45,035 bases of DNA from Candidatus Levyibacteriota bacterium (GTDB lineage Bacteria > Patescibacteriota > Microgenomatia > Levybacterales > UBA12049), in the NCBI GenBank assembly GCA_016214555.1, contig JACROF010000014.1, forward strand, positions 1 through 45,035, written 5' to 3'. This document shows positions 1-45,035 of the stretch, piece after piece. Position numbers and translations under genes: made by a program. The notes under the pieces were generated by a model. It was given only the letters and a program-made list of their open reading frames with translations, was not told where the DNA came from and did not search any database. The stretch's first letter is position 1, and every line of letters starts with the position of its first letter.

Positions 1-393
<393 letters not shown>

Positions 394-647
394 AAATTTT
401 AACTTTGAATCTTTTATTAGAGGCATAATCTAATGACGAAAGGAGAAGACATAGAACTTGCTCTCAACAGCTCAACTGGGTGAGACAAGGAGATGTGTAT
501 ACAGCAACCAAGCCGAGTGAGTAGGGCTTGAGTAATCTCGTTATCCCGTAAGGGACAATTTGTTTTTAGGTTTTCTTAAGGACAAGTTGACTTAGAGGTT
601 ACATAAAATCTACTCTCGCCTCTCTACCACTTTTTAGTTGTCAAGAT

Positions 648-674
648 AAAAACCACCCCACAGGGTGGTTTTTT
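648..674 (+). terminator. Intrinsic (likely bidirectional) terminator after the 16S trailer
   Basis: AAAAA-CCACCC-caca-GGGTGG-TTTTTT. Confidence 0.9.
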
Positions 675-704
675 GATGGCAAGCTCGTATTTGCATCGTG
701 GCTA

Positions 705-713
705 TGATAAAAT
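705..713 (+). promoter_or_regulatory. Extended -10 promoter for the tRNA-Cys transcript
   Basis: TGaTAAAAT just downstream of the terminator, about 110 nt upstream of tRNA-Cys. Confidence 0.55.
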
Positions 714-727
714 TACATACAGTTTGG

Positions 728-827
728 CGCGCCCTGTACAAAGTTTGTTGTATCGTAAATACTTTGATGGGGCTTGGATAAAATTGTTTGTTTCAGTTTT
801 TCCAAACCAGACTTTGTACAGGGCGCG
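728..827 (+). repeat. 17-bp perfect inverted repeat whose right arm overlaps the tRNA-Cys 5' end
   Basis: CGCGCCCTGTACAAAGT (728-744) / ACTTTGTACAGGGCGCG (811-827). Confidence 0.9.
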
Positions 828-894
828 GTGGTGAAGTGGTTAACACAGCTGTTTGCAAAACAGCCATTCGTCGGTTCGAGTCCGATTCGCGCCT
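822..894 (+). tRNA. tRNA-Cys(GCA), CCA not encoded
   Basis: Acceptor GGCGCGG/TCGCGCC, anticodon arm GCTGT-ttGCAaa-ACAGC, T arm GTCGG-TTCGAGT-CCGAT, U73 discriminator. Confidence 0.97.
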
Positions 895-1013
895 CATCGT
901 TGGAATGCGACATGCAATCTCTGTTATTTGCTATACAAATAACTTCGATATTTCGTCGATTCCTCCTCTTAAAATTCCTGCGGAATTTTAGTGAGTTTTA
1001 AGAATGATTATAT

Positions 1014-1388
1014 ATGGAAAAGGGAGATAAGATTGTCGAAGGTTTTACGACAGATGAAATAGGTTATAGTGAGTCTAAGGTTGATCAAAATACTGAGCTT
1101 CAGGCTGGTCAGTGGCTCGATTTTCAAAAAGGTTCTGGATCTAACTTTTCGCAAACCCTTAGAAAAAGCTTGGTTGAACTTTTTGAGAGAAATAACAATG
1201 AATTACAAAACATATCCGATGAGGCATTGATGGTTTTCCAAAAAGGTGGGCAAATATCAGATGAGCTGACTGATGTTATTTTATATCTTCAGGATATTCA
1301 AAAATTACTCTTGAGAGCTTTGAATGATGATGAAACGACACTTACCTGGGCAAAGCTTCCCAAGGAGGTACAGAATCTGCTAAAATAG
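1014..1388 (+). CDS. Hypothetical acidic protein, 124 aa
   Basis: Open ORF filling the gap between the two tRNAs; no recognised motif. Confidence 0.75.
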   Translation: MEKGDKIVEGFTTDEIGYSESKVDQNTELQAGQWLDFQKGSGSNFSQTLRKSLVELFERNNNELQNISDEALMVFQKGGQISDELTDVILYLQDIQKLLLRALNDDETTLTWAKLPKEVQNLLK

Positions 1389-1393
1389 CATTC

Positions 1394-1462
1394 TAGCTAA
1401 TAGTACATAGTTAATAGATATAGTGAATAAAGCCTTATCTATTATCTATCGACTATTAGCTA
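1394..1462. repeat. Heptamer-periodic inverted repeat hairpin
   Basis: TAGCTAATAGT (1394-1404) / ACTATTAGCTA (1452-1462); TAG recurs at 1394, 1401, 1408, 1415. Confidence 0.75.
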
Positions 1463-1474
1463 TTTATTAAAAAA

Positions 1475-1546
1475 GGGTCGTTGGTTCAGCGGTAGAACGC
1501 GTTCCTGATAAGAACGAAGTGGATGGTTCGACTCCATCACGACCCA
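1475..1546 (+). tRNA. tRNA-Ile(GAU), CCA not encoded
   Basis: Acceptor GGGTCGT/ACGACCC, anticodon arm CGTTC-ctGATaa-GAACG, T arm GATGG-TTCGACT-CCATC. Confidence 0.97.
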
Positions 1547-2814
1547 CTTTTTATTTTCATCCAAAAATCATCTTGTCTGCAGAGTTTTTTTTGATCTTCT
1601 TTATTTTTTAATATTACTTTTACTGCTTCTTCAAGAAAAATAGTATTCTGAGATCCTTTGGCAAGAACGATACTATCATTGGTAAGATTGTCTTTCATAA
1701 AATACTGACGAGTGAGTGGACCGACAAGATAAAGATAATCAACGATTCCAATTATTTTTTTTGCCACCTCTTCGTGTTCGATTTGCGATTCTTGTCCCAG
1801 CTCTCTCATATCACCCATGAGAAAAACAACTTGATGATCTGTCTCTTTTTTTAACGTATCAACAAGATCCAAAAAAGTAACAATAGATGCTTTGGAGGCA
1901 TTGTATGTTGCATCAATAATAATGCTACTGTTAATTCCTTCAAAAATACTCGATCTCCCCTTAGGAGTTTCATAATTTTTTTCTATTGACTCTTTGATTT
2001 GCTTCGGGGACAGATCAGCTTGTAACCCAACGAGTATTGCAGCGGAAAATACTTCTCGATACTCCTGAGGAAAAATATGATGGTTGAAAGTTAAGCTCAA
2101 TTCTTGATGCTTATCATCGTGTTTTATGAAAAAAGTGAACGATGTACCTTTGCGGCTGACATCATATTTTCCATATGAAATATCATACATACTTTTTGTG
2201 CCAAAAGTGAGTAGTTTTTGTGATTCTTGTACTTTTTCAATATATGGAGAAATGACTGCGTCATCTGCATTGTATATTCCTACTTTGCATCCTGATGCAG
2301 TGATAATTTTTGTATCCTCCTTTGCAATATTTCCAATGACAGTTTTAAGTCTTTCTTCTTCAGAAAGACCTTCTTTTTTTACAGTTTTATCAAATTGGAG
2401 TGAGTGAGTTGCCGATACGTTCAAAGAAATGGCGATATCTGGCTTGAGTATCGTTAAGAGGTAGGTCATGTTTTTTGGAGCATCTGGTTCATCAATGCCC
2501 ATTTCGGCAATAAGATATTTTGTATCTTCAAGAAAATCTATGTTAAAAGGGGATCTTACAACCATTTTTATCCAGTCTATTTTTGAATAATTTTCAGGCT
2601 TCATTCCAAGAATTCCCAAGGGAATTCCGGTTTCGGAATTACCAACAGACTTTGTTGGAAAGTGATCTTTAAGAACTGCCTCAATTGCATTTCGCGTAGA
2701 AGATTTTCCAACAGATCCAGCTATACCAATGATGGTAGGTTGATGTTTATCTAGTGCTTTTTTTGCAAAAAATCGAAGGTAGGAAAGAGTAGGTTTTGTG
2801 AAAAGTTTCTTCAC
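1537..2814 (-). CDS. murF: UDP-N-acetylmuramoyl-tripeptide--D-Ala-D-Ala ligase (short form lacking the N-terminal domain)
   Basis: GIAGSVGKSS P-loop, EMG, IIDATYNAS, GDMRELG, KGSQ motifs; GTG start 6 nt after TGcTATAAT. Confidence 0.9.
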   Translation of the reverse strand: MKKLFTKPTLSYLRFFAKKALDKHQPTIIGIAGSVGKSSTRNAIEAVLKDHFPTKSVGNSETGIPLGILGMKPENYSKIDWIKMVVRSPFNIDFLEDTKYLIAEMGIDEPDAPKNMTYLLTILKPDIAISLNVSATHSLQFDKTVKKEGLSEEERLKTVIGNIAKEDTKIITASGCKVGIYNADDAVISPYIEKVQESQKLLTFGTKSMYDISYGKYDVSRKGTSFTFFIKHDDKHQELSLTFNHHIFPQEYREVFSAAILVGLQADLSPKQIKESIEKNYETPKGRSSIFEGINSSIIIDATYNASKASIVTFLDLVDTLKKETDHQVVFLMGDMRELGQESQIEHEEVAKKIIGIVDYLYLVGPLTRQYFMKDNLTNDSIVLAKGSQNTIFLEEAVKVILKNKEDQKKLCRQDDFWMKIKSGS

Positions 2815-2833
2815 AAAGATATTATAGCAATAC

Positions 2834-4132
2834 TTACGCTAGTTGCCCATGCTCGTTTCGAGCAAAGATTTTCATGTCAACAACTTTGCCTTGGTGAATT
2901 TGCCCAACAATAATCTGGTGAGGATGTCTTTGGTCTGGTAGATTGAGCCAGTCCATAATGTAGGGTTTGGAAATTGCAACTTGTGCAATTTGTTCAGATT
3001 TTTCCATACTTCGTGTTTGGATAAGAAGGGTATGGGTGTTAGAAAATGCTGCTTCTGGGCTGTTAAAATTTCTAGTATTTTGATCAATGGGATAATGAGC
3101 TTGATTAAGAACTTCCTGCAATTTTTCAGGTGCAATAAACTCGTCATCTTCAATGCTCGCACGAGGAACACGTAGCTTGAAGGCAGTATTTGGTCCAAGC
3201 CGATAGATAATACCAAGTGGTCGTGGGTCAGTTGAGAGACTAATAATAGATGGATTTTGTACTTTTAGAGCTTGTCGATAATCAACACCGTTTCTCGCAT
3301 ATTCATTTCTTACTTTTTCCATTTCTTTTTCCCAATCGAGCCAATACTCAATAAGGTTATCTGGCATTTTCATCGCCTGGTCTTCAGTAAGCTTGGGCAT
3401 GCCATCATGATAGATAGCAGGAGCATTGTAATGTCTTTTATCAAAATACTTTGGATTCATTCCTGTTTCACTTGTATATCCGCCTTGTTTGGGGTGATGA
3501 AAATAGCCAACGGGAAGAATAATACCTGTCCTATGGTCAAGTGCAAATGCTCCTACAGGTTTGTCAGTAAGCTCCAGCGTATCTTGAGATGAGTAAATTG
3601 TTTGCATGACAGGATCTTCGTGTCTTACATGTTTGCTTGCAAAATCTTTGTATCCTTCACCGTTTACTTCCTCACCGCTAAGCATTTGCCTTCCATGCTC
3701 ATCAGTTATTCCGCACCCCCTAGGCGCTTTTTTGGGAACAAAAAGCATCCCATCGTGGTGACCTATGAATGCAACTGTTGAGACGCCTTTACTGTTCATA
3801 ATTGCCTCAAATCGTTCCTTGAACTCATCGTCTCCACCAGCTCCAAGTGCTCGAATTGATGCAGTTCTTCTTGCTACTCCTTCTGGGATCCAAGCTCTTG
3901 CATCGCCACATAGAATGCTTGCTATTAATTCACCTTTTTGTTTGTGTTCGTACCATTCATCGAGGTTATCTTTTACTTCAGGAGTACGATTTCTTTCAAG
4001 AAAAAAATCTGGAGTGATATCAAGAAGAGGTTCTATGTACGCATGATCTTCTTCTCTTGTTGAAGAAGCTGTACTATCATGTTGTTTTTCGAATGGTTGT
4101 GGGAGCAAGCCCAATTCTGAAAGGCGTGACAT
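2834..4132 (-). CDS. Beta-carbonic-anhydrase-like protein with a degenerate second domain
   Basis: ILCGDAR (CxDxR), GHHD...GCG metal-ligand pattern; C-terminal half has STDPR at the equivalent position. Confidence 0.55.
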   Translation of the reverse strand: MSRLSELGLLPQPFEKQHDSTASSTREEDHAYIEPLLDITPDFFLERNRTPEVKDNLDEWYEHKQKGELIASILCGDARAWIPEGVARRTASIRALGAGGDDEFKERFEAIMNSKGVSTVAFIGHHDGMLFVPKKAPRGCGITDEHGRQMLSGEEVNGEGYKDFASKHVRHEDPVMQTIYSSQDTLELTDKPVGAFALDHRTGIILPVGYFHHPKQGGYTSETGMNPKYFDKRHYNAPAIYHDGMPKLTEDQAMKMPDNLIEYWLDWEKEMEKVRNEYARNGVDYRQALKVQNPSIISLSTDPRPLGIIYRLGPNTAFKLRVPRASIEDDEFIAPEKLQEVLNQAHYPIDQNTRNFNSPEAAFSNTHTLLIQTRSMEKSEQIAQVAISKPYIMDWLNLPDQRHPHQIIVGQIHQGKVVDMKIFARNEHGQLA

Positions 4133-4224
4133 ACGTTCTTTTTATCTCGAGAGGGTATTATACTCCAATTTTTTTTGAATGCAAGTTTGGAATATAGGCT
4201 CTTTTTTTGGTATAATGCCAGTCT

Positions 4225-5856
4225 ATGTCAAAAAAAATCGCGTCAAAATCATTACCAGAAAATCTAAAGAAACAAGTCCATTCGTTTATCAAACAATTTG
4301 AGTCATACAATGAAAAAAGGCAATTTCCGCGAGATAAAAAAGACTATCTCTTTCTAGAGGATTTTTTCATACAGTTTATTAAAGATAGGAATAGAAGAGC
4401 AGATGAAGTAAGTTCTGTTGAGTACAAGAAGGTTAGAATGATATCCAATGCACAATTTCCTTCAATTACTCTTTGGAATTTATGTATGGATGGACGAGTC
4501 TTAGCAGTTCTTATGAATGGAGCATCAGCTGGCGTTGGAAGTAGTATTAGGGTACCAGGTGGGTTGCTTCGCGAATTTGTCTATGGTGAGAATGGCAACA
4601 TTTTTTTGTTAGAGAATTCAAATTATGCATTTGTCCTTAATCGCGCTCTTAAAAAATTTGGTACAAAGAAAATTTTTGAAATTTATGACAGTCACGTAGG
4701 ATGCGCAGCTCGAAAGGCAGAAGAGATGGCTCACGGGAAATTACCTAATGATGCGGGATTACTTCAGGACGTTATTTATAAAAAGCAAATGGCTGATGCA
4801 ACGGTTCACTTTATCAAAGAACATTTTGACAATGATTTTTCAGTTACTCCAATACAGACAAGTTTTGATCCTCATAACGGATTTATGTATATGGGGCTTG
4901 AGACAGACAAAGCATTATCGTATGCTCGAAAAACTGGAAATGAATATACAGACGAAGTATTAAAAAAACTTGTTGAAAAAAGATTAATTATTTCAACTGA
5001 GGATCTTATAAAAAGAACAGATTTTAATAATCTTTTTGCGAAATATTCATTTTCACTTGATTGGAAATCACAATATCTTCAAAGCGCTAAGCAATTCTGG
5101 ATAACAATTTCAAAAATTAAAATTGAGTCGCTTCCTCTTATTAAAAAGGAACTTCTTGCGATTTACCCTCATCTTTCTTCTCAAAGAGTTGATATGCAGG
5201 ACGAGTTAGCAGAGAGAGCGATGCTTATTTTAACCAATGCATACAGCGGTTTTTTAAGTAACAACATGCAGCAGAGAAAAAAGGCAGGAGAGCATTATCA
5301 TTATCCTTTTGGCGTCCACCGAGAAGAAGGAGTTAAAGTTTCAGAGGGTGGATACCCTCCATATGATATTTCAATGTTTGTTGTTTTTAGTCTTGATAAC
5401 GATAATCTTCCTGCCAATATAGAACTTGCAGCGACTTTAGTAAGAAATAATAGGAGAGATGGACGAGTGTTGGATAGATCGGGGACGTATTCTTCACCGC
5501 AAGAATTTGCAGAAGCCCCCGTTCCTGTAGTAATTCAAGAGATTGTTCGTGAGAAAATTGATGAAAAAGAGTGGGAAAGATTGTCGCAAATAGACTGGAG
5601 TGATTTACCCAAGGATTGGGAGTCGCTTTCTACAAAAATGTTTTTTGAATATCTTCAGAAAAAAGCAAATATGCCAATTGGTATTGCCAATGCAATAAAT
5701 TCGCTTAGGGAAAGAATGCTTGTACTTTATAATCCTCAGCAGCCAACGTCGGGGCATCTTATTCAGAATTTTAAGATTGCACTCCCAATTATTGTTGGGA
5801 GCAATAGAAGGAATTTCTTTGTTATCCCATTTTTAAAGTTGGGTTTTCAGTCTTAG
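4225..5856 (+). CDS. Beta-class carbonic anhydrase-like protein, CsoSCA-like size and layout
   Basis: LCMDGR (CxDxR), RVPGG, SHVGCAA (HxxC); 543 aa. Confidence 0.6.
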   Translation: MSKKIASKSLPENLKKQVHSFIKQFESYNEKRQFPRDKKDYLFLEDFFIQFIKDRNRRADEVSSVEYKKVRMISNAQFPSITLWNLCMDGRVLAVLMNGASAGVGSSIRVPGGLLREFVYGENGNIFLLENSNYAFVLNRALKKFGTKKIFEIYDSHVGCAARKAEEMAHGKLPNDAGLLQDVIYKKQMADATVHFIKEHFDNDFSVTPIQTSFDPHNGFMYMGLETDKALSYARKTGNEYTDEVLKKLVEKRLIISTEDLIKRTDFNNLFAKYSFSLDWKSQYLQSAKQFWITISKIKIESLPLIKKELLAIYPHLSSQRVDMQDELAERAMLILTNAYSGFLSNNMQQRKKAGEHYHYPFGVHREEGVKVSEGGYPPYDISMFVVFSLDNDNLPANIELAATLVRNNRRDGRVLDRSGTYSSPQEFAEAPVPVVIQEIVREKIDEKEWERLSQIDWSDLPKDWESLSTKMFFEYLQKKANMPIGIANAINSLRERMLVLYNPQQPTSGHLIQNFKIALPIIVGSNRRNFFVIPFLKLGFQS

Positions 5857-5873
5857 TAGCATATAATTACTTC

Positions 5874-7226
5874 ATGAAAATTACTTCAATGGATCAAGCG
5901 TATTCCTATCTTGATGATCATATTAGCATGGATGTTTTTAAGAGGTATGATGCTAATAAACATCTTAAGACACCACTTGAACGATTTGCTTATTTTTTAG
6001 AGCTTCTAGGAAATCCTCAAAAAAAATTTAAATCGATTCAAGTTACAGGTACTTCAGGAAAAGGCTCGACAGCGTATTATATTTCTCATTTATTGACAAC
6101 TGCTGGGTATAAAACAGGCTTTACTTTGTCTCCGCATTTACAAAAAATTCATGAGCGAATGCAGATTAATGGAAAAATGCCAACCAATCAGGAGTTTATC
6201 TCAGTACTCAATCAATTAGTGCCAGCTATTGCAAAGATGGCAAATGAGCCAATCGGTAAGCCTTCATATTTTGAGATTGTTGTCGCAATGGCATTTATGC
6301 ATTTTATGAATAATAAAGTAGATGTTGCTGTGGTTGAAGTTGGGCTAGAGGGTAAATTTGATGCAACAAATATACTTGATCCACTTGCTGTTATTTTAAC
6401 AAATGTCTCACTAGACCACACCGCTATTTTAGGTGAAACCGTAGAGCAAATTGCAAAAGAAGTTGTATATGTAATAAAAAAACAAGACAGAAATCCTATT
6501 GTTATTGCGGGGGAATTACAGCCAACTGTTTTTCCAATTGTTGAAAAAAAGTCGCGTGATGTTCATGCGAGATTATTTGTTTACAAAAAGAATTTTTCAG
6601 CAGAAATTGTAAAAAAGTCTTTTAATCAAACTGTATTTAATTTTAAAAATGATCAGAATACCATTGATGGTATTTCGCTATCCTTAAAAGGAGATTATCA
6701 AGTCGACAATGCTGCATTAGCCATTGAAGCAATCAAGCATCTTTCTGAATTTGATATTTCTCATGACATAATGAGACATGCATTCCAGACTGCTTTTTTT
6801 CCAGGAAGGTTTGAGGTTTTCACCTACAGCGGAAAAGTTGTTGTAATTGATGGTGCTCATAATGATGCTAAGATGCACGCATTTTTGGAAGCACTCGAAG
6901 AATATTTTCCAAAAGAAAAAAAATTGTTCGTTGTTGGTTTTAAGAAAGACAAGGATATCAAAACAATGATTACCAAAGTCGTAGACCATGCTGATGAACT
7001 TGTGTTAACTACTTTCCAGAAATTTACTGATCAAAGTAAAAGCTGTGGTCTCAATCCGCAGGAAATTGTCCAATTTTTAAAAAAAGGTGCTCAATACAGC
7101 ATCATTGATGATTCAAAGAGTGCTTTTTCTTATGCAATTAGCAAAGCTAAAAATGATGAAGTTATTGTTATCACAGGGTCGTTATACCTTATCGGTGAGA
7201 TGAGAGACTATCTTACTGAGAGGTAG
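5874..7226 (+). CDS. folC: Folylpolyglutamate/dihydrofolate synthase
   Basis: VTGTSGKGST, SPHL, EVGLEGKFDATN, DHTAILG, DGAHN, TGSLYLIGE. Confidence 0.95.
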   Translation: MKITSMDQAYSYLDDHISMDVFKRYDANKHLKTPLERFAYFLELLGNPQKKFKSIQVTGTSGKGSTAYYISHLLTTAGYKTGFTLSPHLQKIHERMQINGKMPTNQEFISVLNQLVPAIAKMANEPIGKPSYFEIVVAMAFMHFMNNKVDVAVVEVGLEGKFDATNILDPLAVILTNVSLDHTAILGETVEQIAKEVVYVIKKQDRNPIVIAGELQPTVFPIVEKKSRDVHARLFVYKKNFSAEIVKKSFNQTVFNFKNDQNTIDGISLSLKGDYQVDNAALAIEAIKHLSEFDISHDIMRHAFQTAFFPGRFEVFTYSGKVVVIDGAHNDAKMHAFLEALEEYFPKEKKLFVVGFKKDKDIKTMITKVVDHADELVLTTFQKFTDQSKSCGLNPQEIVQFLKKGAQYSIIDDSKSAFSYAISKAKNDEVIVITGSLYLIGEMRDYLTER

Positions 7227-7860
7227 TTGTCACTGTTGGATTTTTGAGAATAATCGTTGTTCCAGTTGTTTTGATCAGAACATTTTGTCCACGAGCTTCA
7301 CCACTAACTAAAGATTTTTCAAGAAGGCTTATTTCTGTTTTGGGATTTGTACTTGTTAAAAGAGGAGTAAATGTCATGGTAGCAACAATACCGGTTCCTG
7401 ATCGTGATTCATTGGATGAGTTAGGTACGAGCGCATAGGTAACTCGTCCTGAGTTTGGATTTACTCCGCCAATTGGGAGAACGCTGGGATTGGTAAAAAA
7501 CGTTCCTGGTTTTAAGGTAACATTTGTTATTGCTTTGGGATCATAGGCGATTTCAAGCTGAACAGATCTTACTTCATTTCCTCCTGTATCGATTGCTATA
7601 TCAAGAGTTGATGAAGTTGATCCTGAAACGCTCAAAGGATTGGGCGTCAAAGAGAGGGATGTGCGCCCAGGCACTAATGGAGTTGGAGTTGGCGTAGGGT
7701 CAGTTGTCGATATTTGCTGTGGTTTTTGAGGCTTTGTGAGAATAGCAACCATCACTAGGATAATAGTAAGTATCAAAAGGACAATAATAAGACCAAGAGT
7801 TTTTCGAGACATAGTAGTATGTCCATTATAAGTGTCTTTTTGTTGTGTGCGCAAGTCCAT
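7213..7860 (-). CDS. Membrane-anchored cohesin-domain protein
   Basis: N-terminal TM helix, PTPTPTP linker, cohesin-like IDTGGNEVRSVQLEIAYDP...SGTGIVATMTF; start overlaps upstream stop (TAATG); alternative ATG at 7812. Confidence 0.8.
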   Translation of the reverse strand: MDLRTQQKDTYNGHTTMSRKTLGLIIVLLILTIILVMVAILTKPQKPQQISTTDPTPTPTPLVPGRTSLSLTPNPLSVSGSTSSTLDIAIDTGGNEVRSVQLEIAYDPKAITNVTLKPGTFFTNPSVLPIGGVNPNSGRVTYALVPNSSNESRSGTGIVATMTFTPLLTSTNPKTEISLLEKSLVSGEARGQNVLIKTTGTTIILKNPTVTTTSQ

Positions 7861-10800
7861 TAGCTATCTCCTTTAATAACTGAAATCTCACGAAGGAAGA
7901 GATTGTAATCATAGAAGTCTACAGCTCCGTCATCATTGAGATCTGCTTTTTTAGACAGATCTGCCTCACAATGGTTACCAACGATGGATTCGTCACAGCC
8001 TGTAACAATGTCGTAATCTAAAAGATTGATAACTCCATTACCATCAATATCTCCGACCACCAGATAGGTAGCCTCAGTAACGGGAATAATAGTATCTTTC
8101 TCCACAATAACAATTGCATTTTTAAGTTTTTTCTTAGGATGTTGGTCAACAAGAACTTTTATGCTATATGTTCCTGCTGCAACTTTTTTATCAAGGGTAA
8201 TAGTGCCTGTAAAGAGGTCGGGGCCATCTTGGTAGGAGATGTTTCCTTGACCAATTGCAATCACATTACTATCATTAGTTGCTTCAGTTAGCTCAACTTT
8301 CATCAACCTCTCTCGTCTTTTTGGATTGATATTTCCAACTGTATTGGGAGCAACGCTATCTCCTGCTTTTCCAATTCCATCAAGAAAGATTGAGCTAAAC
8401 GACAGGGATGTTTTGTCAGTTGGGATGGGTGAAGGACTGACAGATGGACTTGGGCTTGGTGACTCTGAAGGAGCTGTGCTTGGTTCAGTTGATGGGCTAA
8501 TAGATGGAGATATGACAGGGGATGGAGATACACTTGGCGATGGAGAAATAGTTGTTGGTGAGCATGTTGGATCCTGTACCCATCCTTCAGGCAAGCAGGA
8601 GGTTGGAAATGTTTGACAAGCGTTGGTACTACTATTTCTAGCATCAGTAATTACCTGAAGGCAAATTGGCGATGGGCTAGGCGTTATTGTTGAAGCAAGA
8701 GTAAAGTCAACAGATGCAGTTTGGTTGGTATTAAAGGTGACCTTTACGTTATTTGCTGTTGTAAGCGTTGTGTTAGTTGGCGCTGTTGTTGAGACGGTGT
8801 ACTCTTTTTGTGTAAGTGATGGGATCACATATGAGCCATCTGCTGCAACCTTTACTGTCTTGTGTTGATTATTCGTATTAGTCGCAGTGATATTCATCTT
8901 ACCGCCAGTATATTTTTGTTTACTTGATTTTGTCTTGAGAAATACCTGTCCTTTGATGGAATAAATAACTTGCGTAGATGGCTTGGGGCTTGGAGCCGAT
9001 GAGGGAGTTTTGGATGGAGTAAGCGATGGTGTTTTTGAAGGTGCATTGCTTACAGGGGGAGTAATTGGTTTACTTGTGTCTTTTAAGAGGAAGTTTACTG
9101 GCTTTGTTCCAATGTTTGTTGCTTCAACTACCACTTGTTGTTCAGAGGATCCTTGGAGAGTAAATCCAGATGGGATCGTCTGAAGAGCGACTGTATAAGT
9201 TCCAGGCTTTATATCCTTAAATGAATATCTCCCATTTGATGCTCCTGATTGTGCTGTTTTTGTTGTGAGAGAAGTCCCGGGACCAGTAATTCTTACTGTT
9301 GCTCCATTAAATTTAGCTCCACCATCTCCATCACCACTTTCAGGATTCTCATCAATTTTCCCATTTGCATTTTTATCATAGAAAAGTGCTCCCGATACTG
9401 TTTTGGAGGTTGCTGTTGGTGATGGATAAGGAGCAATGCCGAAATTTCTTGTGATACTTTTAGTTGCTCCGCCAACCTGACCGCCTGGCCAATCAGTTGT
9501 TCCTTGATAGCCGCTTGGGACTGCTGGTCTTACTGTGTAGTCTCCAGGAGCGAGATTGGAAAATTGATAGTTGCCCTTTAAATCTGTGGTTGTAGATTTA
9601 GTTGCAGTTACGCCAAGATTAATTTTAATTCCGCCAAAAGGTTTTTCGTCTGCATCCTGCTTGCCATTCCTATTTTCATCACGGTATGCTACTCCCTTAA
9701 TGGTGTTGTCATTTTTTCCTGCATTTGAGAGTCGAATAGTAAAATTAACGATCTCTGATGATTTTGGACTTGAAGGAGGATTGACAAGGGAAACAGGATT
9801 TTTTGATGTAACTTCATATCCTGATGGTGGTTCAATTTTTATTGAATAATTTCCCGGAGATGTAAGATTTTTAAATGAGTAGCCTCCGGTAGTACTTGTA
9901 AAAGTTGTTGCAGCTTTATCAATACCTAAAATAACTTTGACGTTTTGCCCAGCGTATGGACGTGTTCCTGTTGCAGTGCTCACCGATACAGTCCCGCCAA
10001 TCATAGCGGTATTGACCGGAGAAGGCGTGGTGGAGTTGGTTAGGATAACAACATAGCTCGCATTGGATGTTCCCGTTTTAATCTCCTTTTTGCCCCTGTA
10101 AGGAGACTTGCTTGCAGAGATAGTAAGATTGCTATTTGCACTGACGGGCAAGGTAAGATTGCCTGATGAGTCTGTTCTACCATTTGGACAGGTTGCTTTT
10201 CCTGTGCCTGTAACTACAGTTGGACAAACAGTAACATACACGTCTCCAGCTGGTGAAGACACATTTGATTGATATTGTGTTTTAATTTGTATTTTAATAC
10301 CTGTTGGAGTATTTGGTTTTAGTGCGAACCTTATTGGATCCATGCCATTTACTACATCTACTGTTCTAGGCTCCGTTTGGTAATTATCAGCCTTTGCTGT
10401 CATTTTTACCGTATCATCAAGATGAAGGCTTGCCGCGACACAGCCTGTTATGGGAGCATCGACTGTTCCTCCAGCTGAATTAACCATGGTGACTATGCCT
10501 TTTAGGTCCTTTTTGGTATTCGCATCAGTGAGGCACACTGTCACTTTGGTAAGTGGTCCTAGTTTCTTGCCACAATTTACACCATTTGGGCATTCGACTG
10601 TGTAATTATAAACATAACTTGTCCCCTTTGAAGCATTAAGGGAAGCAGGGAAGTCTGATTTGGTCAGCACATACCCATCGGATGGTTTGTAAATTGCAGT
10701 GTATGTACCATCTGATACGTTGGTAAATTTAAGAAACCCTTTAGTGTCAGTTGTTAGCTTGGTTCCCGATGCGCCATTTATTCCTTGGAGGGTAACGGTT

Positions 10801-12170
10801 TGATTTGGTATTCCAGTTCCAAATTTGTCCTTGATGGTAAATTGAACAGAATTTTTTCCAGCAACTGGCGAAGGCGTGGTCTTTGCCTTTAATAAGTACG
10901 TGATCGTAAATGGAGCGTGCGCTGACTTTTCAAGATCTAAAATACGATCTCTAGGATTCTCAGAAAGGAGAGTGTATCCTGGAGGAATTACTGCAAAATT
11001 TATTTTGTACGACCCTGCCTTGAGACCAGAGATGCTTACTTCTCCTTTTGGCCCACAATTCAATGATTTGGTGCTAAATCCCGCTCCAGAGGTTGTTGGT
11101 GTAACATCAAAGCGACAACCATCTTTTGTGTAGGGTATGTCAGTTTCTTTTCCATTTTGCGTTGTTCGCTCTTTGGTAGCAATAGTCATGGTCCAGGTAT
11201 AGGTTGCGGGAGTTGATCTTAGAAGAAAAGTTATCGATTTTGATGTAGTTGTTTTTTCAATATCAACAGGGAGTCCAATATATTTAGATGTAAATCCTGG
11301 AGGGGGTGTATTAAGATGAGCAGTATATCTTCCTGGTTCAACAATGTTTGAAAAACTAAAAGCTCCACCTGAATTAGTTGTTGTTTTTTTTGAAAATTTA
11401 TTTTCCCCAGTAAGACCAATTGAAACTCCGTTAAATTCTGCTGATCCAGATTCACCCGAATCGGCTACTCCATTGCTATTTTTATCAAGTATAAGCTGTC
11501 CTTTTATTGTTTTTGCTACTACTGGCGGAGTATTAGGGGTGAGATAGAAGGTTTTTGTCTGATTTGCTGCTGTGAGTGCGACACCAACTTGTGCTGCTGA
11601 CACATATCCATTAGCCGATGCAGAAATGAAAAGCGTTTGATTTCTTAAAAAAGTATAGCCTGCACACCCATCACTGCCTGTTGAGACAGTGCTATAGTTT
11701 TTAATCGTTACATTTCCATTAATAGGCCCTCCTCCGCTTCTATAGGTACAAATTGTAAGATTGGTGTACAGTGTCGGTGTTGGTGTTGGAGCTGAGGGAG
11801 TGTTGGCCTGAAGGGTTATGGTAGTGCTTACTGCGCTTGTCCCTACAGTTACAAAACGAGAGGTGTTTCTAAATCCCGATTTATTCGCTGTGATTGTATA
11901 CGAATTGTTTCCTGGGACAATAAAAGCAAAACCAGCGCTCGTTGAGTATTGTGAGCTTGAGTAAGCAGAGCCGCTGATAGAGACAGTAGCTCCTGAGATG
12001 TTTCCTCCACGTATATCCAGAATTCTTCCTGTAACATAGACACTCGTTGCAGCAAGGACGTTTTTTTGGCTGACTGATGGCTTTGGTAGAGCAATCGGTA
12101 GTATCATACCGATGGTTGCTGCAATGAGAACAATGGTTGAAATAAATCCGCTGGCAGAAAGGCGTTTCAT
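7860..12170 (-). CDS. Large secreted multi-beta-sandwich protein (carboxypeptidase-regulatory-like and SdrD-B-like repeats) with C-terminal X-module and dockerin
   Basis: Signal/TM N-terminus, three DxNxNG Ca-loop repeats, Pro/Ser/Thr linkers, paired EF-hand-like GDIDGNGVINLLDY and ADLNDDGAVDFYDY. Confidence 0.85.
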   Translation of the reverse strand: MKRLSASGFISTIVLIAATIGMILPIALPKPSVSQKNVLAATSVYVTGRILDIRGGNISGATVSISGSAYSSSQYSTSAGFAFIVPGNNSYTITANKSGFRNTSRFVTVGTSAVSTTITLQANTPSAPTPTPTLYTNLTICTYRSGGGPINGNVTIKNYSTVSTGSDGCAGYTFLRNQTLFISASANGYVSAAQVGVALTAANQTKTFYLTPNTPPVVAKTIKGQLILDKNSNGVADSGESGSAEFNGVSIGLTGENKFSKKTTTNSGGAFSFSNIVEPGRYTAHLNTPPPGFTSKYIGLPVDIEKTTTSKSITFLLRSTPATYTWTMTIATKERTTQNGKETDIPYTKDGCRFDVTPTTSGAGFSTKSLNCGPKGEVSISGLKAGSYKINFAVIPPGYTLLSENPRDRILDLEKSAHAPFTITYLLKAKTTPSPVAGKNSVQFTIKDKFGTGIPNQTVTLQGINGASGTKLTTDTKGFLKFTNVSDGTYTAIYKPSDGYVLTKSDFPASLNASKGTSYVYNYTVECPNGVNCGKKLGPLTKVTVCLTDANTKKDLKGIVTMVNSAGGTVDAPITGCVAASLHLDDTVKMTAKADNYQTEPRTVDVVNGMDPIRFALKPNTPTGIKIQIKTQYQSNVSSPAGDVYVTVCPTVVTGTGKATCPNGRTDSSGNLTLPVSANSNLTISASKSPYRGKKEIKTGTSNASYVVILTNSTTPSPVNTAMIGGTVSVSTATGTRPYAGQNVKVILGIDKAATTFTSTTGGYSFKNLTSPGNYSIKIEPPSGYEVTSKNPVSLVNPPSSPKSSEIVNFTIRLSNAGKNDNTIKGVAYRDENRNGKQDADEKPFGGIKINLGVTATKSTTTDLKGNYQFSNLAPGDYTVRPAVPSGYQGTTDWPGGQVGGATKSITRNFGIAPYPSPTATSKTVSGALFYDKNANGKIDENPESGDGDGGAKFNGATVRITGPGTSLTTKTAQSGASNGRYSFKDIKPGTYTVALQTIPSGFTLQGSSEQQVVVEATNIGTKPVNFLLKDTSKPITPPVSNAPSKTPSLTPSKTPSSAPSPKPSTQVIYSIKGQVFLKTKSSKQKYTGGKMNITATNTNNQHKTVKVAADGSYVIPSLTQKEYTVSTTAPTNTTLTTANNVKVTFNTNQTASVDFTLASTITPSPSPICLQVITDARNSSTNACQTFPTSCLPEGWVQDPTCSPTTISPSPSVSPSPVISPSISPSTEPSTAPSESPSPSPSVSPSPIPTDKTSLSFSSIFLDGIGKAGDSVAPNTVGNINPKRRERLMKVELTEATNDSNVIAIGQGNISYQDGPDLFTGTITLDKKVAAGTYSIKVLVDQHPKKKLKNAIVIVEKDTIIPVTEATYLVVGDIDGNGVINLLDYDIVTGCDESIVGNHCEADLSKKADLNDDGAVDFYDYNLFLREISVIKGDS

Positions 12171-12197
12171 AGTATTACTGTATCGTAGTTGAGACAG

Positions 12198-14168
12198 TTA
12201 TTCAACAGGATCAATGCTGTCTCCATGCAAAACTGACATTTCTCTTAGAAATAAGTTGATATCAAATTGATTAACCTTCCCATCGTCGTTGATGTCTGAT
12301 CGTAATTTTTCATCATTACTGCATGATACTGGAGCGAGATAATCTGAATAACAGCCCCTCATGAGGTCATAGTCCAGGATGTTGAGGGAGTCATCTCGAT
12401 TAACATCACCTGTTGTCAGACGCAGGGTTGGCAAGTCAACATTTTTTTGAGTTGTGATAGATGTTATGGGAGCAACTCTTTTTGTTAGATAGCCGGGGAC
12501 AGAAATAAAAATTGAGTATTTTCCTGTTGGGAAACTTGGCCCAATATCTCTATTCACTCCAAGTGTTGTACCATTTGCTGAGAAGGTATTTTTGCTTGTA
12601 TCATCAAGAACAATCTTATTATTTTCATCATAAATTCGTATTCTTACTTCTTTTTGAGGATGAAGCGGTTTTTTGTTGCTAACAGCATTGTTGTTGGGAT
12701 TAGCATTGTCACCTGCTGCTCCAAGCCCATCAAGGAGGAGGGAGATGTTAAGCGATGCTCGATTTTGCTTGTACTCTGCAAGCGTTGAGCATGTTGATGA
12801 TTGATATCCATTTTGGCTTGCAAAAGTAAATACGACTTCCCCCTCTGTGTCTTTTGATGCCTCACTCATAGTTACCTTAAAACGTGCTATGCCACTGGCG
12901 TCAGTCGTCGATGAAGACTTATCAACCCGTAAGAAATGAGCACCTGTTTTGATCTGTGCAGAGATAGGGAGGTTTGGGAGAGTGTTTCCCTGACTATCTT
13001 TAAGAATTGTTTGTATCTCAAAAGGAAAGGTTGTATTAAAAAGTGATCTGGGTGAGCAGACAAGGGTAGTTGCCAATGGTTGTCTTTGTACGCCAAAAGA
13101 TTTATCGCTTAGTGTGTCACTGTTACGAAGATCAACTGCAATAGGGTTGGTATTTGGTGGTGAGGTTTGTTCCCATCCTGGTTGCATGCCTAATTTGAGT
13201 TGGTATGAACCATCGCAGATATTCTCAAATGTGTAATTTCCGTTCGTATCAGTTACCGTAGAATTTTGTTGTGTGGTGTTTTGAAAAAGATCGATTTTCC
13301 AGCCTGACAGCTTGTTTTCATTTGTGTCAAAAGATGCATTTTTATTTGTATCCTGATAAACAAATCCTGCAATAACGCCCTTTCCAAGAGTCTGGGAAAT
13401 TTGGGAATAAATTCCTTGGAGGTCAGTTGCTGTTGGTGCATAATAATAGTTGCCATTTGTTTTTGATGCAATATTAAAAAGAAAGGCTTCATGTATGTCT
13501 TGCTTAGCTCCAAGTCCAATTGTCGTAGTTGAAATGTTATGTATCGTGTAGCCACTTAAGACGCTGTCCATGGCCTTTTGTTCTGCAGTTGCTTGAGTGA
13601 CTGAAGTTGTCGCGCCATCAACCCAATTAGCTTTCCCATCTGTTAAGAGAATGGCGATATTTGAGAGATCTGACCTTTGCCTTGAGGATGTTAATTCTGC
13701 AATAGCTTTTTTAAGTCCGCACTCAATACATGTCCAGCCATTTTGATCGTTACCGGGTGCAATCGCATCAATTTTTTTTGAAATGATGTCCATATCGTCA
13801 GTGAGTTGGGATTGTAAAATAGTATTTTGGGTGTCTGAGAAAGAGACGATAGCAAGTCTATGTTTTTTTTCAATAAGAAGTTCAGCATTTTTTTCCTTTA
13901 GAATCTCAGCAAAATTTTTTGCTGCTCTTTTTGCTCTTTCAAATCTGCTTACCGTATCAGTAGTACTACTTTGTTTATTCATGCTATTTGATGTATCGAT
14001 GATAAGGACAATATCTGTTCCTGTTTCGCTACATACTGGAGTAGAGGTTGCGGCATTTTGTTCTAGATTTTGCTGTTTTTGCACAAGACTAAGTGTCAGT
14101 GGGAGACCACCCAAAACAAGGAGAAGAGCAAGAAGTCCGAGTATTTTTGTGTTAGTTTTTTGCCACAT
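12198..14168 (-). CDS. Secreted vWA-domain adhesin-like protein with SdrD-B, Ig-like domain and C-terminal X-module and dockerin
   Basis: MIDAS DTSNS...T...LLTDG; QDTNKN Ca loop; GDVNRDDSLNILDY and SDINDDGKVNQFDI. Confidence 0.87.
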   Translation of the reverse strand: MWQKTNTKILGLLALLLVLGGLPLTLSLVQKQQNLEQNAATSTPVCSETGTDIVLIIDTSNSMNKQSSTTDTVSRFERAKRAAKNFAEILKEKNAELLIEKKHRLAIVSFSDTQNTILQSQLTDDMDIISKKIDAIAPGNDQNGWTCIECGLKKAIAELTSSRQRSDLSNIAILLTDGKANWVDGATTSVTQATAEQKAMDSVLSGYTIHNISTTTIGLGAKQDIHEAFLFNIASKTNGNYYYAPTATDLQGIYSQISQTLGKGVIAGFVYQDTNKNASFDTNENKLSGWKIDLFQNTTQQNSTVTDTNGNYTFENICDGSYQLKLGMQPGWEQTSPPNTNPIAVDLRNSDTLSDKSFGVQRQPLATTLVCSPRSLFNTTFPFEIQTILKDSQGNTLPNLPISAQIKTGAHFLRVDKSSSTTDASGIARFKVTMSEASKDTEGEVVFTFASQNGYQSSTCSTLAEYKQNRASLNISLLLDGLGAAGDNANPNNNAVSNKKPLHPQKEVRIRIYDENNKIVLDDTSKNTFSANGTTLGVNRDIGPSFPTGKYSIFISVPGYLTKRVAPITSITTQKNVDLPTLRLTTGDVNRDDSLNILDYDLMRGCYSDYLAPVSCSNDEKLRSDINDDGKVNQFDINLFLREMSVLHGDSIDPVE

Positions 14169-14240
14169 ATAAAATAAGCGCTATACGCCTTATTTAAAGC
14201 GTAGTTGAGTAAAAAGAGCTTGTCAATATGGACGAAATGA

Positions 14241-14310
14241 AAAAACTAAAAGGCAAAAATTAAAGTTAGGGTACCTTTATTTTTGAACTTTTATTTTTAA
14301 CTTTTGACTT
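14241..14310. repeat. Degenerate heptamer-periodic A-rich/T-rich inverted arms
   Basis: aaaactaaaaggcaaaaattaaag ... ctttatttttgaacttttatttttaacttttgac. Confidence 0.55.
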
Positions 14311-14337
14311 ACATTAAATTGTGTTATACTCTTCTGC

Positions 14338-14913
14338 ATGGTTTTGTCTGATGGTGATATAAAGAAAGCTCTTAAAAGTGGGAGAATTGTCATCAAACCC
14401 CTGCCAGATTTCAAAACCCAACTCGGCAGTTGTTCTATAGACCTTCGCCTTGGAAATTCGTTTAGAGTTTTTGAGCACAGTAAGCATCCATTTATCGATC
14501 CCTCAAAAAAAGATTTTTCCAATGAAATTACACGAGAAATTAGAGTAAAAAATGGAGATGATTTTATCATGCAGCCAGGTGATTTTGTCCTAGCCGTTAC
14601 AAAAGAAAGAGTAACAATTCCTTCAGATCTTATGGGTAGACTTGAAGGGAGATCTTCCCTTGGAAGACTGGGTATCGTTGTGCATTCCACTGCATCAATT
14701 TTTGATCCAGGATGGGATGGGAACCCCGTTTTGGAGTTAGGAAATTTGGGGCGCATGGCAGTTGCGCTTAAAGTTGGCATGAGGATTTGCGCAATGGCAT
14801 TTGAGGAGCTATCAAGTCCTTCAGAAACCCCCTATACTGATAAGAAATTCGCGAAATATAAATTTCAAACAGCTGCACTTGAAAGCAGAATTCATCAGGA
14901 AAAAGAGCTATGA
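14338..14913 (+). CDS. dcd: dCTP deaminase
   Basis: SIDLRLG, EGRSSLGRLG, HSTASIFDPGWDG, LELGN, GMRIC. Confidence 0.95.
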   Translation: MVLSDGDIKKALKSGRIVIKPLPDFKTQLGSCSIDLRLGNSFRVFEHSKHPFIDPSKKDFSNEITREIRVKNGDDFIMQPGDFVLAVTKERVTIPSDLMGRLEGRSSLGRLGIVVHSTASIFDPGWDGNPVLELGNLGRMAVALKVGMRICAMAFEELSSPSETPYTDKKFAKYKFQTAALESRIHQEKEL

Positions 14914-15587
14914 AATATCATATTGAATTTGACATTGATTTTAGAAGAAATCCCTACAATGGTAGCTTTATTGCGCTCGAGGGAATTGATGGAAGCGGAA
15001 AATCTACCCAAGCTCAGTTATTAAAAGAAGCTCTTGAAAAAAAGAATAGGAAAGTTGTCGTTAAAAATCCTTTTGAAGGAGAGATTGGGGCTTTTGTCAG
15101 GACGATTCTTGCAGGAGAAAAAAGAGTATCTGCTATTTCCCTCCAATACCTTATTTCGGCAAATCGAGCGGCCCAACAAGAGGAAATTATCAAGGATCTA
15201 AAAGATGGATGCGATGTTATTATTGATCGCTATTTTTGGTCAGCTGTTGCTTACGCAATTTTGGATCACCCATCTATTGATAAAAAGGATATGAAACAGT
15301 GGCTTTTGATTGGACAAAGTATTTTGTCACATTATCATCAATTTTTACTTCCTGATATGACTTTCTTTTTAGATATTTCCTCAAGAACTGCAACAAAGCG
15401 TCTTGATTCCATGGAAAAAGAAAAAGAGATTTATGAAGAGGAATCAAAAATAAAAAAAATTGAAAAAATTTATGAGTGGTTAGTTGGGGAATTTCCAAAA
15501 GAATTTGTTACCGTGAATGGAGAACAACCAATTGAAAAAGTAACACAAGAACTTCTTATGCATATTTCATCGTGTAAAAAAAATTAA
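14910..15587 (+). CDS. tmk: Thymidylate kinase
   Basis: FIALEGIDGSGKSTQ, IIDRYFWSAVAY, LPDMTFFLD. Confidence 0.95.
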   Translation: MKYHIEFDIDFRRNPYNGSFIALEGIDGSGKSTQAQLLKEALEKKNRKVVVKNPFEGEIGAFVRTILAGEKRVSAISLQYLISANRAAQQEEIIKDLKDGCDVIIDRYFWSAVAYAILDHPSIDKKDMKQWLLIGQSILSHYHQFLLPDMTFFLDISSRTATKRLDSMEKEKEIYEEESKIKKIEKIYEWLVGEFPKEFVTVNGEQPIEKVTQELLMHISSCKKN

Positions 15588-15588
15588 T

Positions 15589-16149
15589 ATGACACTTGGC
15601 CCAAAATTATTACTAGACTTAGTAAAAAAACAAAAGCTTGTTGAAAATCTTTCTGAGAGGGAATTAACCAACCCAGAAGGAGCGGGTTTTGATCTGAGAC
15701 TTGATGAAGTTTATACAATAACTGGAGAATCATTTCTTGGAGTTACTGAAAGAAAAACAGCTGATGTAAAGCTTGTTGCAAAGTATGATTCACAAAAAAC
15801 AACAAGTATCACGATAAAGCCGGGAGATTTTTTTCTGATCAAAACAATTGAATCTGTTAATATGCCTGAGGATCTGACTGCAAGCATCACTCCTCGTTCA
15901 ACAACCTATCGAAGTGGATTGTTCATCCGTACAGGTAATGTACCTCCAGGATATTGTGGAGGACTTAACTTTGGTCTTAAAAACGAAGGTCCAGTCCCGG
16001 TGACTATTGAGCTTGGAGCACGCATTGTACACATTCAATTTCATGAGGTAAAAGGAAAAGGCAATATGTATCGAGGGCAATGGCAGGGTGGTAGGGTTAC
16101 AGATTCATCTATAAACATCCCATGGCCAAAAGGAAATCAAAATTGTTAG
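15589..16149 (+). CDS. Trimeric dUTPase/dCTP deaminase family protein (probable dUTPase)
   Basis: GFDLRL, PRSTTYRSG, PPGYCG, GARIV, YRGQWQGG. Confidence 0.85.
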   Translation: MTLGPKLLLDLVKKQKLVENLSERELTNPEGAGFDLRLDEVYTITGESFLGVTERKTADVKLVAKYDSQKTTSITIKPGDFFLIKTIESVNMPEDLTASITPRSTTYRSGLFIRTGNVPPGYCGGLNFGLKNEGPVPVTIELGARIVHIQFHEVKGKGNMYRGQWQGGRVTDSSINIPWPKGNQNC

Positions 16150-16727
16150 CAGATATTCATCTTTTGTATGAGCTACGATCACTTCGCTTTGTCGATAGGA
16201 CATGGAGGCAGTACCTTCAGGTGGATGTCGCAAATAATGCAGAGCATATTTTTAGTGTTATATGGATAGCGCTTGCCATTGCACGTCATGAGGGTATAAA
16301 AAACGAAGAAAAAATTATCAAAATGGCACTTCTTCATGATGTTGCAGAGACACGTACGCCTGACACTAACTATGTTTCAAAAATATATAGCAGTCGTGAT
16401 GAAGACAAAGCAATTGCTCATATGCTTGAGGATACTGTTTTTGCAAAAGAGTTTGAAGAGCTATTTAGGGAGTACGAAGAAAGAAAGACGATTGAGTCAA
16501 AAATTGTCAAAGATGCAGATAATTTAGATGTAGATTTTGAGCTTTCAGAAATTGTTTATCGTGGGCACAATATTAAAAAAGGTAAACCATGGAAAAGACT
16601 CAATGTCAGAAAAAATTTCTTTACCAAAACAGCAGGTCTTATGTGGGATGAGCTTCAGGCAGCTAATCCTACCTATTGGCATCAGGTGGCACATGAGAAA
16701 TTCGCTGCGCCCAAAGACAGAAAGTGA
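16122..16727 (+). CDS. HD-domain 5'-deoxynucleotidase-like protein (YfbR/HDDC2 family)
   Basis: RTW...AEH, ALLHDVAE, VKDADNLD. Confidence 0.85.
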   Translation: MAKRKSKLLADIHLLYELRSLRFVDRTWRQYLQVDVANNAEHIFSVIWIALAIARHEGIKNEEKIIKMALLHDVAETRTPDTNYVSKIYSSRDEDKAIAHMLEDTVFAKEFEELFREYEERKTIESKIVKDADNLDVDFELSEIVYRGHNIKKGKPWKRLNVRKNFFTKTAGLMWDELQAANPTYWHQVAHEKFAAPKDRK

Positions 16728-16777
16728 TATAGTTTGTGATCTTGAAATTATCTTATAAAAACAGTACAAAGTAACTG

Positions 16778-17767
16778 ATGCAATCAATTAAAAAGCACCC
16801 CGAATACGAGTATCTTGATCTTCTCCGGGAAATTATCGATCATGGCATTAAGAATGTGGATCGCGGAACAGGTGCAGTTAGCTACAGTCTTTTTGGAAGA
16901 CAGACGAGGTATGATCTTTCAAAAGGATTTCCTCTTTTGACAACAAAAAAAGTGTATTGGAAAGGCGTTCTTCATGAACTTTATTGGTTCATGTCAGGCA
17001 ATTCAAATATTAAGTATCTTGTTGATAACAACGTCCATATTTGGGATGATTATCCATTCAAGATTTATAAAGAGAAATGGCAAATGGAAAATGGCAAATG
17101 GCAAAAAGGGAAAGAATTAACCAAGGATGAGTTTGTTCAAAAGATTGCGTCTGATAATAAATTCGCCAAAAAGTGGGGGGAGCTTCGACATATTTATGGA
17201 GAGAGTTGGAGACGGTGGCCAACAGGAACTAATCGCACTATTGACCAGCTCAAATGGGTTGTGACTGAGCTGACCGAGGACCCTGATGCAAGAAATGCCA
17301 TTGTTACCTCATGGGATCCAAAATATCTCTATACTATGGCTCTCAAAAAAGACGCCAATCGATTTCCTATCTGTCATAATATGTATCAGGTTTCCCAAAA
17401 AGATGGAAAACTTTATTTACAATTGTATCAGCGAAGCGCTGATATGTTCTTGGGAGTGCCATTTAATATCGCAAGCTATGCCCTTTTGACTATCATTCTG
17501 GCGCGAGTACTCAAACTTGAACCTGGAGAATTTATTCATACATTTGGGGATTGTCACATTTATGAAAATCATCTTGAGCAGGTAAAAGAACAGCTCAAAA
17601 GAAAACCTCGACCTCTTCCGACTGTAACTCTTGATAAAAAAGCAACATCGATTGATAATTTTCGTCCAGAACACGTCATCTTGGAAAATTATGATCCTCA
17701 TCCATCCCTCAAAGGAGAACTAACCATAGCCGGTGGCCTCTATCAAGGTAAAAAGAAGAAGAAATAA
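16778..17767 (+). CDS. thyA: Thymidylate synthase
   Basis: DRGTGA, FPLLTTKKV, ELYWF, PICH, YQRSADMFLGVPFNIASY, HIYENH. Confidence 0.98.
   Translation: MQSIKKHPEYEYLDLLREIIDHGIKNVDRGTGAVSYSLFGRQTRYDLSKGFPLLTTKKVYWKGVLHELYWFMSGNSNIKYLVDNNVHIWDDYPFKIYKEKWQMENGKWQKGKELTKDEFVQKIASDNKFAKKWGELRHIYGESWRRWPTGTNRTIDQLKWVVTELTEDPDARNAIVTSWDPKYLYTMALKKDANRFPICHNMYQVSQKDGKLYLQLYQRSADMFLGVPFNIASYALLTIILARVLKLEPGEFIHTFGDCHIYENHLEQVKEQLKRKPRPLPTVTLDKKATSIDNFRPEHVILENYDPHPSLKGELTIAGGLYQGKKKKK
17075..17102 (+). repeat. Tandem heptamer (AAATGGC/A) x4 inside thyA
   Basis: aaatggc aaatgga aaatggc aaatggc, encoding KWQMENGKWQ. Confidence 0.85.
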
Positions 17768-17781
17768 TTGCCATTCTGTTT

Positions 17782-18297
17782 ATGAATAAACCACGAATTA
17801 GTATCATTGTAGCAATGTCTGATAATCGTGTTATCGGAAATAAAGGAGAGATCCCATGGAATATTCCAGGAGAGCAAAAAAGAGTCCGGGAGATTACGAC
17901 CCCACACCCACTCATCATGGGGCGCAAAACACATGAGGCCATCGGAAGAATATTGTCGGATAGGCTTAACATTATCGTTACTTCAGACAGGAATTATAAC
18001 GTTGACGGGGGGGTTGTTGTCCATTCACTTGATGAGGCGATTGAAGTTGGAGTAGAAGCGGAAAAGACCCGCCTTCGTCAAGGCTTCGACGGGCAAAGTG
18101 AAATATTTATTTTTGGGGGAGGGAAAATTTATGAAGAAGCAATTAATCAAGTTGACCGGCTTTATCTGACCATAGTTCATAAAACCGTTGAGGGAGATGC
18201 TTTTTTTCCTGATTACTCATCGTTTACAAAAGAAATAAGTCGAGAAGAGAAAGAATTCGGAAATTTAACATATACCTATCTTACTCTTGAGCGATAA
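17782..18297 (+). CDS. folA: Dihydrofolate reductase
   Basis: IVAMSDNRVIG, IPW, IMGRKT, RLNIIVT, IFGGGKIY, GDAFFP. Confidence 0.97.
   Translation: MNKPRISIIVAMSDNRVIGNKGEIPWNIPGEQKRVREITTPHPLIMGRKTHEAIGRILSDRLNIIVTSDRNYNVDGGVVVHSLDEAIEVGVEAEKTRLRQGFDGQSEIFIFGGGKIYEEAINQVDRLYLTIVHKTVEGDAFFPDYSSFTKEISREEKEFGNLTYTYLTLER
18067..18098 (+). repeat. Short REP-like palindromic element in frame in folA
   Basis: acccgccttcgtcaaggcttcgacgggcaaag, GC-rich island; similar copy at 30178-30210. Confidence 0.65.
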
Positions 18298-19615
18298 AAG
18301 CAGGTTCTCTTTTTCCGTCAGGATGAAATGCATTATAGAATTCAATAACTTTTGTGAGTCTTGCATCCTCATCCCAGTCCAGATTTATTAGGCCACCTCT
18401 TTGAATGTGATCAAATATGTCCTCAAACATCTGATCAAATTCTGGAGAACCCGTTGCTTCACCTTTCATTACATAGTGGCAAATGTGGCTAAGAAATGTA
18501 GTTCCGTTATCAGTACGAGGTCTTCCAACTGCTTCACCACTTTTGGCATCAGCGAGAAATCTGAAATCTTTTTCAATAATTGTTTTCATGATTTCATGAA
18601 GACTTACAGGGACTCGTGGACTGTTGAGGATATTTCTAAATTCATCAAGTCGTTCTTTGGTTTCTGTTTCTATAGAGTCAGAGAAATCGGGATGAATAAC
18701 TTTTTTTGCATTATTTTGTGCGGTATGTGCAAGATATGCAGTCGCTTTTTGAAGAAATGCATCAAAAATTTGTTGGTACTCATCATCTCCCATTCGCCAC
18801 TCTGGGTGTTCGTTTGCTATGTACTGAAGCATATCTTTTTGAAGGGCAGGGCCACCTTGGGAAAATTTGAATGATGCATAAAAGATATCTAGTGCATGTT
18901 CTGGTGATAAATTTTCGACAACAATATTATTCTCCAAAAATCGTTGATGAAGTGACTCTACTGTTTGTTCCTGTGTCATATCCGATGTGTCAACAATAAG
19001 ATCAAAAAATGGGTGTTCTCCATTTTCATTTTGTAGATCAACAGCATAGATATCTTTATCTTCTGGGATAAGAGGGTGGAGTGATCTCCAGCGTGCAAGA
19101 TCGCCTTCTTCTCGCTCAGCATTTTTTGCGAGTGCTTCCTCTGGTGTAAGATCGGGGTATCTTTTTTGCACACGCATAGCTCTTATCATGGGGTCTGCTG
19201 TAAAAAGAACTCGAACGATATTTGGACGTGGTCTCCCTTCGCTTTCTGCTCTGAGTATTTCTTCAGTTGCTATGATATGGGCAAGTCTGCCCTCAAGTAC
19301 CACTTTTTTATCAGCATGTGCTGCGTTATTGACGATTTCTACCTGCATCTGATCCATTTCTCGATCGACATCTACATCTCTTTCTGCATATCCAACGACT
19401 TCTTGACCTGTTCTTAATCGGTGATCTTGTCTAAATTTTTGGCCAACTTTTACAAAATCCATGTTATATCTTGGCGCTAAAGCTTCGCCAACGACTGTTT
19501 TTCCGGTACCCGCTGGTCCAGAAATGGTGATGACGTCAACAAGAGGCCTAAAATTTTCAGGCGAATGGAGAGACTTTTGTGATTCTGGATGTGGAGTTAC
19601 TGTGTGTTCTCGCAT
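18281..19615 (-). CDS. cmk: Archaeal-type cytidylate kinase domain plus about 200-aa unknown C-terminal domain
   Basis: ITISGPAGTGKT, GQKFR, VLEGRLAH, DLIVDTS; ATG 19615 lies 7 nt after TTGCAA-N17-TATAAT. Confidence 0.7.
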   Translation of the reverse strand: MREHTVTPHPESQKSLHSPENFRPLVDVITISGPAGTGKTVVGEALAPRYNMDFVKVGQKFRQDHRLRTGQEVVGYAERDVDVDREMDQMQVEIVNNAAHADKKVVLEGRLAHIIATEEILRAESEGRPRPNIVRVLFTADPMIRAMRVQKRYPDLTPEEALAKNAEREEGDLARWRSLHPLIPEDKDIYAVDLQNENGEHPFFDLIVDTSDMTQEQTVESLHQRFLENNIVVENLSPEHALDIFYASFKFSQGGPALQKDMLQYIANEHPEWRMGDDEYQQIFDAFLQKATAYLAHTAQNNAKKVIHPDFSDSIETETKERLDEFRNILNSPRVPVSLHEIMKTIIEKDFRFLADAKSGEAVGRPRTDNGTTFLSHICHYVMKGEATGSPEFDQMFEDIFDHIQRGGLINLDWDEDARLTKVIEFYNAFHPDGKREPAFIAQE

Positions 19616-19670
19616 CAGCGGCATTATAAGACAGAATTGCTTAGATTGCAAAGTGATCTATTTTGTTATC

Positions 19671-19699
19671 TTGTCAAGCTAAAATGAGACTTGTATACT
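19671..19699 (+). promoter_or_regulatory. Sigma70 promoter of glyA
   Basis: TTGTCA-N17-TATACT. Confidence 0.65.
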
Positions 19700-19703
19700 T
19701 CTA

Positions 19704-19738
19704 TTTAGTTTATAGATATTAGTTTTTAGGGCGTAGAT
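19704..19738 (+). repeat. Five NNTAGNN heptamers in the glyA 5' UTR
   Basis: tttagtt tatagat attagtt tttaggg cgtagat. Confidence 0.6.
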
Positions 19739-19744
19739 TAGAAG

Positions 19745-20761
19745 ATGAAGTATTTAAAAAAGACAGATTCACAAATATATACACTCATCAAAAAAGAAGA
19801 GCAGCGTCAAAAGGACGTTTTGGAAATGATCGCCTCAGAAAATTTTGTTTCTGCTCACTACAATCTTGGCAAAGATGGGATTCTTGATTATGATGCCATT
19901 GAGGAACAAGTGCTCAAGGAAAAACCAGCACTTCTTATTTGTGGATTTACAGCATATCCTCGAAAGATTAATTTCAAACGTTTTGGCGAGATAGCAGACA
20001 AAGCGGGTTGTTATCTCATGGCTGATGTGTCACATATTACCGGTCTTATTGTTGCTGGAGTCCATCCAACACCGGTTCCATACGCACATATCGTTACTAC
20101 CACAACGCATAAAACGCTTCGAGGACCAAGAGGTGCTCTTATTATGGTGACCCAAAAAGGTCTTAAGAAAAATCCTGACCTTCCAAAACAAATTGAGACG
20201 GCAATCATTCCCGGTCTCCAGGGTGGGCCTCACGACAACCAAACAGCAGCAATTGCAGTATGTCTGAGAGAAGCAGCGACACCAAAATTCAAAAAATATG
20301 GAGAGCAGATAGTGCTCAATGCCAAAGCGCTTGCAGAGGGGCTAAAAAGTTACGGTTTTGAGTTGGTAGGTGGAGGCACTGACAATCACCTAATCCTCAT
20401 TGATCTTCGAAATAAAAAAGTCAATGGGCGAGTGGCTGCGATTGCTCTTGAAAAAGCGGGGATAGTCCTTAACTACAATGGCGTTCCAGGAGATCCCATG
20501 CCGCCTCTTTTCTCAAGTGGCATTCGTCTTGGCACTCCAGCTATTACGACAAGAGGACTAAAAGAGCGGGATATGAAAAAAGTTGCCAAGTGGTATAGTC
20601 AGGCAGTTGATCAGGTAAAAGGAATGGAGCTTCCTGTTGATGACAAGGCAAAACGTTCAGAGCTTATGAAAAAATACAGAGGTGAGATTGAGAAAAATAA
20701 AGTCCTTGCTGCAATTGGAAAAGAAGTAAAAACCTTTATTAGTAAATACCCACTTCCGTAA
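19745..20761 (+). CDS. glyA: Serine hydroxymethyltransferase with large in-frame internal deletion (pseudogene or misassembly)
   Basis: IASEN, ADVSH, TTTHKTLRGPRG, QGGPH, GTDNHL, GIRLGTPA present; NKYxEGYPGxRYY, SGSxAN and GGHLTHG absent; 338 aa. Confidence 0.9.
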   Translation: MKYLKKTDSQIYTLIKKEEQRQKDVLEMIASENFVSAHYNLGKDGILDYDAIEEQVLKEKPALLICGFTAYPRKINFKRFGEIADKAGCYLMADVSHITGLIVAGVHPTPVPYAHIVTTTTHKTLRGPRGALIMVTQKGLKKNPDLPKQIETAIIPGLQGGPHDNQTAAIAVCLREAATPKFKKYGEQIVLNAKALAEGLKSYGFELVGGGTDNHLILIDLRNKKVNGRVAAIALEKAGIVLNYNGVPGDPMPPLFSSGIRLGTPAITTRGLKERDMKKVAKWYSQAVDQVKGMELPVDDKAKRSELMKKYRGEIEKNKVLAAIGKEVKTFISKYPLP

Positions 20762-21205
20762 TTCAGGATGTAGAATTCAAAATTCAGAATATTTATATTT
20801 TGGAATTACTTTTAGTATTTAGAATAATTGTTGACAACAATCTCTTAAGTTCTTCACACTCATTATAGATTTTTTCTATCTTATCCATTTTCTTGAGGTT
20901 TGTCTCTTTAATAAGCGCTAGCCAGTAGAGGGTTTCCGAAGCTGACTTTAGTGCGATATTAAAATAATTAATATATTCACGTTTTGAGGTGCTATTGCCA
21001 CCCTCAACGACATTTGCTCCGATTGAAGTTCCTGAACGAACAACTTGATCTAAGAGTGGCCAGTTTGTCCGATTGCCTTTTAGGTCTTCTGAGAGCTCAA
21101 GTATCTTTAATGAAAAAAGAAAACATCGCTTTTTAAATTCTTTTTTGAAATCTGCTTTTTCTTGCGTTGTGTTCATTCTGAACTCTGAATTATTAATTCC
21201 GAATT
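20760..21205 (-). mobile_element. Putative IVS-like element: four-helix-bundle ORF enclosed by 31-nt imperfect heptamer inverted arms
   Basis: Arms 20760-20790 and 21175-21205, 24/31 Watson-Crick plus 3 G-U pairs in the sense RNA; mobility is inferred only. Confidence 0.6.
20793..21176 (-). CDS. Four helix bundle protein (23S rRNA IVP / bAvd-like family)
   Basis: DQVVRSGTSIGANVVEG, SKREYINYFNIALKSASETLYWL. Confidence 0.93.
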   Translation of the reverse strand: MNTTQEKADFKKEFKKRCFLFSLKILELSEDLKGNRTNWPLLDQVVRSGTSIGANVVEGGNSTSKREYINYFNIALKSASETLYWLALIKETNLKKMDKIEKIYNECEELKRLLSTIILNTKSNSKI

Positions 21206-21209
21206 CTTA

Positions 21210-23990
21210 TCATGGTGCGACTTCTTGCCAGATGTAGTTGGGGACTCTCATGATATCGGGAGCGTTGAGGACAAAGTCTGGCCTTTCTTTGATCATAAAT
21301 GATGGGAAGTTGACATTGCTCGTGCAGAGATCACGATTGTTGACAAAATCACCTACGTCATCACTGTTGGCGTCAACAACGATTGCTCCCTGGACGTTAA
21401 GTTGGAGATCTGGCACTTTAGGTGTTGCTGAACAGTCAGCGCTAGATCCTGTATTAAATGCTCTATCAGTGCTGAAGAACCCTTCTATATTTGCACTCCC
21501 TACACTTGGTGCTGGGCATGTTGCTGTTCTTCCGAGCGTTGGACTGACGTTGATATCTCCTGACGAGGAGACAAAAAGCGTTGAGGTGGTTGGGACATGA
21601 ATATTTCCATTAATAGTGACAGTCCCGTCGATGAGGATAACAATATCGCGATTCGCTGCGAGAGTAGCGCCGCCAAAGGTAACGTTACCCGTTGTGACGT
21701 AGACTCCATTGGTAAGTATTGAAAGATTGCAGCTGTTAACATTGCATACATTAGAAAGTGGTGTAGTCGTTATTTTAGATTGTGAAACAACAGATTGCAT
21801 GTATGTGTAGGATGTTTTGATGCTGCCATTGCTTGGGCTAAAGACTTCCGGATACGCACTTCCGCCAACAATCCAATTTTTCGGTGTTCCTGCATTGCCA
21901 AACCAAAAGTCGCCTGGCGCATCACCTGTGAATGCTACGCCATTAGTTGATGAGCCATTGGGGAGAAGCCCAAAAGCGCCAGTGCATAAGCTATCAGGAT
22001 CAGGAGGGATGGGGTTATCAACGCCATTATCAAACCTTACATCAAAACCATATGACTGCCACCATGGTTGACCACCACGGATCGCAAAATTTAATTCTGT
22101 GAGATTACCACTTGCACATGTTCCTCCAGGGGTTGGAGAGGCAGGGCTGCAGCCGGATCCAACAGTTGCGTTAAATGAAGCAGGGGGACCATTTTGAGGG
22201 TGGATCATAACATAGCCTGTTGGTAAATTGGGATACTCAACGGTATAATTTCCAGATATTAGCCCTTCAACAAGATATGAACCGTCGCTGTTGTTGGTGA
22301 CAACAGGCGTTGGAGCATTTGCTGGAAGGTCATCGATAGTAATGCCAGGATTGGCTGGATAGTTAATTTCACTGCCATCTTTAACTCCATTTTCTGCTCC
22401 ATCATCAACGAAAACATTCCCTGATGCAGTATATTTTGGAAAGAATCTGAGGTTTTGTCCGGTAAGATCAGACCTAGCGTCAAAGTCTGCTGATCTTGGT
22501 TGGGTTCCAAGGGGATTGTAGTCATTTCCAGGATTGGCACTTATGTTGTAGGTTCCTGGTTCCAAGACTGGGGAGGTGTAGTTGCCACTAGAGTTGGTAG
22601 TGGCTGTTTTTGTTTCGGGTCCAGTGAATGTGACTGTCACTCCAGAGAGAGGCATATCAACTGAGCTGTTGTATGATGAGCTCTTGTCCATATCAGCATA
22701 AATTCTTCCCTGGATGGTATACCCTACGCTGTACTCAACCGTTACTTGATTATTGCCTGTTTTAGTGTCGACAATATTTCTATCAAAATTAAGAAAGACA
22801 CGAGCTGTATAAGTCCCTTTTTGTGAGAGATCCCATGCTTGTTGATTAATAAATCTATCGCATCTGAGTCCTGGGTTTGGCTTACAGTAGTATTCAGCGC
22901 TAACCCCAGCATTAAATTCGCCGTTTCTTAGGAGAACATCGGTATCTCCAACAGTATCAGGGTCAACGGTATTTGGCTCATTTTTATAAAACCACGTATA
23001 GGTATATTGATCATTTAAGTCTTTTGAAAGAGCTGTCGCATCACCAACATTTTCAATGGTAACTTTTGGAAATATATTTTCACTTATGGCAAATGTTGTT
23101 CGTGTCTGACCACTTCCATTGGTAAGCTCAAAATTTGTTACTCCGATATCTGGGTTGCCAATGACATAGCGAAATTGAGCCTGGTTGTTTGTATAGTTTT
23201 GATCTTCGTCGGGATAGGCATTGAGAGGATCGACAAAGATAAGCGCTGTTCGGGGTTCGTCTGTTCCTCCTGATGCGCTAAAAGAATTTGATCCGATATA
23301 TCTATCGGTATTTGTTGCACCAGGGCGTGAGTCATAAGTCATGGTGGTTCCTGGAGAAAAATCACTGCTATTGTCTTTGATATAGCTGGAGGTGAGGCCG
23401 CTTCGAGGGCTTGTGAAGAGTGTGTCTTGTGTTTGGTAGAGATTGGCATAGACATCGGTACCATCAGGATCCAATTCTCCGATATTTTTAATCTGAGCGT
23501 ACCAATAGATGTCCTCATCTGGTTGGAAATTAAAACTTCTCCCTCCTGTATCTTTGAGATAGAAATTGGTGACCTCAAAATCAGCAGGTGCTGGATAGGG
23601 ATATGGGTAGGGGTAAGGATATGGATAGGGATATGGGTAGGGGTAAGGATATGGATAGATTGGCCCACCCCCGCCACCCCCAGGGAGATCGCTGCAACTG
23701 CCTCCAACGACACAATCGCCATGTCCTATGCATGGATTTCCGCAGGTAAATTGACTTACCGTATCACAGCGTATAATGGAAATGTTTCCTTCTCCCGAGC
23801 CACACGAGTCAGTGCAGACACACTCAATTGGTCCTCCTGGAAGGCAGTTTGTAGGCGTGCATGTTCTTTGCGTGTAATCGCATGAAACACTCACACCAGC
23901 GCATTGCGCATTAGTTAATTGGGGAAATATAGCAGTGAGAAGGCTAAGCAATAAAAGAGCAATCGGCAGGAGGAGCTTTTGTGAGTACAT
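21210..23990 (-). CDS. Large secreted protein: Cys-rich N-terminus, Gly6-(YP)11 linker, two CARDB-like domains, SdrD-B-like domains, beta-helix-like C-terminus
   Basis: Signal peptide; ADFEVTNF...IKNIG...NNQ and PDIGVTNF...IENVG...NNQ; ADMDKS loop; GNVT/GTVTINGNI repeats. Confidence 0.75.
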   Translation of the reverse strand: MYSQKLLLPIALLLLSLLTAIFPQLTNAQCAGVSVSCDYTQRTCTPTNCLPGGPIECVCTDSCGSGEGNISIIRCDTVSQFTCGNPCIGHGDCVVGGSCSDLPGGGGGGPIYPYPYPYPYPYPYPYPYPYPYPAPADFEVTNFYLKDTGGRSFNFQPDEDIYWYAQIKNIGELDPDGTDVYANLYQTQDTLFTSPRSGLTSSYIKDNSSDFSPGTTMTYDSRPGATNTDRYIGSNSFSASGGTDEPRTALIFVDPLNAYPDEDQNYTNNQAQFRYVIGNPDIGVTNFELTNGSGQTRTTFAISENIFPKVTIENVGDATALSKDLNDQYTYTWFYKNEPNTVDPDTVGDTDVLLRNGEFNAGVSAEYYCKPNPGLRCDRFINQQAWDLSQKGTYTARVFLNFDRNIVDTKTGNNQVTVEYSVGYTIQGRIYADMDKSSSYNSSVDMPLSGVTVTFTGPETKTATTNSSGNYTSPVLEPGTYNISANPGNDYNPLGTQPRSADFDARSDLTGQNLRFFPKYTASGNVFVDDGAENGVKDGSEINYPANPGITIDDLPANAPTPVVTNNSDGSYLVEGLISGNYTVEYPNLPTGYVMIHPQNGPPASFNATVGSGCSPASPTPGGTCASGNLTELNFAIRGGQPWWQSYGFDVRFDNGVDNPIPPDPDSLCTGAFGLLPNGSSTNGVAFTGDAPGDFWFGNAGTPKNWIVGGSAYPEVFSPSNGSIKTSYTYMQSVVSQSKITTTPLSNVCNVNSCNLSILTNGVYVTTGNVTFGGATLAANRDIVILIDGTVTINGNIHVPTTSTLFVSSSGDINVSPTLGRTATCPAPSVGSANIEGFFSTDRAFNTGSSADCSATPKVPDLQLNVQGAIVVDANSDDVGDFVNNRDLCTSNVNFPSFMIKERPDFVLNAPDIMRVPNYIWQEVAP
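23593..23658 (-). repeat. (Tyr-Pro)11 coding repeat containing an exact 30-bp tandem duplication
   Basis: ggatagggatatgggtaggggtaaggatat x2 plus ggatag. Confidence 0.95.
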
Positions 23991-23992
23991 GC

Positions 23993-24913
23993 TTAGCTGA
24001 CATTAAAAATGTGATTTGCCACGTTTGTTCCTTCAGAATTTAGTGTAAAAAATAACTTTCTAAATTCAGCCATTCTACCATCTGGATCAACAAGATATTT
24101 TTGTTCTTGCTCAGCTGTTATGCTTTTTTGCTCTTGTAGCTCTGGGACGCTCATGATTGTTAATGCAAATCCTAAAAACTCAGAGGCTTGAAATTTATGC
24201 ATTTGGTATTGTTCTCTATCACCGCTATAGTCTCCATTTCCTGGTACATCATAATGGTTGGTCCAAAATTCTAATCTTGTTTCTCCATTGCCAGAAGTAA
24301 ATCCTTCGGAGTGGCCAGAGTATTTACTATATAGCGCATGACCTGGTAAGCCTAACCATACAAGCCTTACGGGATCAGCTGGATCTATGGTAATTTCTTC
24401 AGGGACAGGCTCGGTACCTTTTCGGCCTTTTGCTCTAAATTTGACATTGTCTCCAGCCTCAAGTTTGGTTACCCATTCATCAAATGTTACATCTGCTCTG
24501 CTTTCAGGCTTATTGGATTGCCAGCCTCGATACATGCCAAGTCTGATAGCATTGTTGAGTCTATCAACTGCATCTGGAAATCCTGTTTCAGGGTCTGTAT
24601 TAAGGTCTATTGCATGCATCCAATTGGTAGGAGCTTCAAAAAGGTTTTTCTCAATACATAGTGTCACGTTGCCAAAAGGACTATTTTCATTTTCATATCC
24701 AATTTCATAACCATATTGTTCTTTTTGTACCTCAGGGGTTGGGAGAGGGACGTAGGTAGGTGTTGGCTCTGCCTGTTTTGCTGAGGCAATATCCGGAAGT
24801 TTTCCAAAGACGGCTGCGCTTACCACTGCTGCTCCAGCGGTTTTTAGCAAGTCGCGCCTACTTAGCCTTGTGTCTAGTATATTTGCAACGTTTTCTTTCA
24901 TATCTGCAGGCAT
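23993..24913 (-). CDS. Hypothetical exported protein with twin-arginine-like signal
   Basis: LSRRDLLK, hydrophobic stretch, ASA, then PTPT linker. Confidence 0.75.
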   Translation of the reverse strand: MPADMKENVANILDTRLSRRDLLKTAGAAVVSAAVFGKLPDIASAKQAEPTPTYVPLPTPEVQKEQYGYEIGYENENSPFGNVTLCIEKNLFEAPTNWMHAIDLNTDPETGFPDAVDRLNNAIRLGMYRGWQSNKPESRADVTFDEWVTKLEAGDNVKFRAKGRKGTEPVPEEITIDPADPVRLVWLGLPGHALYSKYSGHSEGFTSGNGETRLEFWTNHYDVPGNGDYSGDREQYQMHKFQASEFLGFALTIMSVPELQEQKSITAEQEQKYLVDPDGRMAEFRKLFFTLNSEGTNVANHIFNVS

Positions 24914-24951
24914 ACTACTATTATTACTATTATACCATATTCATGCAAGAG

Positions 24952-25575
24952 CTATTGTTTTTTTACCTGAAAAACAGGTACTTTTTGATTAAAAAGATTT
25001 TGATTGATCTGCGTTCTTAGCTGCGTTATTTCCTTTATATCAGCCGTTGGATTATGATAGCTGATTTGAGTGATAAAGAAAATGAGCTCAGAACTTGCTG
25101 TATAGGATAGATTTTCCTCTTTCAAGCTTTGCAGAAATTCAGGATTGATATAGAGCATAATACTTAAGGTTTTTGTCTTTTCATCATAAGATTCTCCTGT
25201 AGCGCTTACGAGTGCTTTCTTTTCACCAAATAGCTTGTTGTATGGTTGTTGTTGGGAAACAAGCTTAAATACGACCTGTGAAGCTCGTACAGGCGTTTTT
25301 TTGTCGTATGCAACAACATCTTTGTTAAAAAAATTGTACCTCAAGAGGTAGTCATTTAGTGTTTTTTTGTTAGTAATCGTAAAAGAGTAGCCCGGAACTT
25401 CTGAGACAGCTTTGGTATTCCAGCTAAAAAATGTTTTGATCGAGTTCAAATTGAGAAAGATGATTACCAAAAGCACAACTGCGATAACAAGACCAAATAC
25501 TCCGAAAATAGCCTTTTTTTTGTGTATGCGTAATGAGCTTGATTGGGGTTGGTTGGTGATTTGAGCTTCAGGCAT
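24952..25575 (-). CDS. Hypothetical single-pass membrane protein
   Basis: KKK followed by one TM helix; ATG 25575 preferred over TTG 25590. Confidence 0.75.
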   Translation of the reverse strand: MPEAQITNQPQSSSLRIHKKKAIFGVFGLVIAVVLLVIIFLNLNSIKTFFSWNTKAVSEVPGYSFTITNKKTLNDYLLRYNFFNKDVVAYDKKTPVRASQVVFKLVSQQQPYNKLFGEKKALVSATGESYDEKTKTLSIMLYINPEFLQSLKEENLSYTASSELIFFITQISYHNPTADIKEITQLRTQINQNLFNQKVPVFQVKKQ

Positions 25576-25640
25576 ATGAAATTTGAGCAAGTGAGGCTCT
25601 TTTTGAGTATAGGAGCATCAGATAAGTATGTCAACAAAAT

Positions 25641-26687
25641 TTATTGGCCCCTGTAGAGTTTTTGAATCTCTTGAAGATGGCTGCTGCAGAGGTCTTGCTG
25701 TTTTTTATCTGTATTTGCTTGGCATACTCGGGGGGATTTAGTCTGCCAGTCTGGCATGTTTTGGAAAATAAATTCGCCAGCGGCTGCTGAAAGACATTGA
25801 TATTGAAAATTTTTATCATTAAGTATGTTACACATGGAGATTAAGTCTGGTACATTTTGTTTGGAGAGGTACACAGCCTGAAATCCTATTGCCACAAAAC
25901 ACGCAGTCTTGAGGTCTGGATCTTTGGCCTTGGCACATGCCTCTGCAGACTCTTTAAAGTTTTTATTAAGTCTTGACATCATCACAGTTGGTTGATTTCG
26001 TCCACAGGCATATGAATACTTAGTTCCAACGCTATCACAGGGATAGAGAGGATTATCAGGGCGATAAAAGCTATCAAGAGCCTCGCGAGAAAACTCCATA
26101 AAGACACCGTCATAGCAATATTGAGGCGCTCCTTTAGGAAGTTTGTCACATGTTTTAAGAGAGGACGTAAGTTCTTTTACTTTAAAATAGCTAGCAATTC
26201 CATGTCCAATCCCATGAATACAGCTGGAGTATCCTCCAGCATTTCTAATTTGAGCGCACGCTTTTTCGGCTGGGGAAAGAGCTGAGAGATCTTTTTGAAA
26301 TGCCTGGTCTAGAAGTCCGTGGTAGCACCCAAAAGCAAATTCAGGCGTACAGATAGTCATGCCATTGAGGCCTTCTGCTTCAAAAAGTAATTTTCCAGCA
26401 AAATGGGCATATTCGTGAGCACTATCATTAGCAGTATCTTTGCTATAGGTATTGATAACATATTGCCACGCTTCCATGGCACTCTGTGTTGTGGCGACCT
26501 TTTTGATTGCGTCTATATTTTTTTGATCGGGGAGTTCATCTGTTTTTTTCTCAGAGACAGACTGGGTGGATACCGGGGAAACTTTTTTGGAAGATGAAAG
26601 ATATTTTAAACCAAAAATTACGACAATGATCAATATCAAAAGTAGAGCAAAAAGAGGAATTTTTCTTTTGTGAATTTTTATTGACAT
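25641..26687 (-). CDS. Membrane-anchored Cys/His-rich helical-repeat protein (paralog A)
   Basis: TM anchor; AHEYAH, GCYHG, CIHGIGHG, CYDGVFME, YPC. Confidence 0.8.
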   Translation of the reverse strand: MSIKIHKRKIPLFALLLILIIVVIFGLKYLSSSKKVSPVSTQSVSEKKTDELPDQKNIDAIKKVATTQSAMEAWQYVINTYSKDTANDSAHEYAHFAGKLLFEAEGLNGMTICTPEFAFGCYHGLLDQAFQKDLSALSPAEKACAQIRNAGGYSSCIHGIGHGIASYFKVKELTSSLKTCDKLPKGAPQYCYDGVFMEFSREALDSFYRPDNPLYPCDSVGTKYSYACGRNQPTVMMSRLNKNFKESAEACAKAKDPDLKTACFVAIGFQAVYLSKQNVPDLISMCNILNDKNFQYQCLSAAAGEFIFQNMPDWQTKSPRVCQANTDKKQQDLCSSHLQEIQKLYRGQ

Positions 26688-26707
26688 CGCCACTATAATA
26701 ATACAAG

Positions 26708-27862
26708 ATGAAATCTTCTACCAGACGTTCTTTTAAAAAAAATATTCGATTTATTCTCTTTATTTGTACGCTTATAGTCATCCTTGGAATCGTTTTCACT
26801 CGTTTTTTGCCTTCACCCTCAAATGTTTCGGGTCCTTCAAAATCCTTAAAGTCTCCTGAAATTGAGAAAATTTTGGCTACCAATGATCTCGCCGTAAGAC
26901 AGGAGAACTACAAGAAGCTTTTGGAAAGAGTGGGACCTGTTAAGGCCCAGGAGGAGCTTTTTCATTCGGGAATTCCTTATGATGGGAGCGCTCATTTACT
27001 CAATCATGAGATTGGCGAGTGGCTGTATGACAAATATAGCATTAAAGGCATTATTTATTGCAAAGACTATTTTCTTTCATCTTGTTACCATGGGCTGTTG
27101 ATAGAAGTAATTGGACAACATGGCTTTGAGGGGTTAACTCAGGCGATGGAGGCGTGTAACAAAGTAAGTCAGTCTGTTGCTGTGCAGTGCGCACATGGGA
27201 TTGGTCATGGACTTTTAGCATGGAATGGATACAAAAATCTTCCTAAGGCACTAAGCGATTGTGAGGTAGTTGCTGCACAGTCCAAAAATTTTTCAGTCTA
27301 TAACTGTGAAGACGGTATATTTATGGAGAATAATTGGGCAGTACATGAAGATGGAGTTCCTTCGCCTGACAGGTGGGTTAGCGAAGCTGATCCGACATAT
27401 CCTTGCTATGACGACAGAATTGCAGAAAGATTTCGAAAAGCGTGTTGGTCCAATCAGCCGCAAGTAATGTACAAGCTTTTTCAGGGCAATATCGATAAAA
27501 TTGTGGATGAATGTGAGAATATCAAAGCAAAAGAATATCAGGAGATCTGTTTTGATTCGATTGCACGACAAATTAACCCCGTAGCAAGTGGTGATCCCCA
27601 AAAGATTTTTGAACTTTGTAACAAGATGCCCGTTGGTTGGAAAAACTTTTGTGTTGTTTCAAATGTAAACGCTCTTTTTTCTTTAGGTGATGAGAAAACA
27701 CCTTTTGTTGTCTGTAGCATGATCCCTGCAAGTGGCGAGAGAAGATGCTATGAGCTAATTCAGCAGAGAATAAGAGGGAATGTCCAGAATCTTCAGGAAA
27801 AATTGAGGCTTTGTGCAATGATACCAAAAGATTATCGCTCAACGCAGTACTGTCCGCAGTAG
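26708..27862 (+). CDS. Membrane-anchored Cys/His-rich helical-repeat protein (paralog B)
   Basis: TM anchor; AHLLNH, SCYHG, CAHGIGHG, CEDGIFME, YPC. Confidence 0.8.
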   Translation: MKSSTRRSFKKNIRFILFICTLIVILGIVFTRFLPSPSNVSGPSKSLKSPEIEKILATNDLAVRQENYKKLLERVGPVKAQEELFHSGIPYDGSAHLLNHEIGEWLYDKYSIKGIIYCKDYFLSSCYHGLLIEVIGQHGFEGLTQAMEACNKVSQSVAVQCAHGIGHGLLAWNGYKNLPKALSDCEVVAAQSKNFSVYNCEDGIFMENNWAVHEDGVPSPDRWVSEADPTYPCYDDRIAERFRKACWSNQPQVMYKLFQGNIDKIVDECENIKAKEYQEICFDSIARQINPVASGDPQKIFELCNKMPVGWKNFCVVSNVNALFSLGDEKTPFVVCSMIPASGERRCYELIQQRIRGNVQNLQEKLRLCAMIPKDYRSTQYCPQ

Positions 27863-27864
27863 AC

Positions 27865-28335
27865 CTATTCTGCAATATAGACAATTCCTGCAGCTTCCCT
27901 ATTTTTATCGCATCCTATGCCAAATATCTTGGAGCCTTCGGGGATAGTCGGTAGAGGAACAGCTAGCGACTTTTTCGCTTCAATTCTCAGAGGTTTTTGC
28001 GATGGGAGAGTGATAAAGTGGTCCTTAGTGTCTGAGTTCTGGAAAACGATTTGGGAATTTGATAGAGAGCGGTAGATTTTGGGTGAAAAATTACAACCAG
28101 ACACCTCAATAAATCCTGCAGTTTGTGCCTGACTTGCTACATTTTTTTGAAACTGACTGTATGTCTTGTCATTAAGCTGATTTGAGCTTATTTGATGAAG
28201 AAGGCTATCTGTTTTAGTCAAAAAACCAAGGGGAGACCTTAAATCAGATAAAAGAAAATATCCGAGAACGATATCTGCGATAAGAAAAAAAACAAATATG
28301 ATAAAAAGTTGACGATGCCCTAGTAATTTTTTCAT
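27865..28335 (-). CDS. Membrane-anchored cupredoxin-like domain protein
   Basis: TM anchor; FSP...IVFQNSDTKDHFI...GC...GIVYI pattern; TTGACT-N17-TAGCAT 6 nt upstream of ATG. Confidence 0.6.
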   Translation of the reverse strand: MKKLLGHRQLFIIFVFFLIADIVLGYFLLSDLRSPLGFLTKTDSLLHQISSNQLNDKTYSQFQKNVASQAQTAGFIEVSGCNFSPKIYRSLSNSQIVFQNSDTKDHFITLPSQKPLRIEAKKSLAVPLPTIPEGSKIFGIGCDKNREAAGIVYIAE

Positions 28336-28377
28336 ATTCTCATGCTAACCAACTGTACAAATGGAGTCAAGAAATGA

Positions 28378-29421
28378 TTATCTCTTAAGTGCAAGATGGA
28401 TAAGGCGACTAACAAGTTCTTGATACGAGAGTCCGCTTTTTTCCCATAATTTTGGGTACATGCTAATATTGGTAAAGCCAGGAATGGTATTGAGTTCGTT
28501 AATATAGACATTATTAGTCCTCTTCTCAACAAAAAAATCCACCCGTGCCATTCCCCTGCATTCAAGTATTTTAAACGCTTTGATCGCACAGTCTTGAATT
28601 TGTTTGGTAAGTTTTTCAGAAAGCTCTGCTGGAATGATAAGTTCAGCTCCATGAGAATCAATATATTTTGACTGATAAGAATAAAATTCATCGTGAGGCT
28701 TTATTTCTCCTAAAAGTGAGGCTTTCGGATTTTCATTTCCCAGTACCGAGCACTCAATTTCACGAGCATCAATTGCTTTCTCTACCAAAATTTTACTGTC
28801 ATATAGAAATGCTTCATCAATCCCATCGTAAAATTCTTTTTCATTTTTTGCCTTGGTGATGCCAACTGATGAGCCAAGATTGGCAGGTTTGATAAAAAGT
28901 GTTGAAGAGAGCTCGGCTACAAGTTTTTTGTAATCTATTTTTTGTTTTTCAGTTTTGGTAAAAGATTTATAGTCAACAACAGGGAGCCCTGCCTCTTTCA
29001 GTAGTCTTTTAGTAATATCTTTATCCATACAGATTGCTGATCCCAAAACATCACTCCCGACAAAAGGCTTGTTAGCAAGTTTTAACATACCCTGCACAGT
29101 CCCATCCTCACCATATGGTCCATGGAGGACGGGAAAAAAAACATCGATCTTATTGAGGTCAAAAGCAGCAGGCAATGAGGAGGTTTGGACCTGAGCTTTT
29201 TTAGTTTGAGAAGAGGGAAGTGCAAATGTTTTTTCAAGAAGAGGCAATGCTTTGTCTTGAAAACACCACGAGCCATTTTTATCTATACCGATAAGAACAG
29301 GAGTATAGAGTGAGACATCAAGTGCTTGGATAATATTTTTCGCTGACTGGATGGAGACTTCATGCTCCTCTGATCTACCCCCAAAAATAATTCCAACGGT
29401 GATTTTTTTATGCTTACCCAT
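28378..29421 (-). CDS. ddl: D-alanine--D-alanine ligase
   Basis: FGGRSEEHEVS, LHGPYGEDG, KPANLGSSVG, FYSYQSKY, NELNTIPG. Confidence 0.98.
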   Translation of the reverse strand: MGKHKKITVGIIFGGRSEEHEVSIQSAKNIIQALDVSLYTPVLIGIDKNGSWCFQDKALPLLEKTFALPSSQTKKAQVQTSSLPAAFDLNKIDVFFPVLHGPYGEDGTVQGMLKLANKPFVGSDVLGSAICMDKDITKRLLKEAGLPVVDYKSFTKTEKQKIDYKKLVAELSSTLFIKPANLGSSVGITKAKNEKEFYDGIDEAFLYDSKILVEKAIDAREIECSVLGNENPKASLLGEIKPHDEFYSYQSKYIDSHGAELIIPAELSEKLTKQIQDCAIKAFKILECRGMARVDFFVEKRTNNVYINELNTIPGFTNISMYPKLWEKSGLSYQELVSRLIHLALKR

Positions 29422-29506
29422 GCGGAAATGCCATTATAACGCAAAAAACATGATATGTCATAAAATAATTTGAGAATGTGGGAATATCTTGATAAAGTCT
29501 CCGAAT

Positions 29507-30043
29507 TTAGAATAACAGTCCCGCTTTAGCAAGTGATGCAATGACTGCTGAGGCTTTGATCTCACCCTGAAGTATTTTTTGCTTTATTTCCAAAACTGTC
29601 ATGAATTGTGACTCAATTGATTCGGTGTCCTCAAGTGTTTGGTCCTTCGTTTTTTGTATATCACGGGCTCTTACGATATGTGCTTGATGTGAGTCTTTGG
29701 AGGGATAATCATAGAGTGCCCCAAGATAGTCGTAGGCTGTAGCTGTATATCCTGTTTCTTCAAGTAGCTCTCTTTTGGCAGTACTGGCAGGGTCTTCATT
29801 TTTTTCAATATGCCCTGCGGGTAACGTAAGAAGAGTTTCATTAACTGCGTATTTGTATTCATGGATGAGAAGAACATTATTAGCCTTATCAGTTGCGACA
29901 ATCATAACAAAATCTGGCTTTTGCACTACGGTATAATCTGGAATGGTTTTGCCATTTGGGAGTTCTATTTCGTCCTCAAATACTGTTACAAAAGGAGAGC
30001 TATATGATGTTTTTCTCCCGATACGTTTCCAAGAATTTGACAT
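29507..30043 (-). CDS. Nudix hydrolase (ADP-ribose pyrophosphatase-like)
   Basis: Nudix box GHIEKNEDPASTAKRELLEETGY. Confidence 0.92.
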   Translation of the reverse strand: MSNSWKRIGRKTSYSSPFVTVFEDEIELPNGKTIPDYTVVQKPDFVMIVATDKANNVLLIHEYKYAVNETLLTLPAGHIEKNEDPASTAKRELLEETGYTATAYDYLGALYDYPSKDSHQAHIVRARDIQKTKDQTLEDTESIESQFMTVLEIKQKILQGEIKASAVIASLAKAGLLF

Positions 30044-30078
30044 TGCTTAGGCTAAGTATAGCATTTACTTTGTAACCG

Positions 30079-30107
30079 TTGCATATCGAGATCATTTTGG
30101 CTATAAT
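30079..30107 (+). promoter_or_regulatory. Sigma70 promoter of rpsB-tsf
   Basis: TTGCAT-N17-TATAAT. Confidence 0.8.
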
Positions 30108-30115
30108 ACTTTTCA

Positions 30116-30176
30116 TCACGCACATCCGATTGATGTCTTGTATCTGTTTACTCAGATAAAATGATTGGATGGAGGG
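30116..30176 (+). ncRNA. Probable rpsB (S2) autoregulatory leader
   Basis: CACGCAC 5' motif, stem CATCCGATT/GATTGGATG, trailing GGAGG, resembling the E. coli rpsB leader layout. Confidence 0.6.
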
Positions 30177-30177
30177 T

Positions 30178-30210
30178 TCCGCCTACGTCAAATGACTTCG
30201 GCGAGACAAG
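30178..30210 (+). repeat. REP-like palindromic element between the S2 leader and rpsB start
   Basis: CGCC-tac-GTCA-aa-TGAC-ttc-GGCG; resembles 18067-18098. Confidence 0.6.
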
Positions 30211-30221
30211 AAAGACACATT

Positions 30222-31058
30222 ATGAAAAATATTACACTTGAACAATTGTTAGAAGTTGGTAGTCATTTTGGCCACCAAGTAACCCGCCAAAACCCAAAAG
30301 CTCGCGACTATATTTTCGAAGCTCGCGACAATATCCATATTATCGATCTTGCAAAAACAAAAGAAGGCCTTGATGAGGCTGCCGAATTTGTCAAAAATCT
30401 TGCTCGAAGAGAAGGATCAACCATGATCATTCTTGGAGCAAAAAGACAAGCTGAGACTCTTGTTAAAGATGCTTCCAAAAAAGCAAAAGAAGCTGGAGTT
30501 GATGGTCTTTATTTTGTTACCAACAGATGGATCGGTGGTATCCTCACAAATTATCAAGAAGTATCTAAAAATTTTAAAAGATTAAAAGATCTTACTAAAT
30601 TTATGGATACCCCATCAGAAAAAGCTCGATTTACCAAAAAAGAAGTATCTCTTATGGAGAAAGAGCGCGCGAAGCTTGAGAGTTTTTATTGGGGAGTTGC
30701 TGACATGAAACATGTTCCTGATGCTGTTTTTGTTATTGATACTCATTTGGAAGATTTGGCTGTTAAGGAAGCGCTTGCTACCAATATTACGACAGTTGGT
30801 ATCACTGACACTAACGCAGATCCAACCATTATTGATTACCCAATTCCTGCAAATGACGATGCTGTGGGATCAGTTGAGTTGATTTTGACACATATTGTCG
30901 AAGCGTGGATCGAGGGTCGAAAAAATATGGAAGAGGCAGCAAAACCAGAAGCTGAAGCAAAAGCAAAAGTTGAAGAGAAAAAAGAGCCAACAAAAGAAAA
31001 AGTAGCTTCAAAAGAGGAAAAAGTTAAAAAAACTCCTGCAAAAAAAACAACAAAATAA
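30222..31058 (+). CDS. rpsB: 30S ribosomal protein S2
   Basis: LLEVGSHFGH, HIIDL, RWIGGILTN, DTNADP, PANDD; Lys/Glu-rich tail; real start MKNIT at 30222. Confidence 0.98.
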   Translation: MKNITLEQLLEVGSHFGHQVTRQNPKARDYIFEARDNIHIIDLAKTKEGLDEAAEFVKNLARREGSTMIILGAKRQAETLVKDASKKAKEAGVDGLYFVTNRWIGGILTNYQEVSKNFKRLKDLTKFMDTPSEKARFTKKEVSLMEKERAKLESFYWGVADMKHVPDAVFVIDTHLEDLAVKEALATNITTVGITDTNADPTIIDYPIPANDDAVGSVELILTHIVEAWIEGRKNMEEAAKPEAEAKAKVEEKKEPTKEKVASKEEKVKKTPAKKTTK

Positions 31059-31120
31059 TTCAAAATTTAGAATTCAAAATTCAGAGTTAATTCTGAATTA
31101 TAAAATCTGAATTCTACATT
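31057..31120. repeat. Empty AATTCAG-family heptamer hairpin between rpsB and tsf
   Basis: aattcaa aatttag aattcaa aattcag / ctgaatt ataaaat ctgaatt ctacatt; 18 nt identical to 20771-20788. Confidence 0.85.
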
Positions 31121-31128
31121 ACAATAAT

Positions 31129-31584
31129 ATGGCAAATGCAAATATAGAACTTCTCAAAAAACTTCGAAATGAAACCTCTGCATCAATTGCAGATTGTCGT
31201 GCTGCCTTAGAAGAAACAGACAACGATTATGCAAAGGCTCAGGAATGGCTCAAAAAAAGAGGTCTTGAAAAGGCTGAGAAAAAATCAGATAGGGAGACTC
31301 AGCAGGGGCTTGTTGAGGCATATATCCATAATGGGGGTAAAGTCGGAGCGCTCATCGTCCTTCAGTGCGAGACAGATTTTGTTGCTAGAACTGAGGAGTT
31401 CAAAGGACTTGCTCGAGAGATTGGGATGCAGGTTGCAGCAATGAATCCTGAATCAGTTGAGGCACTTCTTAAACAAGAATATATTCGAGATGCTTCTTTG
31501 ACAATTGAGAGTCTTATTAAAAGTGTTATTGGAAAATTAGGTGAAAACATCACCCTTCGTGAATTTAAACGCTTCGAGATCTAG
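31129..31584 (+). CDS. tsf: Elongation factor Ts (short form)
   Basis: KKLRNET, DCRAAL, CETDFVAR, GMQVAAMNP, KLGENI. Confidence 0.97.
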   Translation: MANANIELLKKLRNETSASIADCRAALEETDNDYAKAQEWLKKRGLEKAEKKSDRETQQGLVEAYIHNGGKVGALIVLQCETDFVARTEEFKGLAREIGMQVAAMNPESVEALLKQEYIRDASLTIESLIKSVIGKLGENITLREFKRFEI

Positions 31585-32482
31585 CTAAGTAAGTAAAAAT
31601 AACCCCTGTAGTTATGTAGACCCCAACGGTTGACAGAAGAAGTAAAACACTCTGTGTTAAGATTTTAACGATAGAAAAATCACCTATAAATTTGGGATCA
31701 GAATAATACATATTGACAGCATAAAGAGCAAGTGTACTAAAGCAGATACCTATGATGAGTGAGAGGTGCTTATATGAAGTCTTGGTGAAGTATATATATC
31801 CATGATAGAGAAGAAGATAAGTAAGCGGTAGCATCGCGACGATAATTGGGATTATGAATAATATCCCAAAACACGCCAAGCCATTATTGCAGTTAGCAAC
31901 TGATTGAGTAAGGCTTAGTATCACGAATTGGAAGACAACCCCGATTATGAAAGATGTGATACTGAGTGCAGGAGTAATATATTTTTTTCTTGTAGGAGAA
32001 ATGGATGATTTGCTTGATGGTGAGAAAATCCTATAGGAATGATAGATGAGATACGCTCCCGATGCGTTGAGTCCAAATAAAAAAAGAACAATAAGTAAAA
32101 GTTGATAGCTAAAACTGACAAAAAGCACAGAGAAAGTCCAAGAGAAGATATAGAGACTAAACCACATCATTAGACCTCCTGCGACAACTGAAAGAGGATT
32201 CACGTTTTTTCCTGTAGGATCTGCAGGTATTTTGGTTACTATACCAATGAGTATGAGGACAATGCCAATAATAGGAAATAATATCCAAGTAAGGGCTGAT
32301 ACATTGAAATTCTTCATACCAAATGAGGTTATCGCGAGTAAACCAGGTTGAGCTGTTTGAATAACAATAATTGACCCAATGATGATAAGGGGCATATTTT
32401 TTCTTTGTGCAGGATTTGCTGCCGGAACAGAAATAATATCAGGTGAAACTTGCTGAATAGGTGTAATTTCTGGCTGTGGCAT
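31565..32482 (-). CDS. Hypothetical polytopic membrane protein
   Basis: About 8 hydrophobic segments; ATG 32482 preferred. Confidence 0.75.
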   Translation of the reverse strand: MPQPEITPIQQVSPDIISVPAANPAQRKNMPLIIIGSIIVIQTAQPGLLAITSFGMKNFNVSALTWILFPIIGIVLILIGIVTKIPADPTGKNVNPLSVVAGGLMMWFSLYIFSWTFSVLFVSFSYQLLLIVLFLFGLNASGAYLIYHSYRIFSPSSKSSISPTRKKYITPALSITSFIIGVVFQFVILSLTQSVANCNNGLACFGILFIIPIIVAMLPLTYLLLYHGYIYFTKTSYKHLSLIIGICFSTLALYAVNMYYSDPKFIGDFSIVKILTQSVLLLLSTVGVYITTGVIFTYLARSRSV

Positions 32483-32591
32483 GTCTATTGTCAGTATGAA
32501 GACCGCCACTTTTTTAGTCAATAGATTTGTATCTAACGAGAATACATTGACATTATTTTAAAAAATATTAAAGTAGAGTATAATTAAGCAA

Positions 32592-33149
32592 ATGGATACT
32601 GTTGTAACCCTCAAAAATCAAATCGAAAAAATACTCGACCTCATCAAAACAGACATCAGTACTATTCGTACTGGTCGAGCTACTCCTAGTCTTGTTGAAA
32701 ATATTGCAATTGTTACCTACGGAGGTTCGACAAAACTTCGTGTGATGGAGCTTGCAACGATTGCGGCCAATGATCCTCAATCTCTTGTTATTACACCTTT
32801 TGACCAGACGACCAGGGAAGACATTCGGAAAGGAATTATGGAAGCAGGTAGTGGGCTCAATCCTGTTGATGATGGCAATGTCCTTCGTATCAATATTCCT
32901 CCACTTTCAACAGAGAGGCGTGAAGAGCTTATCAAAATGATGCATCATAAATTAGAGAATGGAAAAGTAATGGTGCGGCAGGCAAGACACGAAGCAATGG
33001 ATGAAGTTAAAAAACGGGTTGACGATGAGGGGTTGTCAGAGGATGAGAAAGCGAGACTTGAAAAAGAAGTTCAAAAAATAGTCGATGATACTATCGCGAC
33101 GATTGACAGCATGGGGAAGCAAAAAGAAGAAGAGCTTTTAGCGATCTAG
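32592..33149 (+). CDS. frr: Ribosome recycling factor
   Basis: IRTGRATP, GLNP, IPPLSTERREEL, VRQARHE, KEEELL. Confidence 0.98.
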   Translation: MDTVVTLKNQIEKILDLIKTDISTIRTGRATPSLVENIAIVTYGGSTKLRVMELATIAANDPQSLVITPFDQTTREDIRKGIMEAGSGLNPVDDGNVLRINIPPLSTERREELIKMMHHKLENGKVMVRQARHEAMDEVKKRVDDEGLSEDEKARLEKEVQKIVDDTIATIDSMGKQKEEELLAI

Positions 33150-33156
33150 CATGCTT

Positions 33157-33298
33157 GCGTATGGCGAATAGCAGATGGTGTATGGTTCTACTGTTTGTTT
33201 TTAAGCCATAGCTTAAACGACTGAATCTTCTTAACTAATATTTCCGCTTGTAGATAAAGTTTAATATAGCGAAGCGAGCTATTTGCCATAAGCTATAA
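33157..33298. repeat. Heptamer inverted arms enclosing a probable four-helix-bundle gene remnant
   Basis: gcgtatggcgaatagc (33157-33172) pairs with gctatttgccataagc (33278-33293). Confidence 0.75.
33188..33289 (-). pseudogene. 33-codon mini-ORF resembling an internally deleted four-helix-bundle gene
   Basis: MANSSLRYIKLYLQAEILVKKIQSFKLWLKNKQ*; not in the supplied ORF track. Confidence 0.5.
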
Positions 33299-33319
33299 GC
33301 GAATGTATAATTAAACTTC

Positions 33320-34504
33320 ATGCTACTTACAGCCCTTGTTTTCCTCATCATCTTAAGCGTTCTTGTCCTCATTCACGAGCTTGGTCATTTTCTGGTAGCA
33401 AAAAAACTCAATATTAAGGTAGAAGAATTCGGATTTGGATTTCCTCCTCGCCTTTTTGGAATTAAAAGAGGCGAAACTATCTACTCAATTAACTGGCTTC
33501 CTATTGGTGGTTTTGTGAAATTGTATGGAGAGGATGATGCAGGTGGGGGTACAGTAAAATTAAAAATTAAAAATGAAAAATTAAAAATGAAGGAGCTTCA
33601 CAGAGCTTTTTTTGTAAGGTCAGTTGGGCAGCGGGCAGCTGTTGTTGTTGCTGGCGTTGTAATGAATACATTTCTAGCAATCATTATCTTTTATGTTTTT
33701 TTGTTTGTTTCAGGATTTAAGACTGAACTTCCTCTTTTGACTGATCACAAATTTATTGGAGTTACTCGATCAAACAAGACTGATATTATCGTCACATCAG
33801 TGCAAAAGGACTCGCCTGCACAAAAAGCAGGGATCCCAATTTATGGGAAGATAATAAGTATTAATGATCAGGCTATCGGTTCTTCTGAAAATTTTATTAC
33901 AACAGTTAAAAAATATCAGGGAAAAACTATTAAGATTGCCTGGCTTGACCCAAAAACACAAAAGAAAGTTGTCGCACAACTTGTTCCAAGACTAAATCCT
34001 CCAAAAGGACAGGGTGCTGTTGGGGTTAGTCTCTATGGTATAAAGACGGCAATTCTTGATTATCAAACAACCGGGCAAAGATTTTTTTCAGGGATATCGC
34101 ATCCGTTCAATCTAATTGTTTATAATGTTGAGCTTATGAAAAATCTCGTTGCTTCAGCGGTGCGTGAGAAAGATGCATCTCAACTTGGAGAGGGATTTGC
34201 AGGCCCCGTTGGTATTTACTCACTCGTTGGAACTATTGTCCAAATTCCAGATCTTAAGGAGAGAGTTTTGCAACTTCTTAATTTGGCTGGTCTATTGTCA
34301 ATGTCGCTTGCTGTTTTTAACATACTCCCGATACCAGCACTTGATGGTGGAAGGTTATTTTTCATTCTTATTGAAGGAATATTCAGAAAAAAAGTAAGCG
34401 TGCGATTTGAGACACTAGCTCATACTATTGGCATGATAGTACTTCTTGGTTTGATTGTTGTAATTACTTTTAATGATATTTTTAGATTCATTCTTAATCG
34501 CTAG
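33320..34504 (+). CDS. rseP: RIP metalloprotease (M50) with PDZ domain
   Basis: HELGH, LPIGGFVKLYGE, AGVVMN, SPAQKAG, GPVGI, NILPIPALDGG. Confidence 0.96.
   Translation: MLLTALVFLIILSVLVLIHELGHFLVAKKLNIKVEEFGFGFPPRLFGIKRGETIYSINWLPIGGFVKLYGEDDAGGGTVKLKIKNEKLKMKELHRAFFVRSVGQRAAVVVAGVVMNTFLAIIIFYVFLFVSGFKTELPLLTDHKFIGVTRSNKTDIIVTSVQKDSPAQKAGIPIYGKIISINDQAIGSSENFITTVKKYQGKTIKIAWLDPKTQKKVVAQLVPRLNPPKGQGAVGVSLYGIKTAILDYQTTGQRFFSGISHPFNLIVYNVELMKNLVASAVREKDASQLGEGFAGPVGIYSLVGTIVQIPDLKERVLQLLNLAGLLSMSLAVFNILPIPALDGGRLFFILIEGIFRKKVSVRFETLAHTIGMIVLLGLIVVITFNDIFRFILNR
33557..33591 (+). repeat. Tandem heptamer (AAATT/GAA) x5 inside rseP
   Basis: aaattaa aaattaa aaatgaa aaattaa aaatgaa, encoding KLKIKNEKLKMK. 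Confidence 0.85.
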
Positions 34505-34540
34505 ATTGAACCTTGTCAGGAAATGATTTATACTCATCCT

Positions 34541-35686
34541 ATGGCATCTGAAAAGCTAGTTATACCTCCACCACTTGCGATTGCCAAAGAGGCATGGGAA
34601 ATATATAAAAAAAGATTTTGGAATGTTGTCGGAGTTTTTCTAAGAAGTATTCTCTATTTTTTGGGTTATATTCTTGCTGCAGCATTTGTAGGCTTTGTCC
34701 TTTTCCGCATTTTTTCTGATAGATGGAATATTTTTTCTTACGGTCTTGTAGGTATTTTTGCTATCGCTGTAATGATAGGTTTTGTTTTTCTTGCTTCATG
34801 GGTTCAGGCTGCTTATATTGTTGTTATTAGAGATTGGAAAAAGGATGGTGGAGCCAAGGAGGCATTTGCTCACGCACAAAAATATGTTGTACCACTTATT
34901 CTAACCTCTTTACTTGCAGGTTTTCTTGTATTTGGTGCGACATTTTTTCTTATACTTCCAGGTCTTACTTTTAGTCTTTGGTTTAGTTTTGCATCATATG
35001 TAGTTATCTGTGAAGAAAAGAGAGGATTTTTAGCTCTCCACACCAGCAGAGAATTTTATAGAAATGCATTTTGGCGAGTGTGGTGGAGACAGATTGCTGT
35101 AAGAATTCCAGAGATGGTTGTCGCATTTATTATTGGTTTTATGATTACACAAAAAACATTACCGCCTGAAGTGAACGGACTGTATCAGTGTATTTCATTT
35201 CTTTTAATTCCTTTTTATTTTTCATATTCTTTTGTACTGTATGATAAGTTGATTAGCAAGCGTCCGGCTCCCCATGTTGTCTCATCTCGGAACAAAAATT
35301 GGTACCTCCTTTTTTCTATCCTTGGTTATGTGCTGGCAATTGTTATGGGTATTTTGGTTTTTTCAACAGCCAAAGAGGCACTCCCAAAAATTGCGTCTTT
35401 TATTGATCAATATGATCCAAATTCAATATCAAGTCAGGGAATAAAGCCTGCGACTGCAATAGTTTACGGACTCATTAGTTACCACGCTTCCTATGGAGAG
35501 TACCCAACATCTTTGTCAGAGCTTGTTGATGGGAAATTTTTGGCAACGATTCCTGTTCAAAAAGAGACGGGTTTTTCTTATCAATACTCTGCTGAAAAAT
35601 CCAATCAGGATTTTAAGCTATGTACGCCAAAAACAGTAAAACCCAAAAAATGTCTTACTTCAACATCTCGCTCATTTGATCTCTAG
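34541..35686 (+). CDS. Polytopic membrane protein with C-terminal pilin/GspG-like globular domain
   Basis: 6-7 TM segments, then LISY...GEYPTSLSEL...IP...YQY...FKLC; TTGAAC-N17-TATACT 6 nt before ATG 34541. Confidence 0.65.
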   Translation: MASEKLVIPPPLAIAKEAWEIYKKRFWNVVGVFLRSILYFLGYILAAAFVGFVLFRIFSDRWNIFSYGLVGIFAIAVMIGFVFLASWVQAAYIVVIRDWKKDGGAKEAFAHAQKYVVPLILTSLLAGFLVFGATFFLILPGLTFSLWFSFASYVVICEEKRGFLALHTSREFYRNAFWRVWWRQIAVRIPEMVVAFIIGFMITQKTLPPEVNGLYQCISFLLIPFYFSYSFVLYDKLISKRPAPHVVSSRNKNWYLLFSILGYVLAIVMGILVFSTAKEALPKIASFIDQYDPNSISSQGIKPATAIVYGLISYHASYGEYPTSLSELVDGKFLATIPVQKETGFSYQYSAEKSNQDFKLCTPKTVKPKKCLTSTSRSFDL

Positions 35687-35741
35687 TCCAATCTGCTCCA
35701 TTGAACGATAAGATGTTATCTGGTATATATAAGTGCAACTC

Positions 35742-36530
35742 ATGATAGATTTTCCTCTCATTCTTCAAAAAAACCAACTTGTAAGCTATGTTAAAGAGGG
35801 TATTCCCATTGCAAAAGTTTCCATGGTCTATGAAGGATTTAAGTTAGCACGGGAACTTCTTTATGAAATTGTTGATAAGACAACAGTTCTTTATGTATCA
35901 GGAGGACAAACGCCAAAAGATCTTTATAGAAATGTAGCAAATGACCAAAAAATTCATCCAGGAGCAGTCGCACTTATCGATGAGAGATACGGTATTCGTG
36001 GACATAATGTGAGTAATGAAAAAATGATAGAGGAGAGTGGATTTTTACCGTATCTTAAGGAAAAGGGCGTGCCATTTTACCCTATTCTTCAGGATAATCA
36101 TCCTAATCTTGTTGAAACAGCAGATAATTATGATATGACGATTAAGTATCTTTTTGCAGGATTTCCACGAAGTGTTGGGATTTTGGGAATTGGACTTGAT
36201 GGGCATACCGCAGGAATTGCTGGCAACAGAACTGACCCTTCAATGGGTTCAGGTCTACTTTTTCACAATCCTATGTTTGATCAGGAGCAAAAAAATTCTC
36301 TCGTTTCATCTTTCTCTGATCTTCAAGGGAAATTTAAAGAGAGGGTAAGTATGACCTTTAGAGGATTATCAATGATTGATGTCTTTATTGTATTGGTATT
36401 TGGTGAAGATAAGAAAGAGGCTCTGGAAAAGGTTTTTTCTGATGGTTCTGAAGAAGATATTCCAGGAAGATTTTTCAAAAGACCAGAAATTGCAAAAAGA
36501 ACCCTTTTGATCACTGATCAGAAAATTTAA
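35742..36530 (+). CDS. pgl: 6-phosphogluconolactonase
   Basis: SGGQTP, IDERY, SNEKM, LGIGLDGHTAG, ERVSMT, GEDKKEAL; adjacent to zwf. Confidence 0.88.
   Translation: MIDFPLILQKNQLVSYVKEGIPIAKVSMVYEGFKLARELLYEIVDKTTVLYVSGGQTPKDLYRNVANDQKIHPGAVALIDERYGIRGHNVSNEKMIEESGFLPYLKEKGVPFYPILQDNHPNLVETADNYDMTIKYLFAGFPRSVGILGIGLDGHTAGIAGNRTDPSMGSGLLFHNPMFDQEQKNSLVSSFSDLQGKFKERVSMTFRGLSMIDVFIVLVFGEDKKEALEKVFSDGSEEDIPGRFFKRPEIAKRTLLITDQKI
36234..36255 (+). repeat. Degenerate REP-like element in frame in pgl
   Basis: gacccttcaatgggttcaggtc (DPSMGSG), resembles 41620-41644. Confidence 0.5.
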
Positions 36531-36547
36531 TCTCGGTTTTTCATGAG

Positions 36548-36619
36548 CGATTATTGATTTTAGGATAAAAAGTATCAGTTAGTTCTATTCAATAATCAAC
36601 GATCTATAATCTATAATCG
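36548..36619. repeat. Heptamer-periodic inverted repeat upstream of zwf
   Basis: cgattattgattttagg / tctataatctataatcg, 14/17 complementary. Confidence 0.65.
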
Positions 36620-36626
36620 ATACAAT

Positions 36627-38060
36627 ATGCATATGCATTCACCTTTTGTCATGACTATCTTTGGAGCAACTGGGGATCTTATGCGAGCAAAATTAATGCC
36701 TGCACTTTTTGGCTTATTTAAGCAAGGGTCTTTACCCCAGGATTTTTTTATTTTTGGTTTTTCTAGACGAGAAATTACCGATCAAGAATTTTATGAACTT
36801 TTTCCAAAATTGAATACTGATCCCATGTGGGGAGATTTTATAAAGCATCTTCATTATCAACAAGGAACTTTTGAGGATCCTGCGGGTTATAAGGAGCTCA
36901 TTAAAAAACTGGCAGCTATTGATGAAAAGATAGGTGCTTGTGTTACCCGGCTTTTTTATCTAGCAACGCCTCCTGACAATTATGAAATAATCTTGGACAA
37001 TCTCAAATCAACAAAATTAGCTGAAGGTTGTGGGCAGGGTAGCAACAAATGGACCAGAATTGTTATCGAGAAGCCATTTGGAAAAAATTTAGAGACTGCT
37101 ATTCATTTAGATAAAAAACTATCTGATATTTTTGAGGAGAAGCAAATTTTCCGCGTAGACCATTACTTAGGGAAAGAAAATGTTCAGAACATGCTCGCAT
37201 TCCGTTTTGCCAATGGGATATTTGAGCCTGTTTGGAATAATACTTATATAGACCATATCCAGGTAACGATCAGTGAAAAAAATGGTATTGGGACAAGAGG
37301 AAAATTTTTTGATGGCGTAGGCAATTTACGTGACGTTGCTCAAAATCACCTTCTCCAACTTGTTGCTGCTGTAACGATGGAGCAACCAAAATCTTTTATG
37401 AAGGAAGATGTGAGAGATGCAAGAGCACACGCTATTCAGGCAATTACATGTATAGAGCCAGAAAAAGTCTCAGAACATGTTGTGAGAGGTCAATACCAAT
37501 CATATGCTGATGAGAAAAATGTTGACCTAGGGTCAGATACTGAAACATTTGTCGCGATGAAGTTTTTTATGGACACACCGCGGATGAAGAATATTCCTAT
37601 TTATGCACGAGCTGGGAAAAAAATGAAAGAGGATGTTGTTGAGATATCAATTGTTTTTACTCAGACGTGCCATGTTCTTTTTAAAGAGTATGGATGTCCA
37701 GAGATCGGGAATGTCATAACTATTAGAATTCAGCCAGATGAAGGTATAAGAATGCGATTTATTGCCAAAAAACCTGGGAGCAAATTGTCACTTGAGCCAG
37801 TTGAGATGAAATTTAGTTATCAGGAAGGATTTGGGAGTCGTGGTATTGATGCCTATGAGAAAATTCTTCTTGATATTCTCAATGGTGAACAGATTCTTTT
37901 CAATAGAACTGATGAGCTCATGAGTTCATGGAAGTTTATTACCACCATTTTACATGGGTGGGAGAAATACAACCCAAAACTTGTAATATATGAAGATGGC
38001 TCATGGGGACCAAGGGAGGCTGATGATTTGATAAAAAAAGATGGGAGAAGATGGATCTGA
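36627..38060 (+). CDS. zwf: Glucose-6-phosphate 1-dehydrogenase
   Basis: IFGATGDL, EKPFG, RVDHYLGKE, RDVAQNHLLQ, RIQPDEG. Confidence 0.98.
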   Translation: MHMHSPFVMTIFGATGDLMRAKLMPALFGLFKQGSLPQDFFIFGFSRREITDQEFYELFPKLNTDPMWGDFIKHLHYQQGTFEDPAGYKELIKKLAAIDEKIGACVTRLFYLATPPDNYEIILDNLKSTKLAEGCGQGSNKWTRIVIEKPFGKNLETAIHLDKKLSDIFEEKQIFRVDHYLGKENVQNMLAFRFANGIFEPVWNNTYIDHIQVTISEKNGIGTRGKFFDGVGNLRDVAQNHLLQLVAAVTMEQPKSFMKEDVRDARAHAIQAITCIEPEKVSEHVVRGQYQSYADEKNVDLGSDTETFVAMKFFMDTPRMKNIPIYARAGKKMKEDVVEISIVFTQTCHVLFKEYGCPEIGNVITIRIQPDEGIRMRFIAKKPGSKLSLEPVEMKFSYQEGFGSRGIDAYEKILLDILNGEQILFNRTDELMSSWKFITTILHGWEKYNPKLVIYEDGSWGPREADDLIKKDGRRWI

Positions 38061-38251
38061 TGAAAGAAAAACCACCAATAAAGCCAATACATATTGATGC
38101 TGCAGTTGCAAGTATGCTTCGTAATGAAGGGAGATTTGATGAGGCGCAGAAATTGCATGCCTTGCCTCTTAAGACCATTCATTTGTATTATCCACAGAGT
38201 TTACCAAGAGGTGTATCAGGTAATTTTTATCGTCAAAGCAATTCTAGTTAA
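38060..38251 (+). CDS. Possible small protein coupled to zwf
   Basis: ATG overlaps zwf stop (TGATG); fills the gap; no motif. Confidence 0.35.
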   Translation: MKEKPPIKPIHIDAAVASMLRNEGRFDEAQKLHALPLKTIHLYYPQSLPRGVSGNFYRQSNSS

Positions 38252-38280
38252 ATAGCCTCAAATAGTATATAATCTCTCCC

Positions 38281-39144
38281 ATGACAGGAATAGAAATCCA
38301 ATCGTTGTCTCCTCAGGAACAAAATGAGTTAATTGATGGGAGTTATGGTAGTAATGCAGGAGAATTTTCATCCGATCCCCTTGTTGATCTTCGAGAAGCG
38401 GCTGGTACTGTTTGTTCAGAGGCAATAAGGACAGATCTTCAGGTGCTTTTTGATAATTTTCCAACAGGCCCCTTTCCAATGCAGAAGAAAGATGCAGCGT
38501 TACATGTTGCTAAAACATATGGAGAAAGTTTACCAGGGGCTCTTGAATTGATGAGAAATTTGACTGGAAGTAGAATTGTCCCACAAGTAAGAATGCCTGT
38601 GGGGGATAAATTTAAATATTTTGCTAGTCCGAGAACATTGATTGCCTTTGCTGTTGCAAGGAGGTACGCAGAAAGAAATCTTTATAGAAATTTTGTAGTT
38701 GATCGTGAAGCTGAGAATCAAATGAGAATTGATTTAGGAGATCTTGCCTACGAGGAAATTTTTCTTTCCTCAGATTTTCCTGATGAAATTCCAGCAGAGC
38801 CGAGAGTGCCAGATGAGCAAGATAAAGCCATGTCAGTAAGTCAAGAAGCTGTTGGAAAATCAAATACGAGAAATATTCTCAGAGATTGGTCGCCAAGCAG
38901 GTTGAGTGCTATTACTGATAGCATCGAATATTCTCGAAGTCTTGACTTGCTACCTCCATCAGTTCTCGATTTGGCAAGAAGAATGTCGTTGCAGCCAGAT
39001 GGTAAAGATGACATTGATAGTGTAATTGCTGGTCTAAAAGAGCTCTCTTTATTAGCTGATTATTTCAAATCTCCAAATCTTCAGTCATTAGTTGATACGA
39101 TGATTGATCATCAAAACAGAAATGTTACCCCCTCATTGTCCTAG
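38281..39144 (+). CDS. Hypothetical protein, 287 aa
   Basis: Long ORF with TATAAT 7 nt upstream; no recognised motif. Confidence 0.8.
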   Translation: MTGIEIQSLSPQEQNELIDGSYGSNAGEFSSDPLVDLREAAGTVCSEAIRTDLQVLFDNFPTGPFPMQKKDAALHVAKTYGESLPGALELMRNLTGSRIVPQVRMPVGDKFKYFASPRTLIAFAVARRYAERNLYRNFVVDREAENQMRIDLGDLAYEEIFLSSDFPDEIPAEPRVPDEQDKAMSVSQEAVGKSNTRNILRDWSPSRLSAITDSIEYSRSLDLLPPSVLDLARRMSLQPDGKDDIDSVIAGLKELSLLADYFKSPNLQSLVDTMIDHQNRNVTPSLS

Positions 39145-39171
39145 TTGTCAGTTCATGGTAGACTAGTTCTC

Positions 39172-40116
39172 ATGCAAATCGGATTTATTGGTCTTGGAAA
39201 AATGGGTACTCGAATGGTACTTAAGCTTCTTGAGGGGGGCCATGAGGTTGTTGTTTGGAATAGATCAAGCGCTCCTATACAGGATCTCCAACTCAAAATT
39301 CAAAACTCAAAAGTCAAAATTACAACTCAAAACTTAAAAGTTTCAGAATCAATAGAGGCATTGATTTTACAATTACAAAAACCTCGAGTCGTTTGGTCAA
39401 TGCTGCCGGCTGGGGATGCCACTGAGTCGACACTTCAGGGAATTGCAAAGTATGTTGAAAAGGGCGACATTGTTATAGATGGCGGCAATGCCTTTTATAA
39501 AGACACACAGCGAAGGTTTGATACGTTTAGTGCAAGGGGCATAGCGTTTTTAGGCATTGGGGTGAGTGGGGGGATTAAGGCATCAGAGACAGGTTATCCA
39601 TTAATGGTGGGTGGAGATAAGGGCAGTTTTGAAATTATCAAACCAATACTTGAAAGTTTGATAAAACCACACGGAGGCTATGAATATTTTGGAACAGGTG
39701 GAGCTGGGCATTTTGTCAAAATGGTCCATAATGGCATTGAGTATGGCATGATGCAGGCAATTGGTGAAGGGTATGGGGTTTTGGAAAAAGCACCCTATGA
39801 GTTGGATCTCATAAAAGTTGCAAAGCTTTGGCAGAAAAATACTATTGTCACAAGTTTTCTTAATGAATGCGCCAAAGATGCACTCGTTAAAGACCCAAGT
39901 TTGTCAAATTTGGATGGTGTTATTGATGCGACTGGTGAAGCAGAATGGACAGTCAATCGGGCGAAAGAAGAAAATGTTTATGCTGAAAATATCGACCAGT
40001 CTTTAGATTTCCGCAGGCGTTCGAAAACAGATAAAGCTGTTTCATCTTCATTTGCAGCGCGAATGGTCGCAGCGCTCCGCCATGAATTCGGCGGACATAA
40101 AGTTAAGGAGAAGTAA
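39172..40116 (+). CDS. gnd: 6-phosphogluconate dehydrogenase (decarboxylating, short type)
   Basis: IGFIGLGKMG, IDGGN, VSGG, GHFVKMVHNGIEYG, LRHEFGGH. Confidence 0.96.
   Translation: MQIGFIGLGKMGTRMVLKLLEGGHEVVVWNRSSAPIQDLQLKIQNSKVKITTQNLKVSESIEALILQLQKPRVVWSMLPAGDATESTLQGIAKYVEKGDIVIDGGNAFYKDTQRRFDTFSARGIAFLGIGVSGGIKASETGYPLMVGGDKGSFEIIKPILESLIKPHGGYEYFGTGGAGHFVKMVHNGIEYGMMQAIGEGYGVLEKAPYELDLIKVAKLWQKNTIVTSFLNECAKDALVKDPSLSNLDGVIDATGEAEWTVNRAKEENVYAENIDQSLDFRRRSKTDKAVSSSFAARMVAALRHEFGGHKVKEK
39290..39342 (+). repeat. Tandem AA(C/T/G)TCAA heptamers inside gnd
   Basis: aactcaa aattcaa aactcaa aagtcaa aattaca actcaa aacttaa, encoding QLKIQNSKVKITTQNLKV. Confidence 0.85.
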
Positions 40117-40134
40117 TCTTTATATCATACTGAC

Positions 40135-40467
40135 ATGATTTCATATAGTGATTTTGAGAAGGTTGATATTCGTGTTGGAGAAATTGTTGCTGTTGACGAT
40201 TTTCCAGAAGCGAGAAAGCCAGCATATAAATTGACGATCGATTTTGGACCGGAAATTGGTATTAAAAAATCATCAGCTCAAATTGTTCCTAACTATACAA
40301 AAGAAGAACTACTCCACAAGCAGGTGGTTGCAGTTGTCAATTTTCCACCCAAGCAAATTGGCCCATTTATTTCAGAAGTCCTAACACTAGGCGTTGAGGA
40401 TAGCGATGGGAATGTCGTTTTGCTTATGCCAACAAAGAAAGCAAAGTTAGGCAATAGAATGTTTTAG
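40135..40467 (+). CDS. csaA: tRNA-binding protein / chaperone CsaA
   Basis: DIRVG, ARKPAYKL, KKSSAQI, VVNFPPKQIG, SEVLTLG. Confidence 0.93.
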   Translation: MISYSDFEKVDIRVGEIVAVDDFPEARKPAYKLTIDFGPEIGIKKSSAQIVPNYTKEELLHKQVVAVVNFPPKQIGPFISEVLTLGVEDSDGNVVLLMPTKKAKLGNRMF

Positions 40468-40503
40468 TATTTAGTATTGAGAATAGTCGTGTATAATACA
40501 CCT

Positions 40504-41730
40504 ATGAGGTATTCACAATTTTTTCCACAGACACTCAAGGAAGCTCCAAAAGATGAGGTTGCAGTCAATGCGAAATACCTTATCCGTGGTGGTTATATTG
40601 ATAAATTAATGGCAGGATCCTATACTCTTTTGCCACTTGGCATGCGAGTTGTTCAAAAAATAAATCAAATTATCCGTGAGGAGATGAACAAAACTGGAGC
40701 TCAGGAGTTGTTAATGCCACTTCTTCACCCTAAAGAAATTTGGAACGAAACCGGTCGTTGGGATAGTGCAAGTGAGGTTATGTATCAATTTGAAAAAAAT
40801 GACAAAGAATACGCATTGTCATTTACTCATGAAGAAATAGTCATGGATCTGATCCGAAAACACACTTCTTCCTACAAAGATTTACCAATCAAAGTCTATC
40901 ATTTTTCTACAAAATTCAGAAATGAATTGCGCGCAAAATCAGGTATTTTGAGAGGGCGTGAATTTATGATGAAAGATCTTTATAGTGCTCATTTTAGTGA
41001 GGAAGATCTCATGGAATATTACTGGAAAGTAGCAGATGCGTATCTTGAAATCTTCAAAAGAATTGGTATCGACGTCAAAATTGCTGAGGCATCTGGCGGT
41101 GTATTTACTACGTCTCATACTCATGAATTTCAGGCTCTTTGTGAGGTGGGAGAAGATACTATCTATCACAAAGAAGGATGGAAATTCTGGAAAAATAAAG
41201 AAGTTATGACAGAGGAGGAACTCTCAGACCCTGATGTTAAAAGCGCCCAAGCAATTGAAGTAGGAAATATTTTTCCTCTCGGCACGATGTATGCTGAAAA
41301 AATGTCTGCATTATTTACTGATCAGGATGGGTCAAAAAAACCTGTCTGGTTTGCAAGCTATGGTATCGGCCCTACTCGCGTAATGGGAACACTCGTTGAA
41401 ATATTTCATGATGATAAAGGGATCATCTGGCCAGAAGCAGTTGCGCCATTTCAAGTTCATCTAATTGGCCTTCATGAAAAAGCTGATAGTGTTTATCACA
41501 ATTTACTTGAGGCAGGAGTAGAAGTTTTGTACGACGACAGATGGGACACTAATGCAGGGACAAAATTTGCAGACGCAGATCTTATAGGTATTCCTGTCAG
41601 ACTTGTTGTGAGCACAAAGACCCTTTCGGCAGGCTCAGGGCAAGCTGGTACAGCCATGATCGAGTGGAAAAAAAGAGATAGTGACAAGACTGAACTACTT
41701 ACTTTTGAAGAAGTCCTCGCTCGGATCTAA
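40504..41730 (+). CDS. proS: Proline--tRNA ligase (short, no INS editing domain)
   Basis: ETGRW, THEE, KFRNELR...GILRGREFMMKDLYS, IEVGNIF, YGIG, GIIWP, KFADADLIG. Confidence 0.97.
   Translation: MRYSQFFPQTLKEAPKDEVAVNAKYLIRGGYIDKLMAGSYTLLPLGMRVVQKINQIIREEMNKTGAQELLMPLLHPKEIWNETGRWDSASEVMYQFEKNDKEYALSFTHEEIVMDLIRKHTSSYKDLPIKVYHFSTKFRNELRAKSGILRGREFMMKDLYSAHFSEEDLMEYYWKVADAYLEIFKRIGIDVKIAEASGGVFTTSHTHEFQALCEVGEDTIYHKEGWKFWKNKEVMTEEELSDPDVKSAQAIEVGNIFPLGTMYAEKMSALFTDQDGSKKPVWFASYGIGPTRVMGTLVEIFHDDKGIIWPEAVAPFQVHLIGLHEKADSVYHNLLEAGVEVLYDDRWDTNAGTKFADADLIGIPVRLVVSTKTLSAGSGQAGTAMIEWKKRDSDKTELLTFEEVLARI
41620..41644 (+). repeat. REP-like palindromic element in frame in proS
   Basis: accctttcggcaggctcagggcaag (TLSAGSGQ), CCCT/AGGG closing stem. 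Confidence 0.65.
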
Positions 41731-41732
41731 TG

Positions 41733-42329
41733 TCATTGAGGTAGAGGGAGAAGCGTTGTGACATCTACTTTGAAGATCACTATCCAGATTATTGTATAGA
41801 CTAGGATTAATAATGGTGCTCCCACAATTAACAAAATTTTCCTTTTTCCTCCAGATTTTTTAGGTTCTGTTGACGTAGCGTCTTTTTCCTTGTCTTTTCC
41901 TTTCTCCTTTTTATCAGTATTTGTAACACCAAAATTAAATGACGTGGGAGTTGTAGGTCTTTGATTGGGGCTCTCAGGTGGAATAGTTGGTGTTGGTGTA
42001 GCATATTTTGCAGCAAGTGCTGCATAGTCTACTGTTGCTTTATTAGCTTCACTTGATGATATAGGAGGTGGTACTTGAGAATTTGATAGTGTCCCCATAG
42101 ACTGAGGAGGAGTCGCCTCATGTGATGGTAGAGGGGGTAAGGAAGGCGAAGTCATAGCAGGCTGAGGTGCTGGAGAAGTGTTTTGGATTGGGGTAGGTGG
42201 AGCCTGCGTTGGTACAGGAGGAGTATTTCCCGCAAGAGGAGGAGTTGCTGGGCTTGTTGATGTGCCCATGACACGGTCATAGACTTCTTTTAGTTTTGGG
42301 TCAAGATTTGATGGTGTTTTTGGATCCAT
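41733..42329 (-). CDS. Pro-rich disordered protein with C-terminal membrane anchor
   Basis: Pro/Thr/Ser-rich body, Lys-rich patch, single C-terminal TM helix. Confidence 0.8.
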   Translation of the reverse strand: MDPKTPSNLDPKLKEVYDRVMGTSTSPATPPLAGNTPPVPTQAPPTPIQNTSPAPQPAMTSPSLPPLPSHEATPPQSMGTLSNSQVPPPISSSEANKATVDYAALAAKYATPTPTIPPESPNQRPTTPTSFNFGVTNTDKKEKGKDKEKDATSTEPKKSGGKRKILLIVGAPLLILVYTIIWIVIFKVDVTTLLPLPQ

Positions 42330-42423
42330 GGCAGTAGTTTTATGATCTCGGATTGTCTACAATTTGTCAAGTTTGGAGGTGAGACTATTGCATTCAGGCT
42401 GATCTCATGGTATATTCGCGCAT

Positions 42424-42975
42424 ATGTCAGAGAACGAAATCACTCCGGAGGAAATGCAAGCAGATTTTGCTGCATTTAAAAAAGAATCAGTAAGCCAGGA
42501 GCGTCGTGCTGACGGAGTAGACTGTTATACGCTTGATATTCATTCTGTATCTTATTATCCGGCAAAAGGTGAGCCTGAAAATGCAATGTGGCTTATTAGA
42601 GATTCTAGAGGTTTTTATTCTCCATCTAATCCTCTTTCACATAGTGATGTTGATGGCGACCTAACGCTCTGTGCTGATCCAGAAGGAAAGCTTCATGCAG
42701 AGTTAGCTATTCGTCAAATTAACCACCGGGATTCCAAAGGAAAAGTAATGTTATATCCCCGCGATGTTAGTAGATCTACAGGGCCTTCTCATCCACATAC
42801 TTTTACGGAAATCAGACCAAGCCCTAACGGATACTATGGTCATGTTTATACGGTAGACCAAGAAGGTTCTTCATGGTCGTTTCATATTAATAAACCATTT
42901 GCACATGGTGGTACAACACCTTTTCCAGAGATTGAACCACTAAGTGATGGAACAACCCCATTTCTAGAGGAATAA
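42424..42975 (+). CDS. Hypothetical protein, 183 aa
   Basis: ORF preceded by TTGCAT-N17-TATATT 7 nt before ATG. Confidence 0.75.
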   Translation: MSENEITPEEMQADFAAFKKESVSQERRADGVDCYTLDIHSVSYYPAKGEPENAMWLIRDSRGFYSPSNPLSHSDVDGDLTLCADPEGKLHAELAIRQINHRDSKGKVMLYPRDVSRSTGPSHPHTFTEIRPSPNGYYGHVYTVDQEGSSWSFHINKPFAHGGTTPFPEIEPLSDGTTPFLEE

Positions 42976-43022
42976 CCCGTTTTCTTTTTTACTTTTAGCC
43001 TCTCTTAGGATATACTGCATTC

Positions 43023-43931
43023 ATGAAAATCATCGTTGCACATAAATCTCCCGACTGGGATGCCATTGGGTCTGTCTGGCTTCTTAAGAATCATCTTCCA
43101 GGCTGGCAGGATGCGACAGTTGTATTTGTCTCTGCTGGTAAATTGTTTGAACGATGTAAAGGGTACAATCACGATGATCCTGCCGATCCTATTGAAAAAA
43201 TTGGTGAGGACGAGATCATTCATGTTGACACAGGTCTTGGACCACTTGATCATCACCAAACAAGCGATCTACATGTTTGTGCTGCGAGTAAAACATGGGA
43301 TTACGTTCTTTCTATGATTGAAAAATCAGGAAATGAGATGAAGGAAGAGAAAAAAGAAGCAATCGGGAGAGTTGTTGGCGTTATTACAGAGGACGATCAT
43401 TTTAGAGAAGTTTTTTGGGGAGAGCCTTTAGCTGATTATCATGAATTTTCACTTATTGGAGTACTTGACGGCCTCAAATCTTTCAAGCCCGATCAGGATG
43501 ATTATTTTGTGAAATTTGGTATGGAGGCTTTGGATGCGGTTACTCATGCATTTGAGAGTCGCATTTGGGCAGAAAAAGAGATACAAGAAAATGGCACAGA
43601 ATTTAGTCTTAAGAAAGGGAAAGCAATCGCTTTTGTATCAATTAATGACAATGTCATAAAACTCGCACAGAAAATGGGGTATTTACTCGTTGTTCGAAAA
43701 GATCCCAGACATGGATATGTCAGGATAAAAGTCCGTCCATCAAGTAGCGAAAAAGACGATCTTGATCTAACCCTTGCTTATGAAAAGTTGCGAAAAATTG
43801 ATCCTGAAGCAACGTGGTTTTTGCACGTCTCAAAGAAAATGCTTCTCAATGGGACATCAAAAAATCCTGATATGGTACCATCCCATATGACGCTTGAGCA
43901 GATAGTAGACGTTTTAAAGAGCATTTATTAA
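43023..43931 (+). CDS. DHH-superfamily phosphoesterase (MYG1-like)
   Basis: IVAHKSPDWDA, HVDTG, LDHHQ, WFLHVS. Confidence 0.75.
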   Translation: MKIIVAHKSPDWDAIGSVWLLKNHLPGWQDATVVFVSAGKLFERCKGYNHDDPADPIEKIGEDEIIHVDTGLGPLDHHQTSDLHVCAASKTWDYVLSMIEKSGNEMKEEKKEAIGRVVGVITEDDHFREVFWGEPLADYHEFSLIGVLDGLKSFKPDQDDYFVKFGMEALDAVTHAFESRIWAEKEIQENGTEFSLKKGKAIAFVSINDNVIKLAQKMGYLLVVRKDPRHGYVRIKVRPSSSEKDDLDLTLAYEKLRKIDPEATWFLHVSKKMLLNGTSKNPDMVPSHMTLEQIVDVLKSIY

Positions 43932-43940
43932 GATAACATT

Positions 43941-44270
43941 ATGGATAATTGCATTTTTTGTAAAATAGGTAGACGTGAAATTCCCAAAGAGTTCACCTTT
44001 GAGGATGAGGATATTATGGTTTTTCCTGATATCAATCCTGTCAAGCCAATCCACCTGCTTATTATCCCCAAGACTCATATTAAAGAATTCCATGCGCTTG
44101 ATAATCCCGTGCTTTTTGAAAAGTTGGGGAAAGTTATTTTGCAAATGATTGTAAAAATGGAACTTCAAACTAAAGGGTATAGAGTAGTTATCAATGGTGG
44201 CGGAGCCCAAGTAGTAGATCATCTCCACATACATCTTATGGGTCCAATAGCCAAAGCCGCATCAGTATAG
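43941..44270 (+). CDS. HIT family nucleotide hydrolase
   Basis: CIFCKI, DINP, HLLIIPK, QVVDHLHIH. Confidence 0.95.
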   Translation: MDNCIFCKIGRREIPKEFTFEDEDIMVFPDINPVKPIHLLIIPKTHIKEFHALDNPVLFEKLGKVILQMIVKMELQTKGYRVVINGGGAQVVDHLHIHLMGPIAKAASV

Positions 44271-44331
44271 CAATAGGTTTACAAACCCCATCTGATTGGA
44301 GTAAAATAGAACCCTATAACTCTCGTAATGT

Positions 44332-44342
44332 GAGGGGAGGTG
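44332..44342 (+). promoter_or_regulatory. Extended Shine-Dalgarno of rpsU
   Basis: GAGGGGAGGTG, 9 nt before ATG 44352; pairs with 16S CACCUCCUUUC. Confidence 0.8.
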
Positions 44343-44351
44343 TTTTTTCCT

Positions 44352-44534
44352 ATGGTATATGTAAAAAAACAACCAGGAGACAGTGACGATACAGTTATTC
44401 GAAAGTTTTCTCGAAAAGTAATTGATTCAGGCATTGTTAATGAAGCAAAACGAAGACAATTTTATCTTAAGCCCTCGCTTGCAAAAAAGCTCAAGGCTGA
44501 GGAAAGTCGACGAAAAAGACGAATGATTGCCTAA
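44352..44534 (+). CDS. rpsU: 30S ribosomal protein bS21
   Basis: IRKFSRKV...GIVNEAKRRQFYLKPS, basic 60 aa. Confidence 0.93.
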   Translation: MVYVKKQPGDSDDTVIRKFSRKVIDSGIVNEAKRRQFYLKPSLAKKLKAEESRRKRRMIA

Positions 44535-44549
44535 GGTGTCCTTCATGCT

Positions 44550-44933
44550 ATGGCCAACGTCCAAGTTCTCATATTTGTTGAAAGCCGTTATAAGGTAAAT
44601 AGAAAAAAGATTAAAGAAGCGATTTCGGATGTTCTTGACACCAAAGGTGTTACGAGTAGCTGTGAGGTGTCGCTAGCTTTTGTTGGCGATCGCAAGATGC
44701 ATGCTCTCAACAAAAAATTTCGAGGATTTGACAAGACGACAAATATTCTCTCATTTCCTTTATCAGAAGGTTATCAAACACCACTTCCATCAGACAAACT
44801 CCGTTTGGGTGATATTATTATTTCCTATCCTCAGGTAATCAAAGAGGCAGCAGCTGAGGAAGTGATGGTTGATGACAGAATTGATCTTTTAGTGCGTCAT
44901 GGCTTGTTGCATTTACTCGGCGAGCACCATTAA
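44550..44933 (+). CDS. ybeY: rRNA maturation endoribonuclease YbeY
   Basis: LNKKFRG, TNILSFP, LGDIIIS, HGLLHLLGEHH. Confidence 0.95.
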   Translation: MANVQVLIFVESRYKVNRKKIKEAISDVLDTKGVTSSCEVSLAFVGDRKMHALNKKFRGFDKTTNILSFPLSEGYQTPLPSDKLRLGDIIISYPQVIKEAAAEEVMVDDRIDLLVRHGLLHLLGEHH

Positions 44934-45035
44934 AAGTGCAAAGTTTAAATCTAAAATTGCAAAAAACAGAGATTTAAAACAAAACGCACAAGTGATGTCT
45001 GAAATAAATGCCGATATTTTGCATTTTGATTTTTA
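44932..45035. repeat. Probable heptamer-type inverted arms after ybeY (cut by window end)
   Basis: aaaagtgcaaagt ... attttgcattttgatttta. Confidence 0.5.

Follow-up and report, generated by a model that had tools for sequence, protein, structure and literature searches.

We consider it likely that three genes on the minus strand of the window (the whole stretch of DNA analysed, 45,035 nucleotides) form a non-cellulosomal cohesin-dockerin surface-anchoring cassette, which would display a head resembling an adhesin, together with a long stalk, at the surface of the cell. The genes, P0001, P0002 and P0003, are closely packed between positions 7213 and 14168 (Table 1), and the open reading frames, the Pfam domains and all other elements of this set were found where a preliminary description of the DNA had placed them. 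A gap of 27 nt separates P0001 from P0002, and the TAA of P0002 overlaps the ATG of P0003 by one base. That description also took the cohesin gene to be translationally coupled. The one-base overlap and the accompanying AAAGGAG are in keeping with this; however, the equivalent of Met17 was the start in 25 of the 26 P0003 homologues aligned, so that translation of P0003 may in fact begin 45 nt further downstream. Read from the sequence, the coupling of P0002 and P0003 is plausible but not certain.

Table 1. Features of the three-gene set; positions are counted from the first letter of the window.
Feature	Position	Strand	Basis and remarks
P0001 gene	12198..14168	-	ORF, 656 aa; translation and Pfam; N-terminal hydrophobic (putative export) segment, vWA, SdrD_B, Big_1/MG4-like, X module, dockerin
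vWA domain of P0001 (aa 52-255)	13404..14015	-	Pfam VWA; DxSxS, T and D metal-site residues; alignment to 4rck
Stalk modules of P0001: SdrD_B (aa 266-346) and Big_1/MG4-like (aa 377-445)	12834..13373	-	Pfam
X module of P0001 (aa 471-578)	12435..12758	-	Conserved unit in 21 proteins; AF2; Foldseek; beta-sandwich directly N-terminal to dockerin
Dockerin of P0001 (aa 580-656)	12201..12431	-	Pfam; PDB dockerin alignments; predicted interface; two calcium-loop repeats
P0002 gene	7860..12170	-	ORF, 1436 aa; translation and Pfam; putative export segment, SdrD_B/CarboxypepD_reg/SpaA-type beta-sandwich run, PT/PS-rich linkers, X module, dockerin
X module of P0002 (aa ~1254-1357)	8100..8411	-	BLASTP E 1e-23 to P0001; X-module HMM E 1.9e-28, this module being part of the HMM's training alignment
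Dockerin of P0002 (aa ~1365-1436)	7863..8078	-	Sub-cut-off Pfam; homology to P0001 dockerin; both calcium loops readable
Shine-Dalgarno-like AAAGGAG	7868..7874	-	Sequence; 7 nt upstream of the ATG at 7860
P0003 gene	7213..7860	-	ORF, 215 aa (possibly 199 aa from Met17 at 7812); Pfam Cohesin; homologue alignment; membrane-anchored single cohesin
Membrane helix of P0003 (aa 19-41), single, N-terminal	7738..7806	-	AF2 helix pLDDT ~94; sequence; followed by Pro/Thr-rich linker
Cohesin beta-sandwich of P0003 (aa ~61-215)	7216..7680	-	AF2 core pLDDT >90; PDB fold search

Cohesins of the type II form are distinguished by an extra helix and flaps. The Cohesin family (PF00963) matched P0003 at 35.8 bits on the protein and 36.5 bits in the six-frame search, both above the cut-off of 24.1. 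Its AF2 model (overall pLDDT 87.1) consisted of the transmembrane helix at residues 19-41 and a beta-sandwich, and the best 50 matches listed in a PDB fold search were all cohesins (best E 6e-9, TM-score to target 0.78-0.80). These results agree with the membrane-anchored single cohesin proposed earlier. The model was closer to type I cohesins (TM-score 0.72-0.80) than to type II cohesins (0.5-0.6), and its sandwich, modelled by AF2 without the helix, is not of the type II form.

Dockerins are recognised by two calcium-loop repeats with Asp or Asn at loop positions 1, 3, 5 and 12. Both large proteins had been described as ending in such repeats, and the motif was present in P0001 and P0002, as seen by reading the sequences and by alignment to solved dockerins. 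Dockerin_1 (PF00404) scored 28.2 bits (protein) and 33.8 bits (six-frame) for P0001, against a cut-off of 22.9, whereas P0002 remained under this cut-off at 16.9 and 19.2 bits. The last ∼180 residues of P0002 nevertheless share 31% identity with the C-terminus of P0001 (BLASTP, E 1e-23), and this homology places the P0002 dockerin in the same module family. The preliminary description missed the full extent of the unit. Both proteins share the same C-terminal unit of ∼180 residues, comprising a beta-sandwich X module and the dockerin, and the predicted plug is this X-module-dockerin (X-Doc) dyad rather than a dockerin alone. Conservation extends over the C-terminal 186 aa of P0001, a single unit that occurs on 21 proteins with differing N-terminal parts; D118, D129, D155 and D166 of the dyad were invariant in 22 sequences, and a conserved Cys pair sits between the two calcium-loop repeats of the P0001 dockerin. 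In the single-chain AF2 model of the P0001 dyad (pLDDT 83.1, pTM 0.80), the X module was packed on the dockerin. The best 10 PDB matches to this model in Foldseek were type II X-module-dockerin dyads, with alignments of ∼180 columns, and the sequence alignment of P0001 with the CipA X-Doc extended into the X module.

In silico, the P0001 dockerin may contact the P0003 cohesin. A complex model of cohesin residues 60-215, the P0001 X-Doc and two calcium ions, covering the dyad of P0001 alone and not that of P0002, scored 0.70 (runs 0.70, 0.83 and 0.54), while the best of three controls scored 0.02. In calibration, 116 of 157 solved complexes attained this mark, as did 2 of 215 mismatched pairs, counts that apply only roughly to a model built with custom alignments and riding calcium ions; because cohesin-dockerin complexes have been solved, the pass may also reflect likeness to them. 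The runs shared at least 83% of contacts, with a partner pLDDT of at least 79. The predicted interface lies on the dockerin helices and involves conserved residues of the cohesin (Q101, L128) and of the dyad (L125, I127, D129, Y130, C136, C146). All confident contacts were located within dyad residues 120-177, which belong to the dockerin, and none came from the X module, the unlisted residues being uncertain rather than excluded. This differs from type II complexes, in which the X module contributes to the interface.

The MIDAS motif is formed by the DxSxS, Thr and Asp metal-site residues. The vWA domain of P0001, previously described as MIDAS-intact, scored 63.5 bits in Pfam (cut-off 23.8), and its DxSxS, T and D aligned with the corresponding positions of the solved VWA chain 4rck. 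The SdrD-B/Ig-like stalks of that description were recovered as well: SdrD_B in P0001 was above its cut-off at 45.5 bits, followed by a stretch where Big_1 was under the cut-off and MG4 slightly above, and Pfam detected five SdrD_B stretches, seven CarboxypepD_reg and four SpaA matches in P0002. No CAZyme domain, whether a glycoside hydrolase, a CBM or another, was identified by Pfam in P0001, P0002 or P0003, as the preliminary description had noted for the hydrolases. Its picture of a non-cellulosomal plug-and-socket set with enzyme-free cargo is supported by the Pfam families, the cohesin fold, the P0001 complex model and the conserved gene order; the episymbiotic lifestyle, host binding by the cargo and cross-linking that it also suggested are conceivable.

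The source is a groundwater bacterium with a tiny genome. The census of such modules suggested in the preliminary description was performed by a six-frame Pfam search of the whole 1.05-Mb genome, which returned exactly one Cohesin and two Dockerin_1 matches, all in the P0001-P0003 operon. Family-specific HMMs added one weaker cohesin-like ORF (G000:C12:141690-142871) and detected no X-Doc ORF in the genome beyond P0001 and P0002. Three sortase matches were located elsewhere in the genome, and a search of the genome for SLH domains returned none.

Conservation was analysed in 41 genomes, namely this one and 40 relatives. A P0003 homologue was present in 39, Pfam Cohesin in 39 and Dockerin_1 in 34. 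In 28 of the 41 genomes, a P0003-like ORF had a Pfam dockerin on its own strand that ended at most 300 bp upstream; counted by match, 31 of 79 P0003-like matches had a same-strand dockerin within that distance, and 25, without a nearby dockerin, lay in longer frames or elsewhere. By the family HMMs, 10 of the 12 best-match loci (L004-L015, L004 being the present locus) have an X-Doc ORF immediately before the cohesin, and the other two, L011 and L014, had no X-Doc within the 1.5 kb examined. X-Doc ORFs were also present in 20 of 20 loci that had been picked because Pfam already indicated adjacency; for two of these (L024, L037) the cohesin ORF was missed by ATG-only ORF calling and placed there by another search. 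At least 28 of the 41 genomes show the order of one or more X-Doc ORFs followed by a membrane cohesin ORF, with gaps of tens of bases. The cargo had been called interchangeable, and this was borne out in the relatives, where the C-terminal X-Doc unit sits on vWA heads with SdrD_B, beta-sandwich stalks, subtilases (Peptidase_S8), CARDB proteins and cohesin fusions, some with vWA (cohesin(+vWA)+X-Doc). The vWA-SdrD_B-X-Doc architecture was the commonest recurring cargo (7/31 relatives' proteins scanned).

In the proposed mechanism, P0003 would be held in the cytoplasmic membrane by its one N-terminal helix, and the short Pro/Thr linker would present the single cohesin outside the cell. Both P0001 and P0002 would be exported, the former with its MIDAS vWA domain as the head above a short stalk, the latter as a stalk of great length built from beta-sandwich modules. 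After export, the presumably calcium-loaded dockerin of the dyad would plug into the membrane cohesin, leaving the C-terminus proximal to the cell and the N-terminal head or stalk pointing outward, so that one socket would serve two alternative plugs. Should P0001 and P0002 keep their hydrophobic N-terminal segments uncleaved, both ends would be tethered to the membrane. Given the fact that the same socket gene appears to close operons with other plug cargo in relatives, the cassette may represent a general non-covalent display system.

The purpose of this docking might be host attachment, with the vWA head and stalk as the adhesins by which an epibiotic cell holds on to its host, a reading we regard as possible but short of probable. 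The intact metal-site residues, the Sdr-like stalk architecture, the genome of 1.05 Mb (∼96% complete) and the recurrence of the vWA-tipped cargo are consistent with it. In the available passages on the cultivated patescibacterium Southlakia epibionticum, the essential genes include one for an envelope protein with a dockerin domain, for which host glycans are suggested, speculatively, as the target (PMC10633639), and in those on Ruminococcus flavefaciens the complex of the CttA X-Doc with ScaE functions in cell adhesion and has very high mechanical stability (PMC4266597). However, subtilases and unannotated proteins carry the same plug in relatives, which indicates that the cassette is not adhesin-specific, and vWA domains have many non-adhesive roles, the partial NCBIfam matches here being to BatA and chelatase-type VWA proteins. 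Rather doubtful, in our judgement, is a broader reading in which X-Doc and membrane cohesin serve this order of Patescibacteria as a general sortase-independent means of surface building: the dyad would hang any exported protein on the socket, cohesin-X-Doc fusions would chain head-to-tail into multi-tier or fibre-like structures, and the vWA-tipped member would be a host contact organ working through a mechanically strong X-Doc:cohesin bond.

It is quite unlikely that the cohesin and the dockerins are unpaired, being neighbours merely as co-regulated envelope proteins, with dockerins that bind another partner, such as glycans or the second cohesin-like protein of the genome, or only stabilise the C-terminus with calcium. 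Gene neighbourhood alone is weak evidence of binding, a second cohesin-like ORF exists in this genome, and non-cellulosomal cohesins and dockerins often have no obvious partner; among 101 genomes sampled across the phylum with Pfam (cohesin in 28, dockerin in 29, both in 16), 12 had only a cohesin and 13 only a dockerin. Against this stand the recurrent X-Doc-to-cohesin gene order, the separation of the complex model from its controls and the conservation of the interface residues. That the set is a minimal cellulosome-type system that degrades polysaccharides is very improbable. This is how Bell et al. (10.1101/2021.08.21.457207), in the available part of their groundwater metaproteome, read the cohesin and dockerin proteins expressed by Candidatus Shapirobacterales (Microgenomates), and the operon of one relative (L036) contains an apiosidase/GH5-like gene; that hydrolase, however, is without an X-Doc, and Pfam detected none of the CAZyme domains named above in the present set. 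A cellulosome scaffoldin has two or more cohesins by the definition in the passage available (PMC13487519). As the genome encodes only two dockerin proteins, both without a hydrolase domain in Pfam, and one single-cohesin protein besides the weaker single cohesin-like ORF, Pfam and the family HMMs revealed no scaffoldin with several cohesins and no hydrolase fused to a dockerin, and a cellulosome is largely refuted for this genome.

The surface-anchoring cassette can be compared with several known systems. It resembles the sortase-anchored MSCRAMM proteins SdrC and SdrD in its N-terminal head, SdrD B-type stalk and C-terminal anchoring device, with the same polarity. SdrC and SdrD, however, end in LPXTG and have an IgG-like A domain as head, while P0001 and P0002 have the X-Doc in place of LPXTG and the head of P0001 is a vWA domain. 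An identity as such an MSCRAMM was rejected, given that the C-termini are dockerins and that the partial NCBIfam matches to SdrD and SdrC (50 and 31.8 bits) were far under the cut-offs of 2500 and 1700. The type II X-Doc:cohesin systems of Clostridium thermocellum and Acetivibrio cellulolyticus (2b59, 5k39, 5m0y, 5g5d, 4wi0, 4u3s, 3kcp, 4fl4) supply the 10 best PDB matches of the P0001 dyad and are alike in the ∼180-column alignment and the proposed anchoring role, although the dyad reached TM-scores of only 0.5-0.6 and identities of 14-18% to their X-Doc chains, and type II anchors carry SLH domains, none of which turned up in this genome. Among the fold matches of P0003 were also 2xdh, a cohesin of Archaeoglobus fulgidus, and the cohesin-like 2jh2 and 2vo8 of Clostridium perfringens.

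Non-cellulosomal cohesin and dockerin modules are said to have been treated by Peer et al. in 2009. Such modules are mostly found on non-catalytic proteins, according to the accessible passage of PMC13487519; the present set differs from them in being a fixed, conserved gene pair of membrane-anchored socket and X-Doc plug. By analogy, the closest counterpart is the sca cluster of R. flavefaciens, in which, in the passages available (PMC5301203, PMC4266597), the single-cohesin anchor ScaE binds the X-Doc dyads of CttA and ScaB. There, too, one surface-anchored single cohesin serves two X-Doc-ended proteins within one gene cluster, and one of the two is a non-enzymatic adhesion protein. On the same passages, ScaE is sortase/LPXTG-linked whereas P0003 is anchored by an N-terminal membrane helix, and the cargo of ScaE comprises CBMs or an enzyme-integrating scaffoldin, in contrast to the vWA-headed P0001 and the beta-sandwich stalk of P0002; the present set has no enzymes or multi-cohesin scaffoldins and belongs to another phylum. 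ScaE and CttA structures were absent from the top PDB fold matches of the cohesin and X-Doc models. The reports on Southlakia (PMC10633639) and Shapirobacterales (10.1101/2021.08.21.457207) likewise concern cohesin and/or dockerin in ultra-small bacteria with a suspected surface role, and their available passages describe no membrane-cohesin/X-Doc gene pair, conservation or cargo range.

The three open reading frames of the operon are listed in the table below together with the other features discussed; they encode a vWA/SdrD_B protein (P0001), a long β-sandwich stalk protein (P0002) and a membrane-anchored single cohesin (P0003). The first two genes are separated by a gap of 27 nt. The stop codon of P0002 (TAA) shares one base with an ATG of P0003, and an AAAGGAG is located 7 nt upstream of that ATG. 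An alternative start of P0003 may lie at 7812, 45 nt past the P0002 stop, because in 25 of the 26 homologues in the alignment the start corresponds to Met17, and the 16-residue extension is present only in the closest homologue. The three genes are tightly packed whichever start applies. Between 6900 and 14500, the scans for promoter consensus sites (16, versus 17.1 in shuffled sequence) and terminator consensus sites (6 versus 6.1) gave no excess, and are uninformative on the operon boundaries.

Coordinates of the operon genes, the P0001 modules and further features in the window, the own genome and relatives
Feature	Position	Strand	Description
P0001	12198-14168	minus	ORF, 656 aa
P0002	7860-12170	minus	ORF, 1436 aa
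P0003	7213-7860	minus	ORF, 215 aa
P0001 VWA	aa 52-255		Pfam, 63.5 bits
P0001 SdrD_B	aa 266-346		Pfam, 45.5 bits
P0001 Big_1/MG4-like module	aa 377-445		Pfam
P0001 Dockerin_1	aa 587-639		Pfam, 28.2 bits (cut-off 22.9)
P0003 Cohesin	aa 92-194		Pfam, 35.8 bits (cut-off 24.1)
16S rRNA gene, 3' end	1-391		at window start
tRNA-Cys	822-895
tRNA-Ile(GAT)	1475-1547
Secreted protein	21210-23990	minus	926 aa
Protein without Pfam match	23993-24913	minus	306 aa
Cohesin-like ORF, own genome	G000:C12:141690-142871	minus	394-aa frame
Subtilase with X-Doc, relative	L029:657-3035 (G033)		Peptidase_S8, 197 bits
Subtilase with X-Doc, relative	L030:637-3096 (G030)		Peptidase_S8, 209 bits

Pfam divided P0002 into five SdrD_B, seven CarboxypepD_reg and four SpaA stretches, and its Dockerin_1 score was just 16.9 bits, under the cut-off of 22.9. 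NCBIfam gave only partial, far sub-threshold matches to the operon proteins (SdrD/SdrC and BatA-type VWA proteins). No catalytic domain was detected by Pfam in P0001, P0002 or P0003. The DxSxS, T and D residues of the P0001 vWA domain, which we take to be the metal-site (MIDAS) motif, aligned to the corresponding positions of 4rck, a solved VWA chain. The preliminary description, whose coordinates fit the three ORFs exactly and which had reported an intact MIDAS and no recognisable glycoside hydrolase domain, was borne out. The N-termini of P0001 and P0002 are basic and continue into a hydrophobic segment, which we read as a putative export signal. In both proteins, as well as in a cohesin-like protein encoded elsewhere in the genome on contig C12, the hydrophobic segment is followed by a Gln-rich stretch ending in Ala-Ala (consensus LxQxQQxxRxRAA in the 22-sequence dyad-family alignment), which is absent from P0003 and is possibly where signal peptidase cleaves in this lineage.

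Over their last ∼180 residues, P0001 and P0002 are homologous end to end (31% identity, E 1e-23). When residues 470-656 of P0001 were used as a query, 21 proteins including P0001 itself were recovered with 93-100% coverage (93-97% for the 20 others), and their N-terminal parts differed, being vWA+SdrD_B, a PF00149 phosphoesterase, a cohesin or unannotated. Both calcium loops are visible in the alignment of 22 sequences, and a Cys pair between them is kept in at least 90%. The AF2 model of the 186-residue P0001 segment (pLDDT 83.1, pTM 0.80) presented a β-sandwich followed by three helices. Its ten best PDB matches were all type II X-module-dockerin (X-Doc) dyads from C. thermocellum and A. cellulolyticus, over ∼180 aligned columns at TM 0.5-0.6, and a plain sequence search aligned the P0001 dyad to the X-Doc of CipA, starting inside the X module.

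For P0003, the AF2 model (27 sequences, pLDDT 87.1) showed residues 19-41 as a helix and 67-206 as a β-sandwich, joined by a Pro/Thr linker of low confidence. In the PDB fold search, every chain among the matches listed (ranks 1-50) was a cohesin, including the non-cellulosomal Archaeoglobus cohesin 2xdh. Among these matches, type I cohesins gave the best fit (TM to target 0.72-0.80), while type II cohesins fitted less well (TM 0.5-0.6).

A complex of residues 60-215 of P0003, the P0001 dyad and two calcium ions was then modelled. It scored 0.70 (0.70, 0.83 and 0.54 in three runs), compared with 0.02 for the best of three controls; the runs shared at least 83% of contacts, with a partner pLDDT of at least 79. 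In calibration, 116 of 157 solved complexes and 2 of 215 mismatched pairs attained this score mark, counts that are only roughly valid here because the model included our own alignments and riding ligands. The confident part of the predicted interface comprised cohesin residues 98-101, 128-131, 141-149 and 184-193, and dyad residues 120-137, 145-150 and 171-177, which form the dockerin helices; it included no X-module residues. Several of the predicted interface residues show no or almost no variation in the cohesin and dyad family alignments. As cohesin-dockerin complexes have already been solved, the pass may reflect likeness to these rather than binding of the P0003 and P0001 copies themselves, and the contact is treated here as an in silico prediction.

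Six-frame Pfam scans of the own genome (G000; 1,049,725 bases in 17 contigs, 96% complete) gave exactly one match to Cohesin and two to Dockerin_1, none of them outside the operon. No further X-Doc ORF was found in it by HMMs built from the family alignments, whose training set included both own dyads, so that the scores of these two follow by construction. One weaker cohesin-like ORF was identified on C12 (family HMM E 6e-8; P0003 match E 3.4e-7). The encoded protein has a membrane segment at its N-terminus and a hydrophobic tail at its C-terminus; it also contains a PT linker and a PKD-like stretch, but no dockerin. A class of ∼370-440 aa resembling this protein recurs in most relatives. Sortase gave three matches in the genome and SLH none.

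Elsewhere in the window, the 926-aa secreted protein is rich in Cys at its N-terminus and carries consecutive Pro-Tyr repeats as well as SdrD_B modules; no dockerin was found in it. The N-terminus of the adjacent 306-aa protein resembles a twin-arginine export signal (SRRDLLK, then a hydrophobic stretch). The tRNA-Ile(GAT) gene lies ∼1.1 kb downstream of the 16S end, with tRNA-Cys in between, an unusually long spacer for an rRNA operon.

Conservation was assessed in 41 genomes, the own genome and 40 from the same genus, family or order. A scan of the genome contigs with P0003 confirmed only 3 loci, and whole-genome searches were far more productive: a P0003 homologue was found in 39 of the 41 genomes, Pfam Cohesin in 39 (36 above cut-off) and Dockerin_1 in 34 (32 above cut-off). 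A same-strand dockerin match ended within 300 bp upstream of 31 of the 79 P0003-like ORFs, in 28 of the 41 genomes. This Pfam-only adjacency is an undercount; in three genomes (G003, G011 and G017) the family HMMs placed an X-Doc ORF upstream of the cohesin where Pfam gave none within 300 bp. With these HMMs, 10 of the 12 best-hit loci (L004-L015, L004 being the own locus) showed an X-Doc ORF immediately before the cohesin, in one case preceding two tandem cohesins; none was found in that position in L011 and L014. X-Doc ORFs were present in all 20 loci fetched for prior Pfam adjacency, which are not an unbiased sample because they were picked on that basis. The layout in these was one to four X-Doc genes followed by a terminal membrane-cohesin gene of ∼200 aa; in two of them (L024 and L037) the cohesin ORF was missed by the ATG-only ORF caller and was placed by the P0003 homologue search.

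The cargo of 31 upstream proteins of relatives was scanned with Pfam (E <= 1e-4), and our own HMMs identified an X-Doc, a dockerin match or both in 29. Seven of the 29 carried vWA+SdrD_B, two Cohesin+vWA, six a cohesin without vWA (by Pfam, our own cohesin HMM or both), three β-sandwich stalk modules only, two Peptidase_S8 and one CARDB, while eight had no Pfam family besides dockerin. The two proteins without an X-Doc were one with no Pfam match and an apiosidase/GH5-like hydrolase (L036). In five loci (L023, L027, L032, L036 and L037), an N-terminal membrane segment, a cohesin and a C-terminal X-Doc are fused, some with a vWA between, in proteins encoded ahead of the terminal gene for the membrane cohesin; these fusions could act in head-to-tail chaining or as adaptors. 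Both subtilases end in an X-Doc dyad and are encoded directly upstream of a membrane cohesin, which indicates that enzymes too would be displayed by the cassette.

In a phylum sample of 101 genomes, Pfam detected cohesin in 28 genomes and dockerin in 29; 16 had both, and in about a dozen the two lay on the same strand no more than a few kb apart. From these counts, the pair is concentrated in this order and is not phylum-universal at Pfam sensitivity. No statistical weight was placed on co-occurrence, since related genomes are not independent. A sequencing-run search found this DNA in four DNA runs of one groundwater metagenome study, one of which may be its source; no RNA run was among the matches listed.

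The cohesin-dockerin modules could have signified a cellulosome, an identity that we rejected because both of its defining features were tested and neither was found. A strict type II system was likewise rejected because the cohesin looks type I-like. A mobile-element or prophage origin was set aside given the housekeeping genes that flank the operon (a Mur ligase in convergent orientation at one end, dcd, tmk, thyA and folA in divergent orientation at the opposite end) and a base composition that is even along the whole window. The modules, their folds, and the gene order and its conservation, along with the complex model, support the type of mechanism in the preliminary description, a non-cellulosomal plug and socket.

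In the plug-and-socket arrangement, all three proteins would be exported by Sec, P0003 being kept in the membrane by its long uncleaved hydrophobic helix and the signals of P0001 and P0002 being cleaved. Docking would be calcium-dependent, bringing the C-terminus to the membrane and pointing the vWA head or the ∼1400-residue stalk outward. One socket would serve two plugs, which might compete or coexist on different copies. A role in host or particle attachment would be plausible for a MIDAS vWA head, and an episymbiont lifestyle of the organism is an assumption. That relatives carry subtilase cargo speaks for a general display device.

To our knowledge, little is known about how the ultra-small Patescibacteria assemble their cell surface and make contact with other cells, and few are cultivable. 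The conserved, enzyme-free cassette offers a concrete hypothesis on how their largest surface proteins may stay on the cell, which is easily testable since two small recombinant modules suffice. It further cautions against taking cohesin and dockerin matches in such genomes as cellulose degradation. X-Doc anchoring is known from Firmicutes cellulosomes, and its principle now appears to reach a membrane-helix anchor and adhesin-type cargo. As a natural orthogonal pair with a compact membrane anchor, the plug and socket could possibly provide a surface-display tool.

No description of a membrane-cohesin/X-Doc gene pair was found in searches of the CPR/Patescibacteria cohesin-dockerin literature, whose supplementary protein lists may hold relevant entries. 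One report mentions in passing, for CPR, an essential dockerin-domain envelope protein of Southlakia (PMC10633639), and another, on Cand. Shapirobacterales, notes cohesin and dockerin proteins that are expressed and interprets them as a cellulosome (bioRxiv 10.1101/2021.08.21.457207). Cohesin and dockerin modules outside cellulosomes form a known category, with mostly non-catalytic parent proteins according to one account (PMC13487519, citing Peer et al. 2009). Of the systems described, the R. flavefaciens sca cluster is nearest; in it, as reported, the sortase-anchored single cohesin ScaE binds the X-Doc dyads of ScaB and of the adhesion protein CttA (PMC5301203, PMC4266597). The nearest structural match to the dyad is the type II X-Doc anchoring of C. 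thermocellum. Sdr-type adhesins would share the proposed outward polarity, with LPXTG where the X-Doc is located here. We file the cassette as a variant of cohesin-dockerin surface anchoring, the principle of which is itself known.

What the first reader, a model, noticed from the sequence alone, without database searches (positions are those of the whole stretch)
20760..21205. Four-helix-bundle gene packaged in heptamer inverted arms: candidate IVS-like mRNA element
Seen: 31-nt arms of AATTCAG-like units abut the ORF (one overlaps the ATG, the other begins 2 nt after the stop). They pair 24/31 by Watson-Crick, and 3 of the 7 differences are G-U pairs in the coding-sense RNA. Known: this protein family was first found in 23S rRNA intervening sequences excised from a stem by RNase III, and is structurally related to the DGR RNA-binding protein bAvd. 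Inference: a compact element outside rRNA whose RNA loops out or is excised, and which spreads without its own transposase or RT. Full, deleted, empty and scar forms all occur in this window, making it my best candidate for an undescribed system.
Basis: partly seen in the sequence, partly recalled or inferred. Interest (0 to 1): 0.85.

Follow-up and report, generated by a model that had tools for sequence, protein, structure and literature searches.

The report
Small gene inside heptamer-repeat hairpin
A small four-helix-bundle gene sits in the loop of a long hairpin whose two arms are mirrored runs of 7-base repeats, the layout known from the 'intervening sequences' cut out of ribosomal RNA, and the same layout accompanies this gene family in many bacterial phyla.

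Summary
A 127-aa PF05635 (23S_rRNA_IVP / Avd-like) gene at 20793-21176 (-) is bracketed by 31-nt inverted arms of AATTCAG-like heptamers (24/31 Watson-Crick, 3 G-U).

The layout is not local. Among 111 PF05635 loci from relatives and many phyla, each gene's two flanks complement each other better than 95% of cross-locus flank pairs in 72. The arms have period 7, sometimes 8, and their sequence differs from locus to locus.

Three orthologous elements downstream of the SHMT gene (called glyA here) show compensating C:G to A:U changes spaced 7 nt apart in a 27-bp stem.

Within the genus, orthologous sites are filled, cleanly empty, or keep arms without a gene. The window itself holds a full form, a deleted form (33157-33305) and a gene-less hairpin (31056-31121).

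The one printed precedent I found is the Coxiella 23S rRNA IVS: heptameric repeats before the S23p start, a 28-bp stem, and RNase III cleavage.

Best reading: an IVS-like cassette in intercistronic spacers, probably a long-range RNA stem cut by RNase III. That step is inferred.

Recent spread is not shown. Paralogs are old, I saw no target duplication, and G-U pairs are not in excess.

Period-7 arrays are commoner in genomes that carry the gene, with two exceptions among eight gene-less genomes.

The parts
21175..21205 (-). 5' arm in gene sense: about 4.4 AATTCAG-like heptamers. It overlaps the ATG by 2 nt and lies 4 nt after the stop (21210-21212) of the co-directional 926-aa gene.
   Evidence: (I1)
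20793..21176 (-). PF05635 (23S_rRNA_IVP / Avd-like) gene, 127 aa, a four-helix bundle. R47-x3-S51-x3-N55-x2-E58 fits the family motif GxxRxxxSxxxNxxE.
   Evidence: motif quoted from PMC3936711
20760..20790 (-). 3' arm in gene sense. It begins 2 nt after the gene's stop. Its far end overlaps the TAA stop (20759-20761) of the convergent SHMT gene.
31056..31121 (.). Gene-less hairpin of the same AATTCAG/AATTCAA unit family. It fills the spacer between the ribosomal protein S2 gene and the EF-Ts gene. The closest relative searched, G003, has a 5-nt spacer there.
33157..33305 (+). Deleted form. Arms 33157-33185 and 33278-33305 (GCGTATG-type units) enclose only 92 nt, between the RRF and M50-peptidase genes. 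The same arms enclose a 119-aa PF05635 gene in G003 and a frameshifted one in G002.
   Evidence: (L026)
39289..39322 (+). Single (unpaired) A-rich heptamer run inside the 6-phosphogluconate-dehydrogenase-like ORF, in a linker of variable length among orthologues. Any relation to the element is unproven.

Best explanation
The locus is an IVS-like cassette. A PF05635 (S23p / Avd-like, pentamer-forming four-helix-bundle) gene lies in the loop of a roughly 30-bp stem. The stem's arms are inverted arrays of about four heptamers that fill the spacers to the neighbouring genes.

Shown:
- The gene-plus-arms architecture is a conserved trait of the family across phyla.
- The arm sequence turns over much faster than the protein, while the two arms stay complementary. 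All units of both arms change together.
- The cassette is present or absent as a unit at orthologous sites, and it decays to gene-less hairpins that persist.
- It sits mostly inside co-directional gene strings.

Inferred:
- The cassette is co-transcribed with its neighbours.
- The arms pair in the RNA. In this window that sequesters the start codon.
- RNase III, which this genome encodes, cuts the stem as it does in the rRNA versions. That would release the small mRNA and keep the insertion harmless to the host transcript.

Open: what the protein does. My preference is binding of structured nucleic acid, as Avd does in the DGR ribonucleoprotein, acting on the arms or on the gene-less hairpins by shape or periodicity rather than by sequence. 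This is a guess.

Gain and loss look slow, with old paralogs. This is not an actively transposing element.
For: Local anatomy. The MFE and centroid folds of the sense RNA both keep the terminal stem, with AUG paired.

Generality:
- All 3 PF05635 genes of this genome have period-7 inverted arms with different units.
- 22 of 32 relatives' loci exceed the 99th percentile of 803 control ORFs.
- Among 111 loci, own-flank complementarity has a median of 15 against 8 for cross-locus pairs. 72 of 111 exceed the cross 95th percentile and 52 of 111 the 99th. The non-inverted control has a median of 8.
- The best period is 7 in 47 upstream and 43 downstream flanks, 8 in 10 and 12, and 9 in 1 and 1. Flank windows far from the gene are periodic in 17 of 446.
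- By eye, most of 18 further paralogs in G025 and G027 have arms. So do 5 of 8 plasmid loci from cyanobacteria, Azospirillum and Riemerella.

Covariation:
- Orthologous glyA-site elements carry AATTCAG units in G000 and G002 and AATTAAG units in G004, with CTGAATT changed to CTTAATT in the other arm.
- RNAalifold keeps a 27-bp terminal stem. Both-side changes fall at columns 26/464, 33/457 and 40/450, spaced 7 apart, and at 28/462.

Unit-wise gain and loss:
- G007 keeps the glyA...secreted-protein synteny without gene or arms.
- G000 C12 is a clean empty site where G002 is filled.
- Window 33157-33305 keeps G003's arms without the gene.

Operon setting: the upstream neighbour is co-directional in 93 of 112 loci and the downstream one in 96 of 112. 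Median gaps are 46 and 40 nt.

RNase III: a homologue lies at G000 C1:151879-152271.

Precedent (PMC4990558, passages): the Coxiella IVS has a 28-bp terminal stem and three tandem GACAGAT heptamers before the S23p start, with copy number varying between strains. RNase III cuts within the stem, as mapped by RACE.

Protein:
- AF2 model: pLDDT 93.4, four helices.
- Foldseek: 2RLD TM 0.77-0.91, 2GSC 0.65-0.78, bAvd 4DWL 0.69/0.80, and the Avd chain of DGR RNP 8UB7.
- 19 of 29 family members also hit PF22296 bAvd-like.
Against: - No wobble signature. There are 96 G-U against 81 A-C mismatches in 84 loci, so selection at the level of the sense RNA is not demonstrated. A DNA hairpin or cruciform fits equally well.
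- The whole-element fold is only modestly better than shuffles (z = -1.70; 6 of 100 shuffles fold as well).
- 39 of 111 loci do not beat the cross-locus 95th percentile. About half of the flanks fail my strict periodicity threshold.
- Arrays are not tied absolutely to the gene. 2 of 8 genomes with no PF05635 hit still carry them: G023 at 15 per 100 kb and G018 at 4.7.
- Housekeeping genes ssb and rpsR in this genome are also bracketed by such arrays.
- Arms are unrelated in sequence between proteins that are 45-65% identical. This argues against sequence-specific recognition of the heptamer by the protein.
- RNase III cleavage is taken from other organisms and from rRNA, not from mRNA.
Confidence: 0.55

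Rival explanations
1. Cognate binding-site reading. The pentameric protein binds heptamer-repeat hairpins as RNA or DNA. Its own arms serve as an autoregulatory operator. The gene-less hairpins in operon spacers (S2|EF-Ts, rpsF|ssb|rpsR) form a regulon of processing or insulation sites.
For: - Period-7 arrays per 100 kb are higher in 8 genomes with the gene (1-28) than in 8 without (0-15). One-sided Mann-Whitney p = 0.007, but the genomes are kin and not independent.
- In G027, 18 of 19 gene-less arrays best match the arms of that genome's own PF05635 genes, 12 of them one gene (L226).
- Arms run to about 29 nt, or about 4 units. The two solved family structures hold 5 chains per entry.
- An Avd chain sits in a solved DGR ribonucleoprotein (entry title only).
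Against: - Arms lose all sequence similarity once proteins fall below about 55-65% identity.
- Orthologous proteins 63-69% identical carry different units (L001, L004, L007).
- In G000 only 3 of 26 gene-less arrays best match its own genes' arms, and in G025 12 of 27.
- G023 has many arrays and no PF05635 hit.
- No binding test was done.
Confidence: 0.2
2. Mobile-element reading. The gene-plus-arms unit is an autonomous selfish element and the gene-less hairpins are its MITE-like derivatives. It spreads by an unknown route without a transposase or RT.
For: - Copy number runs from 0 to 20 among 41 relatives.
- Sites are filled or empty within one genus.
- One spacer (S2|EF-Ts) holds hairpins of different units in different lineages and none in the closest relative.
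- The gene turns up in unrelated settings: inside rRNA, between cmr2 and cmr3, and between cas6 and cas4.
- One unit family is amplified in G027.
Against: - No near-identical copies. Paralogs within G000, G002, G025 and G027 have a median identity of 0.29-0.33 and a maximum of 0.61.
- By eye I saw no target-site duplication or fixed termini at clean empty sites.
- The glyA-site gene tracks its host: 68% identity against 83.5% for SHMT between G000 and G002.
- RVT_1 was found in only 6 of 41 relatives, and in none of G000, G002 (10 copies) or G017 (20 copies).
Confidence: 0.15
3. Hairpin-first reading. Heptamer hairpins arise by themselves, through replication slippage plus palindrome correction, as generic intercistronic structures. 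The PF05635 gene is merely a passenger that survives best in, or is captured by, their loops.
For: - Gene-less arrays outnumber genes. G025 has 28 arrays per 100 kb against 11 genes in the genome.
- Arrays occur in two genomes with no PF05635 hit.
- ssb and rpsR are bracketed too.
- An excess of heptameric repeats in bacteria, and inverted pairs in Xanthomonas, are reported without any link to a gene (PMC4692102, passages).
Against: - Clean empty sites have no arms, so arms come and go with the gene.
- The deleted form keeps the arms of the filled orthologue.
- Six of eight gene-less genomes have 0-1 arrays per 100 kb.
- It does not explain why this one family, in many phyla, is the passenger.
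Confidence: 0.1

Closest known systems
ORF-bearing intervening sequences (IVS) of 23S rRNA (Coxiella burnetii helix 45; Leptospira)
   Same: - A PF05635/S23p ORF sits in the loop of a stem made by terminal inverted repeats. The Coxiella stem is 28 bp; here the median arm is about 29 nt.
- Tandem heptameric repeats lie just before the start codon, and their copy number varies.
- RNase III is the enzyme that cuts the stem (PMC4990558, passages).
- ORF-less versions exist.
   Different: - This cassette is not in rRNA. It lies between protein genes, and Rfam finds only a 16S end and two tRNAs about 19 kb away.
- Both arms are heptamer arrays.
- The same layout holds for dozens of non-rRNA loci in many phyla. 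I found no paper in the searched library that says so.
- Cleavage was not tested here.
bAvd, accessory protein of diversity-generating retroelements
   Same: - Homologous four-helix bundle: PF22296 hits in 19 of 29 members, Foldseek 4DWL TM 0.69/0.80.
- The family forms pentamers (Lin 2006, as cited).
- Avd is part of an RNA-protein complex (8UB7 entry title).
   Different: - No RVT_1 reverse transcriptase in this genome.
- No template or variable repeats were looked for.
- Avd genes are not described with heptamer arms. One true DGR-type pair seems to exist in G012.
Heptameric simple-sequence repeats: Xanthomonas GGGAATC and Nostoc GGGGA(C/T)T (cyanobacterial 'STRR', a name I recall)
   Same: Period 7, mostly intergenic. 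In Xanthomonas 70-75 sites are convergent inverted pairs able to form stem-loops. Their function is unknown (PMC4692102, passages).
   Different: That paper makes no link to any gene family: '23S', 'S23' and 'four helix' occur 0 times in it. Here the arrays bracket a specific gene and track its presence.
MITE/REP-type intergenic palindromes
   Same: Small gene-less palindromic elements in spacers. They fall into families within a genome and have a possible gene-bearing parent.
   Different: The arms are internally tandem-periodic and differ between loci. I saw no fixed terminal repeats or target duplication. No transposase or RAYT-like gene is part of the unit.
RNase III intercistronic processing stems (rRNA operon stems, phage T7 early mRNA)
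   Same: A long-range or local duplex of at least about 20 bp lies between cistrons and lets a polycistronic RNA be cut into units. T7 and rRNA are cited's reference list; the rest is recalled.
   Different: Here the stem encloses one particular gene family, is built from heptamer arrays, and turns over rapidly.

Membership tests
PF05635 23S_rRNA_IVP / TIGR02436-type four helix bundle protein | Pfam HMM match above the gathering score | tested here: met
   E = 1e-22, 80.8 bits against 33.8, residues 15-115
PF05635 23S_rRNA_IVP / TIGR02436-type four helix bundle protein | Conserved motif GxxRxxxSxxxNxxE | tested here: met
   The window protein has R47, S51, N55 and E58. In alignment A1, Q44, S51, E58 and E81 are invariant, and R47, N55 and S78 are at least 90% conserved. 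The motif wording is from PMC3936711.
PF05635 23S_rRNA_IVP / TIGR02436-type four helix bundle protein | Four-helix-bundle fold like 2RLD/2GSC | tested here: met
   AF2 model with pLDDT 93.4 and helices 3-32, 36-60, 65-92, 94-126. Foldseek: 2RLD TM 0.77-0.91, 2GSC 0.65-0.78. Sequence: 2rld E = 6.9e-19.
PF05635 23S_rRNA_IVP / TIGR02436-type four helix bundle protein | Homopentameric torus | not tested
   The PDB entries 2GSC and 2RLD hold 5 chains each. The pentamer is stated in passages. No complex was predicted for the window protein.
rRNA intervening sequence (IVS) | Inserted in a 23S (or 16S) rRNA helix | tested here: not met
   It lies between the SHMT gene and a 926-aa protein gene. The only Rfam rRNA hit in the window is the 16S 3' end at 1-391.
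rRNA intervening sequence (IVS) | Terminal inverted repeats that close a stem around the insert | tested here: met
rRNA intervening sequence (IVS) | Excision by RNase III | not testable with these tools
   An RNase III homologue is present in the genome. No RNA run is listed for this organism.
Diversity-generating retroelement | Reverse transcriptase next to the Avd-like gene | tested here: not met
   No RVT_1 match in G000. The neighbours are SHMT and an SdrD_B-like protein.
Transposon / MITE | Target-site duplication and near-identical dispersed copies | tested here: not met
   By eye, no duplication at empty-versus-filled pairs. Paralog identity is at most 0.61. Gene-less arrays do share units within a genome.

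The most novel reading that the evidence does not exclude
PF05635 pentamers and heptamer-repeat hairpins form one widespread two-part system. The protein would recognise, maintain, homogenise or propagate inverted heptamer arrays. The gene-bearing cassette would be the parent of the gene-less hairpins. The long-noted excess of heptameric repeats in prokaryote genomes (the cyanobacterial and Xanthomonas repeats) would be the footprint of this system. That would make it a new kind of insertion that excludes itself at the RNA level, or a new RNA-processing regulon, working without a transposase or a reverse transcriptase.
Probability: 0.2. Interest if true: 0.9.

Novelty: new variant of a known kind. 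Interest (0 to 1): 0.78.

Why it matters
PF05635 is a large family with solved structures and no known function outside DGRs. Showing that its genes carry a conserved cis-structure gives the family a first testable handle. That structure is an inverted heptamer-array stem, and it has the same layout as the RNase III-excised rRNA intervening sequences.

The result links three loose ends:
- why some rRNA IVSs carry this ORF;
- why the gene turns up wedged inside operons, such as between cmr2 and cmr3, between cas6 and cas4, and between S2 and EF-Ts relatives;
- possibly, why heptameric repeats and their inverted pairs are over-represented in some bacteria.

It also matters for annotation. Such arrays break assemblies (the contig C6 end). 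They can look like CRISPR-like or simple repeats. They also leave hairpins that may shape operon mRNA processing.

Tried and rejected
- **Wobble test for an RNA-level stem.** G-U against A-C mismatches in arm alignments came to 96 against 81 over the 84 of 111 loci with arm score 12 or more. There is no signal, so the test is inconclusive.
- **Phase of the repeats.** I saw no fixed phase relative to the ATG. An SD-like motif lies within -20..-4 in 24 of 112 loci.
- **'Stops in all three frames' idea.** 7 is coprime to 3, and TAG is the commonest trinucleotide in 5' arms, with 98 occurrences. The support is weak. 30 of 60 5' arms have stops in 3 frames on the inward-reading strand against 19 of 60 on the other. 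For 3' arms it is 27 of 58 against 17 of 58.
- **Units per arm from my array finder.** The result was an artefact of the window size. I use the arm length instead.
- **Resident RT as a helper.** Rejected for this genus.
- **Protein-to-unit specificity.** Arms are similar only between proteins more than about 65% identical. The flanks scored there may include a few bases of neighbouring genes. L015 and L034 proved to be one and the same sequence, so '111 loci' holds 110 distinct ones.
- **RNA evidence.** No RNA holder was listed.
- **Population variant without the element.** Laying three DNA runs, which are contigs from one study and may include the source sample, showed a contig spanning the whole element and no joint across it.
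- **Rfam.** Nothing at the element.
- **Literature.** Searches found only PMC4990558 linking heptamers to this ORF. The library lacks most subscription journals, and supplements were not opened. Ralph & McClelland 1993 (PMC47033) is not held. I know it, and Lin 2006, only as citations inside other papers.
- **Not used.** Complex prediction, the search for homologous proteins, the search of protein representatives and the protein-atlas search.
- **Counts made by eye, not by script.** These are the presence of arms, the spacer survey, and the absence of a target duplication.
Full report
**What is there.** The window is one whole contig (C9) of a 1.05-Mb, 17-contig genome with about 39% G+C. At 20793..21176 on the minus strand lies a 127-aa ORF. 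It matches PF05635 23S_rRNA_IVP at E = 1e-22.

- It is bracketed by 31-nt inverted arms, 20760-20790 and 21175-21205, that are 77% complementary.
- The arms are made of AATTCAG-like heptamers.
- One arm overlaps the ATG by 2 nt. The other starts 2 nt after the stop.
- The outer ends touch the TAA of the convergent SHMT gene and lie 4 nt from the stop of a co-directional 926-aa SdrD_B-like gene.
- The pairing is 24 Watson-Crick, 3 G-U, 1 A-C and 3 other.
- Folded as sense RNA, both the MFE and the centroid structures keep the terminal stem, with the AUG inside it. The whole-molecule z-score is only -1.70.

**More than chance, and not local.** The motif is enriched in the window: 30 matches against 13.4 expected, and 0 of 100 shuffles reach 30. 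In the genome, period 7 dominates all periods from 4 to 12 (28 arrays against 1-7).

The genome has three PF05635 genes. The other two, on C10, are also flanked by inverted period-7 arrays, but with different units (TAGGTTG/TAGATGG-type and AACTCAA-type).

In 41 genomes of the same order, 32 carry the family, with 0-20 matches each. I took the best locus of each genome (32 loci). Flank complementarity exceeds the 99th percentile of 803 control ORFs in 22 of 32. Period-7 signal in both flanks exceeds it in 19 of 32. Periods 5, 6, 8 and 9 are not enriched overall, though a few loci use period 8.

A scan of one genome per species returned 80 more loci. They come from candidate-phyla bacteria, Bacteroidota, Acidobacteriota, Clostridia, Desulfobacterota, Verrucomicrobiota, Planctomycetota, Lentisphaerota and one Methanophagales archaeon. 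By eye nearly all show the same layout with yet other units.

Over all 111 usable loci (110 distinct, since L015 and L034 are identical):

| Measure | Result |
|---|---|
| Own-flank complementarity, median | 15 |
| Cross-locus flank pairs, median | 8 |
| Non-inverted comparison, median | 8 |
| Loci above the cross 95th percentile | 72 of 111 |
| Loci above the cross 99th percentile | 52 of 111 |
| Best period, upstream / downstream flanks | 7 in 47 / 43; 8 in 10 / 12; 9 in 1 / 1 |
| Control windows that are periodic | 17 of 446 |

About half of the flanks fail the strict periodicity threshold, so the arms are often degenerate. Eighteen further paralogs in two genomes and plasmid loci from Nostoc punctiforme, Anabaena, Picosynechococcus, Azospirillum and Riemerella look the same. 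Nostoc 7120 and Gemmatirosa are unclear.

**Covariation.** The element downstream of the SHMT gene (called glyA here) is orthologous in G000, G002 and G004. The units are AATTCAG in the first two and AATTAAG in the third, and the other arm changes from CTGAATT to CTTAATT. RNAalifold on the three elements keeps a 27-bp terminal stem. Both-side (C:G to A:U) changes fall at columns 26/464, 33/457 and 40/450, exactly 7 apart, and at 28/462. So all units of both arms change together. Across the data set, arms lose all similarity once the proteins drop below about 55-65% identity.

**Filled, empty, deleted.**
- G007 keeps the glyA...secreted-protein synteny, but it has another small gene there and no arms.
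- Where G002 has a cassette, G000 C12 has a clean spacer without arms.
- At another G002 site, G000 C4 has a gene-less hairpin with different units and a 55-nt loop.
- In the window, the spacer between the RRF and M50-peptidase genes holds arms (33157-33185 and 33278-33305) around 92 nt. Its 3' arm is nearly identical to that of the 119-aa cassette at the same site in G003, and its 5' arm is of the same GCGTATG unit type. G002 has a frameshifted gene there.
- The S2|EF-Ts spacer holds a 66-nt hairpin of the AATTCAG family. The closest relative has a 5-nt spacer. Other lineages have hairpins with other units at that very spot.

The single in-ORF runs ('scars') are present but unexplained.

**Setting.** The neighbours are co-directional in 93 of 112 loci upstream and 96 of 112 downstream. 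Median gaps are 46 and 40 nt, so the arms fill the spacers of operon-like strings. The 5' arm is G-rich and C-poor (G 0.25, C 0.14) and the 3' arm is the reverse, with TAG the commonest triplet. For a symmetric hairpin this polarity holds on either strand.

**What is known.** Passages of PMC4990558 describe the Coxiella 23S rRNA IVS as follows:
- an S23p ORF sits in a stem-loop closed by a 28-bp terminal stem;
- three tandem GACAGAT heptamers precede the start codon, and their number varies among strains;
- RNase III cuts within the stem.

IVSs in other bacteria replace tetraloops by extended stem-loops, with or without an ORF. PMC3936711 reports 18 genes of the family inside cas loci. The preprint 10.1101/2024.02.27.582315 reports them in 16S and 23S insertions of candidate-phyla bacteria. 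Neither passage mentions flanking repeats. PMC4692102 describes heptameric repeats and 70-75 inverted pairs in Xanthomonas, and repeats in Nostoc, with unknown function and no gene link. Six searches found no paper that states the family-wide architecture. The library lacks most subscription journals.

**The protein.** It is a confident four-helix bundle. It is closest to 2RLD and 2GSC and next to bAvd, including the Avd chain of a DGR ribonucleoprotein. 19 of 29 relatives also match PF22296. The family motif is intact. There is no RVT_1 gene in this genome, and only 6 of 41 relatives have one. An RNase III homologue is present.

**Mechanism.**

*Shown:*
- a conserved gene-in-stem architecture;
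- concerted compensatory change of the arms;
- gain and loss of the cassette as a unit;
- decay to gene-less hairpins;
- an operon setting.

*Inferred:*
- co-transcription with the neighbours;
- a long-range RNA stem that hides the start codon;
- RNase III cleavage that frees the small mRNA and leaves the host transcript functional. This is the same logic that lets an IVS sit in rRNA.

Against over-reading:
- G-U is not in excess over A-C (96 against 81), so a DNA-level hairpin is not excluded.
- Paralogs are old (median about 30% identity, maximum 61%), so active transposition is not supported.

**Link between the gene and the arrays.** I sampled about 78-100 kb from each of 16 relatives and counted period-7 arrays per 100 kb.

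| Genomes | Arrays per 100 kb |
|---|---|
| Eight without a PF05635 hit | 0, 0, 0, 0, 0, 1, 4.7, 15 |
| Eight with the gene | 1, 2, 3, 5, 6.4, 19, 27, 28 |

The one-sided Mann-Whitney p is 0.007, but the genomes are related, so this overstates the case.

In G027, 18 of 19 gene-less arrays best match the arms of that genome's own genes. In G025 it is 12 of 27. In G000 it is 3 of 26, and six of G000's arrays match the arm type of a G002 gene that G000 lacks. The association is real but not absolute, and its direction is open.

**Verdict.** The finding is genuine. The closest known thing is the ORF-bearing rRNA IVS. This is a non-rRNA, intercistronic variant of it, and apparently the general state of the family. 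It is not a member of the rRNA IVS class by location, not a DGR, and not a classical transposon. The function of the protein and the level (RNA or DNA) at which the stem acts remain to be tested.

Noticed in passing
window 19745-20761 (joint at 19844/19852): The SHMT (glyA) ORF is only 338 aa. It matches the Pfam profile from position 145 on, while relatives have open frames of 403-502 aa. A contig of run X1 carries 313 extra letters between 19844 and 19852. The window therefore seems to lack about 102 codons, from an assembly error or a variant.
   Followed up: partly
G000 C6:5753-5899 (contig end) and C5 around 41.6 kb: About 20 tandem GGTATTG heptamers run to the end of contig C6. In G002 the flanks of this break are joined by a PF05635 cassette (L174). 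A long array probably broke the assembly and may hide a fourth cassette.
   Followed up: partly
G000 C1:217287-218283: The ssb-like gene (217679-218215) and the S18-like gene (217346-217591) are each bracketed by TTTGAGA/TTTTAAG-type heptamer arrays. These can also be read as local hairpins in the two spacers. The gene names are my reading of the translations; I did not run Pfam on them.
   Followed up: partly
window 17072-17109, 33553-33592, 39289-39322: Single, unpaired A-rich heptamer runs lie in frame inside the thymidylate synthase, M50 peptidase and 6-phosphogluconate-dehydrogenase-like genes. The last falls in a linker whose length varies among orthologues.
   Followed up: partly
G023 (no PF05635 hit, 97% complete), loci L251-L255: 15 period-7 arrays per 100 kb in a genome where the family was not found. 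Either the gene was lost recently or missed, or the arrays can live without it.
   Followed up: no
G012:C2:68155-69318: A weak PF05635 match (25 bits) lies 244 nt from an RVT_1 gene on the opposite strand. This looks like a true DGR Avd-RT pair, unlike the cassette studied here.
   Followed up: no
L242 (Picosynechococcus plasmid), L244 (Anabaena sp. 90 plasmid): 'Four helix bundle protein' genes with heptamer arms sit between cas10/cmr2 and cmr3, and between cas6 and cas4. They lie inside CRISPR-Cas operons without interrupting any gene.
   Followed up: partly
L040, L049, L055, L066, L067, L083, L089, L091, L111, L112: In ten Flavobacteriia/Bacteroidota loci the cassette lies just before a gene that starts MNLTLKIWRQ.... 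I recall that as the iron-sulfur subunit of succinate dehydrogenase/fumarate reductase, but did not test it. The site is the same in all ten while the arm units differ.
   Followed up: no
window 21210-23990 (-): The 926-aa neighbour has a signal-like N-terminus, a (PY)n run of about 11 repeats and an SdrD_B-like domain. It is conserved next to the cassette in G002, G004 and G007.
   Followed up: no
window 1-391, 822-894, 1475-1546: The contig starts with the 3' end of a 16S rRNA gene, followed by two tRNAs. Rfam reports no 23S gene in the window.
   Followed up: no
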